DNA of 64,000 bases, from sequence record NC_106721.1. The stretch is one strand, 5' to 3'. Below the pieces are notes generated by a model. It was not told the DNA's origin. It saw nothing but the letters and a program-made list of their open reading frames with translations, and did no database searches. The DNA comes from Escherichia phage EC148. Each line of letters starts with the position of its first letter. Position 1 is the stretch's first letter. The position numbers and the translations under genes were made by a program. Positions 1-64,000 of the stretch are shown piece by piece.

Positions 1-101
1 TTTACCATAATGAGCGAGTAAGGATTTTGATGTATTCTTACCTAACCGTTTGTCACTTACTACTAATCGAAATACTTTCATTTCGAAATCCTCTATTAAA
101 A

Positions 102-179
102 TGGAAGCGGGTGCAGGAATCGAACCTACCTCTTTCTAGCTTATGAGACTAGCGATCTCTACCAGAGATCTAACCCGCA
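102..179 (-). tRNA. tRNA, anticodon CAU (Met/fMet- or Ile2-type)
   Basis: Cloverleaf folded by eye on minus strand: CCA encoded (plus 102-104 TGG), acceptor 106-112, T-arm 113-129 with T-loop TTCGATT, anticodon loop CTCATAA (plus 141-147); 1:72 pair appears unpaired (U-U). Confidence 0.5.
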
Positions 180-185
180 ATTGTT

Positions 186-261
186 TGGTCAGTGCGGCAG
201 GACTCGAACCTGCGACCCGAAGCATCCAAGGCTCCCACGCTACCAACTGCGCTACGCACTG
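186..261 (-). tRNA. tRNA-Pro (anticodon UGG)
   Basis: Perfect 7-bp acceptor stem (CAGTGCG/CGCACTG), T-arm GGTTCGAGTCC, anticodon stem GGAGC/GCTTC with loop CTTGGAT, CCA encoded. Confidence 0.7.
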
Positions 262-270
262 TTAATTCTT

Positions 271-468
271 TTATTGTGGAGGAATATTAATAATTCGTCC
301 GTCTACACAATAAACGGTACTAGGAATTGTACTATATATGTAGAAATTCTTTATATTACTCTCTCCGCCACAGAAATTTTTAGCAAATTCATACTCTTTA
401 TTAATGGTTGAGTCAAGTTTAAAACAACCAGTAAGTAGGAATACAGACAGCAGTAAAACTTTTTTCAT
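271..468 (-). CDS. small lipoprotein (signal peptide plus lipobox LLTGC), 65 aa
   Basis: N-terminus MKKVLLLSVFLLTGC; AGGAAA Shine-Dalgarno upstream; own promoter at 501-529. Confidence 0.55.
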   Translation of the reverse strand: MKKVLLLSVFLLTGCFKLDSTINKEYEFAKNFCGGESNIKNFYIYSTIPSTVYCVDGRIINIPPQ

Positions 469-500
469 TTTGCTTTCCTTCTCAACACTTTATAAGGTAT

Positions 501-529
501 ATTATACAGAGAATTAAGCATAATAGCAA
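501..529 (-). promoter_or_regulatory. sigma70-type promoter (minus strand) for the lipoprotein gene
   Basis: Read on minus strand: -35 TTGCTA, 17-nt spacer, -10 TATAAT, with A-rich upstream and extended TG. Confidence 0.6.
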
Positions 530-679
530 ATGAATTTTTAATAAATTTACTTATTGTGTAGGCCACCTGGAGGCTACCAACCCCACGGCTGACAAAGAAG
601 TTTGCGAGACCTCTCTTAAGTGCCAGAATAGACCCGCCGATCTATCGGAACCTACATAATAAGTAAACTTTATAGTGTC

Positions 680-799
680 ATTCTAGACAGGACTCGAACC
701 TGTTATCACTTGTGCGGACTTACGAGAACCATTCTTTCACTCGAATCGAACGAGCTTCTGCCCTCGCCAAGCTGGTTTCCCCATCAACCACGCTAGAAT
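680..799 (-). ncRNA. tRNA-like element, about 120 nt, not resolvable as a canonical tRNA
   Basis: Perfect T-arm ACAGG-TTCGAGT-CCTGT (plus 687-703) and an exact 7-bp acceptor-like pairing between plus 680-686 and 793-799, but 120 nt apart; second T-arm-like motif at plus 739-755. Confidence 0.25.
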
Positions 800-921
800 G
801 TTTGATTGTTTTCAGTGCAAGAGTCCGAGTCTTGGACACGACCGCTTCGCAAGTACATAGGCAGCTTATCATGAGTCAGCACTTCCGAATTGCTAGCTCC
901 GTGTTCTGCACTGAAATTTTA

Positions 922-1269
922 TTAGTTTAACCGTAAAGTATTATCTACTTCACCATTAATTGTTCGGCATTCTTCTGGGATTGCTGGTGTAGCCTTATAT
1001 TCCCACCATTCAGAACCGTCGTATTCACCACGTTCTAACCAAGTTCCATCAGTAAACCACACGTTACCATAAAGCAATTGCCCACCGAAACCAGAATCAT
1101 ATTTAAAGTCTAGATTATTTAGAAAATCTTCAATATCTTTTTCTGTATAACCTACGGGTAACACCCAAACTTCTTTGTCCCCATAATAACCGAATTCTAT
1201 CTTAATACACTTAACTTCAGAATTAATATTCTTTAAGGCAAGTAACAATTCTTCTTTAGCATTAATCAT
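922..1269 (-). CDS. hypothetical protein, 115 aa, Trp/Tyr/Gly-rich
   Basis: Intact ORF between tRNA genes on the same strand as the tRNAs. Confidence 0.5.
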   Translation of the reverse strand: MINAKEELLLALKNINSEVKCIKIEFGYYGDKEVWVLPVGYTEKDIEDFLNNLDFKYDSGFGGQLLYGNVWFTDGTWLERGEYDGSEWWEYKATPAIPEECRTINGEVDNTLRLN

Positions 1270-1295
1270 AGCATATTTCTCGTACTAGTTTAATT

Positions 1296-1372
1296 TGGCG
1301 CGACCGATGGGATTTGAACCCACATTCCCTCCCGTGACAGGGGAGTACCATTACCAAGCCAGCCCCGGTCGC
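1296..1372 (-). tRNA. tRNA-Asp (anticodon GUC)
   Basis: Acceptor GCGACCG/CGGTCGC perfect, T-loop TTCAAAT, anticodon stem CTCCC/GGGAG with loop CTGTCAC, CCA encoded. Confidence 0.65.
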
Positions 1373-1381
1373 ATAATTCAT

Positions 1382-1567
1382 TTACTCAGCTTTGAGTTTT
1401 TCAATAGCTGCATTAAGTTCTTTAAGAAACTTTTTTCGTACATTAAGACGGTTGAGACTTACTAGTATATCATGTTTAAGTTCTTCGATGTATTTCTTCT
1501 CAACTTCAATATTGTTGATAGTGCTATCACGATGAACTTCTAGCTGTGCAATTACATTCTTGGACAT
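1382..1567 (-). CDS. hypothetical small coiled-coil protein, 61 aa
   Basis: ORF with charged heptad-like sequence; co-oriented with neighbours. Confidence 0.4.
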   Translation of the reverse strand: MSKNVIAQLEVHRDSTINNIEVEKKYIEELKHDILVSLNRLNVRKKFLKELNAAIEKLKAE

Positions 1568-1669
1568 GCTTGTTTCCTCAGTTATTAATGAAAATGGTAT
1601 CTGTGACTGAATTCGATGTCAGCAATGATAGCTGGTTGGCTACCGGTTTACTTAACTCTACACAGAATT

Positions 1670-1753
1670 TGGCGGGCCGTGTAGGATTCGAACCTACGTT
1701 GTCTTTCGACATGGATTAACAGTCCACCGCCAAACCGCTTGGCTAACGACCCT
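1670..1753 (-). tRNA. tRNA with anticodon GUU (Asn-type) and a 13-nt variable arm
   Basis: Acceptor GGGTCGT/ACGGCCC, D-stem GCCA/TGGC, anticodon stem GTGGA/TCCAT with loop CTGTTAA, variable arm GTCGAAAGACAAC, T-arm GTAGG-TTCGAAT-CCTAC, CCA encoded; 84 nt. Confidence 0.5.
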
Positions 1754-1904
1754 AAATTTATATTGCTGACTAGGATTTTCACCTAGACGGAGTTAGCACC
1801 GTAGCGTGTAGCGGCATACCTCTCCAAACCGTGCCTCATCTTTCAATTACGGAGACAGTGTTCCTACGCGTGCCTGAATTGATTTAACAACTCTTTCAGC
1901 AAAT

Positions 1905-1980
1905 TGGACGACCGCATGAGATTTGAACTCACATAAAAAGGATTTGCAATCCTTCGCCTAAGCCATTCAGCCAACGGTCG
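1905..1980 (-). tRNA. tRNA-Cys (anticodon GCA)
   Basis: Acceptor with one G-U pair, T-loop TTCAAAT, anticodon stem AAGGA/TCCTT with loop TTGCAAA, CCA encoded. Confidence 0.65.
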
Positions 1981-2028
1981 ATTTATCTTGTTCTGTCATG
2001 TTGCTTCTCCAGTTCAATTTATGTAATT

Positions 2029-2057
2029 ATTATACAGAACTTTTGGAAACTAAGCAA
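2029..2057 (-). promoter_or_regulatory. sigma70-type promoter (minus) upstream of tRNA-Cys
   Basis: -35 TTGCTT / 17 nt / -10 TATAAT on minus strand. Confidence 0.55.
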
Positions 2058-2337
2058 CTACATTTTTTAAAAATTTGATGCCTTTCTTTTTCTTCTTATA
2101 TTTCCACGTTAAGGGATTCTGTCGATTATGAACGCTTGAGATCTTTGTCTCGTCAAAGTTCTTCAATATCATGTAATCACAGGATAATTGTTCTAATGGA
2201 ATGTGATCACCGTCAAAAGCGTATACATAAGGCTGTTGACTAGCACGATAATGATAGACTTTGTTAATTCTACGCTTCAGCAACTTATCCGCGCAGTAAA
2301 TAAAGAAGTTTTCAGGATGCATCAGCAGCTCCCTCAA
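2050..2337 (-). CDS. hypothetical protein, 95 aa
   Basis: ORF co-oriented with the tRNA island. Confidence 0.4.
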   Translation of the reverse strand: MRELLMHPENFFIYCADKLLKRRINKVYHYRASQQPYVYAFDGDHIPLEQLSCDYMILKNFDETKISSVHNRQNPLTWKYKKKKKGIKFLKNVVA

Positions 2338-2339
2338 TT

Positions 2340-2414
2340 TGGTGCACCCTGTTCGTATCGAACGAACCTCTCAAGCTCTTCAGGCAAGCGCTAATCCATC
2401 TCAGCTAAAGGTGC
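2340..2414 (-). tRNA. tRNA-like, anticodon not resolved (possibly CCU); may be degenerate
   Basis: Acceptor pairing plus 2344-2350 with 2408-2414 and perfect T-arm GTTCG-TTCGATA-CGAAC, CCA encoded; only a 4/5-bp anticodon stem could be found. Confidence 0.35.
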
Positions 2415-2420
2415 AAATTT

Positions 2421-2497
2421 TGGCAAACCTACTAGGACTCGAACCTAGACCGTACGGTTTTGGAGACCGACATGCTGTCCAGTAACACTCTAGGAAT
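2421..2497 (-). tRNA. tRNA-Trp (anticodon CCA)
   Basis: T-arm CTAGG-TTCGAGT-CCTAG, anticodon arm CGGT-CTCCAAA-ACCG closely resembling E. coli tRNA-Trp (from memory); acceptor stem has two U-U mismatches; CCA encoded. Confidence 0.5.
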
Positions 2498-2505
2498 GCA
2501 GGAAT

Positions 2506-2582
2506 TGGCGTCCTGTGCGGGGATCGAACCCACAAATCCTACCTTGAAAGGGTAGTGACTTTACCAGTTTGTCTAACAGGAC
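2506..2582 (-). tRNA. tRNA-Glu (anticodon UUC)
   Basis: Perfect acceptor GTCCTGT/ACAGGAC, T-loop TTCGATC, anticodon stem CTACC/GGTAG with loop CTTTCAA, CCA encoded. Confidence 0.7.
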
Positions 2583-2589
2583 TTAAATT

Positions 2590-2680
2590 TGGTGTTGGAT
2601 GATGGAGTCGAACCACCCGAGACCCTTCCGAGTCGGCAGATTTACAGTCTGCTTCGCTACCTCTACGATACTAATCCAAC
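2590..2680 (-). tRNA. tRNA-Tyr (anticodon GUA), about 18-nt variable arm
   Basis: Acceptor GTTGGAT/ATCCAAC perfect, anticodon stem GCAGA/TCTGC with loop CTGTAAA, extended variable arm forming a mini-hairpin, T-arm GGTGG-TTCGACT-CCATC; 91 nt. Confidence 0.6.
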
Positions 2681-2761
2681 ATATTTAAAAGTATTCAAAT
2701 ACTAGTTTAAACACTTTTAGATATGTTTCCAAATTAGATAACTATTATATCAAGTTTTATG

Positions 2762-2800
2762 GCACTGAGCAAGTCAAATTTTAAAGAACTTGCTCAGTGC
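2762..2800. terminator. 12-bp-stem hairpin (possible terminator) just downstream of the TGA-containing ORF
   Basis: GCACTGAGCAAG ... CTTGCTCAGTGC inverted repeat; weak T-run. Confidence 0.4.
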
Positions 2801-2808
2801 TGTATTAG

Positions 2809-3084
2809 TTAGTCGAACTTAGGAGCGACAGTTAAGGAGAATGGAAGTTCGAAAACTTCTTCGCCCTCATCACTAACAGTAATTACACGACCTTTAAGTT
2901 CAGACATTGAAATATCAATATCAGCTTTTGCATCTGGAGCCATGCCAGCTTCAATACATTTAGCTTTAACTTCCGGCAGAAGTTCTACATCGTAGAAATA
3001 AAGCCATTCAATCTCACCTTCCCAGCCTTCTCAGGATTTACAGATTGCACTTTCAATACCAGTTGCTATAACACGATTTTGCAT
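2809..3084 (-). CDS. hypothetical protein interrupted by an in-frame TGA at codon 18 (readthrough candidate or disrupted gene)
   Basis: ATG at plus 3084-3082 with GAAGGAG Shine-Dalgarno 7 nt upstream; frame reads MQNRVIATGIESAICKS-TGA-EGWEGEIEWLYFYDVELL... to TAA at plus 2811-2809. Confidence 0.35.
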
Positions 3085-3174
3085 TCGTTAACTCCTTCAT
3101 CAATTTATATAACTATTATACCAGAAATTTAAAGCAAAAGGCAAGTACATTTTTAAAAATTCTGTTTGGAGGAG

Positions 3175-3381
3175 CTAAACTCCAGATTCTTCAGCTAAGT
3201 CTAGGCTAATAAGAGATATAGCCATAATTGCTGCTCCGTGTTCTCTTTCTCCTGTCTCTTTAGCTAGGGTTATAATATCAAGAAATTGCTTATGAAAGTC
3301 TGCAACCTCTTGAGTCATACCTGCCTCAGCAATCATGCCTTTAAGCATGAAACGTTGTGCGGTAATTTCGGGATTAGCCAT
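3175..3381 (-). CDS. hypothetical protein, 68 aa
   Basis: ORF; start overlaps stop of upstream small ORF (ATGGCTAA arrangement). Confidence 0.45.
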   Translation of the reverse strand: MANPEITAQRFMLKGMIAEAGMTQEVADFHKQFLDIITLAKETGEREHGAAIMAISLISLDLAEESGV

Positions 3382-3541
3382 GTTGTTTCTCCAGTTTCAT
3401 GTTTAATAGTCTACAAATAAAATCAATGTCTTCATCTGTGCCTAGATCTCTATCTTCAAGAGTTGCCTTGAAGTTTTTCGTCAATTCCATGAGGATAACT
3501 TCTCTAGAACGACGTGTTGGCGGAGGTGGATGTCTATACAT
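3374..3541 (-). CDS. hypothetical small protein, 55 aa (MYRHPPPPTRR...)
   Basis: Hand-translated; AAGGAAA Shine-Dalgarno upstream; below the length cut-off of the supplied ORF track. Confidence 0.35.
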   Translation of the reverse strand: MYRHPPPPTRRSREVILMELTKNFKATLEDRDLGTDEDIDFICRLLNMKLEKQHG

Positions 3542-3556
3542 CTTATTTCCTTAAGT

Positions 3557-3633
3557 TGGTAGGGGTGGTGGGATTCGAACCCACAAAACCTGAATTTTAA
3601 GTCCAGTACCTATACCAATTCGATTACACCCCC
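3557..3633 (-). tRNA. tRNA with anticodon UAA (Leu-type anticodon) but short 5-nt variable arm
   Basis: Acceptor GGGGGTG/CACCCCT (one G-U), T-arm GTGGG-TTCGAAT-CCCAC, anticodon stem CTGGA/TTCAG with loop CTTAAAA, CCA encoded; D-stem poorly defined. Confidence 0.5.
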
Positions 3634-3734
3634 ATGTAATCAGTTTATTAGTTGATACATATTATAGCCTAGTGAAAATCCTACTACTAGTCCCACAAAC
3701 CAACCAATATAATAATCTTTTAGTTTCACAGGTA

Positions 3735-3920
3735 TTATCCTCGTTCAATATCTAGGGAAACACCGCAGTTAGGATTAATACCTGTACCGTTGCAATTTGA
3801 ACAAATCCAGATATTGCAAAAAGTATCTCCTGCTTCTGCATCAGAACTTTCACCAATTCCCCTACACTCAGGGCAGGCACATTCTTCTAGCTCTTGCTTG
3901 AGTTCTTGAAACTTGGACAT
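3735..3920 (-). CDS. Cys-rich zinc-ribbon-like small protein, 61 aa
   Basis: Paired Cys motifs CACPEC ... CSNCNG. Confidence 0.45.
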   Translation of the reverse strand: MSKFQELKQELEECACPECRGIGESSDAEAGDTFCNIWICSNCNGTGINPNCGVSLDIERG

Positions 3921-3929
3921 ATAGTCTCC

Positions 3930-4121
3930 TTAGTCAATTACTTTTGAGGCTTCAAGGGAGTCGATATAGTATACGTTTTCTACCATAATCATATAATCTG
4001 CCACTTTATCCATAGCTTGGGCCTCAGAGGTAGCTCTGGCTAACCTATATCCTTTTTTATATTCATCCGGGTATTCTCTATCTTGAATAAATACAACATA
4101 AACTATGTATAATTCCACTTG
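3930..4121 (-). CDS. hypothetical protein; start uncertain (possible GTG start)
   Basis: The supplied ORF 3930-4265 runs through tRNA genes at 4139-4216, so the true start must lie below about 4130. Confidence 0.3.
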   Translation of the reverse strand, partial: QVELYIVYVVFIQDREYPDEYKKGYRLARATSEAQAMDKVADYMIMVENVYYIDSLEASKVID

Positions 4122-4138
4122 TAATCCCCTAATTAAGT

Positions 4139-4216
4139 TGGTGGCTCCCCGAGGATTCGAACCTACGTACCTTCCGGTTATGAGCCGGGTGCTCATACCA
4201 TATGAGCTTGAGAACC
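4139..4216 (-). tRNA. tRNA, anticodon CAU (Met/Ile2-type)
   Basis: Acceptor with two G-U pairs, D-stem GCTC/GAGC, anticodon stem CCGG/CCGG with loop CTCATAA, weak 3-bp T-stem around TTCGAAT, CCA encoded. Confidence 0.5.
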
Positions 4217-4222
4217 AGAATT

Positions 4223-4311
4223 TGGCGGAAGAAGTGGGAATCGAACCCACAAGGCTATATTTCAAACCGACAGATTAGCAATCTGCTGCAATACCGTTAT
4301 GCTATTCTTCC
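4223..4311 (-). tRNA. tRNA-Ser (anticodon GCU), type II
   Basis: Perfect acceptor GGAAGAA/TTCTTCC, anticodon stem GCAGA/TCTGT with loop TTGCTAA, long variable arm, T-arm GTGGG-TTCGATT-CCCAC; 89 nt. Confidence 0.65.
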
Positions 4312-4326
4312 GAATTTATAAGATAT

Positions 4327-4355
4327 ATTATATTAGAAATTTAGCTTCATAGCAA
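4327..4355 (-). promoter_or_regulatory. sigma70-type promoter (minus) driving the tRNA-Ser / tRNA-CAU cluster
   Basis: -35 TTGCTA / 17 nt / -10 TATAAT on minus strand, directly upstream of the tRNA at 4223-4311. Confidence 0.6.
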
Positions 4356-4851
4356 GAAAATTTTTCAAGTTTTCGGTAGACATCTCATCCACATCTACGG
4401 GAGAAACAAAGCCGTTTAATTTTCTAGCAAATTTTTCACCCGCAGGATCGTTGTCTCCGACAGCTACCAATTTAAAAGGTAATAATTTCAGTTGCTTTAA
4501 TAACGCTTTTCCTGGAGAAGAACCTAACATTGCCAGGGCTGGATAACCAGCGTTATGTAGCGCAACTGCCTTAAATACAGATTCAGCGATCAATACTACT
4601 TTTTCATCTCCATTGAGAGTTTCTAGTCCCCATACACACTGGGTAGTAGAATAAGTAAAATATTTAGCTTCAAAGGGACACTTACCATGACCTTTTGGAG
4701 CAGAAGGATTATACGTCTGATAGCCTCGCAACATCCCGGAGAAGTCATACAACGGGACTGTTAGCCATCCTTCCGGACTTAACCAGCAATGATATTTATC
4801 TGTATCAAATCCTCTGGATAAGAGGTGCTGTGTTAGCTCATCAACATTCAT
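4333..4851 (-). CDS. Toprim-domain protein (DnaG-like catalytic core, no zinc finger)
   Basis: Conserved Glu in VVLIAESVF and DxD in LVAVGDNDPAGEKFARKL; start set at MNVDEL because the promoter at 4882-4910 lies inside the longer ORF. Confidence 0.55.
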   Translation of the reverse strand: MNVDELTQHLLSRGFDTDKYHCWLSPEGWLTVPLYDFSGMLRGYQTYNPSAPKGHGKCPFEAKYFTYSTTQCVWGLETLNGDEKVVLIAESVFKAVALHNAGYPALAMLGSSPGKALLKQLKLLPFKLVAVGDNDPAGEKFARKLNGFVSPVDVDEMSTENLKNFLAMKLNF

Positions 4852-4881
4852 ATTTGGTTCCTCTCTCAAATTTATAGATAT

Positions 4882-4910
4882 ATTATACAGAGAATTTAGC
4901 ATTCAAGCAA
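4882..4910 (-). promoter_or_regulatory. sigma70-type promoter (minus) for the Toprim-protein gene
   Basis: -35 TTGCTT / 17 nt / -10 TATAAT on minus strand. Confidence 0.55.
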
Positions 4911-5025
4911 TCAAATTTTTTAACTTTTTAGAGGAAAATCATAGGGCACTTAAGGGTAGCAGATAAGTGGGGAGGACCAAAATTTGTGACCCCACTAAAA
5001 ATCCGGGGGCAATTTTTAAAGACCC

Positions 5026-5054
5026 CTTGACATTTTCGCTGGGGTAGTGTAAAG
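5026..5054 (+). promoter_or_regulatory. sigma70-type promoter for the plus-strand three-gene cassette
   Basis: -35 TTGACA (5026-5031), 17-nt spacer, -10 TAAAGT (5049-5054). Confidence 0.55.
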
Positions 5055-5117
5055 TATATGTTATGGATGAGTGATCAAAGAGACACACATTTTCTATATA
5101 CTAGGAGGTGTCAAAAT

Positions 5118-6107
5118 ATGACAGAAGAAGTAGCTAAGAGTCCTGAGACCGTCGCTAGCGTTGCAGCAGAACTGCACAGTCACGAGGAATCAGATAAGAA
5201 AAAGTGGGAGAAGGTCAGAGCCTACGAAGAAAAACATCGTGAACACGATGATGAAGAAGAAGATGACGATGATGAACATTGTCATAAATATGGAAAACAT
5301 AAAATGCAAGAACCAGTAAACGTATTCACTAGTGGCTTCCCTGGCCTACTGGGTGGTTACCCAGCAAACGCAGGTGCTTTCGGTGGTGAAGGTATGGGAC
5401 TATTCGGAGCTATCCTAATCGGTGCTCTATTAACCGGCGGATTCGGTGGTTTCGGTGGATTCGGTGGACGTGGTGTAGTTGGTGAAGGTACCGCAGTTGA
5501 TGCAGTACTTCAGAACCAAGATACCGCTAGTATTCTAGCAGCTATCAACACTACTCGTACAGAGGCTAACCAGGGTACTGGAGCTGTTTTAAGCGCAGTT
5601 AACAATGGTTTTAGCCAGACAACCCAAAACCAGAGCCGTGATACTCAGTCTGTACTAACTACGATCTACGGTACAGGTGCTAATCTGTCTAATCAGATCT
5701 GCCAGGAAACTCGCAACGTTATTCAGGGTCAGTTCGATCTTTCTCGCCAGATTGATCAATCTTTCGCAGCTAACCAGATAGCTCGTGCACAAGATAAGTT
5801 TGATTCTGCACAGATCGCTTTCCAGCAGACTTTACAAACTAATAACCAGTTTGCCGCTGTTCAGGCTCAGATGTGTGCTAACCAGAACTCTCTGGAACGT
5901 CAGATCGCTGAATGTTGCTGTGAACTTCAGACTGCGATCGCTGGTGTAACTACTGCGCGTATCCAGGATGAGTTAGACGCATGTCGCCTACGTGAAGCAA
6001 TCGCTGCGGGTAGCGGTGCTAACGGTCAGGTAATTAATCAAATCGCTTTAAGTCTTGGTGCTATCACTCAGACTCTGGCTGGTCTGCAGGCTAAACTGCC
6101 GGCTTAA
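5118..6107 (+). CDS. hypothetical low-complexity protein: polyacidic N-terminus, Gly-zipper hydrophobic segment, Gln/Asn/Thr-rich C-terminal region with Cys cluster
   Basis: Strong RBS TAGGAGGTG before ATG 5118; promoter at 5026-5054; translation-optimised codon choice; no recognisable catalytic motif. Confidence 0.6.
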   Translation: MTEEVAKSPETVASVAAELHSHEESDKKKWEKVRAYEEKHREHDDEEEDDDDEHCHKYGKHKMQEPVNVFTSGFPGLLGGYPANAGAFGGEGMGLFGAILIGALLTGGFGGFGGFGGRGVVGEGTAVDAVLQNQDTASILAAINTTRTEANQGTGAVLSAVNNGFSQTTQNQSRDTQSVLTTIYGTGANLSNQICQETRNVIQGQFDLSRQIDQSFAANQIARAQDKFDSAQIAFQQTLQTNNQFAAVQAQMCANQNSLERQIAECCCELQTAIAGVTTARIQDELDACRLREAIAAGSGANGQVINQIALSLGAITQTLAGLQAKLPA

Positions 6108-6128
6108 TATTAAGGGGAGGAGCCCATT

Positions 6129-6545
6129 ATGAGTAAATATGGTTTTGTAAATAACGGACTTAATCAAAGTATGGGCTCCCAGCAGCCCATTCCGGGTCTG
6201 GATAACCCCTACTTACAACAGTTGCAACAGCGTTTAGCAGAAGCGCAACAGATGCAGCAACAACTCCAGCAAAACCCTGGAAGTGTGAGTCCTATGCAAA
6301 TGATGCAGCAAATGAGCGGGCAGTCGCAAATGCCTCAACAAATGCAGCAACAGGTGCCTCAGCAGCAAGTTCAGCAACAAACCCAACAACCGCAGGTTTC
6401 TGCGGAAGGACAGGCAGTACTAGCCCTTTTCGAAGACTTCGCAAAGACAGAGGATGGGAAACAGCTTGTATCACTTATGGGTAAGTTTAATAGCTTCTGC
6501 CAAAGCCAAGTTGCAAAAGCTCAAAATGGGGGTAGTAACTCCTAA
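6129..6545 (+). CDS. hypothetical Gln-rich protein, 138 aa
   Basis: RBS AAGGGGAGG; Q-rich repeats (PQQMQQQ...). Confidence 0.6.
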   Translation: MSKYGFVNNGLNQSMGSQQPIPGLDNPYLQQLQQRLAEAQQMQQQLQQNPGSVSPMQMMQQMSGQSQMPQQMQQQVPQQQVQQQTQQPQVSAEGQAVLALFEDFAKTEDGKQLVSLMGKFNSFCQSQVAKAQNGGSNS

Positions 6546-6554
6546 GGAGGAAAT

Positions 6555-6749
6555 ATGTGTTGCAGAAAATCTGTTTCGTGCTGCCCAGTGCCTGTAGCAC
6601 GTTGTTGCTCTCCAGCAATGTTTACGCAAATACCGGCGTTCAATCCCTTTGCCTTTAAGCCTACTCTTATCCTGCCCCCTAGAGTAGATTTTCAGTCAAG
6701 ATTGGCCTCCCGTATGGGTGGTTGCTGTACACCGAGAGTATGGTTCTAA
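6555..6749 (+). CDS. hypothetical Cys-rich small protein, 64 aa
   Basis: RBS AAGGAGG; 8 Cys including CC pairs; followed by terminator hairpins. Confidence 0.55.
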   Translation: MCCRKSVSCCPVPVARCCSPAMFTQIPAFNPFAFKPTLILPPRVDFQSRLASRMGGCCTPRVWF

Positions 6750-6761
6750 ACCAAAAACAAA

Positions 6762-6795
6762 AGCCCCTGCCGAAAGGTAAGGGGCTTTTTCTTTT
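6762..6795 (+). terminator. rho-independent terminator ending the plus-strand cassette
   Basis: AGCCCCT...AGGGGCT hairpin followed by TTTTTCTTTT. Confidence 0.65.
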
Positions 6796-6799
6796 GCCT

Positions 6800-6840
6800 T
6801 AAATACAGAAAAGCCCGCGCTCTCGTAGGAAACGCGGGCT
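6800..6840 (-). terminator. rho-independent terminator for the SPFH gene (convergent with the previous one)
   Basis: GCCCGCG...CGCGGGC hairpin followed on minus strand by TTTTCTGTATTT. Confidence 0.6.
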
Positions 6841-15312: not shown

Positions 15313-16167
15313 TTACACAGTGAATGGATATGCAATAGCAGGATGGTGTTCGTAACCACGAACAGTAAAATCATCCTTATTTACCCAGGTCAATACATCC
15401 TCCAGAGTTCGGATATTTGGATTGATTTCTAGAGTAGGAGGTGCAAAGGGTTCACGATCAAATTGCTTATGCTCCATCAAAACATTATACTGATCCTCAT
15501 AGATATGAAGATTGATAATCTTCTGGCGTGCAATCCCTGGTTTAAGGCCTGTAATCTGTGCCATTAATGCTAGAAGCGTATAGCACTGAACCATGTTAAA
15601 TACTTGGCCTAACAGGAAGTCATTAGATCTCTGGAAAGAGTTCAGATATAATGTATCTCCCAAAATAGAGAACTGATGAGTATGCATACATGGACGTAAG
15701 CAACCCTTTGAGAACTCCCCCGGATTCCAGAAGGTTAGAATTTCCCCACGATCATCAATGCCCTTTTTCAGATTATGATAAATCTTGGCTAGTTGGTCAA
15801 ACATAAGACCATCGGAATTAGTCCACTGACGTCCTTGAACACCATAGACTCGTCCCATATCATCCTCACCTTTACGGTATGGATTGTCTAGCCAAGCTAA
15901 GTTTTCATTTGCATTAGCATTCCATGTGTTAACACCAATAGCGCGGAATTGTGCTGCTGAATCATACCCACGTAGATACCCAATCATTTCCATTATTGCT
16001 TGTTTTGCAAACGCCTTACGAGTAGTAATAAGTGGGAATTCACCTGCACCTACGTTAAAAGTAAAATCTGCATCAATAATGGTGAGGCAACGAACCCCTG
16101 TTCTGGGATTCGTTACCCACTGACCTTCTGATAGAATACGTTTTCCAACTTCTATATACTGATCCAT
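15313..16167 (-). CDS. thyA: thymidylate synthase
   Basis: YGVQGRQW and catalytic [12 protein letters not shown] motifs. Confidence 0.9.
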
Positions 16168-16700
16168 TAATAAGTAACCAATTCCTGTACAAATCGCAGG
16201 CTGTTATCACTGTTTGCGCCAGTTGCGTAAACTAAACGAGTAGATTCATAGTTGTAATCTAGAATCGTATTATCCAGATATACATCTGCCTCTAGTTTTT
16301 GATTACTAAAGATTGTGGATACAAAAGCACTTTCAATATGACCATATTGATACATTTCTAGAAGAAGGTTAGCACCACCTAGAACTACTGTCTGCTGATC
16401 TTTCAGAAATGTAGGTAAAGCATCCCCAATCTTAGAAATTGGGGTGTAAATATCATGTGTAATATCATCTGGCAGTGGACGATCAGCACGAATAAATAGG
16501 TCAGAAGCTCCAATCATACGTTCTCTAACGGCGTATGGAAGAGCTAAATAAGTACCCGCACCAATGATGATGTTATCTGGATTCAACACGTCCAGTTGAG
16601 AATAGAAAGCATCTAGTTCTTCTTTGAAGGAACCCCATGGAAGTTTACCGCGGAGGCCGAACTCCCCATTCGGCCCAACTGCATACATTGCTGTAATCAT
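16167..16700 (-). CDS. dihydrofolate reductase
   Basis: N-terminal [15 protein letters not shown] motif; immediately upstream of thyA. Confidence 0.7.
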
Positions 16701-17842
16701 AAGAAATCTCCAAATTCATTACCCAGATCTTTCAGAGTATCAGTAGAGGTCTCAGTTACCTGACCTACACGGTAGGCTGCACCAATCTGGATTTCTTGTG
16801 GAGCAGGCTGTAGAGAAGTAGTATCCAACCAGTTCATAATCCACGGAATAGGGTTTTTGGTGATTACTGGTAAATGACTAGGCCATTCTACACCGATGTG
16901 CATAAATGCATTACGTCCCACAAAATACAGATATTCTTCTAGAAGTTCTGCATTCAAGCCAATCAGACTACGACCTTTGAAAATGAAATGACCCCATTCA
17001 ATTTCAGTTTTCAGAGTTTTCAGGAGCTGTGCTGGTGCTTTAGCCACTGCTTCATCTACCAGATCTTTGTCAAATTGCTGAAACATAATCTGGATGATTG
17101 CTTTGGACATCTGAGTGTGCAGAGCTTCATCTTTAGCGATTAATTGCAGATTTTTAGCAATACCTTGCAGAATATCGTTCTCTGCTAATGCAAAGGTACA
17201 TGCAAAGGATGCGTAAAACTGCATTGCTTCCAGACCATAGATCGCAAAGTAAGCGTCTAATAGTTTAGCCTGAGTTTCACGTTTAACTTCAGGGAACTCA
17301 GTTTCTGGATATGTATTGTCGCCACGATGATCGCGTACTGCGATGAAATACTGACCTAACTGGTACAGTTCATCGAATAGTTCAACAGAATCAGCGATGC
17401 GCGCGAATGCTTCTTGGTTTTTGGTTACAGAATCAATAAATTCTGCTGGATCAGTCAGCACATTACGAATAATATTGCTATAAGCACGACTATGCAGGTC
17501 TTCAAAATAGCTCCACTGTTTGAGCATACCTTCCAATTCTGGACGACTTACAAGCGGCATAATAGCTGCTTCAGGGGCACGACTGATAAAGGAATCAGTT
17601 TGAGTTTGCCATGCTAAGTTCAGGAGTGTAATTTCCTGAATTTCTCGTGGGAGATTAGGCCATTGTTTCTTATCTGCTTCCAGACTGATTTCAGTTTCAG
17701 TCCAAAATTGAGAGCGCTGCAGAAGTGCCAGACGTTCTAGTTCTGGATGTGCTACACGTACATAATCTGCGATACCGAGAGAATCTCCCAGGAAAAGGTC
17801 GGCGTTAGTATGATCCCAATTCAGGTTTAGTAAAGTAGTCAT
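16697..17842 (-). CDS. nrdB: ribonucleotide reductase class Ia small subunit
   Basis: Di-iron/tyrosyl radical R2-type sequence (EAMQFYASFACTFALAEN...). Confidence 0.9.
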   Translation of the reverse strand: MTTLLNLNWDHTNADLFLGDSLGIADYVRVAHPELERLALLQRSQFWTETEISLEADKKQWPNLPREIQEITLLNLAWQTQTDSFISRAPEAAIMPLVSRPELEGMLKQWSYFEDLHSRAYSNIIRNVLTDPAEFIDSVTKNQEAFARIADSVELFDELYQLGQYFIAVRDHRGDNTYPETEFPEVKRETQAKLLDAYFAIYGLEAMQFYASFACTFALAENDILQGIAKNLQLIAKDEALHTQMSKAIIQIMFQQFDKDLVDEAVAKAPAQLLKTLKTEIEWGHFIFKGRSLIGLNAELLEEYLYFVGRNAFMHIGVEWPSHLPVITKNPIPWIMNWLDTTSLQPAPQEIQIGAAYRVGQVTETSTDTLKDLGNEFGDFL

Positions 17843-17873
17843 TGATTTTCCTCTTTCTCACTATTTCAGGAAT

Positions 17874-17902
17874 ATTATAGCAAATCTGGTAGCGATTAGC
17901 AA
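17874..17902 (-). promoter_or_regulatory. sigma70-type promoter (minus) upstream of nrdB
   Basis: -35 TTGCTA / 17 nt / -10 TATAAT on minus strand, between nrdA terminator and nrdB start. Confidence 0.6.
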
Positions 17903-17909
17903 GTAAAAT

Positions 17910-17940
17910 TTCAAAGAAAAAGGAGACCCGAAGATCTCCT
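17910..17940 (-). terminator. terminator downstream of nrdA (minus)
   Basis: AGGAGA...TCTCCT hairpin then TTTTCTTTG on minus strand. Confidence 0.55.
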
Positions 17941-17948
17941 TGTTTTTA

Positions 17949-20279
17949 TTAAATAGTACAACCGCCTGATGCACAACCAGCTGCTTCTTCTCCAGCACCA
18001 CCACCATTTGCGGTGTTGAAGTTAGCATAATACCAAGTTTTCCACCCGTATTTAACAGCAGTCATGAAATCACGAACTACTACTGGGCCAGGAATAATTT
18101 CATTCTCAAACTTGGTGTAGTCGTAGTACATATTAGTACTAACAGACTGGCTGAAGAATTTCTGCATAGTTGCTACCCATTTGATCCACTCGATACGATC
18201 TACATCATAAGCCAATTTATAGCTCATTAACGTTTCCCAATCGGTTGCACCTGGAGCAATTGCAATTACTTTATTTACTGCACTACCCTTGATAGATACA
18301 ATCTTACGAGGTGGTTCGATAGAGTTAGTAACACCTAACAGAACAGAAGAACTTTCTCCCGGCATCTGAGCAGTCAGAACAGAGTTACGCATACCATATT
18401 TCAGAATATCTGCACGCAGAGACTCCCAGTCCATTTCTAGACCTACGGATACCAGCTCATCAACAGTTTTCTTGTACGTGTCGATTACCAGAATTCCTTT
18501 AGATGGTTTAGTACGATCAAACCACTCACATGCACCCTGTTCCTTAGCCAGGCGTACAGAGGCTTTATGCAGGAAGTAAGACAGTTTTTCAGCCTCACGG
18601 TGGATCCAGTTACGAGCTTCAATACCTTCGTAAGCCAGACCTTCTGCTGCCATTGCACCTGCTGCGTTCATTAGGCCAATACCGACATTACGACGTTTCT
18701 TAGCCGTATATTCCATAGTTGGGAACGGATAATCCTGAATTTCAATAATTGTATCAACGAATTTCAGAAGGATGTAGCAAGTTTTTTCCCACTCAGCCAG
18801 AGATTCCATGCGTCCAAGTACAACACCACCTAAGTTACACAGAGATACTTCACCAATATCCTCCGGCTTCATTTGATCAAGCTGCTCTTTTGTCTTGTAC
18901 AGCTCTGTAATGTGATGGAACGGGCGTGTAGGCTGAGTAATTTCAACACAAAGGTTTGTCATACGGATCGGATCAAGGAAGTTACCGTGACGATTAGATT
19001 CCCCAATGTGGTGAGCATACATACGTCCTGTTTCCATTCGGATACGTAGCCAAGTATCTAGGATTTCTTTTGCAGAGACTTTAGGAGCTGCAGGAACTGT
19101 TTTTCCTTCGTGGTCGATCTTTGTAAGAGATGCCACACGTTTCTCCGCTGCCACGTAGATTTCTTCAAATTTAGCCTCGTCATCACTATAAAACGCTTCA
19201 TGAACTTCTGGAGCATAGAAGTATGACATTAGCGTAATATCTTCGTTTTTAAGATAACGTTTTAACAAAAGATTGTTAAAGCTCAGAGAATAATCCATCT
19301 TATCGATTTTATTCTCATCTGTAGCACGTTGTTGCTTAACCTGCATCAATTGAATGATTTCAGGGTCGAAGTATGGATAAGACACTGTAGCAGAACCACC
19401 ACGAGTTTGCTGAGTATTGGCCTTTACTGAGCGGTCAATGTGTCGATAATACGGCAGTTTTCCGGAATGCGGGAATGCCCCATTTCGCACCGGATCAGCA
19501 ATTGATCGGCTTTCAAGATGATACCCGATTCCCGCTCTGGCTGCGACCATTTTGAAGACGATGTGCTCGGCGGTGTCGATTGAATCCAACGTGTCAGTGG
19601 AATCCACGAGACAGCAACTAGCAAATCCACGGTCACTAGAGCGCAGACCAACCAGTGGCGGCGTAGGAACGTTGATTTTGTGGAGCGACATTGCGTTGTA
19701 GAGGTCGATTGCATCTAGAATTGTCCAGTTAGGTTGAGATAACATCGCCATTGCCATACCCATGTAGGCGAATTGCGGGGTTTCATAAATTTCACCAGTG
19801 GCTATATTACGACGGGAATACTTATCAAAGAACTGCTTCAGCCCACCACTAGTAAAAAGACGGTCACGATCATGGTCGATAACCTGATTCAGAGCTTCAA
19901 ATTGCTCATCGGTAATCCATGCACTCATGTCTTCCCATGCACCTACGCTAACCATGTGGTCATGGAAGAAGCGTAAAGAAGGTGGTTCGAAAGAGTCATA
20001 AAGGCGTTTACGCATTTGCGCAAGACGTAATTCCTTTGCTGGCACATCGTATGCTGGATTATCTTTAATAAGACTTTCAGCAGCTTTAATTAATGCATCC
20101 ATCAGAGTGTCGGAATCTACAACCCCTTTAGGCAGAGTTTTTTGAGCAGCCATAGTAATGGCTGACCAGCTTACATCAACTGTTTTGCAACCATACTCTG
20201 CCCAACCATTGATTTTTTCAGGAGCAAAGTCTTCTACAGTACCGTCACGTTTAATTACTTTTTCAATGCGATGGCTCAT
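17949..20279 (-). CDS. nrdA: ribonucleotide reductase class Ia large subunit
   Basis: ATP-cone N-terminus (VIKRDGTVEDF), C-terminal Cys pair (CASGGCTI); start chosen at MSHRIEK with RBS AGGAAA; the supplied ORF extends to 20384. Confidence 0.85.
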   Translation of the reverse strand: MSHRIEKVIKRDGTVEDFAPEKINGWAEYGCKTVDVSWSAITMAAQKTLPKGVVDSDTLMDALIKAAESLIKDNPAYDVPAKELRLAQMRKRLYDSFEPPSLRFFHDHMVSVGAWEDMSAWITDEQFEALNQVIDHDRDRLFTSGGLKQFFDKYSRRNIATGEIYETPQFAYMGMAMAMLSQPNWTILDAIDLYNAMSLHKINVPTPPLVGLRSSDRGFASCCLVDSTDTLDSIDTAEHIVFKMVAARAGIGYHLESRSIADPVRNGAFPHSGKLPYYRHIDRSVKANTQQTRGGSATVSYPYFDPEIIQLMQVKQQRATDENKIDKMDYSLSFNNLLLKRYLKNEDITLMSYFYAPEVHEAFYSDDEAKFEEIYVAAEKRVASLTKIDHEGKTVPAAPKVSAKEILDTWLRIRMETGRMYAHHIGESNRHGNFLDPIRMTNLCVEITQPTRPFHHITELYKTKEQLDQMKPEDIGEVSLCNLGGVVLGRMESLAEWEKTCYILLKFVDTIIEIQDYPFPTMEYTAKKRRNVGIGLMNAAGAMAAEGLAYEGIEARNWIHREAEKLSYFLHKASVRLAKEQGACEWFDRTKPSKGILVIDTYKKTVDELVSVGLEMDWESLRADILKYGMRNSVLTAQMPGESSSVLLGVTNSIEPPRKIVSIKGSAVNKVIAIAPGATDWETLMSYKLAYDVDRIEWIKWVATMQKFFSQSVSTNMYYDYTKFENEIIPGPVVVRDFMTAVKYGWKTWYYANFNTANGGGAGEEAAGCASGGCTI

Positions 20280-20421
20280 TTGGCTTTCCTTTTTATAGTT
20301 ATCAGGATTTAAGGAATATTCTACTTTATTATCGGTCATTAGGCAAATAAAATTTTCTGATAGAAAAGGCCCGAGTATTTTCATACCCAGGCCCTGTATA
20401 TTACCAGTCTAGCTTTTTAGC

Positions 20422-20643
20422 TTATTCAATTACTTTAGTTCTAGCTACTTCTTTTAATAGAATATCTATGGAGGTGCTCAACTCGTTATAATTGAATGGT
20501 TTATTTGGATTTGAGGTTACAATTTTCCACGCTAGGGTTGTCTTAGGACTTTCTTCCCCTTCCTTACGTGTAATCATATTAGCAGCACTCAGTGAAGTAC
20601 GATGTATTTTAGTTTTACGGCTCAGATGAACGACGTTTCCCAT
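20422..20643 (-). CDS. hypothetical protein, 73 aa
   Basis: ORF starting 2 nt after the PhoH stop. Confidence 0.4.
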   Translation of the reverse strand: MGNVVHLSRKTKIHRTSLSAANMITRKEGEESPKTTLAWKIVTSNPNKPFNYNELSTSIDILLKEVARTKVIE

Positions 20644-20644
20644 A

Positions 20645-21406
20645 TTACACCTTCCCCATGTCTTTAAAGATGTCATAGAATGCTTTAGACTCAACAGAAC
20701 GAACGTTATCAATCAATTCGATCATTGAGAATGGGGCATTTTCGTATTTCTCATAGACTTCCATAAGGAGTGCTAGACCTGAGTCACCTTTAATGTCTTT
20801 CTGAGCTATATCTCCGCAGATAATTAAACGGCAGTCTTGCCCTACACGAGTTAGAAGACAAATCATTGCCTCAACGGAAATATTCTGAGCTTCATCGACA
20901 ATTACATAGGAGTTGTTGAAAGTTCTGCCACGAGCATGTTCGACAGCCAAAAATTTAATTTTCTGACGTTCGACATATCCCTTATAGGCATGATCGCCGA
21001 TGGCCCATTTCATACCATCAGCTATTGGCTCCAACCAAGGCTCTAGCTTTTCTGCTAGATCACCAGGAAGCATACCAAGAGACTTACCTAGAGGTTCATT
21101 AGGACGTACGAGGATCACTTGCTCAATATCTGAGTGAATGTCTACGAGTTCCTGAGCTGCAAGAACGGACGGAATAAAGGTTTTACCAGTACCTGGCTCA
21201 CCGATGCCCACAGTCACTGTGTTGTTCTTGATCATATTGATATATGATTTTTGCTCGCGGTTTTTACCTACTAGGGATTTAGCAACTGGGTTAGCGTAAT
21301 CATTAGAAAAATCAGCCTGAATTACGTTATTCTCATACTTGTTGCCACGCTTTCTTGAACCATTGCGGTTCTCTCTTTTTTGACGTGCTTTTCCCATAAA
21401 TAACAC
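20645..21406 (-). CDS. phoH: PhoH-like ATPase
   Basis: Walker A GEPGTGKT and VIVDEAQN Walker B. Confidence 0.85.
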   Translation of the reverse strand: MLFMGKARQKRENRNGSRKRGNKYENNVIQADFSNDYANPVAKSLVGKNREQKSYINMIKNNTVTVGIGEPGTGKTFIPSVLAAQELVDIHSDIEQVILVRPNEPLGKSLGMLPGDLAEKLEPWLEPIADGMKWAIGDHAYKGYVERQKIKFLAVEHARGRTFNNSYVIVDEAQNISVEAMICLLTRVGQDCRLIICGDIAQKDIKGDSGLALLMEVYEKYENAPFSMIELIDNVRSVESKAFYDIFKDMGKV

Positions 21407-21470
21407 TCCTATAGTGTACTTCGCTAACAGAGGATCAACAAAAAGATCTTGTTTATCAACTTACAAATAT

Positions 21471-21499
21471 ATTATACCAATATATACAGTAAAAAGCAA
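21471..21499 (-). promoter_or_regulatory. sigma70-type promoter (minus) upstream of phoH
   Basis: -35 TTGCTT / 17 nt / -10 TATAAT on minus strand; divergent from the nrdD promoter. Confidence 0.55.
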
Positions 21500-21691
21500 C
21501 TACAATTTTAAATAAGCCTATGATATTGCATTTAAATAAAAAATTTGCTTGCTTTTAACGTGAGATGTGTGATACTAGATAATCATTTTATATCGCGTGC
21601 ACGAGTGCGTGATTATACAATTTTTAATAGAGATTGGCAAATAAAATTTTTTGACTCAGATCATGTTACAGAACTTTATAGTAAAATATTG

Positions 21692-21720
21692 TTGACATCC
21701 ACCCTCGAATGAGTTATAAT
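21692..21720 (+). promoter_or_regulatory. consensus sigma70 promoter upstream of nrdD
   Basis: -35 TTGACA (21692-21697), 17-nt spacer, -10 TATAAT (21715-21720). Confidence 0.7.
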
Positions 21721-21749
21721 AGTAGTCTTAGTTAGAGAAGGAGAGTATA

Positions 21750-23624
21750 ATGAATCGCAATGAAGAACTAAAGTATAAAGAAATGCAGGCGTTAATTAGA
21801 AACTGCAAAGAGATTATCGAAGGGTCAGCAGATGAAGAGCTGCTGTTTAATAATGCCAATAAACCCTCAGAACGTTTCCCTACACAGAGGGATATGCTTG
21901 CAGGTGAATTGAGTAAGTATCTGATTCTAGAAGAAATGCCAATTCAGATTCGAAATGCTCATATGATTGGGGATATTCATTTCCATGATGCTGATTATGC
22001 TGCATTAGGCATGACTAATTGTTGTCTGGTAGCTCTGGAAGATATGTTGAAGAATGGTATGAAGGTTGGTAATGCTGAAATTAGCACTCCAAACTCTATC
22101 ACTACTGCGGCAGCTATTACAGCTCAGATTATCACACAGGTTAGCTCCCATCAGTATGGTGGTACTTCCGTGGATCGCCTTGATGAAGTATTAGCTCCTT
22201 ATGTTCGTAAATCCTATGACAAAAATCATGCGTTTGCAAAACGTTGGACTAAAGATGAGGCCAAAGCATCAGTAATGGCTACGGAGATGACTGAAAAAGA
22301 AGTTTATGATGCCTGTCAGGGTCTAGAATATGAAATCAATACCATGTTCAACTCTAATGGTCAGAGTCCATTTATTACCTTTGGTTTTGGTCTAGGAACT
22401 TCTTGGGAAGCACGTCTAGTACAGAAAGCAATACTGAAAGTACGCATGGATGGCTTAGGTATCAATAAACGTACAGCTATCTTCCCGAAACTGGTATTTG
22501 TACTTCGTGATGGCGTTAACATGAAACCAGGAGATGTTAATTATGACATCAAGAAGTTAGCTATGAAATGTACTGCTGAACGTATGTATCCAGATTATAT
22601 CAGCTATGATAAGGTTGTGGAAGTTACTGGTGACTATAAAGTTTCTATGGGCTGCCGTTCATTCCTAGCTGCTACAGAAGATGGTGAAACTGCCGGTCGT
22701 AATAACTTAGGTGTTGTTTCTGTAAACTTGCCTAGAATTGCTATCGAAGCTGAAGGAAATATTGATCTATTCTTTGATTTGCTTGAGCTACGTGTGGATA
22801 CAGCATTAAAAGCGTTGGAGTGGAGAGTTGATCGCTTAAAATACATTCAAGCTAAAGCTGCACCCATCCTCTATATGTCAGGAGCCTTTGGACTGCGCTT
22901 GGAGCCTGATGAATACGTATTCGATCATTTCTATAACCGTGCTTCTGTATCTCTAGGATATATTGGTTGTCATGAAATGCTACAGTTCATGTTTGGCAAA
23001 GATGTAGACACAATGTCCGAGACCAGCATCAAGTTTGTTCAGCGTGTATTGCAGTACATGCGAGATAGAGTCGATCAGAAGAAGGAAGAAACTAAGTTAG
23101 GTTATAGCCTGTATGCTACACCGTCAGAGTCCCTGTGTGATAGGTTTTGCCGTTTAGATCGTGAATATTTCCCGGAGCATGAAGATATTCTGTCCAAAGG
23201 ATACTACACTAACTCTCACCACCTTGATGTGGAACGTAAAGTTGCTCCCAATGTGAAATTTGATTATGAATCTAACTTTACTCCGATTGCTTCTGGTGGG
23301 TGTATTTCCTATGTAGAACTACCGGATATGAAACGATTCCCAGATGCACTAGAATGGGTTATTAATTATGCTGCTAGTAAAGTTCATTACTTCGGTATTA
23401 ATACTCCAGTGGATTCTTGTGGTAAATGTGGATTCTTAGGTGAAACAATAGCATCCGAAGATGGATTTAAGTGCCCTATCTGTGGTAATCATGACCCCGA
23501 AACTCTTGAAGTAACTCGTCGAGTTTGTGGGTATCTTGGAAATCCAGGTGCTCGTCCATTTAACCCAGGCAAACAGCATGAGGTTATGGGCAGGGTGAAA
23601 CATCAGGATATTCGAGCTAAGTAA
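21750..23624 (+). CDS. nrdD: anaerobic ribonucleoside-triphosphate reductase (class III)
   Basis: C-terminal glycyl-radical motif RVCGYLG and CxxC...CxxC zinc ribbon; promoter TTGACA-17-TATAAT at 21692-21720. Confidence 0.85.
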   Translation: MNRNEELKYKEMQALIRNCKEIIEGSADEELLFNNANKPSERFPTQRDMLAGELSKYLILEEMPIQIRNAHMIGDIHFHDADYAALGMTNCCLVALEDMLKNGMKVGNAEISTPNSITTAAAITAQIITQVSSHQYGGTSVDRLDEVLAPYVRKSYDKNHAFAKRWTKDEAKASVMATEMTEKEVYDACQGLEYEINTMFNSNGQSPFITFGFGLGTSWEARLVQKAILKVRMDGLGINKRTAIFPKLVFVLRDGVNMKPGDVNYDIKKLAMKCTAERMYPDYISYDKVVEVTGDYKVSMGCRSFLAATEDGETAGRNNLGVVSVNLPRIAIEAEGNIDLFFDLLELRVDTALKALEWRVDRLKYIQAKAAPILYMSGAFGLRLEPDEYVFDHFYNRASVSLGYIGCHEMLQFMFGKDVDTMSETSIKFVQRVLQYMRDRVDQKKEETKLGYSLYATPSESLCDRFCRLDREYFPEHEDILSKGYYTNSHHLDVERKVAPNVKFDYESNFTPIASGGCISYVELPDMKRFPDALEWVINYAASKVHYFGINTPVDSCGKCGFLGETIASEDGFKCPICGNHDPETLEVTRRVCGYLGNPGARPFNPGKQHEVMGRVKHQDIRAK

Positions 23625-23666
23625 GCTAATCAGCCGGGTTGCTAGTCGACCTGGCTTTTATTTTAT

Positions 23667-23695
23667 TTGCTTTCAGCCAAAAATTTATATATAAT
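23667..23695 (+). promoter_or_regulatory. sigma70-type promoter (plus)
   Basis: -35 TTGCTT / 17 nt / -10 TATAAT, followed by conserved AT-rich leader ending in GAGAGGAG RBS. Confidence 0.6.
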
Positions 23696-23723
23696 AGATT
23701 TATAAATTTGAGAGGAGAAAGAT

Positions 23724-24104
23724 ATGGAATTAAAGCCCTATATAGTTGAATCTACATGTGGTAGTTTCCATCTGGGTGTAGATGATATTGCTGAGGCTGT
23801 CTTTGCTGCCACAGGTGATTACTCGCATATAGAGGGTGTTGGATACCCTACCATTATTGGCGATTGGGTGGGAACAAATCTAGATGTATCGCCTTATAAC
23901 CCATATTGCTTGTTTGATGAAGACAGAGATGAAGTAAAATGTAATCTTGAATTTGTGTATAATAGAGTGTTAAAAGTATACCAACGTAGCCCCAATGGGT
24001 ACGAAGATATTACTTGGAGTATTAAACAGTATCTTAAAGATGTATACTCTAGTTTTTCTGACGAAGACCTAGAAACAGTTGCAGTGGAGTTTAATAATGA
24101 CTAA
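23724..24104 (+). CDS. hypothetical protein, 126 aa
   Basis: RBS GAGAGGAG; lacks the CxxxCxxC radical-SAM motif expected for an NrdG activase. Confidence 0.5.
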   Translation: MELKPYIVESTCGSFHLGVDDIAEAVFAATGDYSHIEGVGYPTIIGDWVGTNLDVSPYNPYCLFDEDRDEVKCNLEFVYNRVLKVYQRSPNGYEDITWSIKQYLKDVYSSFSDEDLETVAVEFNND

Positions 24105-24303
24105 GAATGTGAAACACCTTAAATATCGCTTAATTTACAACGGACGTATGGAAACAGAAGATCTGGCCCAATTAGCTATTAACTCTAATGAGGTTACAGT
24201 GCGTGCACTGGCAATTGAAAAGTTGCGTGCCTCTTATGAAAATCGTGTTATGGAACTAGAGGAGAAACTTTATGGCATTCTCGAAGCCGATACTACCAGA
24301 TAA
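24097..24303 (+). CDS. hypothetical protein
   Basis: ORF, start set at MTKNV. Confidence 0.4.
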   Translation: MTKNVKHLKYRLIYNGRMETEDLAQLAINSNEVTVRALAIEKLRASYENRVMELEEKLYGILEADTTR

Positions 24304-24493
24304 GGGTTTAAACTCCGCTTTGGAAAATGCATTAATGCAGCAGTGGGAAACTGGCTATAAGGATGGTGTTGAATCCTGCGCTACTATGCTAGAAGTTATT
24401 GCTAATACCTTAATGGAGAAAGGCAATAAAGAATTAGCTGAGCTATTAGACAGTATTGGGCAAAACTTCAGAGAACAGGTGAAAAATGCGTAG
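24272..24493 (+). CDS. hypothetical protein
   Basis: ORF. Confidence 0.4.
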   Translation: MAFSKPILPDKGLNSALENALMQQWETGYKDGVESCATMLEVIANTLMEKGNKELAELLDSIGQNFREQVKNA

Positions 24494-25322
24494 ATTAATT
24501 ATTATTAGTGGTGCGGGTTTGAGTGTTGAAAGTGGTGTACGAGCCTTCCGTACTGATACTGCTAGTGGTAAAGCATTGTGGGATGACTATGATCTAGAAG
24601 AAGTATGTAATATTCATGCCTTTCGTGGTAATTTTTATCATAAAACCCATATGTTTTACAACAAGCGTCGTGAAGAGCTAAAAACTGTTGAACCCAATCT
24701 TGCGCATTTGCGTATTGGTGAATGGTATAAACAATATCCAGGTCAAGTAGTAAACTTGACTACCAACGTTGATGACCTTATTGAGCGTGCTGGCGTTCCA
24801 CATAGTGACATTCTGCATATTCACGGATATTTAAAAGAGGTTGTTGTAGCTGATAGCTACAATAGTAGCAATAAACGGATTATTGATGTAGGATACAATT
24901 CTATTGATCCAGATGATTATAAATGGGTTAAACCTAATGTAATCTTCTTTGGAGAGCATGCTCCTGCATACGCAGAAATGTATAATGTTTTTGACGGTAT
25001 TACCAGTCAAGATATGATCATTGTGGTTGGTTGCTCTAACCAAGTAATTAACTTCTACTGGGAATTATTTCCTGTTCTTAATAGGACTGCTGCGAAATTT
25101 ATGGTAGTTAACTACTATGATAGTGCCCTCGCGGCGGAACCGGGCTATCAAGGTATGACTCGTAGTGAGATGTACCAGCTGGAAGAACGTGGTGTCCCTT
25201 ACTGGAGTAAAGGTGCGGTAGATGCTTTTAGTGATCCTGATTTTATTGCTCGTGTAGAAGCTCATTTAGAGGGTAGACCTTATGTGTCGAGAAGCAAGGG
25301 AAACAGATATGTCCATAGTTAA
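24486..25322 (+). CDS. Sir2-family (sirtuin-like) NAD-binding protein without zinc ribbon
   Basis: GAGLSVESGVRAFR, NVDDLIERAG...HIHG and VIFFGE motifs; no Cys in the usual Zn-binding insert. Confidence 0.7.
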   Translation: MRRLIIISGAGLSVESGVRAFRTDTASGKALWDDYDLEEVCNIHAFRGNFYHKTHMFYNKRREELKTVEPNLAHLRIGEWYKQYPGQVVNLTTNVDDLIERAGVPHSDILHIHGYLKEVVVADSYNSSNKRIIDVGYNSIDPDDYKWVKPNVIFFGEHAPAYAEMYNVFDGITSQDMIIVVGCSNQVINFYWELFPVLNRTAAKFMVVNYYDSALAAEPGYQGMTRSEMYQLEERGVPYWSKGAVDAFSDPDFIARVEAHLEGRPYVSRSKGNRYVHS

Positions 25323-25491
25323 ATCTGTGTATACACACCCCGATGATATATTTGTATGGGCGGATGGTAGTTGGTGCTATCGCTGTGAGCTGTGGGAGAT
25401 GGACTATAAATCCGATGACTATGGTGTTATATATGTTGATACGGTTGAGTATGATACGTTCTTAGAAAGGAACAAAAATGGAAATAAGTAA
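25309..25491 (+). CDS. hypothetical protein
   Basis: ORF, start set at MSIVKS. Confidence 0.4.
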   Translation: MSIVKSVYTHPDDIFVWADGSWCYRCELWEMDYKSDDYGVIYVDTVEYDTFLERNKNGNK

Positions 25492-25984
25492 TACTCCAAT
25501 TATTTTTCTAGATATTGATGGGGTGCTCAATTCGAGCATCTCCCACCATCATGCACCTGATGACGAAAAGATTTTCTTTGGAAGTGATTGGGTTTTCAAA
25601 CCGCTTCTCAAGGCTTTTCAGGACTTTATTCGTCCTTCTCCGATAATGATTGTTGGAGTATCCTCATGGTTCTCTGTCAGGAATGAGATGGAGAACGTTC
25701 AGATTATGACCGGATTAGGTCTTATCGATCGTTTTCTTGGTACAACGGATTTTACTGGGGGTGGATTATCTAGGGGTAATTCTGTTCTTCGCTTCGTTGA
25801 AAAGCATAAGCTCAAACATTGGTGTGTTCTGGATGACGCTGGTGCTATGATGTACCAGTATCCAACGGTTATAGTCAACGGTAGAACTGGAATAAATCTT
25901 CAAGATTTAATGGCTGTTAGCTATATGCTAGAATTTAGTCCAGATCTTGAAATGTGTAAAGCCCTACAACAATTTAAGGTGTAA
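25478..25984 (+). CDS. HAD-like hydrolase (putative phosphatase)
   Basis: Motif I-like IIFLDIDGVLN. Confidence 0.5.
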   Translation: MEISNTPIIFLDIDGVLNSSISHHHAPDDEKIFFGSDWVFKPLLKAFQDFIRPSPIMIVGVSSWFSVRNEMENVQIMTGLGLIDRFLGTTDFTGGGLSRGNSVLRFVEKHKLKHWCVLDDAGAMMYQYPTVIVNGRTGINLQDLMAVSYMLEFSPDLEMCKALQQFKV

Positions 25985-25986
25985 AT

Positions 25987-26415
25987 ATGTTCAATAATGT
26001 ATTCTCTAAAGAAGCTAACCCAATTTTGGTTAACTTTTGGCGTACTCTACCGGCTAGCCTGTATAATGAGGCTATTAACTCCTTGAAAATATGGTGTGAG
26101 AATAACGAAATCTCCTTTGCTTTTAAAGATGATATTGATGAGGCCCCCTGTATTGGTTTAATTGTGCAGGTAGAGGATGGTCTTGAAGAGATTGTGGGCT
26201 GGAAAGAGTTAGACGAAATGGGCTTAGTTTTTGCGTTAAATTATAAGCTGTTTATGCCTGCTAAGCATCGCCTTGTTGTTAACTATAAAACTAGTGAATC
26301 TCCTGGTTTTCAGGTTAATGAACGTTATGGTTGGTCTTACTCACCGGAAGAAGTAAATGAGGGGATTCAGAAACTTCGACGTTTCGGGTATATGATCCCA
26401 GGTTTAACTGCTTAA
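25987..26415 (+). CDS. hypothetical protein, paralogue A of a tandem pair
   Basis: Shares architecture and C-terminal ...GYMIPGL motif with the next ORF. Confidence 0.5.
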   Translation: MFNNVFSKEANPILVNFWRTLPASLYNEAINSLKIWCENNEISFAFKDDIDEAPCIGLIVQVEDGLEEIVGWKELDEMGLVFALNYKLFMPAKHRLVVNYKTSESPGFQVNERYGWSYSPEEVNEGIQKLRRFGYMIPGLTA

Positions 26416-26424
26416 GGAGGCAGA

Positions 26425-26817
26425 ATGGAACAAGTATATTGGCGTCAGATTGATCCTAGTTTGGTGAAACGTGCGGAGAAGCTGCTACAACGTTGGTTGG
26501 GGGTAAGACAAGCCTCCTTCACTTTTCCGGAGCAGCAAATAGATGATCCCTGTGTTGGTGTTTTCCTATCCGGCTACGCGGGGGAATGGGAGTTGGATTG
26601 GAATGAGTTGTCTGCTATGGGTTTAATTGTTGCCCTAAATTTCTCTTTGTTCCACCCACGTGGTTTGGCCATATGTCGTGTGTCGGATGATGGTTGTTCG
26701 CCCCATCTTTTACAGGTGGAAGATGATATTTGGGAGTACACTCCAGATATTCTCAAAGAAGCTAAAGAACAATTAAACCGTGTTGGGATTTATGTTCCAG
26801 GCTTAAATGATGAATGA
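26425..26817 (+). CDS. hypothetical protein, paralogue B of a tandem pair
   Basis: RBS AAGGAGG; ...GIYVPGL C-terminus; MGL(I/V)xALN(F/Y)xLF core shared with the previous ORF. Confidence 0.5.
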   Translation: MEQVYWRQIDPSLVKRAEKLLQRWLGVRQASFTFPEQQIDDPCVGVFLSGYAGEWELDWNELSAMGLIVALNFSLFHPRGLAICRVSDDGCSPHLLQVEDDIWEYTPDILKEAKEQLNRVGIYVPGLNDE

Positions 26818-26908
26818 TTTTTATTAGCTGAACTCTGATTACCGAGTCATTTTGGCTCGGTTTTATCCGTACTCAAGACCAATGATAGCACCATCCGGAA
26901 AATTTTAC

Positions 26909-26937
26909 TTGCAGGATGCCCAAAATCTTGATATAAT
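26909..26937 (+). promoter_or_regulatory. sigma70-type promoter (plus) heading the long leader upstream of the helicase-like gene
   Basis: -35 TTGCAG / 17 nt / -10 TATAAT. Confidence 0.5.
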
Positions 26938-27436
26938 ATTTATATTGAATTGAGAGACATTAGTAAAAATTGATTTTGCTAATTTTTCTTGTTTACAATC
27001 CGCGATACGGAACAGTTAGGCTGCCCCATTAAGGGTTGTTTTAACTGTTACGTGTTAGTTTTTAAACAAATAGTTAATAGAATACTTAGCGATCTGCGTC
27101 CCATAGGAACCCTGGTAAGGCCTCGAAGCAACCTAGTATGAGGTGGTTGTGAAGTGAGATGGGAGGAGTGAAAAACTCCGAGACGTGATTCTGTAAGTTA
27201 TATTGCATCTAGTATGAGCTAGTATATGAAGCATTAGGTGAGCAAATCTGGCTTAGCGGCCATCCTCAAGGATTTGTGCGATATAGCAAAGCAGCAGCGC
27301 AGCGTGAAAGTGGAAGTTGCCACCCCCCTTCAGTATTTGCGATTAATTTGTTGAGAAATTGACAGTAACAGTTGTTCTATTCTTTCTGAATAGTCCTAAA
27401 GAAAACTTATTTTATTTCCAACACAGGAGTATTGTT

Positions 27437-30226
27437 GTGTTCTCAATCCTACAAGGTCATGCAGGATTTCATCGCGATTTAGCCACAGGCAATTGGCGAG
27501 AAGTTAAAGCAGAAGACTATCTTTTTGCTAAAAGATTTTCCTCAAAGCATCCTGAAGGTAAACCAGCCTCAATGCCCTTCAAGTTTGATGTAATTGATGA
27601 AGTTGATCCTCAAACCCTAGTAGAAATGCTTCCTCTTATGAGACGTTTAACGTCTGACCCTCATATCGTTGCGGTACGAGGTCGATGTCTTGCACCTAAA
27701 AATAATGTGCGACGTAAGAAGGGCAACTTTAATGTATCTAATCCAAGTCATATAATTGCAATGGACGTGGATGGTATTGTAGATACAGGTGGTTGTAACA
27801 AGTTTGATCTTGTTGGCATGGCTCGACATATTATTAGGATGTTAAATAGTATTAGTGAGGATATGTTTCCTCTTGATGCAGGGTTTATCGCTCATGCATC
27901 GTCTTCGGCTGGGCTAAAACCAGGTATCCGAATGCACTTAATACTAGAATCTAATGTTAAAGTAACTCAGGGTCAAATCAAATTCTTATTTACATCTATC
28001 AATGAAAGTAGTAGACAAAAGTACGGCTTTGATATTGCCGACTTAGCTTATTACTCTTCCGTACAGCTCCATTATTTTGCAGATCCGTTATTTACTGATG
28101 GTATAGTAGATCCGTTTAAGGCGGAGGGTGCTTCACGTCTGGTATTTGTTAAAGGTTCTAAAGTAAATTTACCAAATAATCTGGTTGACTATGAAACAAC
28201 TAGAGGTGAGTTTAAGGAGGAGTTTTACTCTTTACTCGATCAAATTAAAGGTAAAAAAGCTGCCTCTGATAAAGTAGAGGAAACTATCAGCGAACTAGAA
28301 GAAGCTGAGGATGGGGTGTACTTGCGTATTATCCCCAAACTATACCATAGAGCATTAGAGGATGGTGTTGATTTTGCATGGCTAGAAAAAGAAATCCGTC
28401 CAGCCTTATCAGAATATATCGCAACTAAAGATAACAGTCGTAATATTCAAGATTATTTTAATAACGGTCGTAAGCAGGCTCTGAAAGCGTTTGTTAATAA
28501 TTCTAAACGCGATATACCCGATATTTTAAAAGGTATTCCACTTAAAAAGCTAGAAACTAATTCTCTAGAAACTGATAATTTCTTGAAACTAAATACTGTG
28601 CCACCAGAAGGTTATATGACTTTTGTAAAAGCGAGTTTAGGCACAGGTAAAACCACGGCGGTTGTGCGTTGGTTAGATTCAGGAGTTATTAAAGGTAATT
28701 TTTTAGCAATTACCAATACTAGAGCACTGGTATCTTCAAATGCTAAGAAATTTAGTGCAGGACAATACGATAAGTCTGTAGATATGCTTAATTTTAAGCG
28801 TGGTGCTATTGACCGTATGTCCACAACTATTCACTCTTTGCATAAGTTCAAGAGTTTTATTGGTCAAATTGATGCAATCTTTATCGATGAATGTGATGCA
28901 GTAATGAACGACCTATTATTCGCCCCGGTTGTTAAACAACGTCGTGAATGTATTCAGGTTCTTCGGGATATTCTTGCAACTGCAAAAATCATTATATTAT
29001 CTGATGGGGATATTAGTGCAGAAACAATTGAAGCATATGGTTCTTTGATTGAGTTTGATAAACCGGTTGCATTTTATAATCATCACCGTAAAATGCTATC
29101 AAAAGCTCATGCTTATGAGTTCCCTGATGAATCCAGTATTTGGGTTGCACTTCAGACTTCTCTAGAGATGGGTGAGAAATCTATCCTAGTATCTGACTGT
29201 GGGCCAGATGAACTGAATGAGAAGGGCATGGCATTGCGTCGTAATACGGGTGCGTTAGTTAAGGAAATCCACTCAAACTCTACATCTGATGTGGATATTA
29301 GACGTATTCTGGATTATACAACTAATGAGCTAATTGACCAACAAATTGATTGCTTATTATGTAGTCCATCCGTAACGAGTGGAGTTGACTTCAACTATTT
29401 TGATAACGTATTTGTTATTACTAGAACTAGTAACCAGGCGCCAAACATGCGTTTCCAAGCAATCAGGCGCGACCGTGGTGCTCAGAATATTTATTATTTT
29501 ATTGATAAATCTACGAGTGGATTCTCCGCAGGTTCTGAACAATATAACATTGATGAAGGTTGGCTGGAATTAGCACAGCAATTATACGCACGTCGTAGGG
29601 AGCTGGAGTCTAGGAACTATACTAGTACTTTACGTTATTACTTGCTTGATCAGGGTGCAACTATTGATATTTTCAGTGAAAGCTGGGGAAATATCGAAGG
29701 TGCAGGAAAAGAGTACACGGAAGAGCGAATCAAAGCCATTTTGTATTCAACTCCTGATTATTGTGCTCCACGCCATGCAGATGCGTATGAAGCTAAACTA
29801 CTTCTTGTTCGCTACTATCATCTTGAGTCTATCAAAGATGTAACAGTTGAGCATGTTGAACAATATATCAAGGATAAACCGAATGATCGAGCGGCATTCT
29901 TCCATAAGATGCACGAGATGTTCTGGGAGGATATTAAGAAGTGTTCAAATGTCACTATCAAACCATTCATAGAAGCTCTGAAAGGTAAGAAGAAAGATTT
30001 CTTCCTTAAAACAGGTCAAAGTGCTAACCCAAAATATGCCAGAATGTATCTTGGTATGATGGGTATTGGTAAGGATATGAACACGGAGAATATTGTAGAC
30101 TGGTACAGAACTTATTGTAAAATCGAGTGTATGCCAATCCCATATAAGTTTATGACTGATGAGGAAAAACATATGCATGATGAAGCAATGGCAGAGCTAG
30201 GTGCTAGAAATGACAGTGAAGAATAA
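27437..30226 (+). CDS. large Walker-A/DExD helicase-like protein (possible replication-origin-binding helicase)
   Basis: Walker A SLGTGKTT and FIDECD motif; start set at GTG 27437 with RBS AGGAG; the supplied ORF begins at 27359. Confidence 0.55.
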   Translation: MFSILQGHAGFHRDLATGNWREVKAEDYLFAKRFSSKHPEGKPASMPFKFDVIDEVDPQTLVEMLPLMRRLTSDPHIVAVRGRCLAPKNNVRRKKGNFNVSNPSHIIAMDVDGIVDTGGCNKFDLVGMARHIIRMLNSISEDMFPLDAGFIAHASSSAGLKPGIRMHLILESNVKVTQGQIKFLFTSINESSRQKYGFDIADLAYYSSVQLHYFADPLFTDGIVDPFKAEGASRLVFVKGSKVNLPNNLVDYETTRGEFKEEFYSLLDQIKGKKAASDKVEETISELEEAEDGVYLRIIPKLYHRALEDGVDFAWLEKEIRPALSEYIATKDNSRNIQDYFNNGRKQALKAFVNNSKRDIPDILKGIPLKKLETNSLETDNFLKLNTVPPEGYMTFVKASLGTGKTTAVVRWLDSGVIKGNFLAITNTRALVSSNAKKFSAGQYDKSVDMLNFKRGAIDRMSTTIHSLHKFKSFIGQIDAIFIDECDAVMNDLLFAPVVKQRRECIQVLRDILATAKIIILSDGDISAETIEAYGSLIEFDKPVAFYNHHRKMLSKAHAYEFPDESSIWVALQTSLEMGEKSILVSDCGPDELNEKGMALRRNTGALVKEIHSNSTSDVDIRRILDYTTNELIDQQIDCLLCSPSVTSGVDFNYFDNVFVITRTSNQAPNMRFQAIRRDRGAQNIYYFIDKSTSGFSAGSEQYNIDEGWLELAQQLYARRRELESRNYTSTLRYYLLDQGATIDIFSESWGNIEGAGKEYTEERIKAILYSTPDYCAPRHADAYEAKLLLVRYYHLESIKDVTVEHVEQYIKDKPNDRAAFFHKMHEMFWEDIKKCSNVTIKPFIEALKGKKKDFFLKTGQSANPKYARMYLGMMGIGKDMNTENIVDWYRTYCKIECMPIPYKFMTDEEKHMHDEAMAELGARNDSEE

Positions 30227-30443
30227 AAAATGGGAAACAAGGAAGTTCCCAGTAAAAGAACGTAAAGTTCCTGTTTACGACACTTCGGAAAAGCTATGTA
30301 GGGTGGTACCGCATAGATTAGCTGGCATCCCTAATATATCCGAATGGTTACTTAAACAACGGAAAACAAACGTGTCTCTTCGCATCGGCTTTGAGTTAGA
30401 TAAAGTCTATGCTGAACTTGCTTCTTTGCTCAAGGAATCGTAA
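30201..30443 (+). CDS. hypothetical protein, 80 aa
   Basis: ORF. Confidence 0.4.
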   Translation: MLEMTVKNKKWETRKFPVKERKVPVYDTSEKLCRVVPHRLAGIPNISEWLLKQRKTNVSLRIGFELDKVYAELASLLKES

Positions 30444-30451
30444 AAATTTAT

Positions 30452-30480
30452 TTGCATAGTGCAAAAAATTTCTGTATAAT
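30452..30480 (+). promoter_or_regulatory. sigma70-type promoter (plus)
   Basis: -35 TTGCAT / 17 nt / -10 TATAAT. Confidence 0.6.
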
Positions 30481-30511
30481 AGATTCATAAATTTGAGAGA
30501 GGAGTTTAAAT

Positions 30512-31216
30512 ATGGCTGGTTCTCGTAGAAAGAAACATATCCATGAAATCCCGGATGAAGTCTTTAAAAAGGTTATAGAGCATCTGGAGAACGGTGGTAC
30601 CAAGAAAGCAGCATGTGAAATGCTCGGCGTATCATCCAATCCAACTATGGAAAGGATGATTGAAGAATGGCAAGACCGCCAGATTCAAGTGGCTGAAATG
30701 AAGAAAAAGAAACGTGGCACACTCATTGAAGGCATTGAGTTAGCTAACGTTATTGAACAGTATTTGTCTGGTGATTCTTTTGAAGAAATTGCCGATCGTA
30801 ATTACCGCTCTGTAGCAATGGTTAAATCTGTTCTGGAACGATATGGTGCTCTGCTTCGTTTGAATGATATTGTAGATCCATTGAATCCTCCAATTATTCC
30901 TGATGATGCTGTAGCAGAAGAATTTGCAGTTGGTGAGCTTGTTTGGGTTCCTGGATACCAGTGTATCGGTGAAATCAAAAAAGCAATGGATAACCCTGTT
31001 GGTTGTTACCGTGTATGGCTTCTATCAGAAGGCAAACAACAGAACGTTCATTATATGAATTACGAGCTGGCTTCTGTTAAACATCTGGAAAAGTTAGGGG
31101 TAGACGTAAAATCTCTAGGATATAAGTGGACTCGTGAAGAAATTATTACGTTGATTAACGAAGCTGTTAAGGCTGCCCTGAAACTTGATAAAGAAAAAGG
31201 AAAACGCCGTGAGTAA
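30512..31216 (+). CDS. putative HTH DNA-binding protein
   Basis: N-terminal helix-turn-helix-like segment GGTKKAACEMLGVSSNPT; promoter 30452-30480; RBS GAGAGGAG. Confidence 0.5.
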   Translation: MAGSRRKKHIHEIPDEVFKKVIEHLENGGTKKAACEMLGVSSNPTMERMIEEWQDRQIQVAEMKKKKRGTLIEGIELANVIEQYLSGDSFEEIADRNYRSVAMVKSVLERYGALLRLNDIVDPLNPPIIPDDAVAEEFAVGELVWVPGYQCIGEIKKAMDNPVGCYRVWLLSEGKQQNVHYMNYELASVKHLEKLGVDVKSLGYKWTREEIITLINEAVKAALKLDKEKGKRRE

Positions 31217-31460
31217 GCTAACAGATTTGCTTAAAGATGGGGAAGTAAAAACTCTATATCGTAGAAGCTGGGATAATGACAATAATGGCTTAGTGTTACT
31301 AACTTTAGACGCTGACTCAGATGTAGTTACCCAACATACCTGGGTAGCTGGTAATTATCCCTATAGTGAGGTTGTTACGTTAACAGTATGCGAAGCTATT
31401 GCTGACGATTGGGAGATTGCCAGCATTGATGATATGCTTGCTGTTGGCCTGGTGGAGTAA
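31185..31460 (+). CDS. hypothetical protein
   Basis: ORF overlapping the end of the previous gene; start uncertain. Confidence 0.35.
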   Translation: MIKKKENAVSKLTDLLKDGEVKTLYRRSWDNDNNGLVLLTLDADSDVVTQHTWVAGNYPYSEVVTLTVCEAIADDWEIASIDDMLAVGLVE

Positions 31461-31477
31461 CTACAGAAAAATTTCAG

Positions 31478-31506
31478 TTGCTTAATCCTATAATTCTTGA
31501 TATAAT
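31478..31506 (+). promoter_or_regulatory. sigma70-type promoter (plus)
   Basis: -35 TTGCTT / 17 nt / -10 TATAAT. Confidence 0.6.
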
Positions 31507-31563
31507 ATTCTCATAGTTTGAAAGAACTATTCTGTTTAATTCTTAATTAAGGAAATATAAAAT

Positions 31564-31974
31564 ATGACTACTCCAACTCAGTGGACTGATGAACTGTTCG
31601 AAAAAATGTCTTCCGAATACGTTGCTCGTATGGAGCAATTCCCAGAGGATGAACGTCCGGGTGTTAGCATGGAAATTGTTAGCGAAATTGCTCAGGAAAA
31701 TGGTGTAACTCCGAACGGTTTTCGTATGAAGTTGACCAAAGCAGGTGTATATATCAAGAAAGCTGCTGGCTCTGCTTCTAAATCTAGTGCATCTACTGGA
31801 GAAAAAGCTTCTGGTGGTTCTCGCACTTCCAAAGCCCAAGCTCATGCCGATCTTCGTTCAGCATTCTCTGATGCTGGCCTAGCACCAGATTTTCTGGATG
31901 ATGCAATTATCGACAAACTGACCGGTAAAGCGGCTGCTCATCTGGCAGAAGCAATCCGAGCTATCACTAAGTAA
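31564..31974 (+). CDS. hypothetical protein, translation-optimised codons
   Basis: Promoter 31478-31506; strong host-like codon bias. Confidence 0.5.
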   Translation: MTTPTQWTDELFEKMSSEYVARMEQFPEDERPGVSMEIVSEIAQENGVTPNGFRMKLTKAGVYIKKAAGSASKSSASTGEKASGGSRTSKAQAHADLRSAFSDAGLAPDFLDDAIIDKLTGKAAAHLAEAIRAITK

Positions 31975-32010
31975 TTTTTAGATAAATCCACCAACAAAAG
32001 GAACACAGTT

Positions 32011-32307
32011 ATGACCAAAGCTGAAATTATCGCACAATGTGAAAAATTTGGTGAGTTTTATCTTCATTACGAGAAACTTCGTCAGAAAGGAACCACGTAC
32101 CTTCAGGGTACGATGGAATTTGATCCAGCCCAAGATAAATATCTGGCTGAGCGTATTAAACGTGAACGTATTCGTAAAGCGAAAGATGATGAGATCCTTG
32201 TCTTCTCTCGTACTAATGATAGCTTCCGTTTTATTCCTGTCGAGAAAGTCCGTCGTGTGACTAGCCTCCAATCAGAGTTAGATCGTGCTTCTCCAGTAGG
32301 CCGATAA
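32011..32307 (+). CDS. hypothetical protein
   Basis: ORF followed by terminator 32318-32342. Confidence 0.45.
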   Translation: MTKAEIIAQCEKFGEFYLHYEKLRQKGTTYLQGTMEFDPAQDKYLAERIKRERIRKAKDDEILVFSRTNDSFRFIPVEKVRRVTSLQSELDRASPVGR

Positions 32308-32317
32308 GAAACCAATT

Positions 32318-32342
32318 AGCCCCTATATGGGGCTTTTTGTGT
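32318..32342 (+). terminator. rho-independent terminator (plus)
   Basis: AGCCCCTATATGGGGCT hairpin followed by TTTTTG. Confidence 0.65.
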
Positions 32343-32357
32343 ATTTGGGATATGTAA

Positions 32358-32666
32358 ATGAGCGAACAGGTAAATCAAAACTATGAAGGACACGTTGATG
32401 ACCAGTCCATCATACTTTGGGAGAAGGAGGGGGAACAAGTAAGATTAACAGTATCTGAATTTCGTGGGAATCTATACATGGGTATTCGTTACTGGCTTCT
32501 TGATATTAATGATGAATGGTTTCCAACGAAATCTGGCTTCTCTTTTCCTTACACCCTAGAAACAACATCACAGCTTTTCTATGCGTTTACACAGATTCTT
32601 AGCGAATCTGAGGTTTTACATGAAGTACAGAAACGAGCTGAAGAACTCAAAGCCAAGAATGCCTAG
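32358..32666 (+). CDS. hypothetical protein
   Basis: ORF followed by hairpin GCCAAGAA...TTCTTGGC. Confidence 0.45.
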   Translation: MSEQVNQNYEGHVDDQSIILWEKEGEQVRLTVSEFRGNLYMGIRYWLLDINDEWFPTKSGFSFPYTLETTSQLFYAFTQILSESEVLHEVQKRAEELKAKNA

Positions 32667-32693
32667 TTCTTGGCTTTTTCTTTATAAATGTAT

Positions 32694-32722
32694 TTGCTTT
32701 CAACTCAGTTTTGTTATATAAT
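32694..32722 (+). promoter_or_regulatory. sigma70-type promoter (plus)
   Basis: -35 TTGCTT / 17 nt / -10 TATAAT. Confidence 0.6.
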
Positions 32723-32752
32723 ATTTATATAAATTAATGAGAGGGTTGCAAA

Positions 32753-33025
32753 GTGAAAAAGATAAGTATAAGTACACTTAAACCTTTCCCGTACATCGGA
32801 CAGCCTCTTATACTTATGTGGGAGGGGAAGATTAATGGAGAAAAGTATACTAAAACTAGAAGTGGGTATAAGCTGATTTCACTTCATTACGAAAAAGAAG
32901 TATTAGTAGCTGAAATATACTCTCCGTTGTCAGATAGGCTAGTAAAAACTACATATTTGCATCTTTGCAAAAATTATACATGGCACGGATCCACTAGACA
33001 ACCCACATACTATGAGGCAGAATAA
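32753..33025 (+). CDS. hypothetical protein
   Basis: ORF downstream of promoter 32694-32722. Confidence 0.45.
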   Translation: MKKISISTLKPFPYIGQPLILMWEGKINGEKYTKTRSGYKLISLHYEKEVLVAEIYSPLSDRLVKTTYLHLCKNYTWHGSTRQPTYYEAE

Positions 33026-33997
33026 ATGACCAATGTAAAAGACTTTATTAAACGTTGCCAAGAAGCATATTATCAAGGTATGTCTTTAATCTCTGATGAA
33101 GAGTATGATTGCCTGGTAAAACGCTTTCCGTTAGAAGAAGAGATCGGACCTAAGGGCGATATTCCACATCTGTATCGTATGTATTCTTTACAGAAAGTTT
33201 ATTATAATCGTGGAGATAAACCTCCGTTTAACCCGTTAGGTCAAGTAGAAACTGATAAGTTAGATGGTTGTGCAATTTCTCTGTTATATATTAATGGCGA
33301 ATTTGTTCAAGCACTAACTCGTGGTAATGGTATTCTAGGGAATGATGTCACAAGCAACGTAAGATTGCTGAATATCCCTAAAAAGATTTCCCAAAAAGTA
33401 CCTACTCAAATCACTGGTGAAGTTCTAATTACAAAAGAAGTAGAAAATAAACGTAACTTTGCCTCTGGTGCTATTAACCTCAAAGATAGTGATGATTTTG
33501 TACAACGTATCGGAGAAGGTGGTTTAATCTTCGTTGCATATGGTATCCAGTGTTCTGCTGAATCTGTAGGTATTACAGAAGCATATTTAAAAGATATGCT
33601 TTGGCTGGAGAATGAGAACTTCTTAACAGTTGTTAATGTGCGTTCCTTCTTTAAATGGATTCCGACGGATGGTAAAGTTGTTCGTATTAATGACAACAAC
33701 AAATTCTTCCGTGAAGGCTGGACTAATAAATTCCCTCGTGGAGCATTCGCTATTAAAGAGGATGAAGAAGGCGAGGTTACAACTCTTACTAAAGTTGAAT
33801 GGCAGGTAGGGGCTTCTGGTAAAGTAACTCCAGTTGGTTATTTCGAACCGGTAATTATTGATGATGCTACAATTGTTAAAGCGACTCTTAATAACGTTGA
33901 TTATATTAACTCTCTTGATCTAGAGATCGGTTGCCAGATTCGAGTGATTCGTGCTGGTGGTGTAATCCCGTGCATAGTAGAGCGAGTATACGAGTAA
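33026..33997 (+). CDS. NAD-dependent DNA ligase, adenylation-domain subunit
   Basis: KxDG active-site motif (TDKLDGCAIS) and LigA-type nucleotidyltransferase/OB region. Confidence 0.8.
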   Translation: MTNVKDFIKRCQEAYYQGMSLISDEEYDCLVKRFPLEEEIGPKGDIPHLYRMYSLQKVYYNRGDKPPFNPLGQVETDKLDGCAISLLYINGEFVQALTRGNGILGNDVTSNVRLLNIPKKISQKVPTQITGEVLITKEVENKRNFASGAINLKDSDDFVQRIGEGGLIFVAYGIQCSAESVGITEAYLKDMLWLENENFLTVVNVRSFFKWIPTDGKVVRINDNNKFFREGWTNKFPRGAFAIKEDEEGEVTTLTKVEWQVGASGKVTPVGYFEPVIIDDATIVKATLNNVDYINSLDLEIGCQIRVIRAGGVIPCIVERVYE

Positions 33998-34140
33998 TAC
34001 ATAACCCTTTGCTACCCATCTACCATATCGGAATTATAAAGTGGTTATTGACATTTTCGCCGCTTAGGTATATACTAGTATCATTCAGTTGAGGGATAGA
34101 AAGTTATGGCGAGGGTAAGCAAAGTTAGTTAAAATTGTAG

Positions 34141-34169
34141 TTGCTAAATGCTTAAATACTTGCTATAAT
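34141..34169 (+). promoter_or_regulatory. sigma70-type promoter (plus) between the two ligase genes
   Basis: -35 TTGCTA / 17 nt / -10 TATAAT. Confidence 0.6.
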
Positions 34170-34196
34170 ATTTATATAAATTGATAAGGAAGAAAT

Positions 34197-34970
34197 TTGA
34201 TGAAAATCGAAATTCCAACACAATGTCCCTCTTGTGGTTCTAAGCTAGATCTTGTCAACGGACAATTATTTTGTCGGAATAAGTCCAACTGTCCAGCGCA
34301 ATCAAGTAAGTTAATTGAGAACTTCTGTACAAAAATGAAGTTAAAGGGTTTTGGTCCAAAAACTATTGAGAAGCTGGAGCTGACGAAGATTTCAGAACTA
34401 TTTTACCTAACCGAAGAAGATTTGGTTAGAGCCGTGGGTAGCAAGGTTGCCGCTAAGTTAATTAGCGAATTAAATACTAAAGTTCGCGGAGACATTGACT
34501 TTGGTTCAGTTCTCGGTTCTTTAGGAATCCCTCTAATTGGAGAGGTTGCAGCAAAGAAATTATCCCAAAATTGCACTAGCTTCCACGATGTGAAGGCTGA
34601 CGGCAAGGCTGGAGAAAATTATAAAGCCTGGCTAAATTCCCCACAAGGCAAGGATGTTATCGAATTACCGTGGAAATTCTCAACTGGTGCTAAAGCTAAA
34701 ACCGTCGTTACTGATGATTTAGTTGCCCAGCCAAATGGAATCGCGGTATGTATTACCGGATCTTTGCAAGACTTTGCAAATCGAACGGATGCAACAAACT
34801 ATTTAGAAGGTCTAGGATATACGGTTAAGAAATCTGTTACCAAAGACGTCAAATACCTAATCTGTGAGGATGAATCGAAGCGTTCTTCCTCATCTTATAA
34901 GAAAGCCGAAACGAATGGGATAGAAATCCTGTCGATTAAAGAACTATTGGAGAAAAATAATAATGTCTAA
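34197..34970 (+). CDS. NAD-dependent DNA ligase, zinc-finger/HhH/BRCT subunit
   Basis: CPSCGS...C...C zinc finger, HhH-like segment, C-terminal BRCT-like region; separated from the adenylation gene by a promoter-containing spacer. Confidence 0.75.
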   Translation: MMKIEIPTQCPSCGSKLDLVNGQLFCRNKSNCPAQSSKLIENFCTKMKLKGFGPKTIEKLELTKISELFYLTEEDLVRAVGSKVAAKLISELNTKVRGDIDFGSVLGSLGIPLIGEVAAKKLSQNCTSFHDVKADGKAGENYKAWLNSPQGKDVIELPWKFSTGAKAKTVVTDDLVAQPNGIAVCITGSLQDFANRTDATNYLEGLGYTVKKSVTKDVKYLICEDESKRSSSSYKKAETNGIEILSIKELLEKNNNV

Positions 34971-35730
34971 ACTGAACTGGAACGTAGAAGGTGTAACCGA
35001 GTCTCTGAAAGCAAAAGCCACTGCTCTGGGTGTTTCTGTAATCTCTCAAGAACAAGTAGCCGCTATCGCCGCTGAACTGGCTGCTGAAACTGGCAAAGAT
35101 GTTACCGCCCGCTCTGTTGGCTCTAAACTGCGTAAAGAAGGTTTTGAAGTACAGAAAGCTAACGAAGTACAGAAATCCCCGTGGACTCCTGAGCAGGAAG
35201 CTGAACTGGTTGATTTCCTGAACGCTCATGCTGGTCAGTATACCTATGCTGAAATCGCTGCTGCTGTAGCTGGTGGTCAGTTCGGTGCTAAGCAGGTACA
35301 GGGTAAGATTCTGAGCCTGGAAATGACCGCTTCTGTTAAACCAACTGAAAAAGCTGCTGCTGTTCGTTCCTTTACTCCGGATGAAGAAACTGATTTTGTT
35401 AATCAGGTTGTTGCTGGTGCTACTATTGAAGCTATCGCTGCTCACTTCGGTCGCAATATTAAGCAGATCCGTGGTAAAGCTCTGAGTCTGCTTCGTGAAG
35501 GTCGTATCGCTGCTATGCCGGTACAGGAAACCTCAAGTGCTAAAACTCGTGAAGATCTGTTAGAAGGTCTGGATCTGGTTAACATGACTGTTGCTGAGAT
35601 CGCTGAGAAAACTGGTAAATCTGAGCGCGGTGTTAAATCTATGCTGTCTCGTCGTGGTCTGGTTGCTAAGGACTATGATGGTGCCGCTAAGCGTGCTAAA
35701 CTGGATGCAAAAGCTGCGGCTGCTGAATAA
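34963..35730 (+). CDS. hypothetical protein with three tandem HTH-like repeats, translation-optimised codons
   Basis: Repeats YAEIAAAV.../IEAIAAHFGRNIKQIRGKALSL/VAEIAEKTGKSERGVKSMLS; followed by strong terminator. Confidence 0.55.
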   Translation: MSKLNWNVEGVTESLKAKATALGVSVISQEQVAAIAAELAAETGKDVTARSVGSKLRKEGFEVQKANEVQKSPWTPEQEAELVDFLNAHAGQYTYAEIAAAVAGGQFGAKQVQGKILSLEMTASVKPTEKAAAVRSFTPDEETDFVNQVVAGATIEAIAAHFGRNIKQIRGKALSLLREGRIAAMPVQETSSAKTREDLLEGLDLVNMTVAEIAEKTGKSERGVKSMLSRRGLVAKDYDGAAKRAKLDAKAAAAE

Positions 35731-35747
35731 TCTGGTAAATTAAACCT

Positions 35748-35781
35748 AAGGGGAGGGGGCTATGCTCCTTCCCCTTTTTGC
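35748..35781 (+). terminator. rho-independent terminator after the HTH-repeat gene
   Basis: AAGGGGAGGG...CCTTCCCCTT hairpin followed by TTTTTG. Confidence 0.65.
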
Positions 35782-35812
35782 ATTTAGAAGGCACGAAAGC
35801 GTGCAAAGGAGA

Positions 35813-37285
35813 ATGACCTTGTTTAACGTGCAAGCTGTAGTGTTGAAGATGCTTCTAGCTTCCGAACAGAAGCAAATAGCATTGGAAACATTCTCAAAAC
35901 TGCATAAAGATCATTTTAATGACGCTTTCTCCTCAATTTACCAAGCCGTCCAGAATTATTATAAAAAATATAACACAATGCCGTCCATTGACGCACTTAT
36001 GCTTGAAGCTAATAGGAACGCCCGCCTTTCTCAAGCCCTAGTCGTCTTAGCTAACACTCAAATTCCAGAAGTGAGCATGGAACAGGCACTTGAAGTCCTA
36101 GAGGCCGAGTATACACAGGATTTATTCCTGAAGCTTCTAGAAACAGACGTGCTTCAAGATTTAACAATGCTGGATCAGGGAGAAATTCTCAACCGAGTTG
36201 CCTCCCTTCACTTAAAATTAGAAGAGAAAGTAACGAATACTGGAAAAGTATTCAACGCAGATAACATGCGTATTTTCCAGAGAGAAGAAGATACCAAACT
36301 GAACTTAATCGCTCTTGGTATTTGTAATGAGTTCGATGCTCAAATTGGTTTAGCTCGCACAGAAACGTTACTGCTTGGTGGTTGGCGTGGTACTGGTAAA
36401 TCCATTATCTGTTCAAACATACAGGTTCAGCAATATTTGAATGGAGATATTGCTCCATACTTCTCAATTGAGATGAAAGAACATGAAGTATTTAGACGTA
36501 ATCTAGCCATGTTAGCCGGGGTATCAGCACTAGCAATGCGTAATAATACTCTAGAAGGTGCAGCTCTATTGAGATTAGCCAGAACTAGAGCTAGAATGTT
36601 CAACGGGGGTGAAGAGCTTTTCGATAACTTCGTTAAACAGTATACAATGGCTAAGATGAGTGATTTCTACGATATGGAGAGTAAGCTAATAGAGGGGTAT
36701 GAACTACATACTCCTATGATTATCGTTTATGACCCTGAACTGTCCATTACAACAGTTGACGTAGAATTAAATAAATTAGTTGCTAGATATGGTGATAAAG
36801 TTACAGTAGCTTTACTGGACTATATTAACCAAACCCGACTTCCAGATTCTAAAACCATTGATATGTATGACTGGAAGGAACAGATGGTTGTTAGCTCGTC
36901 TTTCAAATCCATCTGCCAGAAACATAACGTGGCTGGCGTAGCTCCCTACCAGATCGATCAAGATGGTAGAACACGTATGTCAAAGGGGATTCTTGATTCC
37001 GCAGACATGGCTGCTAATCTTAATGCTGCTAAAGCTGATAATGGTCAAGGTGCTATTATGTTTGACTTTGTTAAGACTCGTTCTTCTGATAGCGTGAAGT
37101 TTATGCCTAAAATGAATTGGGAAACTCTGCGAATGGATAATACTACCAACCTAGCAATGGAAGATATATCTCAAATGGAAGCTGAGTTCGTTATCCCTAT
37201 TGAGAAGGATAAGCCGGCTCAACCTAAACGTTCTAAGAAAGACAAAACTGAAAATTCAACAGGTGAACAGGCCAGCGATATATGA
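35813..37285 (+). CDS. putative DnaB-like replicative helicase (RecA-fold ATPase)
   Basis: Walker A GGWRGTGKS; start set at MTLFNV with RBS AAGGAG because the longer ORF overlaps the upstream terminator. Confidence 0.5.
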   Translation: MTLFNVQAVVLKMLLASEQKQIALETFSKLHKDHFNDAFSSIYQAVQNYYKKYNTMPSIDALMLEANRNARLSQALVVLANTQIPEVSMEQALEVLEAEYTQDLFLKLLETDVLQDLTMLDQGEILNRVASLHLKLEEKVTNTGKVFNADNMRIFQREEDTKLNLIALGICNEFDAQIGLARTETLLLGGWRGTGKSIICSNIQVQQYLNGDIAPYFSIEMKEHEVFRRNLAMLAGVSALAMRNNTLEGAALLRLARTRARMFNGGEELFDNFVKQYTMAKMSDFYDMESKLIEGYELHTPMIIVYDPELSITTVDVELNKLVARYGDKVTVALLDYINQTRLPDSKTIDMYDWKEQMVVSSSFKSICQKHNVAGVAPYQIDQDGRTRMSKGILDSADMAANLNAAKADNGQGAIMFDFVKTRSSDSVKFMPKMNWETLRMDNTTNLAMEDISQMEAEFVIPIEKDKPAQPKRSKKDKTENSTGEQASDI

Positions 37286-38172
37286 GTAGAATAACAGAAC
37301 TACTTGATCTGAAAGGCATTGAATATAAAGACACAGGTGGGGACATCCTCATCTGTTGTCTCAATCCAGATCATGACGATAAACACCCAAGTTTGCGTAT
37401 TGATCCTGAAACAGGTATTATGCACTGCTTGAGTTGTGGCTTCGGTAAAGGTATACCGAGCATTTACCATTATTTTAATGAGACTCAGTACCGACAGTCT
37501 CCAAGACTATCGCAGGTACGTAAAAAGATTTCAGAGATTAGGAATGGATCTACAAATCTTGCAATTCCTGAATCTGCTTACCTTTTCGAAGGTGATTTCC
37601 GAGGTATAAGTTCTAAGACCTTGAAGAAATACTTTGCTTTCCAACACCAAGCAGACTGGGAAGGCAGAATTGTATTCCCAATCACAGATGCTGTTGGACG
37701 CAATATCCTATTTTTGGGTCGTTCTATAAACAGTTCTGCCCCTCCTAAATACTTAGTAAAACCAAAACAAGTTTCACCACCGATTTTCCCTGTACGATAT
37801 AATACTCCAGTTCTTATTCTAGTTGAAGGTATCTTTGATATGCTGAACCTAGAGGATAATGGTATAGACTATGCTTCTTGCTGCTTTGGTACACATCAGT
37901 TTACTTCAGATAACATTGCAGATAAGTTTAGCCCTTATATTATTGCTGGTGTAAAAGTTGTTGTTATCTTACTAGATAATGATGCTTCTGGTAATAAAGC
38001 TGCACAAGCGTTGGCCAAGCTAATTCGTACAAAAACGCGTTTAACACCTGTAGTGGCTAACTTTCTTCTACCCGAAGGTAAAGACCCTGGTGACTTAAAT
38101 AAAGAAGAAATTGATATGTTAGCAAAACGTATTGAAATTTTAGTTGCTGAATCGCTTAAAGATTTGGTATAA
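37282..38172 (+). CDS. DNA primase (zinc-finger plus Toprim)
   Basis: CHC2-type zinc finger (CCLNPDHDDKHP...HCLSCG), Toprim Glu (ILVEGIFD) and DxD (LLDNDASG). Confidence 0.8.
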   Translation: MSRITELLDLKGIEYKDTGGDILICCLNPDHDDKHPSLRIDPETGIMHCLSCGFGKGIPSIYHYFNETQYRQSPRLSQVRKKISEIRNGSTNLAIPESAYLFEGDFRGISSKTLKKYFAFQHQADWEGRIVFPITDAVGRNILFLGRSINSSAPPKYLVKPKQVSPPIFPVRYNTPVLILVEGIFDMLNLEDNGIDYASCCFGTHQFTSDNIADKFSPYIIAGVKVVVILLDNDASGNKAAQALAKLIRTKTRLTPVVANFLLPEGKDPGDLNKEEIDMLAKRIEILVAESLKDLV

Positions 38173-38234
38173 TATATTGGTAAGTTAGAGAAGAAACACT
38201 GAAGTTATACTTACTTACCAAGAGGAGATTAAAT

Positions 38235-40802
38235 TTGAAAATCGCAGTAGTTGATAAAGCTCTAAATAACACTCGTTACGATAAACATTTCCAGCTATAC
38301 GGCGAGGAAGTTGATGTATTTCATATGTGTAACGAGAAGTTATCTGGTCGTTTGCTTAAAAAGCACATTACTATTGGAACACCAGAAAATCCATTTGATC
38401 CGAATGATTACGATTTTGTTATACTAGTAGGTGCTGAACCTTTCCTGTATTTCGCAGGTAAGAAAGGCATTGGTGACTATACTGGTAAACGTGTAGAATA
38501 TAATGGATATGCTAACTGGATTGCAAGTATCAGCCCAGCCCAGTTACACTTTAAGCCTGAAATGAAACCAGTTTTCGATGCAACAGTAGAGAATATCCAC
38601 GATATTATCAATGGTCGTGAAAAGATTGCAAAAGCTGGTGATTACCGTCCTATTACTGACCCTGATGAGGCGGAAGAATATATCAAGATGGTGTATAATA
38701 TGGTTATCGGACCTGTCGCATTCGACTCCGAAACCTCAGCACTATACTGTCGAGATGGTTATCTGCTTGGTGTTTCTATATCTCACCAAGAGTATCAGGG
38801 TGTATATATCGATTCTGATTGTCTCACAGAGGTTGCAGTATATTATCTCCAGAAAATTCTGGATAGTGAAAACCACACTATTGTTTTTCACAACTTGAAG
38901 TTTGATATGCACTTTTATAAGTACCATCTGGGACTTACTTTTGATAAAGCACATAAAGAACGCAGGCTCCATGATACAATGTTGCAGCATTATGTTCTAG
39001 ATGAGCGTCGTGGTACTCATGGCTTGAAATCTCTAGCAATGAAGTATACCGATATGGGTGACTATGACTTTGAACTAGATAAGTTCAAAGATGATTACTG
39101 CAAAGCACATAAAATCAAGAAAGAAGATTTCACCTATGATTTAATTCCGTTTGATATTATGTGGCCTTACGCTGCAAAAGATACCGATGCCACCATACGC
39201 TTGCACAACTTCTTCTTACCAAAAATTGAGAAGAATGAAAAACTTTGCAGTCTGTATTATGATGTTCTAATGCCTGGTTGTGTATTTCTCCAGCGTGTTG
39301 AGGATCGTGGTGTACCAATTTCTATTGATCGCTTGAAAGAAGCTCAGTATCAGTTAACTCATAATCTGAATAAAGCTCGTGAGAAACTATATACTTATCC
39401 AGAAGTCGTTCAGCTAGAAAAAGATCAGAATGAAGCGTTTAATCCAAACTCTGTTAAGCAGCTACGTGTTCTTCTGTTTGATTATGTTGGCTTAACTCCA
39501 ACAGGTAAATTGACGGATACTGGAGCAGACTCTACAGATGCAGAAGCTCTGAACGAACTGGCTACGCAGCATCCAATTGCTAAGACTCTACTAGAGATTC
39601 GTAAGCTGACCAAGCTGATCTCTACTTATGTTGAGAAGATTCTTCTGAGTATTGATGCAGATGGTTGCATTCGTACTGGTTTCCACGAACATATGACTAC
39701 TTCTGGTCGTCTGAGTTCTTCTGGTAAACTGAACTTGCAACAGTTACCTCGTGATGAATCTATTATCAAGGGTTGTGTAGTAGCTCCTCCTGGGTATCGT
39801 GTAATCGCATGGGACTTAACAACTGCGGAAGTTTATTATGCTGCTGTTCTATCTGGGGATAGAAATATGCAACAGGTATTTATCAATATGAGAAATGAAC
39901 CTGATAAATACCCGGACTTCCACTCTAACATCGCACACATGGTATTTAAACTCCAATGCGAGCCTCGTGATGTTAAAAAGTTATTCCCAGCTCTGCGTCA
40001 GGCTGCTAAGGCAATTACCTTCGGTATTTTGTATGGTTCTGGCCCAGCTAAAGTAGCTCATTCTGTTAACGAAGCTCTTCTGGAACAGGCTGCTAAGACA
40101 GGAGAACCGTTTGTTGAATGTACTGTTGCGGATGCGAAGGACTATATCGAAACTTACTTCGGTCAGTTCCCACAGCTTAAGCGTTGGATTGATAAGTGCC
40201 ACGATCAGATTAAGAATCATGGATTTATCTATAGTCACTTTGGTCGTAAGCGTCGTCTGCACAATATCCACTCCGAAGACCGTGGTGTTCAGGGTGAAGA
40301 AATTCGTTCTGGATTTAACGCAATCATTCAGTCTGCTTCCTCTGATAGCCTCCTTTTAGGTGCTGTAGATGCAGATAATGAGATCATTTCTCTTGGCCTA
40401 GAACAAGAGATGAAGATTGTTATGCTGGTTCATGACTCCGTGGTTGCTATTGTTCGTGAGGATTTGATCGACCAATACAATGAAATCCTGATTCGTAATA
40501 TTCAGAAAGACCGTGGTATCAGTATTCCTGGCTGTCCGATTGGTATTGATTCAGATTCTGAAGCTGGAGGTTCTCGTGACTATTCTTGTGGTAAGATGAA
40601 GAAACAGCACCCATCAATCGCTTGTATTGATGATGATGAATATACTCGTTATGTCAAGAGTGTATTACTTGATGCAGAGTTCGAGTATAAGAAACTAGCT
40701 GCAATGGATAAAGAGCATCCAGATCATAGCAAATACAAGGATGATAAGTTTATTGCTGTATGTAAAGATTTGGATAACGTAAGAAGGATTCTCGGTGCTT
40801 GA
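38235..40802 (+). CDS. DNA polymerase, family A
   Basis: Motif B KAITFGILYG and motif C LVHDSVV; TTG start after AGGAG; 855 aa, the size recalled for T5 polymerase. Confidence 0.9.
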   Translation: MKIAVVDKALNNTRYDKHFQLYGEEVDVFHMCNEKLSGRLLKKHITIGTPENPFDPNDYDFVILVGAEPFLYFAGKKGIGDYTGKRVEYNGYANWIASISPAQLHFKPEMKPVFDATVENIHDIINGREKIAKAGDYRPITDPDEAEEYIKMVYNMVIGPVAFDSETSALYCRDGYLLGVSISHQEYQGVYIDSDCLTEVAVYYLQKILDSENHTIVFHNLKFDMHFYKYHLGLTFDKAHKERRLHDTMLQHYVLDERRGTHGLKSLAMKYTDMGDYDFELDKFKDDYCKAHKIKKEDFTYDLIPFDIMWPYAAKDTDATIRLHNFFLPKIEKNEKLCSLYYDVLMPGCVFLQRVEDRGVPISIDRLKEAQYQLTHNLNKAREKLYTYPEVVQLEKDQNEAFNPNSVKQLRVLLFDYVGLTPTGKLTDTGADSTDAEALNELATQHPIAKTLLEIRKLTKLISTYVEKILLSIDADGCIRTGFHEHMTTSGRLSSSGKLNLQQLPRDESIIKGCVVAPPGYRVIAWDLTTAEVYYAAVLSGDRNMQQVFINMRNEPDKYPDFHSNIAHMVFKLQCEPRDVKKLFPALRQAAKAITFGILYGSGPAKVAHSVNEALLEQAAKTGEPFVECTVADAKDYIETYFGQFPQLKRWIDKCHDQIKNHGFIYSHFGRKRRLHNIHSEDRGVQGEEIRSGFNAIIQSASSDSLLLGAVDADNEIISLGLEQEMKIVMLVHDSVVAIVREDLIDQYNEILIRNIQKDRGISIPGCPIGIDSDSEAGGSRDYSCGKMKKQHPSIACIDDDEYTRYVKSVLLDAEFEYKKLAAMDKEHPDHSKYKDDKFIAVCKDLDNVRRILGA

Positions 40803-41292
40803 TTTCAAATTGCCCGTCTATGCGTTACGGGCGTTTGTATCAATTGAGCAAGAAGGTGATTATTCCGTAATTACAACAAGATATAATAAATATGTGCTAG
40901 ATAACAGGAAGTTGCCTGGCACGTTTTCTCAACGTAGGCTCATTCTATTTGAGAAACGGAAAGAATTACCGTACAAGCTCTATCCTATTAGAGGTAGAAT
41001 ATCAATGTTGTCCCAATTAGTTGGGTCAAAGCGTAGCCAATTTATAGATTCTGATGGAAATCTTATTAATTGGAAGAAAACTACGTTCTATGATGTTGTT
41101 ACCTCTAAAGTTTTGAATTCAGCTAGAATTTATAACGGAAAATACCAATGCTATGTAGCTAAAGTTCCATACCCATTTGTATTATCCTATGTTCCAGCTT
41201 ATATAAGCTATATTCTGGTAAATAATAGCCCTGTTATTTATCAAGTCCATCAAGAGGAGCCTGAAATTCCTAGACTTAGAATAAAATTATGA
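40795..41292 (+). CDS. hypothetical protein, 165 aa
   Basis: ORF between polymerase and helicase. Confidence 0.45.
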   Translation: MLDFKLPVYALRAFVSIEQEGDYSVITTRYNKYVLDNRKLPGTFSQRRLILFEKRKELPYKLYPIRGRISMLSQLVGSKRSQFIDSDGNLINWKKTTFYDVVTSKVLNSARIYNGKYQCYVAKVPYPFVLSYVPAYISYILVNNSPVIYQVHQEEPEIPRLRIKL

Positions 41293-42641
41293 AGGTTGTT
41301 ATATCTAATAAAGCCTATTTCAAGCCCGATGATGAACTTTGGGATTATTGTAGTAAGCAAACCACTTATCACATAGAGACAATGACTAGTAAATACCCTA
41401 TTATGTATAAGAATAGTGGTGTTGTTGCTAAAGAGATTAAGTGGATTCCTATCACGCGTCTGGATTTATTAGATGCTAAAGGAGTAAAATACGAATTAGT
41501 AGATAAACGTACATTAGCTCCGGTAGATATACCAAAACCTAAGTTCAAGCTGCGTGAAGAAGACCAGCTCCCAATATATGAAGAGTGCGATGATACCTGT
41601 ATTATTAATGGTAAGCCTGGGTTTGGTAAAACTATCCTAGCCCTTGCACTTGCGTATAAATTTGGCCAGAAAACTTTGGTAATCTGTACGAATACATCCA
41701 TTCGTGAAATGTGGGCAGCAGAAGTTCGTAAATGGTTTGGGTTTGAACCGGGCATTATAGGTTCTGGGAAATACAATATTGATCCACCAATTGTAGTCAG
41801 TAATATTCAAACAGTGAATAAACATGCGAATAATCTTTCTAAAGTATTCGGTACTGTTATAGTTGATGAAGTTCACCATTGTGTGGCTACAACTTTCACC
41901 AACTTCCTAGAAATATCATGTGCTCGCTATAAGATTGGACTATCTGGAACATTAAAACGGAAAGATGGTCTACAAGTTATGTTCAAAGATTTCTTTGGAT
42001 ATAAGATCTTTAGCCCACCGGTTAATAATACTGTTGCACCTACAATCCATAGGTACTCCGTGCCTGTTGAGTTATCAGGAAACCAAAACGTACCATGGGC
42101 ATTACGTGCTAATGATGTGTATAACCATCCTGAATATCGAGAGACTATTATAAACTTAGCACACTTATACGTGAATATGGGGCATAAAGTACTCATTGTA
42201 AGTGACAGAACAGAGTTAATCCAAACAGTACTAGAAGCTCTCGCACAGCGTGGTGTTACAACATATGAAATTATAGGGGCAACCCACTTGGATGACCGAT
42301 TAAAAATTCAGGAAAATATAGCAAAAGGTGGGCCTTGTGTACTTGCAGCAGCTCAAAGTATCTTCTCTGAAGGTATTTCCCTTAATGAGCTATCTTGTTT
42401 AATAATGGGGAGTCTCATTAATAATGAATCTCTCATTGAACAGCTTGCAGGACGTGTTCAACGTATTGTCGATGGTAAACTCGACCCTATTGTTGTAGAT
42501 CTAATTATGAAAGGTGGCACTGGACTAAGACAGGCTTCTGGACGTATGGCAGTATATCGTAACAACGGGTGGAAAACTATTACCATGACTCCTGAGAAAG
42601 CAGTTCAATTAGCTAAAATTGCATTTGGCAACAGCTCATAA
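41289..42641 (+). CDS. SF2 DNA helicase
   Basis: Walker A GKPGFGKT and DEVH box (VDEVHH). Confidence 0.8.
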   Translation: MKVVISNKAYFKPDDELWDYCSKQTTYHIETMTSKYPIMYKNSGVVAKEIKWIPITRLDLLDAKGVKYELVDKRTLAPVDIPKPKFKLREEDQLPIYEECDDTCIINGKPGFGKTILALALAYKFGQKTLVICTNTSIREMWAAEVRKWFGFEPGIIGSGKYNIDPPIVVSNIQTVNKHANNLSKVFGTVIVDEVHHCVATTFTNFLEISCARYKIGLSGTLKRKDGLQVMFKDFFGYKIFSPPVNNTVAPTIHRYSVPVELSGNQNVPWALRANDVYNHPEYRETIINLAHLYVNMGHKVLIVSDRTELIQTVLEALAQRGVTTYEIIGATHLDDRLKIQENIAKGGPCVLAAAQSIFSEGISLNELSCLIMGSLINNESLIEQLAGRVQRIVDGKLDPIVVDLIMKGGTGLRQASGRMAVYRNNGWKTITMTPEKAVQLAKIAFGNSS

Positions 42642-42653
42642 ATGATGTATAAT
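42625..42653 (+). promoter_or_regulatory. sigma70-type promoter (plus)
   Basis: -35 TTGGCA / 17 nt / -10 TATAAT. Confidence 0.5.
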
Positions 42654-42724
42654 ATATACATAAATTTGAGAGAGAAAGTTTCGGATTGATAAGAAAGTCC
42701 GAAGCAGAAAAATAAAAATTTTAG

Positions 42725-42754
42725 TTGCTAAATTCTCTCGAAATCTAGTATAAT
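42725..42754 (+). promoter_or_regulatory. sigma70-type promoter (plus)
   Basis: -35 TTGCTA / 18 nt / -10 TATAAT. Confidence 0.55.
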
Positions 42755-42861
42755 ATATACATAAATTCGAGGAGAAAACAAAAATTAAATTCTTCGATTA
42801 TGAAAAGCTATACTTACTAGCTAGAGGAAATTCCGACCTAATTATCAAGCTATTCAAAAGA

Positions 42862-43146
42862 ATGCTTACAGAGCCTGATGCTCATCAATTATTGGTCGGT
42901 TCCTCATTCATTTTGAATGAATCAACAATAGTTGATAATCCAAATAAATTGTCTAATAGACAACTGGCAGAATATCTAGGAATTTTAAGTCTACGAAATT
43001 ATGCCGAATACAAGTTTACAAACGATCCTAGTTTGGACATACAATATGTTCCAGTATGGATACCACGTTTAGTAATCGACACTAACCCACTAATCGCAAT
43101 TAACAAATCGAAATTAATCTTTAAAGAGGAAATAAAATATGGCTAA
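42862..43146 (+). CDS. hypothetical protein
   Basis: ORF downstream of promoters 42625-42653 and 42725-42754. Confidence 0.4.
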   Translation: MLTEPDAHQLLVGSSFILNESTIVDNPNKLSNRQLAEYLGILSLRNYAEYKFTNDPSLDIQYVPVWIPRLVIDTNPLIAINKSKLIFKEEIKYG

Positions 43147-43912
43147 GTCTTGGGGCGAAACTACTGGCGGTTCTAACGATAAAATCGAATTCCTGAAGTT
43201 CAACAACGGTATCACTCGTGTTCGTATCGTTTCTGGTGTTCTTCCACGTTATGTCTATTGGCTGACTAATAAAGAGGGTAACGTAGCTCCTTTCGAATGT
43301 CTCCGTTTTAACCGTGACAAAGAGAGCTTTGTTCGTGGTAAAGCTGATCCGGTTCATGAGATGGGCTTCTTCGAGAAAGAGCTGGATAAAGATGGTAATC
43401 GTGTTCCGCTGAAACCGAAGAAAAACTATATCGCTTTTGTTATCGACCGTTCTGATAACAAACTGAAAGTAATGGAAGTCAAGGCTACTATTCTGAAAGG
43501 CATCCAGTCTATCATGAAGCAGCTGAGCCTGGCAACTCCGTTTGATATTGATATTTCTATCGAGAAAAAAGGTAAAGGTTTCGATACTGAGTATGATGTA
43601 CAGCAGATTGCTGCTATGCAGTTCCAGATTAAGCTGCAAGATCCTAACAGTGCAGAATCTAAGCAATATGCTGCAGATGTAGATCTGATCGGTGAAGCTA
43701 TGTGTGATGAAGATGGCGACATCATTAAGTTCGAAAAAGTTCCTTCTCTGGAACAAACCTATCCGGTTCCTACCTATGAAGAGCAGAAAGAAGCAATTCT
43801 AGCCTTCATGGAAGGTCGTGAGAATAAAGATGATGATGCCAAATCTGGTAATAGCAATGCAGGCTCCCAGAAAGGTATTGACACAGAAGCTGCAAGCGAT
43901 CTGGATGACTAA
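43139..43912 (+). CDS. putative ssDNA-binding protein (acidic C-terminal tail), translation-optimised codons
   Basis: Acidic C-terminus (...DTEAASDLDD), strong codon bias, position in replication module; functional call is inference. Confidence 0.4.
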   Translation: MAKSWGETTGGSNDKIEFLKFNNGITRVRIVSGVLPRYVYWLTNKEGNVAPFECLRFNRDKESFVRGKADPVHEMGFFEKELDKDGNRVPLKPKKNYIAFVIDRSDNKLKVMEVKATILKGIQSIMKQLSLATPFDIDISIEKKGKGFDTEYDVQQIAAMQFQIKLQDPNSAESKQYAADVDLIGEAMCDEDGDIIKFEKVPSLEQTYPVPTYEEQKEAILAFMEGRENKDDDAKSGNSNAGSQKGIDTEAASDLDD

Positions 43913-43917
43913 TAAAT

Positions 43918-43946
43918 AGAGGGGCTTCGGCCCCTTTCTTTTTAAC
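43918..43946 (+). terminator. rho-independent terminator after the SSB-like gene
   Basis: GAGGGGCTTCGGCCCCT hairpin followed by TTCTTTTT. Confidence 0.7.
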
Positions 43947-43948
43947 CA

Positions 43949-44926
43949 ATGAGAATATTATTTAGTGCTGATCATCATATCAAACTAGGACAAGATAAAG
44001 TTCCAAAGGAATGGCAGAAGCGTCGCTTCCTGATGCTAGGAGAACGGTTAAATGATATATTCCATAATCATAACTGTGATCTTCATATTGCTGGTGGTGA
44101 TATACTTGATGTTGCCGACCCGTCGTCAGAAGAAATAGAACTGCTTGAACAGTTCATGTCAAGACTTGACCATCCAGGCAAAATCTTTACTGGAAATCAT
44201 GAAATGTTAACGAAAACCATTTCATGTCTATATCATTATGCAGGAGTTATTAATAAAGTAACGAGTGGTAAGTGGGAAGTAATTACCAAACCATATCGTT
44301 CCCCTGAATTTGATATTGTTCCATATGACGAAATCCATAAATCTAAGTGGAAACCATCTGAATCAAAACTATGTTTCACGCATGTTCGTGGTGAAATCCC
44401 TCCACATGTAAAACCAGAAATTGATCTAACTAAGTACAACTGTTATGATACTGTAATTGCTGGCGATTTACATTCTTATACTAATAGCCAGACTATCGGA
44501 TCTACTAGACTCCTCTACCCAGGGTCTCCATTAACTACATCGTTCCATAGAGAACGCACAAAAGGTACAAATGGTTGCTTTATCGTTGATACCGACACAT
44601 TAAAAGTAGAATGGATTGAACTCGGTGATTTACCACAACTGATTCGTAAAACAATCGGAGCTGGTGAAGAGATGGAACCTAGTGATTATGATCGTGTAGT
44701 CTATGAAGTTACTGGTGACGTTGTTCAATTAAAGTCTATCAAAGACTCTGATTTATTAGATAAGAAGATTAACCATCGAGTTACTAAAGACGCTAAGTTA
44801 AATCTTGTTGATCTTGATATGTTAGGCGAACTTGAACTTTACTTCCGTGAAGTTGAGAAGCTATCTCAAGGCGACATTGATAGAATCTTGGCTAGAGCTG
44901 CGAAATATGTCAAAGATTACAATTAA
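43949..44926 (+). CDS. SbcD/Mre11-like nuclease
   Basis: Calcineurin-like phosphoesterase motifs (ADHH, GGDILD, GNHE). Confidence 0.8.
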   Translation: MRILFSADHHIKLGQDKVPKEWQKRRFLMLGERLNDIFHNHNCDLHIAGGDILDVADPSSEEIELLEQFMSRLDHPGKIFTGNHEMLTKTISCLYHYAGVINKVTSGKWEVITKPYRSPEFDIVPYDEIHKSKWKPSESKLCFTHVRGEIPPHVKPEIDLTKYNCYDTVIAGDLHSYTNSQTIGSTRLLYPGSPLTTSFHRERTKGTNGCFIVDTDTLKVEWIELGDLPQLIRKTIGAGEEMEPSDYDRVVYEVTGDVVQLKSIKDSDLLDKKINHRVTKDAKLNLVDLDMLGELELYFREVEKLSQGDIDRILARAAKYVKDYN

Positions 44927-46745
44927 GACACTAAAATTTAGTAACGTTATGTCTTACGGTAAGGACATCGTAATTCATCTCGATAAGAATCCCGTTACTC
45001 AACTAATCGGGGGCAATGGGCTAGGGAAATCTACAATTGCTACTGTTATTGAAGAACTATTCTATAATAAGAACTCACGCGGTATTAAGAAAGATGCTCT
45101 GTTCTCTTGGTCTTCTCCGAAAAAAGAATACGATATGCACGCTTATTTCTCGAAAGATGAGGATGAGTATGAACTGCATAAAGTAGTTAAGTCAACTGCT
45201 AAAGTAACTCTTATTAAGAATGGGGAAGATATTAGTGGACACACGGCAACCCAAACATACAAGATGATTGAAGAAATTATGGGTGGTGACTTCCAAACAT
45301 TCACCAAACTGATTTATCAATCGGTGGGCTCCAATCTAGACTTTCTAAAAGCAACGGATGCAACACGTAAGGCTTTTCTTGTTAACTTGTTCAATCAAGA
45401 ACAGTATAAAGAAATGTCAGAAACTATTAAGGCTGACCGTAAAGAAATAGCAAATACCTTAAACAATTTGCAAGGCCAAATGGCTGTAATTACGAAAATC
45501 CTTAATGGAAAGAATAATCTAGGAACTCTACAGGAACCTGTAGAAGTACCGGAGTTTGATGAAGAACCATTAGCACAAGAACTTACTGAATCGAAAATTA
45601 AGGCGGCATTAGCCAAGTCTCAAGAGGCTAATATTACTAAATTGCGTAATTTGGACAAAGCTGTACAAGTTGCCGAACAATCTTTCGAACCTTTCAAAAA
45701 TTTACCCGCGCCCACCGACCAAAACGAAGAGATCTCAAGTGTTACGCGTGACCTAACGATTGTGACCTCACGTGCGGGTGAAGTTAAGAAACGTTATCAG
45801 AAGTTCAAGCAAGAGGCTTCAAATACTGAATGTCCTACTTGTGGTACTCATCTGGATACAACTGCCGCTCAAAAAGCAATGGATATGGCTAGAACAGAAT
45901 ATGATCCTCTGTTCAAAGAGAAGCAATCTCTTGAAGCTAAGCTAGAACAGTTGAGGAAAGAACAACTTGAGTACGTTGCGTATATTAGAGCAAAGGATGC
46001 CTTGGATAAAGCAGTGGTAGCTAGGGACGAGTTCAAAAATTCAATGAGTGATGCTTCTTTTGAAGAACTCAATGTGCAAATCCTACAGGTGCAAATCCGA
46101 CAATTAGAACAGGAAATCGCTGATGGACGTTCTAAGGTTGCAATTGCCAAAGAGCATAATGCAAATGTCGAATTAGCCAATGCAAAATATAAAGCGAAAC
46201 TAGAACAGATTGAGAAAGCTGAAGCAGAAATGTCCGAGATTACTTCCAAATTAAATGAAGTATCAGAAGCTGTTGCTGATCTCGATATTCTGATTGCTGC
46301 ATTGAAGAATTTAGTAGGATATAAACTAGAGCATAGTGTGAAAGTATTTGAAGAACTAATTAATAAATACCTTTCTATTATGACTGGCGGTAAATTCGCA
46401 CTTGGATTTGAACTTGATGAAACAAAATTACAAGTAGTAATCTTCAATGATGGAAATCGTACCAGTATGGAGAACTGCTCTACTGGTCAACAGAGTCGAA
46501 TTAACCTAGCAACCCTGTTAGCTATTCGGATGCTGTTAACATCTATTAGTAAAGTTAATATTAATCTTCTATTCCTTGATGAAGTAATTAGCTTTATTGA
46601 TACGAAAGGACTTGACACTCTTGTTGAATTATTAAACGAGGAAGAAAGTCTAAATTCTATCATTGTTTCTCATGGGCATACGCATCCACTAGCTCATAAG
46701 ATTACTGTCAAAAAAGATGCAGAAGGATTTTCCTACTTAGAATAA
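44907..46745 (+). CDS. SbcC/Rad50-like ATPase
   Basis: Walker A GGNGLGKST, long coiled coil, C-terminal LLFLDEVISFID; start set at MSKITIK. Confidence 0.8.
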   Translation: MSKITIKTLKFSNVMSYGKDIVIHLDKNPVTQLIGGNGLGKSTIATVIEELFYNKNSRGIKKDALFSWSSPKKEYDMHAYFSKDEDEYELHKVVKSTAKVTLIKNGEDISGHTATQTYKMIEEIMGGDFQTFTKLIYQSVGSNLDFLKATDATRKAFLVNLFNQEQYKEMSETIKADRKEIANTLNNLQGQMAVITKILNGKNNLGTLQEPVEVPEFDEEPLAQELTESKIKAALAKSQEANITKLRNLDKAVQVAEQSFEPFKNLPAPTDQNEEISSVTRDLTIVTSRAGEVKKRYQKFKQEASNTECPTCGTHLDTTAAQKAMDMARTEYDPLFKEKQSLEAKLEQLRKEQLEYVAYIRAKDALDKAVVARDEFKNSMSDASFEELNVQILQVQIRQLEQEIADGRSKVAIAKEHNANVELANAKYKAKLEQIEKAEAEMSEITSKLNEVSEAVADLDILIAALKNLVGYKLEHSVKVFEELINKYLSIMTGGKFALGFELDETKLQVVIFNDGNRTSMENCSTGQQSRINLATLLAIRMLLTSISKVNINLLFLDEVISFIDTKGLDTLVELLNEEESLNSIIVSHGHTHPLAHKITVKKDAEGFSYLE

Positions 46746-46748
46746 AAC

Positions 46749-47231
46749 ATGGCTGTAGATAGTAGAGAGAAAGGTAAACGTGGTGAATATCAGGTAAGAG
46801 ATATTCTACGTGAGCGTACAGGTCTTGAGTGGGAACGTGTTCCTGGCTCTGGTGCTTTTGGCCAGAGCCACGGACTGAAAGGTGACATCTACCTTCCACC
46901 ACAAAGCGGACACATTAGTAAATACTGCTTCGAAGTTAAGTGGTATAAAGATGATAATATATCAAGTAATTTATTTAATGTTGGTGAATCCACTCTAGAG
47001 AAGTGGTGGCAGCAGTGCTCACGTGAAGGTGAGCAGATGAACTCCAAACCTGCATTAATATTCAAAAAAGACAGAGGACAGTGGTTAATAGCTTTGGATA
47101 GCTCAGACCCAATGGTTGACAACTTAATGAGTCGTACCCATATGGTGTTAAATAAGAAAGACATGGAAATCGTAATTGGTTTATTTGAACCGTGGCTACA
47201 TCATGCATCTGTTGAGGACTTAATTAAATAA
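46749..47231 (+). CDS. Hjc-like (archaeal-type) Holliday-junction-resolvase-fold protein
   Basis: GEYQVRDILRERTG ... RVPGSG ... GDIY pattern typical of Hjc-type PD-(D/E)xK nucleases. Confidence 0.5.
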   Translation: MAVDSREKGKRGEYQVRDILRERTGLEWERVPGSGAFGQSHGLKGDIYLPPQSGHISKYCFEVKWYKDDNISSNLFNVGESTLEKWWQQCSREGEQMNSKPALIFKKDRGQWLIALDSSDPMVDNLMSRTHMVLNKKDMEIVIGLFEPWLHHASVEDLIK

Positions 47232-48106
47232 TGAGTAAATCCTGGGGAAAATTTATTGAAGAAGAGGAAGCTGAAATGGCTTCCCGTCGTAACCTAATGA
47301 TTGTCGATGGAACTAACTTAGGCTTTCGCTTCAAACATAACAACAGTAAAAAACCATTTGCCTCAAGTTATGTTTCCACTATTCAGTCTCTAGCAAAATC
47401 TTATTCTGCTAGAACTACAATAGTTTTAGGAGATAAGGGGAAGTCTGCATTCCGCTTAGAGCATTTACCTGAGTATAAGGGTAATCGAGATGAGAAATAC
47501 TCTCAGCGTACGGAAGAGGAGAAAGCGTTAGATGAGCAGTTCTTCGAGTATTTGAAAGATGCTTTCGAGTTATGTGAAACTACATTCCCAACTTTCACTA
47601 TTCGGGGTGTAGAAGCAGATGATATGGCAGCTTATATTGTTAAACTGATCGGGCATCTATATGATCACGTTTGGCTGATTTCTACTGATGGTGACTGGGA
47701 TACTTTATTAACTGATAAAGTATCTCGCTTCTCTTTCACAACACGTCGTGAATACCATCTTCGTGATATGTATGAGCATCATAATGTTGACGATGTAGAG
47801 CAGTTTATCTCCCTGAAAGCAATTATGGGTGATTTAGGGGATAATATCCGAGGTGTTGAAGGTATTGGGGCAAAGCGCGGGTATAATATTATTCGTGAAT
47901 TTGGTAACGTTCTGGATATTATTGATCAGCTTCCACTGCCTGGAAAACAGAAATATATACAGAATTTAAATGCTTCGGAAGAATTGCTTTATCGAAACCT
48001 AATTCTGGTTGATTTACCTACCTACTGTGTGGATGCTATTGCTGCTGTAGGTCAAGATGTATTAGATAAATTTACAAAAGATATTTTGGAGATTGCAGAA
48101 CAATGA
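47231..48106 (+). CDS. D15: 5'-3' exonuclease / flap endonuclease (T5 D15-like)
   Basis: Sequence MSKSWGKFIEEEEAEMASRRNLMIVDGTNLGFRFKH... recognised from memory as near-identical to T5 flap endonuclease; FEN motifs present. Confidence 0.9.
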   Translation: MSKSWGKFIEEEEAEMASRRNLMIVDGTNLGFRFKHNNSKKPFASSYVSTIQSLAKSYSARTTIVLGDKGKSAFRLEHLPEYKGNRDEKYSQRTEEEKALDEQFFEYLKDAFELCETTFPTFTIRGVEADDMAAYIVKLIGHLYDHVWLISTDGDWDTLLTDKVSRFSFTTRREYHLRDMYEHHNVDDVEQFISLKAIMGDLGDNIRGVEGIGAKRGYNIIREFGNVLDIIDQLPLPGKQKYIQNLNASEELLYRNLILVDLPTYCVDAIAAVGQDVLDKFTKDILEIAEQ

Positions 48107-48549
48107 TTAAAATTAAATTAACTCATCCAGATTGTATGCCTAAGATTGGTTCCGAAGATGCCGCAGGTATGGATCTGCGAGCATTCTTTGGTACTAATCC
48201 TGCCGCAGACTTACGCGCTATTGCACCAGGCAAATCTCTTATGATTGACACCGGTGTCGCGGTAGAAATTCCGCGAGGTTGGTTCGGTTTGGTAGTTCCT
48301 CGTAGTTCTTTAGGTAAACGCCATTTGATGATTGCAAATACCGCAGGAGTGATTGACTCAGACTATCGTGGAACTATTAAGATGAATCTGTTTAACTACG
48401 GTTCTGAAATTCAAACTCTGGAGAATTTTGAAAGACTTTGTCAGCTAGTAGTAGTACCACACTACTCAACTCATAATTTTGAAATCGTTGACGAACTAGA
48501 GGAGACTGATCGTGGGGAAGGCGGATTTGGAAGTTCAGGAAGCAAATAA
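48103..48549 (+). CDS. dut: dUTPase
   Basis: AAGMDLRA and GVIDSDYRG motifs. Confidence 0.85.
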   Translation: MIKIKLTHPDCMPKIGSEDAAGMDLRAFFGTNPAADLRAIAPGKSLMIDTGVAVEIPRGWFGLVVPRSSLGKRHLMIANTAGVIDSDYRGTIKMNLFNYGSEIQTLENFERLCQLVVVPHYSTHNFEIVDELEETDRGEGGFGSSGSK

Positions 48550-48775
48550 TTTTACTGATCCTAATATGATAGGTATTGATACTAATATGTTAACTTATCA
48601 GATTAAAACTGCTGAACCAGAAACGTTTGTGCTAAAAACAGATAAAGAAGGTAATGTTACTTTCTGGGACCCTGAAGGTTTTGTAGAGCTTTGTACTAAT
48701 ACGGATAATGAGCATTTAAAACTACTATTAGCTATTTATAATCTTGGTATTATAGAAGGTTGTAGAAGCAAGTAA
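48512..48775 (+). CDS. hypothetical protein; start uncertain
   Basis: ORF overlapping the dut 3' end; followed by bidirectional terminator. Confidence 0.35.
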   Translation: MGKADLEVQEANNFTDPNMIGIDTNMLTYQIKTAEPETFVLKTDKEGNVTFWDPEGFVELCTNTDNEHLKLLLAIYNLGIIEGCRSK

Positions 48776-48816
48776 TAGAAAAACCCCGGTGGATTTTGTC
48801 CACCGGGGTTTCTTTG
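48775..48816. terminator. bidirectional terminator between the convergent early (plus) and tail (minus) modules
   Basis: CCCCGGTGGA-TTTTG-TCCACCGGGG hairpin flanked by A-run and T-run. Confidence 0.7.
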
Positions 48817-48831
48817 TACTATGTATATGTA

Positions 48832-51600
48832 CTATGAGTTATCTGGCTTAATAAGCTCGCTAACAAGTTTCTTCAGTTCGGTTAATTCTTGCTCAAGTTT
48901 GTTAACTTTATCAGCTTGATAACGAAATGCGCAAGCTAGATCTGCCATAATGACGTTGTTATCAAGTGCTAATGTGTCATCTGCTTTGTCAACAACAATT
49001 TGGCGGTCTACATATTCTTCACCGTCATCGTTAACACCTATAACATCTGCAAAAATATCTCCACCAGGAATTAATTTTACATATTCCGGGTCTATTTTTA
49101 GAAGGTCTTGGGCTATTAAGCCAAATCGCTGTATGTTGCTTCCATTGTATTTAAACATTGTCGGAAGCCACTGCATAACGCGATCATAGCTTTCTTTTCC
49201 ATCTGTATAGATTATATCGTGCTTTAAATCTCTGTCAGAGTTAGCGGCCTTTTGAAAAATGAAGTTTCCATTTGATGACCATGTGGTTATATCGTTTGAG
49301 GCTGGTTGAAACTGGAAGTTACAGAAAAAATTACCATCACCACGAAGTCTTAACGAGCAAAAAGGCCAAGCATTATTTCCCTGTGGGATAAGACCCCAAG
49401 TTGCACGAATTGGATAACCACCAGTTGATTGTGTACCCCATGAAAGGCCAGGCGCCCATCCACCATCATTGTTAGGAATAATCTCGCCCCAAACAAGAGC
49501 ATTACCCCAATAGTTAGGATCATCCCAGCCCATTTGTTGGGTTTTGCCAGTGTATTGAGCAGAATGAGTTCTGCCGTCAGGGTAAAACTTGTGCATATAG
49601 GACTGTATCCCTGCTTGATACAATTCTATTCCAAAAGATTCAACGTGTGTGTCGCCTCTTCTGATTAAACCAGCGATAGCGTAATCGTCATACCAGTTGT
49701 AACGACTTACACCAGTCCATGTGTTTATTGGTGGATTCATGATTGAGAATAGTTGTGACGCATTGCGTTCATTCCCGTCTGCATAAATACCAGCCCCAGG
49801 AGCTAAGGAAATACTTTTCGCTCCCGAAAAAGTACCATTTTCATTAAACTGATAATACTGTGCTAACCCATTATGAAATACGCCTATTGTATGCTTTCCT
49901 ACGCCTACTTGAGTCTCAAAATACGACTGAGAAGAACCAATATCTTCGCCTTGGGTATTCTTTAGTTTTGAATGGTATATACCTGCGTTTGCAGTAACTG
50001 CATTTTCCGTTTCATTTTCAACATTAAGACTAAGGAACTTTGGCGCATGTTTCTCACCAAGCCCTATATTATTTCTGATACCATTCGCATCCTTAGCACC
50101 TGTACCACCAAATTGAATACCTAGTGGTAGCCATTGATCGGTGGTAGCATCATAAACGCCCCAATGATCCCCGTCAGCTGGAATGGTTAGATACTTGTTT
50201 TTATTTGGAGAATATAAAACTGTTTCTCCAGAATTCTGAAACAGCCTATCAACTCCTAAATTATATCTAGCACCTTCAGGAGTATCTGCTCCTGTACCCC
50301 CAGCCGCAGTTGATAATGGAAGAGTTTCCCATGAAATTCCGTCACCTGTTGCATTTCTCTGAAGTACAATAAGACCATCATCTCTAATAACAAATCTATA
50401 TAATCTATTATGTGAATATAAAAAAGTATGAACCCCATCTTGCACAAGTGAGTCTATAAGGAGTGTCTGACGAGAAGCATTGATATCCAACAGATCTGAA
50501 AGATTATTTTCTTTTAATAACGATTTACTAATGATACCTTCAGCTTTTCCAGCAGCCACTTCCGCGCGCCCAGCGTCTGTAGATGCGCTTTGTGCGCTAC
50601 CAGCAGCATTGCTAGCTTGTTGTCCTGCTTCGATAGCGCTATTGCTTGCTTGTGCAGCGGAAGCAGCAGCAGCATCTTTTAGCGTGGTAGTTTCGGACAC
50701 AGCAGCGTCCTTAATTCCCTGTGTGTCTATTTTTAGCTGCTCAACGTCTGATTTTAAAGCTACTGTCTCTGCTACTGCAGTATCCTTAATACCTTGTGTA
50801 TCTATTTTTAGCTGTTCAACATCTGATTTTAAGCCTTGAATAGTAGTTACTGATTGGCTAGCTGAGGCTGCGGAATGGGCTGCATTGGTTTCACTAGTTT
50901 TTGCATTGGTTTCACTAGTTTTTGCATTAGTTTCACTAGCTTTTGCATTAGTTTCCGAGGTTTTTGCAGCGGATGCTGATGCGGCGGCTTGTGCAGAGAA
51001 TATTTCTGCCCCATCTCTATAGCCTTTAGAATCCGAAGCAGAAGCAGCAGCATTAGTTTCACTAGCCTTTGCCTTATCTTCACTAGTCTTTGCTGCAATA
51101 GCAGAAGCAGCAGCATTAGTTTCACTAGCCTTTGCATTAGTCTCACTAGTTTTTGCGTTAGTCTCACTAGTTTTTGCGTTAGTCTCACTAGTTTTTGCAT
51201 TAGTTTCACTAGCCTTTGCCTTATCTTCGCTAGTTTTAGCATTAGTCTCAGATATTTTAGCTGCAGCTGCTGATTCCTCCGATTTAGTAGCTGATGCAGC
51301 AGATTGAGTAGCAGATGTAGCGGACTGAGTGGCAGAGGCTTCAGAAGCTCCAGCAGAAATAGCAGCTTCCTGTTCAGAGTTCTTAGCATTAAGCTCCGAA
51401 GTTTTAGCCGCTATCTCAGAATCTTTTGCAGCTGCAGCAGACTTAGCTGCAGCCTCAATAGAAGATACTAACTCACTTGCAGTAATAGAGCTAATAGAAT
51501 TACCTAGAGTTACTGTATATCTAGGAAACTTACTAGCAGTAGCTTTAGTATCATCAATATTTAATATTTGTTGTACAATAATTTTAGTAGTTACTGCCAT
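48832..51600 (-). CDS. ltf: L-shaped tail fibre protein (pb1-like) with internal tandem repeats
   Basis: Ala/Ser/Thr-rich fibre with heptad repeats AKTSETN, Gly-rich beta-rich distal region, C-terminal coiled-coil region; first late gene after the convergent terminator. Confidence 0.7.
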   Translation of the reverse strand: MAVTTKIIVQQILNIDDTKATASKFPRYTVTLGNSISSITASELVSSIEAAAKSAAAAKDSEIAAKTSELNAKNSEQEAAISAGASEASATQSATSATQSAASATKSEESAAAAKISETNAKTSEDKAKASETNAKTSETNAKTSETNAKTSETNAKASETNAAASAIAAKTSEDKAKASETNAAASASDSKGYRDGAEIFSAQAAASASAAKTSETNAKASETNAKTSETNAKTSETNAAHSAASASQSVTTIQGLKSDVEQLKIDTQGIKDTAVAETVALKSDVEQLKIDTQGIKDAAVSETTTLKDAAAASAAQASNSAIEAGQQASNAAGSAQSASTDAGRAEVAAGKAEGIISKSLLKENNLSDLLDINASRQTLLIDSLVQDGVHTFLYSHNRLYRFVIRDDGLIVLQRNATGDGISWETLPLSTAAGGTGADTPEGARYNLGVDRLFQNSGETVLYSPNKNKYLTIPADGDHWGVYDATTDQWLPLGIQFGGTGAKDANGIRNNIGLGEKHAPKFLSLNVENETENAVTANAGIYHSKLKNTQGEDIGSSQSYFETQVGVGKHTIGVFHNGLAQYYQFNENGTFSGAKSISLAPGAGIYADGNERNASQLFSIMNPPINTWTGVSRYNWYDDYAIAGLIRRGDTHVESFGIELYQAGIQSYMHKFYPDGRTHSAQYTGKTQQMGWDDPNYWGNALVWGEIIPNNDGGWAPGLSWGTQSTGGYPIRATWGLIPQGNNAWPFCSLRLRGDGNFFCNFQFQPASNDITTWSSNGNFIFQKAANSDRDLKHDIIYTDGKESYDRVMQWLPTMFKYNGSNIQRFGLIAQDLLKIDPEYVKLIPGGDIFADVIGVNDDGEEYVDRQIVVDKADDTLALDNNVIMADLACAFRYQADKVNKLEQELTELKKLVSELIKPDNS
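50690..50835 (-). repeat. about 72-bp direct duplication within the tail fibre gene
   Basis: Encodes the duplicated peptide SDVEQLKIDTQGIKD(T/A)AV(A/S)ET. Confidence 0.7.
50860..51300 (-). repeat. in-frame 21-bp tandem repeats within the tail fibre gene (heptad A-K-T/A-S-E-T/D-N/K)
   Basis: Units such as GCATTGGTTTCACTAGTTTTT / GCATTAGTCTCACTAGTTTTT repeated at least 12 times in two blocks. Confidence 0.8.
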
Positions 51601-52022
51601 TATTTAGTTACCCCATCACTGATAAATACTTTACCCTCCATTATACGAAAGGAGCTAATTGCAGATCCTATAACATCTCTAGTCATAATTATATCATAGT
51701 ATCCTGCGAATCGCTGACGAGGGTTATATTTATCTCTATCTTTAGATGCTCTAGCCCCTATATTTTCCACAGATTCTACTGGCAAACTTATAGCTACAGC
51801 CCCTTGAGCAGCATCAATAATATTAGTAGTAAAGGATGCTAATATCTCCGCATTCTCATCTAGGCTATTTTTTATAGTACCCCTTAGAGAATACCCGGTT
51901 AAGTTAACGGGGGTATTTGTAGGTGGATAAGTACTATCATCAACATCTAAGAACTGCATCATTAAACCATATGGTACTTTCTCATCTATTACTAAATCTA
52001 TAACTCTATTTTCAGTACTCAT
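51600..52022 (-). CDS. tail collar protein (T5 p132-like, 140 aa)
   Basis: Size and position between the pb4-like and ltf genes, as recalled for T5. Confidence 0.5.
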
Positions 52023-52025
52023 TAT

Positions 52026-54098
52026 TTACCTTATATGGATGTACCCGTTTTGCAGGTCTATCTTCATTCTGTAATAGGCTTCCGGATTATCAGATAATGC
52101 AGCGTTTCTATCATAAATAACGTTAACACCGATCTGAGATAAGAAGGCATTATTTGCTACAATCTTACTGGCGGTTACCGTACCATTAACTATCATATCG
52201 CCATGCAGTACCATTGCTGGGTTAACCCAACCGGAACCATTCCATTGACGAGTAAATGCAGATTGCGGAGCATTACTATTAAACTCTGTCAATACATCAT
52301 ATCTAACTGGAGGACTACCAAAGTTATTCTGGAAGAAGGCATTAGCCTGCCCATCATCCCAACCACCAAGACCAGGAATACCTAAGGAATACATTCCAGA
52401 ACCACGTTGTCCATCATGTCCTATAGTACCTTCAGTACCACTCCACTGAACTACATCAGACCAGCTAGTACCTGCAAGTAGCTTATTAGTAACTGGGTCA
52501 AGTGTACCCGTAGTCGCATAGATATTTTGTGTCATATCTGTACGATTAGGTGGAGTTTTTGACCAACCAGGAGGCGGATAATCTTGTTCTAGTGGCTTTG
52601 CTGGAAGTGCAGTTGATATCTTATAAACAAATACTGTTTGCTTGCCCTGTATACCTGTTTGGATATCTACATCGCCATTTGGTGTTCCAATTACTACTCC
52701 ACTAGAAATACGTAGTACATCACCATCATAACGAATCCACTGTGTGGCATTACCAATGTCTAACTTAGCTTTGGCAGAGGTATTATCCATGCCCATCCAA
52801 ATACCGGAGTTATTATCCCCCCAAGATTTACCTTGAGTGTAAATTGCTGGATTATCCTTACCGGATAAGTTAGTCATGATAAAATTCGCAGCATTAATAT
52901 CTCTAGTAATTACTTTACCATCAACGTTAACAACACGGTTTATAGGATCAAAAGAAATAGGTGCTTTTCCCTCTTCATCTAGCAGACCAATGTTAATAGC
53001 ACCAGTAGCTGCATCGATTAAGAATGTCTGTCTCCAGATTTCTCCATCTTTCATGCTGCCCTTAATAAAGGCATAGTTAACATCAATACCAGTCTCATTG
53101 ACAAAGCTGTTATCTAGAGGAGTATCTTCATTCAATATAAATGTTACAGGAGCTGATTCTGTTATATCTTGTTTATTTGGTCCCCAGGCAATTGATGATA
53201 CCTTAAAGGTATGTTCAACTTTCCATGGGAATGATATAATTGTTGCAGCTCTGGCAGCACCAACGTTTATCTTTTGAGCTTTAGCCCAGCCAGTCTTAGC
53301 GTATTCTTCAGAATTTATATATGTAACCAAGAACTCACGAACATTAGCACCACCACCGCGTTCCCAATCCCACTCAATTCTAACATCATATCGTTCTTTA
53401 CCATCAGCAATTCGTGCAGCTTTAAAAACAATATTGATAGGTGCAGTAGGAGGAACAAAATTATAAGCTACTGTTAAAATATTAGGGAATTCATAGTACC
53501 CAGAAGAATCAACTGTAACACCATCAGGCATAGTTACTTGACCAGATATTCTGATCTTATAATCTCCGATAGGAACTCCACCAAATTTAATAGTAGAACC
53601 TAAAGCCCCAATGTAATACTTAGTCCAAGGACTGTCTTCAGTAGCTGTACTTTTTAACTCAATAGTACAGTAGCTTGCTTCACCAGTTGTTTCTACGACA
53701 ACTATCGGTGCACCTACCCCAACATCCACAGGTTCTGATTCAGATCTTGCTGCAACAATTATTGGCTTCTCTTTTGTCCTAAAGTTAGTCTCATTAGAGA
53801 GATTGATACCAATCTTAGCCTCTAGCAGTTCAGAATCAATAATAGAGTCGTAGAAAGCCCCTTGAATCTCGTAAGAGGTTGAAGGGGTCAGGTTATTAAT
53901 CATTATGAAGAAAGTATCTATACCAGTATAATCACGTCTATCTATACTTTCTCCTGTCTTTAACCAAAAAGATCTACCAATAACGTCATAGTCAGTATAT
54001 ATAGAGTGCTGGACATATGCCATTGTATATCCAGTCATTATACTATTTAAGACCATTTTGGCTGGTGCATTATTCGAAATCATTAAATGGATGCCCAC
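52026..54098 (-). CDS. tail tip/central fibre protein (T5 pb4-like)
   Basis: 690 aa beta-rich protein downstream of the hub gene; synteny and size as recalled for T5. Confidence 0.55.
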   Translation of the reverse strand: MGIHLMISNNAPAKMVLNSIMTGYTMAYVQHSIYTDYDVIGRSFWLKTGESIDRRDYTGIDTFFIMINNLTPSTSYEIQGAFYDSIIDSELLEAKIGINLSNETNFRTKEKPIIVAARSESEPVDVGVGAPIVVVETTGEASYCTIELKSTATEDSPWTKYYIGALGSTIKFGGVPIGDYKIRISGQVTMPDGVTVDSSGYYEFPNILTVAYNFVPPTAPINIVFKAARIADGKERYDVRIEWDWERGGGANVREFLVTYINSEEYAKTGWAKAQKINVGAARAATIISFPWKVEHTFKVSSIAWGPNKQDITESAPVTFILNEDTPLDNSFVNETGIDVNYAFIKGSMKDGEIWRQTFLIDAATGAINIGLLDEEGKAPISFDPINRVVNVDGKVITRDINAANFIMTNLSGKDNPAIYTQGKSWGDNNSGIWMGMDNTSAKAKLDIGNATQWIRYDGDVLRISSGVVIGTPNGDVDIQTGIQGKQTVFVYKISTALPAKPLEQDYPPPGWSKTPPNRTDMTQNIYATTGTLDPVTNKLLAGTSWSDVVQWSGTEGTIGHDGQRGSGMYSLGIPGLGGWDDGQANAFFQNNFGSPPVRYDVLTEFNSNAPQSAFTRQWNGSGWVNPAMVLHGDMIVNGTVTASKIVANNAFLSQIGVNVIYDRNAALSDNPEAYYRMKIDLQNGYIHIR

Positions 54099-56932
54099 TC
54101 CACAGACTGTTCTCCATCATCTCCTTCTGCTCTAATACGAAAATATAGTTTTCTATTTATTCCTAGAGCATCACTGTTATGAAGAGCAAAATCTGCCTTA
54201 TTATACATTAATAAATAGTCATAAGTATACTGATTTTCAATACGTACACTTCTTAGCATTCTATTCTGGGAGTCATAGATTTCCAGAGTATAGAATATAC
54301 TTTCTATTATATCTTCTTCTGGTATCCTATCCCAAGCTAGTTTTACATCTGGGCCTACAAATTCAGTTACATCCCCAGAAGCCGTATTAGTTACCCTAAA
54401 ATTAGATACTACACTTAGGTTTTTAGCAGAGTTAAGTTCTATAGATAAGGTTACTGGAGAACTTCTTCTACCATTTATATCCACAGCCCTTATTTCAAAT
54501 ATCGCTAAGCCTGCAGGCTCTCCAATTATCTCTTGGATCATGCGTTCATTGGGATTTGTTTCTAGTTGCTGCACAATATAAGGCTCAGCATGCCCGGAAT
54601 GCACGATAGAGTAATAAACTACGTTATTAGTTAAGCTTGGAAGCCAAGATAACTCACCATTTTTTCCTATAGAACCAACTAAACCACCGGGTGTAGGAGT
54701 ATATTTAAAATCTCTAGGAGGAAGAACGTTGTTACTAATATCTGGTATATCATTACCACTATTATCTACTTGATCAGAGTTGATAAATACATCTTCCCCA
54801 TACTCCTGTAGAGTAACATTTATCTTTCCTTCTCTAGAGTTTTCGACTTCATCTACTAAAAAGTACTTCTTATCCCATCCGTAACGGTCGTATGTAAATG
54901 CAATAGCATCGTTAGGCTCAATACCAATGAATTGATATGGTAAAGAAAATGAGAGGGTTCTAGAATACCTAGATTTCTTAAGTTCTCTGTCTGCAAAACT
55001 TCTAGCAGTATAGTAGTTAGTTATATTTGCAAAAGATAATTGTAATTTTTTATCTAAATTTTTATCCTGCTCTTTATATTTAGAGTTATAAAAGGTAATA
55101 GAGTTAGTTTTCCAGCTAAGAGCTGGGTCTACTATGGATGCTTGAACTGAGTTGAATTTATTTCTACCAGTAGTATCTGATAGCTCTAAATCACCATAAG
55201 TATCCAGAAAATTAATCTCTAATGGAGTATTAGAATATTTTTCTACAGTAATCCTATATTGACCAGATAAGTTGTTAATAGCCCCACCGTAGGATTCTAG
55301 TAAACCTTGCACATTTTTAAATACTGATTCAGATGTATCTAGAATAGTATTCATTTGTACTATTTGTCTATTTTCTGCTAATGGATCAGTCCACCCAACA
55401 TATCTCCAGTATGGCTGCCAGGATACTTGGTAAGATTCATCTATAATATCTAAGATAGCAGCTTCTTGTACCAATTGTTGTAGGGGGAACTGATCAATAG
55501 CAATGTTTGCACCATACCTATCTGAAGTTAAGTAGTCAAGTGTTTGCCAAATACCATTTAAACTAGTACTATTAGCAGTTACTCTACCATCAGGATGATA
55601 GATTTTTATCTTCTTACCCTGAATCTCAGCACTAACTTCTGGAATCTCAGTTCTATTTTCATTAATAGTAAAGCGTACTACCGCGTATGCAGTATCTAAT
55701 AGTTTATATCTAGCATCCCAGTACTCAGGCCCATTACCGTTCATATTTTGGAGATAGAACCCACGTTCCTTCGCTATATTTACTAATACTTCAGAAGCCG
55801 TTTGATCAGCTTTTCCATGATAAGTCCAAATCCTTATATCACCATTACCATCATTATATTTATATTCCTGACCGTGCACAGAAGGACTACTAGAAGATAT
55901 TCCTGATGCTATTCTTTGCATGGTGTCTCCTGCTACTTTTTTAACACCGAAACAGGTTCTAGCAGAGCTATCATTAGAGTCCATACAAATCATAGGGTTA
56001 TCCCCAAAGGAAAAGTCAAGAAAACCGTCTATCTCTCCTTCAGCAAAAGCGTATACTACGTAAACTATATTAGGATTGTGTAATTCCGTATCCGCAAAAA
56101 TAGGTATTCCCGGTATTTTCTGTACACCATAAACTACTGGTATATACTTAGCAGCAAGGTTAAAATCTATATCTACTTCTTTAGTAACAGTCTCATAATA
56201 CTTTTTAAGACTATAACTTCTAGATAGTCCAAATAGCTTTTTCTTAGACTTTAGCTTGTATCTTTCTTCCTGTACCTGATACTTTGCTAGAATAGAGATA
56301 CTTTTATTGGCATGAAAGAACCCATAATCTTCCTGGTATTCAAGTCTTTTAGCCCCGTTAGATGGAACTAATTGTCCTGCTACAACCTCAAGCCCTCTAT
56401 GAGAAGCATCATCAGTAAACCTACCGTTAACCCTATCAAAATCATAGAATTGGTTAGAACAATTCCAAGTAATTGTAGAGGTTCCAACCCCAGAAGTACT
56501 AATGTTGTCCTTAATACCTCCACCAGTAATTCTCCCTCTAAAGTATAATAAAGGGCCATTTGTGTCTGGGTCTACAGGTAAAATAGAACCATCCTCTGTA
56601 ATAATTGCTTGGTGGATTGATACTAGTCTATCTAAAAAGGATACACCATTCTGCACTAATTTCAGTACTTCATCCTGTGCTGTACCTGTAATAGTAAAAG
56701 ATAGGCTGCCAATAGATAAATCTCTATTTTGTTTATGTGTGCTAATAGACTTAACTTTACCGGCCTGGTACAAAATACCATTATATAGTACATCTCTAAA
56801 ATAGTCAGTTAAGTAAATAAAAGCAGTACTAGTACCTGTAGAGCCGGGTAATTCTAGAGAAATTAGACTAGCAGTTTTTATTCTGCTATTATTTTTTAAG
56901 TAGTTTCTAGCACTATCTAATATTTTTTTCAT
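54083..56932 (-). CDS. baseplate hub protein (T5 pb3-like)
   Basis: 949 aa, position after the distal tail protein; matches recalled T5 pb3 size. Confidence 0.6.
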   Translation of the reverse strand: MKKILDSARNYLKNNSRIKTASLISLELPGSTGTSTAFIYLTDYFRDVLYNGILYQAGKVKSISTHKQNRDLSIGSLSFTITGTAQDEVLKLVQNGVSFLDRLVSIHQAIITEDGSILPVDPDTNGPLLYFRGRITGGGIKDNISTSGVGTSTITWNCSNQFYDFDRVNGRFTDDASHRGLEVVAGQLVPSNGAKRLEYQEDYGFFHANKSISILAKYQVQEERYKLKSKKKLFGLSRSYSLKKYYETVTKEVDIDFNLAAKYIPVVYGVQKIPGIPIFADTELHNPNIVYVVYAFAEGEIDGFLDFSFGDNPMICMDSNDSSARTCFGVKKVAGDTMQRIASGISSSSPSVHGQEYKYNDGNGDIRIWTYHGKADQTASEVLVNIAKERGFYLQNMNGNGPEYWDARYKLLDTAYAVVRFTINENRTEIPEVSAEIQGKKIKIYHPDGRVTANSTSLNGIWQTLDYLTSDRYGANIAIDQFPLQQLVQEAAILDIIDESYQVSWQPYWRYVGWTDPLAENRQIVQMNTILDTSESVFKNVQGLLESYGGAINNLSGQYRITVEKYSNTPLEINFLDTYGDLELSDTTGRNKFNSVQASIVDPALSWKTNSITFYNSKYKEQDKNLDKKLQLSFANITNYYTARSFADRELKKSRYSRTLSFSLPYQFIGIEPNDAIAFTYDRYGWDKKYFLVDEVENSREGKINVTLQEYGEDVFINSDQVDNSGNDIPDISNNVLPPRDFKYTPTPGGLVGSIGKNGELSWLPSLTNNVVYYSIVHSGHAEPYIVQQLETNPNERMIQEIIGEPAGLAIFEIRAVDINGRRSSPVTLSIELNSAKNLSVVSNFRVTNTASGDVTEFVGPDVKLAWDRIPEEDIIESIFYTLEIYDSQNRMLRSVRIENQYTYDYLLMYNKADFALHNSDALGINRKLYFRIRAEGDDGEQSVEWASI

Positions 56933-57543
56933 AGACTTTCCCGTAAATTTAGTGAGATGTTGGAGTATGTTCCGTTATTATTTAGTGTAGATCCAAAAGC
57001 ATCACCATTCATGAGTTTTGTTCTAAATAGGATTCCATTAAATACTGGCTTCTCCGCTCCAGTAGTAGTTATAAATAAATCAGGGTATAAGTTTATAGAC
57101 CATGTATTACCTGATTTGTTAAATGATGTTATTTTATATACTTTTGGGTGGTTAGACAGCTTAAATAGATCCCCCGGTTTTGGGGTACCTGTAAGAAACC
57201 CTTTTGTATCCATAGTTATATTAGAACCCTTCTGTCCAGCAGGTATATTTACTAGACTAGTATTACCTCTAACTCTAAAAGCTTCGTATTGGGGTAATAT
57301 AACATCTATATAACCACCAGTCCTTTTGTATTCTAGAATAAAAGCATCTAGAACACTATATTCATCTGGAAATAATTCTGGATAAGAAATATTTATACCC
57401 CAGTATTGAGCAGATACCTTAACTTCGTTAACTTTACCATTTGGTAACTCATCACGAATTACTGGGTCATTATCAATCAGGTTAACACTTTCGAATCCTA
57501 AGCCTGAAAGTTCTGGATTCGTGTATGGGTCTGGTAATCTCAT
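56929..57543 (-). CDS. distal tail protein (T5 pb9-like)
   Basis: 204 aa immediately downstream of the tape measure gene; matches recalled T5 pb9 size. Confidence 0.6.
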   Translation of the reverse strand: MRLPDPYTNPELSGLGFESVNLIDNDPVIRDELPNGKVNEVKVSAQYWGINISYPELFPDEYSVLDAFILEYKRTGGYIDVILPQYEAFRVRGNTSLVNIPAGQKGSNITMDTKGFLTGTPKPGDLFKLSNHPKVYKITSFNKSGNTWSINLYPDLFITTTGAEKPVFNGILFRTKLMNGDAFGSTLNNNGTYSNISLNLRESL

Positions 57544-57607
57544 AGTTAATTTCTCCTCTTTAATAACAATATTATAATAGTATTAGAAAATTTTATCAAG
57601 AAATTTT

Positions 57608-57646
57608 TATTTTTCCATAAAGAAAAGGAGGACTCAAAGTCCTCCT
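57608..57646 (-). terminator. terminator downstream of the tape measure gene (minus)
   Basis: GGAGGACTTTGAGTCCTCC hairpin then TTTTCTTTATGG on minus strand. Confidence 0.55.
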
Positions 57647-57652
57647 CCAGTT

Positions 57653-60600
57653 TTAAGAATTTCCTAATGTTTTCAGACTAGCACCGTTCTCATTCAGAGC
57701 TAATTCTACTGCGTCTCTTAGAGCACTACTATTACTAGAAGCAAACTCTCTAAAACTTGCAGCATCCATAGCACTAATATTCAAGATGATAGGTCTTCCT
57801 GAAGTTGAGTTAGATGAAGTTTTTAGCTCATCATTAGGTGTAGCTTTCATAGGAATCATAGGGGTAACTACTTCTGTACCATGCTCACCCATTTGATAGC
57901 TAACCCCAGGGTACATATTACCACCCTCAGCACGAGGAACGAAAGAGTTAGCGCTACCTATACCTTGATCGCCACGAATATAAGACAGTTCACCTGCATT
58001 AGCAGACATGGACACATCTATATTCTTCTGACGTTCTCCTAAGGTTAGGTAACTAGTTGTATCCGCTCCAGAATCTGCAATACTTGACATACCAGATGCA
58101 GAAGATGCTTGAGCAAGAGCTAAGGCACCTGCCAAACCTGCCGCCACCATCAAAGGAATAGAGAACGGGTACGGTACAGCTGTCGCCGCTTGCATTACAG
58201 CTACTGCAGTTTGGATGATGATCTGCTTCTTAGCTGCGTCTTGTTGAATCTTCAACTTTTCAGCTTCTAGTTTCTTCAACTTAGCTTTAGATGCTTCTGA
58301 TTTACCATCACGTTTCTGCTCTGCTGCAATAGCCTGATCAATTGCACTAACCTGTTGACTAGTACTATATTGAATCATAGAGGCCACAGTCTGCATACCT
58401 GCTGCGATCGTGGAAGTAGTGTCTAAAGACCCCATAGAGAACTGAATCATAGCATTGGTTAAATTACCCATGCTTTGAGCTACAGCAGTTGCTTCGGAAT
58501 TTAACTCAGATAGTTTAGAAATTGCCTGATCATAAGAAGCCATTCTATTTCCCATATCAGCAAAATCTTTATCTTCTCCAGATAGTCCAGTTGTAGGAGT
58601 GTACACAGCACCTAAAGAAGATCCAACAGAAGCTTGCATCTCCGCATTTCTCTGTGCCCTTAAACCTGCTAGTTGTGCCCTAGTTTCAGCTATCTTTTTA
58701 TTATATTCCGCTTGTGCCGCAGCATTACCTAATGTTTTCTGCTTTAAGTCTTCATATAATTTTAGCTGTTCCTGTAAGCGCTCCGCATTTCCCATTAATG
58801 GTTTAGCAGTAAATTGTCTTTGCTGTTCTTCCTCTCTACCAGCAGCCATTGAAGCAATCTGATCTTGGCGGAATTTCCAGATTTCACGTTCAATTTGGGC
58901 TTGAGCACGTCTAGACTGTTCCGCCTCTTTCTGTTTATCAGCTTGTTTTGTATACCATTCGTACTTCTCTTTTTCAATGGTCAATTCAAGATTTAACTGT
59001 GCTAAACGATACTGAGTATCTGTCATAGTACGGTTATTTAAGAGAGCTATCTCACGGTCTACACCCAGAATTTTATCTGTATAATCCTTAACTTTCTTCT
59101 GAGCTTCCATACCCTGATTGGTAAGCTTAAGTTTCTCCAGCTGAATTTTTTCAATCTCTTTCTCAACAGCTTTATTTCCCTGATTAGTTTGAAGTACACG
59201 GCGTAAAGCAGCCTCTTGCTCTTCTAACTGTTGGAGTTCTAAACGCCTACCGGCTTCCTGTGCTTTTTCTTTATCTTTAGTTTGGTTGTATACGTCAGCT
59301 ATCTTCTGTTGAACTGCTAACTGGTTCTTAGTCTCATTACCGGTTAGTTTAACGTACTCAGATAAGGCCTGAGACGCAGTTTTCATTTCAGACAGAGTAT
59401 TATAGCCTAGGTTAAGGTTTTTAACATACTCGTCTGCACTTTTACCAGTACCTTGAGATAGTGATTCTATATTTTTTATAGCATCTGCTAAAGTAGCACT
59501 AGTCTTAGCAGCAGTATCTGTATTCTGAGCAACGTTCTGTATATCATTAGCTAAGTCACTAGCAGTTTTCTTAGTCTGATTATATGCCTTTTGTTGTTCA
59601 GTTAGTCCTTTTAATACAGTAGAGTTAAAATCGTATACAGCATCAGGATCAGTAGTATCTCTCTGTAGATTAATCTGTTTCTGAAACTCTGGATTAGCTT
59701 TTGCAGCAGCAGCTCCAGCAGCCTGATAAGCTGATTTCCAAGCATTGAGGTTCTCTGTAGAATCCTCTACTTCCTTACCGAGTCTAGTTACTTGTAGACC
59801 CATAGCTGCGGTTTCTTCTACAAACTTTTTATTAGCTTCGGAAGCACCCGCGGCTGCAATACCAACAGGAATACCTTCACCAACTTGACGTATAGCTAGT
59901 TTTGTATAGAAATCTGCTTGTTCCATTCGTTTATCGAACTCAGATTTTAGCTTATTACGCTTATCAAGAGATTCCTTATACATATCTAGAGCTTTATTAT
60001 AGCCTTCTTCAGAAGCAGCTAAACTTAAAGCAACAGCACCAACGTTGGTAGGGTCTATCTGTCTATTAGTTTTTTCTTGAGCTCTAGCTGCCTCAGCAGA
60101 TATAGAAGCCTGAGATGTATAAAATACTGTGTTGATAGCATCAATTACTGGCCCTAAATACTTAGCAGCAGCTTGTTGTATTTTTCTTAGTGCAGCATCT
60201 GCATTAGCAGCAAATTGCTCCCATGGAGTTGCACGTAGTACTTCATCTAGATAGCCAAACCGTTTAGTAGATTCAGCAATTACTGCATTAGCATATGCTT
60301 GTTGCTTCTGGAAAGTGGTAAGACTATTAACATTATATGTTATACCTGTGTTTGCAGCATTTAACTGTTTAACATAATCAGCGTATGCGTCATTAAGACG
60401 GATAGTGACACCAAGTTCATCCAGAAGTTCGATTTCTTGTTTAGATACGCCCTTAATTACACGGTTAAGTGCATCAGTCATATCAACGCCAAGAACAGCA
60501 GCCGCACGACGAGCTACTAAACCAAATTTATTAAGTTGTTCAGCATCAAATCCATAAGCAGATGCTGAAGATGCCTGTCTCATTGCTTCCTCAAAAGAAA

Positions 60601-61333
60601 TAGCATATCCAGCAGCTTCTTGTAGTGATCTAGCAAGGGTCTGAACAGGAGTACCTGTCTGAGTACCTACTATAACACCAAATTTTTCTAGACGATTTAG
60701 CTGATCACCTAGTTTAAGTTGTTCAAATGCTGATTGCAAAACGAAGATGTTGGAAGCAAGAGCTGCGTACATAATAGGTAGACTACCACCGATCTTAGCC
60801 ATTGCCGCAAAATCACGAGTTGCACCACGTGCTGAACCAGAGGTATTACCAATAGCTCTAGAAGCTCTACCAGCGGCACCAGCAGTGTCGTTAAAACCTC
60901 TAGCTGTACCACCTAATGCTCTATTAGTATCGTATAATCTATCCTGGACTTTTTCTGTTGCAGCTGCAACATCATTACCCATTGTTTTAACAGATCTAGA
61001 AACTCCATCAAATCCAATTTCTAGTTTATCTGTTACTTCAATAAGTTGGATAGCCAGGTAATCTAGCTTATCACCAATACCATCAATGGATTTAGTAATA
61101 CCAGCCATACCCCTACTAGCTTGCATTTTAGTAAGACTTTTCGCTGCTCTGTCTGCTGCCCTCTCAATGGAATAAAGAGTTCTGGGCATTTTACCTAACT
61201 GCTCATTTGTCAGTTCGGAAGCAGCAGCAGCATTTTCCAACGCATCAGATACGTTTTCAATAGACTTTGCAGTACGAGTTGCCCCCTTCTGTTTAACGTC
61301 TATTAGTAATTCTCGTATTAGCTTATCAGTCAT
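57653..61333 (-). CDS. tail tape measure protein (T5 pb2-like)
   Basis: 1226 aa, long Ala/Gln/Glu-rich coiled coil with hydrophobic C-terminal segment. Confidence 0.85.
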   Translation of the reverse strand: MTDKLIRELLIDVKQKGATRTAKSIENVSDALENAAAASELTNEQLGKMPRTLYSIERAADRAAKSLTKMQASRGMAGITKSIDGIGDKLDYLAIQLIEVTDKLEIGFDGVSRSVKTMGNDVAAATEKVQDRLYDTNRALGGTARGFNDTAGAAGRASRAIGNTSGSARGATRDFAAMAKIGGSLPIMYAALASNIFVLQSAFEQLKLGDQLNRLEKFGVIVGTQTGTPVQTLARSLQEAAGYAISFEEAMRQASSASAYGFDAEQLNKFGLVARRAAAVLGVDMTDALNRVIKGVSKQEIELLDELGVTIRLNDAYADYVKQLNAANTGITYNVNSLTTFQKQQAYANAVIAESTKRFGYLDEVLRATPWEQFAANADAALRKIQQAAAKYLGPVIDAINTVFYTSQASISAEAARAQEKTNRQIDPTNVGAVALSLAASEEGYNKALDMYKESLDKRNKLKSEFDKRMEQADFYTKLAIRQVGEGIPVGIAAAGASEANKKFVEETAAMGLQVTRLGKEVEDSTENLNAWKSAYQAAGAAAAKANPEFQKQINLQRDTTDPDAVYDFNSTVLKGLTEQQKAYNQTKKTASDLANDIQNVAQNTDTAAKTSATLADAIKNIESLSQGTGKSADEYVKNLNLGYNTLSEMKTASQALSEYVKLTGNETKNQLAVQQKIADVYNQTKDKEKAQEAGRRLELQQLEEQEAALRRVLQTNQGNKAVEKEIEKIQLEKLKLTNQGMEAQKKVKDYTDKILGVDREIALLNNRTMTDTQYRLAQLNLELTIEKEKYEWYTKQADKQKEAEQSRRAQAQIEREIWKFRQDQIASMAAGREEEQQRQFTAKPLMGNAERLQEQLKLYEDLKQKTLGNAAAQAEYNKKIAETRAQLAGLRAQRNAEMQASVGSSLGAVYTPTTGLSGEDKDFADMGNRMASYDQAISKLSELNSEATAVAQSMGNLTNAMIQFSMGSLDTTSTIAAGMQTVASMIQYSTSQQVSAIDQAIAAEQKRDGKSEASKAKLKKLEAEKLKIQQDAAKKQIIIQTAVAVMQAATAVPYPFSIPLMVAAGLAGALALAQASSASGMSSIADSGADTTSYLTLGERQKNIDVSMSANAGELSYIRGDQGIGSANSFVPRAEGGNMYPGVSYQMGEHGTEVVTPMIPMKATPNDELKTSSNSTSGRPIILNISAMDAASFREFASSNSSALRDAVELALNENGASLKTLGNS

Positions 61334-61344
61334 GTTTTATTTTT

Positions 61345-61381
61345 CCCAATAAAAAAGGCTCTGGGCAAATCACCCAGAGCC
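61345..61381 (-). terminator. hairpin plus T-run immediately upstream of the tape measure gene (minus)
   Basis: GGCTCTGGGTGATTTGCCCAGAGCC followed by TTTTTTATT on minus strand. Confidence 0.55.
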
Positions 61382-61416
61382 AAGCCTCATCGTGGAACGC
61401 CCATTGGAGGAAACTT

Positions 61417-61785
61417 TTACCGTGCACGAGATCTAGCATGTGGCTTAACGTTAGGAATCCTTCCGTTTTGCGGTTTATGCTGCTCAGCACGCTTACGTGC
61501 AGCATCTACAGCTTTAGCATCAAATATATTGATAATGTGTAGAACGAATTCTTTTTCTATAGGATCAGTAATCCCATAAATATCAAATAAAACACCTAAT
61601 GCAGCCTTATCCTTACCTATAAAAATAGGGAAGTCACCCGGTATGAAACAGTCAATTAGACTGTTATAAATATTCATACTAATAGATACAATAGGTGGAA
61701 AATCTTCGAGTTCAACGGGCATAGCCTTAGGATCAGGCTCTATACCCATTGACTCGCAAAGTATTAAATATTGTTGTTTAGTCAT
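61417..61785 (-). CDS. putative tail assembly chaperone
   Basis: Small ORF immediately upstream of the tape measure gene; call by position only. Confidence 0.35.
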   Translation of the reverse strand: MTKQQYLILCESMGIEPDPKAMPVELEDFPPIVSISMNIYNSLIDCFIPGDFPIFIGKDKAALGVLFDIYGITDPIEKEFVLHIINIFDAKAVDAARKRAEQHKPQNGRIPNVKPHARSRAR

Positions 61786-61846
61786 TTTAGATGCTGAGCT
61801 TTTAATACATTTGTCTGCAAAATCAGCAACAGCATCTAGGAGTTCT

Positions 61847-62251
61847 TTACGCTTTTGGGCTACGAAAAGTGTCTAAGTGGAACACTGTTTGGTTGATCCA
61901 AGAATCAAACGCAGCAGAGTTCTGCATAAGCATTACAGCATTATCGCGGCTAAAAGGAACTTCAGTAGCGGGATCAGCATCTGTTTCAATCAGCATCAGT
62001 TTTTCAACGTCACCTACAGTCAAACCAGTCCAACCTTTAATAGCTGCGTCAACAAATGCTTCAATGAACTTATCATCATCCTGCACTTGTATCAGTGTAC
62101 CATTAACCCATTCGTCACGTTTAGCAGAAGAAATAACACGTTTAGAGGTAGCGCGAGACATATAGTTAAGTTCTAGTTTAAAGTTTGGCATACCTGGGTA
62201 GGAAAGAGTAATAGTACGAGTATCAAGAGTAATATCTTTTAAATTAATCAT
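61847..62251 (-). CDS. putative tail assembly protein
   Basis: Small ORF in the tail module; call by position only. Confidence 0.35.
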   Translation of the reverse strand: MINLKDITLDTRTITLSYPGMPNFKLELNYMSRATSKRVISSAKRDEWVNGTLIQVQDDDKFIEAFVDAAIKGWTGLTVGDVEKLMLIETDADPATEVPFSRDNAVMLMQNSAAFDSWINQTVFHLDTFRSPKA

Positions 62252-63147
62252 TTTTTAATTTCTCCAAAGAAATCTATTCTCACTGGGTCTGAAGAAGCAG
62301 TAGGTATAATATCCCACTCAACTCTATACACATCTGAGAAATCTAGGCGTTTTGTAATACGTGCTGAAGGAAAATCTATAGAAATATTATTATTTCTTAT
62401 ATTTAAAGGTACATCTACCTCTGGTTCGACATTGTAAACCATATCTCCTGCAAAACGTTTTAAGTAATATAGAGAAATAGTTGCCGAAGCATTCATTTCA
62501 TTTACATAAGCTCTTTTATTATTATAGATTTTATTTATATCAAAAACACTCTTATCTTCTCTCCAAGAGCACTGCTGCTGGAAAGATAAAGAGGCAGAGA
62601 TAAGACCTGGTAAGACGCTACCATTAGTAGAAGCTATTACTGGGCTATAAGACATTACTTCACCCTGTATAATAGAACCTGCTTCTCTATATGTAGATAC
62701 TTCGGAAAATTTCCCCGATTCAATACCAACATTAAGAATTGGTATGTTCTTATCTAAAGAAAAATCTACCGTAGATACATAACAGTTTTCAAAATATACA
62801 CAGTTATTATCTTTATTTACTATATAGATATTGAACATAATAGGTTCAATATTATTACTATATAGTGGGAGTAAGAAAGTATTACCTTTTCTATCAAAAC
62901 CTAACCATTCAAAGAAGTTAGCCTCAGTAAGAGTATTACTGAAATTTACTGCTAGAGAGATAGAAGAGGGGGTTTGAGCATTTATAATAGAGTCTGCATA
63001 GTTAGTTCTACGATGAACAGTCCTACGAAGAGTCTTGAATTCCTCGTAGGAAGTCTGTATATCATAGTTTGATAGGGCATCAAAATGAAATGCCCTACCA
63101 TCATACTCAACTATAACTTTTGACTCTCTCATTAGAGAGTAGTACAT
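62248..63147 (-). CDS. putative tail protein, 299 aa
   Basis: ORF between tail tube gene and chaperone-like ORFs. Confidence 0.45.
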   Translation of the reverse strand: MYYSLMRESKVIVEYDGRAFHFDALSNYDIQTSYEEFKTLRRTVHRRTNYADSIINAQTPSSISLAVNFSNTLTEANFFEWLGFDRKGNTFLLPLYSNNIEPIMFNIYIVNKDNNCVYFENCYVSTVDFSLDKNIPILNVGIESGKFSEVSTYREAGSIIQGEVMSYSPVIASTNGSVLPGLISASLSFQQQCSWREDKSVFDINKIYNNKRAYVNEMNASATISLYYLKRFAGDMVYNVEPEVDVPLNIRNNNISIDFPSARITKRLDFSDVYRVEWDIIPTASSDPVRIDFFGEIKK

Positions 63148-63151
63148 TTAA

Positions 63152-64000
63152 TTAGCCACCAGCAGTAACTGTAATGCTCTTAGTACCTTCTACACCAGAA
63201 CCGTCTTTAGCTACAGCTTTGACAGTAACAGAACCTGTCTTAGTAGTGTCCGCAGTTAATAAACCAGATTCTGGATCAATTGTAGCTGCATCACCACTAG
63301 AAATAGACCAAGTTACAGCACTATTAGTAGCATCTGGCGGAGTTACTTCAACAGACATCTGTAGAGTATTACTGTTCTGTACTGAAGTAGCATTACCAGC
63401 AGATTTAACTGTGATTGATTCAACTAGTTTTGGTGGAGTTTTAGCTCCATCTCCTGTAGCAATCAGATTAGCCACAGTGGTTTTAGTATACTTGTTAGAG
63501 AAACCAAGATAACCTTCATCACCAGTATCCAAATCTGTAGGGATAGCTTTAAACTCTACTGAAGTACCAAGTACATCATCAGTCTCAATAGTAGGAATGT
63601 TAACGTGAGCCTGTTTAGCAACCAGCACAGCTGCCGGACGTTCATCATCGTATTCACCACCAAGGATAAGTGCGATTTCAAACTTGTTAACTACCTTCAA
63701 GGTTTTGATAAGATCTTTGTACAGTTCCATAGAACCAAGAGATTTATCATTTAGATAGGCAGTTAGTGAACCAGTTAATTCAAATGCACCAGTAAATGAA
63801 CCGATCGGAATATTTACACGGGACATAATATTCGGGGTTAGGTACGTGATGTTGTTATTAATGGTGAAAGTACCACCAGTAATAGGGATATCATATGCCT
63901 TATCAGAATCCATATCCTTAATTTTCAGGATAGTCAGTTTGTTCTTAATATAAGAACTCTGAATAGTCATATAAGTTTCATCATCAATACCTACAGTATC
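63152..64000 (-). CDS. major tail tube protein (pb6-like), C-terminal part with Ig-like domain; 5' end beyond window
   Basis: C-terminal Big_2-like Ig region (ITVKSAGNATSVQN...VTVKAVAKDGSG); reading frame stays open to the window edge. Confidence 0.6.
   Translation of the reverse strand, partial: DTVGIDDETYMTIQSSYIKNKLTILKIKDMDSDKAYDIPITGGTFTINNNITYLTPNIMSRVNIPIGSFTGAFELTGSLTAYLNDKSLGSMELYKDLIKTLKVVNKFEIALILGGEYDDERPAAVLVAKQAHVNIPTIETDDVLGTSVEFKAIPTDLDTGDEGYLGFSNKYTKTTVANLIATGDGAKTPPKLVESITVKSAGNATSVQNSNTLQMSVEVTPPDATNSAVTWSISSGDAATIDPESGLLTADTTKTGSVTVKAVAKDGSGVEGTKSITVTAGG

Follow-up and report, generated by a model that had tools for sequence, protein, structure and literature searches.

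The 21-bp repeats in the L-shaped (lateral) tail fibre gene of Escherichia phage EC148 very probably encode the coiled-coil domain that follows a 40-residue anchor, and so the proximal rod of the lateral tail fibre. The gene, ltf, lies at 48832..51600 on the minus strand of the window, by which we mean the whole stretch of 64,000 nucleotides analysed (record NC_106721.1), and according to the ORF list and its translation it encodes 922 amino acids plus a stop codon. The repeats can be placed within the known layout of anchor, coiled coil, distal fibre and chaperone, and comparison with relatives shows that the rod changes length in whole units while one length is strongly preferred.

The fibre gene, its anchor and its repeated rod

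ltf belongs to a T5-like phage (Tequintavirus) and is 99.7% identical to annotated tail fibre genes in T5_ev212 and SUT_E1520, and its 922-aa product matches PHROG tail fibre families. Upstream, at 51600..52022 on the minus strand, is the 140-aa collar protein gene LtfC/p132, whose stop shares one base with the ltf start. This protein matches the PHROG family ‘collar tail protein for L-shaped tail fibre attachment’, annotations in relatives concur, and the Pfam family LtfC matches the collar-protein homologue in L012. The ORF order of the window sets ltf directly downstream of the collar gene and pb4, beside the dut/D15 block, and the same gene order surrounds ltf in T5_ev212, OSYSP, VEc33, MM-1 and T5. 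An initial sequence-only reading had named the gene as that of the L-shaped tail fibre, and this identification is borne out by the neighbouring LtfC/p132 and pb4 genes, an N-terminus resembling DT57C LtfA and T5 pb1, and a C-terminal Peptidase_S74 region.

Alignment to DT57C LtfA and to the T5 pb1 anchor defines a collar-anchoring N-terminal domain at aa 1–40 (51481..51600, minus strand). Residues 1–163 match DT57C LtfA (phmmer against the PDB: 8hqz, E 4e-33), and residues 5–254 align with T5 pb1 aa 4–218 at 52% identity (BLASTP). In DT57C LtfA the helix starts at T40, the residues before it form a lasso and β-strands bound to LtfC, and the long helix contributes to a three-helix coiled coil that projects out of the collar (PMC10713586), while T5 pb1 has been divided into an anchor (1–40), a coiled coil (41–218) and a fibre domain (219–1263) (PMC12750041). 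An AF2 monomer model of the ltf product has no helix before aa 41, where confidence is low, and contains helices at aa 41–188 and 197–362. From this model and the homology to pb1 and LtfA we predict an α-helical (coiled-coil) rod at aa 41–362 (50515..51480, minus strand), which holds all of the repeats. Two observations speak against the rod model, namely that the AF2 model is of a monomer, with a mean pLDDT of 69, and that a Pfam search of the 922-aa protein placed no family over the repeat region, returning Peptidase_S74 and two sub-threshold chance matches only.

Translation of 48832–51600 yields 13 strict AK(T/A/I)SE(T/D)(N/K) units of 21 bp each, nine in block 1 and four in block 2, in agreement with the earlier count of at least 12 in-frame 21-bp units in two blocks. 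Block 1 (aa 114–183; 51052..51261, minus strand) comprises the nine strict AK(I/T/A)SE(T/D)(N/K) units, whose run is interrupted by one degenerate AAASAIA, and block 2 (aa 212–239; 50884..50967, minus strand) the remaining four. Tandem Repeats Finder detects arrays with a 21-bp period at 51050–51250 (9.3 copies) and 50881–50968 (4.2 copies, 91% matches), along with a higher-order period of 63 bp at 51037–51156; the longest exact direct repeat in block 1 is 41 nt. With up to three mismatches allowed, the 21-mer unit has nine matches in the window, all within ltf, against a chance expectation of 0.01, and base autocorrelation at lag 21 is 0.63, compared with 0.38 ± 0.025 in codon shuffles (shuffle maximum 0.47). 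All 13 strict units fall within a longer series of 28 heptads in unbroken register, recognised by position-specific composition at aa 51–246 (50863..51450, minus strand), in which position 1 is Ala in 23 heptads and Ser in five, and position 4 is Ser in 26, with one Tyr and one Phe. Searching the full text of the literature for the strings KTSETN, SETNAK and AKTSET brought up nothing relevant.

The two blocks are separated by a helix break or hinge at aa 189–196 (SDSKGYRD; 51013..51036, minus strand), where the AF2 pLDDT is below 50. Residues G193, R195 and F201 of the hinge region are invariant among aligned relatives, and the heptad phase is carried through it, with Y194 and F201 occupying position 4. 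Beyond block 2, two tandem 25-aa (75-bp) units lie at 50683..50832 on the minus strand (aa 257–281 and 282–306), each of 14 + 11 residues with the sequence LKSDVEQLKIDTQG followed by IKD(T/A)AV(A/S)ET(V/T)(A/T); at a spacing of 75, 68 nt align with 82% identity. The separate duplication described previously is thus present, with a period of 75 bp (25 aa) rather than the 72 bp first given.

The C-terminal intramolecular chaperone region (Peptidase_S74) spans aa 788–922 (48835..49239, minus strand), with Pfam PF13884 matched at aa 788–842 (E 7.3e-8; score 33 bits, cut-off 22). The serine in NSDRDLKHD is the probable cleavage site; the T5 counterpart of this chaperone has been described (PMC4690869). 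For the distal part, aa 351–922, a Foldseek search with the AF2 monomer model gave no PDB match with E ≤0.001 and TM-scores of ∼0.1; as trimeric fibres modelled from one chain come out extended, this outcome carries no information on the fold.

In the arrangement we propose, residues 1–40 would fix the fibre beneath the LtfC/p132 collar, and from residue 41 the protein would continue as a parallel α-helical coiled coil of three chains, a trimeric state that we infer for this phage. The small Ala and Ser residues at heptad positions 1 and 4 would form the core, leaving Lys, Glu, Thr and Asn outside. If each residue adds 0.148 nm, the rod would be ∼47 nm long, ending at about residue 362 and showing the conserved irregularity of aa 189–196 along its course. 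It would bear the distal part, which binds the receptor, and the C-terminal chaperone, which cleaves itself.

Length changes and homogenisation of the repeats

The lengths of the rod segments were compared across 64 homologues, the third segment and block 2 (the latter in 62 of them) being measured separately. Anchor and hinge are 156 aa apart in 39 of the 64 and 159 aa apart in 18, and in variants this distance is shorter by 14, 28 or 49 residues; from the hinge to the end of block 2 it is 56 aa in 51 of the 62, 49 aa in ten and 63 aa in one; the third segment measures 112, 123 or 159 aa. Rod length among the 64 relatives steps only by 7, 11 or 36 residues. Counted in heptads, relatives have lost one, two, four or seven, and isolate VEc33 has gained one. 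Complete isolate genomes are among those that differ, with one additional heptad in VEc33, one fewer in ESCO40/FFH_1 and 36 additional residues in OSYSP; the second repeat family accounts for this last insertion, and for an extra 11-aa unit in MET_P1 and VEc33. In one relative a 147-bp deletion is flanked by a 32-bp exact repeat. It had been suggested that repeat number may change by slippage and so alter fibre length or flexibility; that relatives differ by whole units only agrees with a change in rod length, and the repeat-bounded deletion is what slippage or unequal recombination would leave. A number of the shorter variants were taken from metagenome or Logan assemblies of short reads, which can collapse tandem repeats, and some of the variation in copy number may be an artefact for this reason.

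Because the units are near-identical at the DNA level, with exact repeats of up to 41 nt, they are very probably subject to replication slippage, to unequal recombination and to gene conversion out of register. Whole heptads (∼1 nm apiece), or units of 11 and 36 residues in the second repeat family, would in this way be gained or lost with reading frame and coiled-coil periodicity intact, and the same processes would homogenise units within a genome. We considered whether the array could be a phase-variable contingency locus and rejected the idea: the 21-bp unit is a multiple of three, and all natural length variants are in frame.

Traces of homogenisation can be seen in block 1. In a 22-bp tract at 51136..51157 (minus strand), a unit that is AKASEDK in all close relatives appears to have been overwritten by its AKTSETN neighbour. 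Of 12 differences from T5_ev212 across 10,769 bp, eight fall in this tract, and SUT_E1520 differs from the window at the same eight positions. The AKTSETN version of the tract occurs in no phage collection record (best match 97.2%), and an error of assembly or polishing could also account for this private conversion tract. A second case is that of aa 156 and 177, where both units are AKASETN in the window, AKSSETN in Elw and AKISETN in OSYSP, a paired identity that we read as concerted evolution. Together with the repeat-bounded deletion, the conversion tract provides a small concrete case of how a repeated coiled-coil gene evolves.

That tandem repeats are prone to mis-assembly raises the alternative that the arrays themselves, or else the exact number of copies and the homogenised unit, are products of assembly, and the exchange of AKTSETN for AKASEDK, seen in no other record, and the short variants P0004 and P0031, which derive from short-read assemblies, lend it some colour. 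We regard it as very unlikely, given that a gene of 2769 bp with the same arrangement of units is shared, at 93–99.7% identity, by eight or more isolate genomes that were sequenced independently, and that the ltf frame is intact with substitutions falling on codon position 3. T5_ev212, SUT_E1520/E420/E520, MM-1/MM-2 and Elw all have this array layout and this gene length, at up to 7% divergence, and because the layout recurs in independently sequenced genomes the arrays are not an assembly artefact of the window.

A different question is whether the repeats exist for the sake of changing length. They might constitute an evolvability or length-tuning module, in which frequent gain and loss of heptads fits fibre reach to the thickness of the host O-antigen or capsule and variants are selected by the host. 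The strictly quantised length differences between relatives and the deletion bounded by repeats are in keeping with this idea, as is the way conversion keeps units near-identical and thereby preserves a substrate for slippage. We nevertheless think it unlikely, since block 1 has one of two lengths, 3 aa apart, in 57 of 64 relatives, and block 2 a single length in 51 of 62. Relatives with the same rod length carry very different distal receptor-binding domains (in proteins of 723–1024 aa), and conservation of length across such domains suggests that it is set by virion geometry and not by the host. Slightly more doubtful still is the stronger version, in which units homogenised by intragenic conversion form a built-in length-adjusting device, each unit of ∼1 nm tuning the reach of the tip under selection by O-antigen or capsule depth; any effect of rod length on adsorption is one that we infer. 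The dominance of one length class makes the proximal rod look constrained in its length and not freely variable. For those engineering or comparing T5-like phages, the rod end, at about aa 310–362, marks the boundary at which distal receptor-binding modules are swapped.

Overlapping reading frames across the repeats

Three other open reading frames overlap this part of ltf, none of which we list as a gene. A shadow ORF of 180 aa in another frame (50847..51389, minus strand) translates as a frame-shifted echo of the repeats (MQKLVRL...), and on the plus strand are antisense shadow ORFs of 94 aa (50989..51273), with a repetitive translation (SLTSFCV...), and of 119 aa (50480..50839). In the ltf frame, substitutions at codon positions 1, 2 and 3 number 28, 21 and 90 relative to MM-1 and 40, 23 and 133 relative to Elw; inside the heptad blocks the corresponding counts are 3, 1 and 8, and 7, 3 and 26. 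Concentration of substitutions at position 3 of the ltf frame supports the proposal that the out-of-frame ORFs are repeat artefacts.

It could be argued that one of these ORFs, either the 180-aa frame on the minus strand or the 94- or 119-aa frame on the plus strand, is a true overprinted gene, given their length and the annotation of a hypothetical protein in the 180-aa frame in Salmonella phage SA001. This we hold to be exceedingly improbable. The three- to five-fold enrichment of substitutions at ltf codon position 3 relative to MM-1 and Elw indicates selection on the ltf frame, and the alternative-frame translations are low-complexity echoes of the repeat. The SA001 annotation results from a tandem duplication of 44 bp, located at gene nt 55, which breaks ltf; as the break is upstream of the repeats, we rejected heptad slippage as the cause of the split gene in that phage. 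Reading the ORFs as by-products of the heptad array explains the spurious ORFs called over this part of T5-like genomes, including the one deposited as hypothetical in SA001.

Relation to known phage fibres

The heptad repeats of ltf are an ordinary, already-known kind of feature, to which this analysis makes a small addition on repeat dynamics. The closest well-described counterpart is T5 pb1, which occupies the same place in the gene order, is homologous in its anchor and the first part of its helix, and shares the AKTSETN heptad and the S74 chaperone. The ltf product had been noted as far shorter than pb1, given as about 1400 aa, and indeed it has 922 aa to the 1396 aa of pb1 (NC_005859). 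Its helical rod, at ∼322 aa, is nevertheless much longer than the 178 aa of pb1, and its repeat units (13 of them strict) are far more uniform and tandem. The distal part measures ∼425 aa in ltf and 1045 aa in pb1, and past the rod BLASTP detects no similarity between the two proteins.

DT57C LtfA is nearly identical to the ltf product over aa 1–100, with T40 at the start of the helix and an LtfC homologue encoded directly upstream, but from about aa 100 onward its rod differs in sequence and is without long AKTSETN arrays. DT57C also differs in having branched fibres, built from LtfA and LtfB.

Fibritin (gpwac) of T4-type phages is likewise a trimeric phage fibre whose length evolves through gain and loss of coiled-coil segments, although it is unrelated to ltf in sequence and serves a whisker/collar role.

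The side tail fibre of phage lambda (Stf, orf-401) offers a further parallel. Residues 102–393 of Stf form the proximal coiled coil (PMC12617516), and we find AKTSETN and AKSSETN heptads in one register at aa 127–343. Stf shares with ltf the Ala/Ser-rich A-x-x-S-x-x-x heptad, identical AKTSETN and AKSSETN units and a single register of ∼210 residues, and there too an antisense shadow ORF (orf206b) has been annotated across the heptads. Stf differs in its PF08400-type N-terminal attachment domain and its distal domain, and belongs to another phage family; its units are dispersed and degenerate, whereas those of ltf are near-identical tandem copies.

The fibre gene and its neighbourhood

The repeat interval lies within a minus-strand ORF (48832–51600, 2769 bp, 922 residues) of a phage that is a Tequintavirus. 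The tail fibre genes of Escherichia phages T5_ev212 and SUT_E1520/E420/E520 share 99.7% identity with this gene, ltf, and their counterparts in MM-1, MM-2 and Elw share 93–95%; all are exactly 2769 bp long. As in T5, the 140-aa collar gene LtfC/p132 (51600–52022) and pb4 are found directly upstream, with the dut/D15 block adjoining. Residues 1–163 match the DT57C fibre protein LtfA as modelled by cryo-EM (8hqz; E 4e-33), residues 5–254 share 52% identity with residues 4–218 of T5 pb1, and residues 788–842 match Peptidase_S74, a self-cleaving intramolecular chaperone. Gene order and these three matches identify ltf as the L-shaped fibre gene.

The collar-gene stop and the ltf ATG overlap by one base (51598–51602), which suggests translational coupling of collar and fibre proteins. 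While the window and other T5-like genomes carry a single 423-bp collar gene, this region of the T5 reference (NC_005859, 8056–8480) holds two short CDSs, T5.135 and T5.136 (264 and 186 bp), a split that may reflect a frameshift or the annotation. At the other end of ltf, the distal two-thirds of the fibre, chaperone included (48835–50550, residues ∼350–922), share 80–92% identity with tail fibre genes from unrelated 50–60-kb siphophages (Salmonella phage slyngel, Escherichia phages atuna and G29-2, Aeromonas phage SD04), in which a lambda-type PF08400 N-terminus takes the place of the T5 anchor. Several records of 49,946 bp that bear the label 'Campylobacter phage' contain the same module. 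A receptor-binding module has clearly been exchanged here, and the junction lies at the coiled-coil end.

Heptad arrays in a single frame and register

The 21-bp arrays detected by Tandem Repeats Finder lie at 50881–50968 (4.2 copies) and 51050–51250 (9.3 copies), with a 63-bp higher-order period at 51037–51156. The sequence-only reading had counted at least 12 units in two blocks, and the 922-residue protein indeed contains 13 strict AK[TAI]SE[TD][NK] units: nine in block 1 (residues 114–183, 51052–51261), where one degenerate AAASAIA interrupts them, and four in block 2 (residues 212–239, 50884–50967). The separate duplication it described is also present, though the 72-bp period was slightly off; residues 257–281 and 282–306 (50683–50832) repeat at 75 bp (25 aa) with 82% nucleotide identity. 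Allowing up to three mismatches, one 21-mer unit has nine matches in the 64-kb window against 0.01 expected, all nine inside ltf, and the lag-21 autocorrelation of the gene is 0.63 versus 0.38 ± 0.025 for codon shuffles.

Three further ORFs overlap the repeats, of 180 aa (50847–51389, minus strand) and of 94 and 119 aa (both plus strand), each a low-complexity echo of the repeat. Substitutions at ltf codon positions 1/2/3 number 28/21/90 against MM-1 and 40/23/133 against Elw, and 3/1/8 and 7/3/26 within the heptad blocks alone. This excess at position 3 indicates selection on the ltf frame, which rules out the overlapping ORFs as genes and agrees with their earlier dismissal as repeat artefacts. 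Such shadows do enter databases. In Salmonella phage vB_SalS_SA001 (MN445182.1, 1403–4215) a 44-bp tandem duplication interrupts ltf at gene nucleotide 55 (∼51546 in the window), in the anchor region outside the heptads, and because of it the gene is annotated as three fragments, one being the out-of-frame 180-aa ORF deposited as a hypothetical protein; the record reflects either a fibre-less mutant or a sequencing error. Lambda orf206b (NC_001416, 1148–1768, minus strand), which runs antisense to stf (orf-401) across its Ala/Ser-rich coiled coil, looks like a shadow of the same kind.

Set out in rows of seven, residues 51–246 keep one register over 28 rows, with Ala (23) or Ser (5) at position 1 and Ser at position 4 in 26, the exceptions being Y194 and F201, both in the conserved DSKGYRDGAEIF stretch. 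Small residues at 3/4 spacing, separated by K, E, T and N, fit the pattern of an Ala/Ser-core coiled coil, from which we infer the core positions. The AlphaFold2 monomer model of residues 1–400 (31 sequences) has helices at residues 41–188 and 197–362, a low-confidence break at 189–196 and a disordered N-terminus. The coiled-coil reading is directly supported by the literature: in DT57C a long helix beginning at T40 makes up a coiled coil of three helices that projects from the collar (PMC10713586), and T5 pb1 comprises an anchor (1–40), a coiled-coil domain (41–218) and a fibre domain (219–1263) (PMC12750041). The repeats thus supply the heptads of a coiled-coil domain already known in this fibre.

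Length variation and exchange between units

We measured landmark distances in 64 homologues having a T5-like N-terminus. From anchor to GYRD hinge the common lengths are 156 aa (39 proteins) and 159 aa (18), with variants of −14, −28 and −49 aa (the last twice) and singles of 152 and 158 aa. From hinge to the end of block 2, 56 aa is usual (51 proteins), with 49 aa in ten (including isolates ESCO40 and FFH_1) and 63 aa in isolate VEc33. The third segment, the 25-aa repeat family built of 14- and 11-residue pieces, is commonly 112 aa (9 proteins), but 123 aa in five and 159 aa in OSYSP, changes of +11 and +47 (11 + 36) residues. Apart from the 3-residue hinge difference and the two singletons, every change can be composed from 7 and 11, the two periodicities classical for coiled coils, so that reading frame and helical phase are both kept. 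The suggestion that repeat number could change is therefore borne out, in whole structural units, and by mechanisms typical of tandem repeats. At DNA level, one short variant is set apart from the window by a single deletion of 147 bp, both ends of which fall in a 32-bp exact direct repeat, the signature of repeat-mediated deletion; its contig is a short-read assembly, however, and may instead have collapsed. One length class dominates among relatives with very different distal domains, which argues for a rod length held by geometric constraint rather than freely variable.

Eight of the 12 differences from T5_ev212 over 10,769 aligned bases fall within 22 bp (51136–51157), where all close relatives have AKASEDK and the window instead duplicates the adjacent AKTSETN unit exactly, shifted by one repeat, forming a conversion tract. 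The window's version is absent from phage collection records (best match 97.2%), and this private tract could alternatively be an assembly error. Another of the T5_ev212 differences, one of four remaining across 10.8 kb, is synonymous and lies in block 2 (50929, ACT against ACC in T5_ev212 and the two following units); it could stem from a point mutation or from a second, small conversion. Units at residues 156 and 177 also match each other within each genome (AKASETN here, AKSSETN in Elw, AKISETN in OSYSP), and 6–8 of the 10 window units are nearer a same-gene paralogue than the same-position unit in Elw, OSYSP, MET_P1 or ABTNLsp4, which is ordinary concerted evolution of tandem repeats.

Relation to T5, DT57C and lambda fibres

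The heptad extends beyond T5-like phages: in lambda Stf (orf-401), two AKTSETN units and one AKSSETN unit share a register over residues 127–343. Weak matches to the N-terminal regions of three phage depolymerase structures point in that direction too. Public databases already include the gene, and domains of this type have been described in T5, DT57C and lambda. New are only the length polymorphism in quantised steps, the conversion tract and the way the units evolve in concert. T5 pb1 has 1396 aa in NC_005859, in agreement with the earlier figure of about 1400. The ltf rod spans ∼322 residues, or ∼47 nm if each residue adds 0.148 nm, whereas that of T5 has 178, and the distal part of the fibre has ∼425 residues against 1045; the repeat rod is a known structural module, and the difference from T5 is one of proportion.
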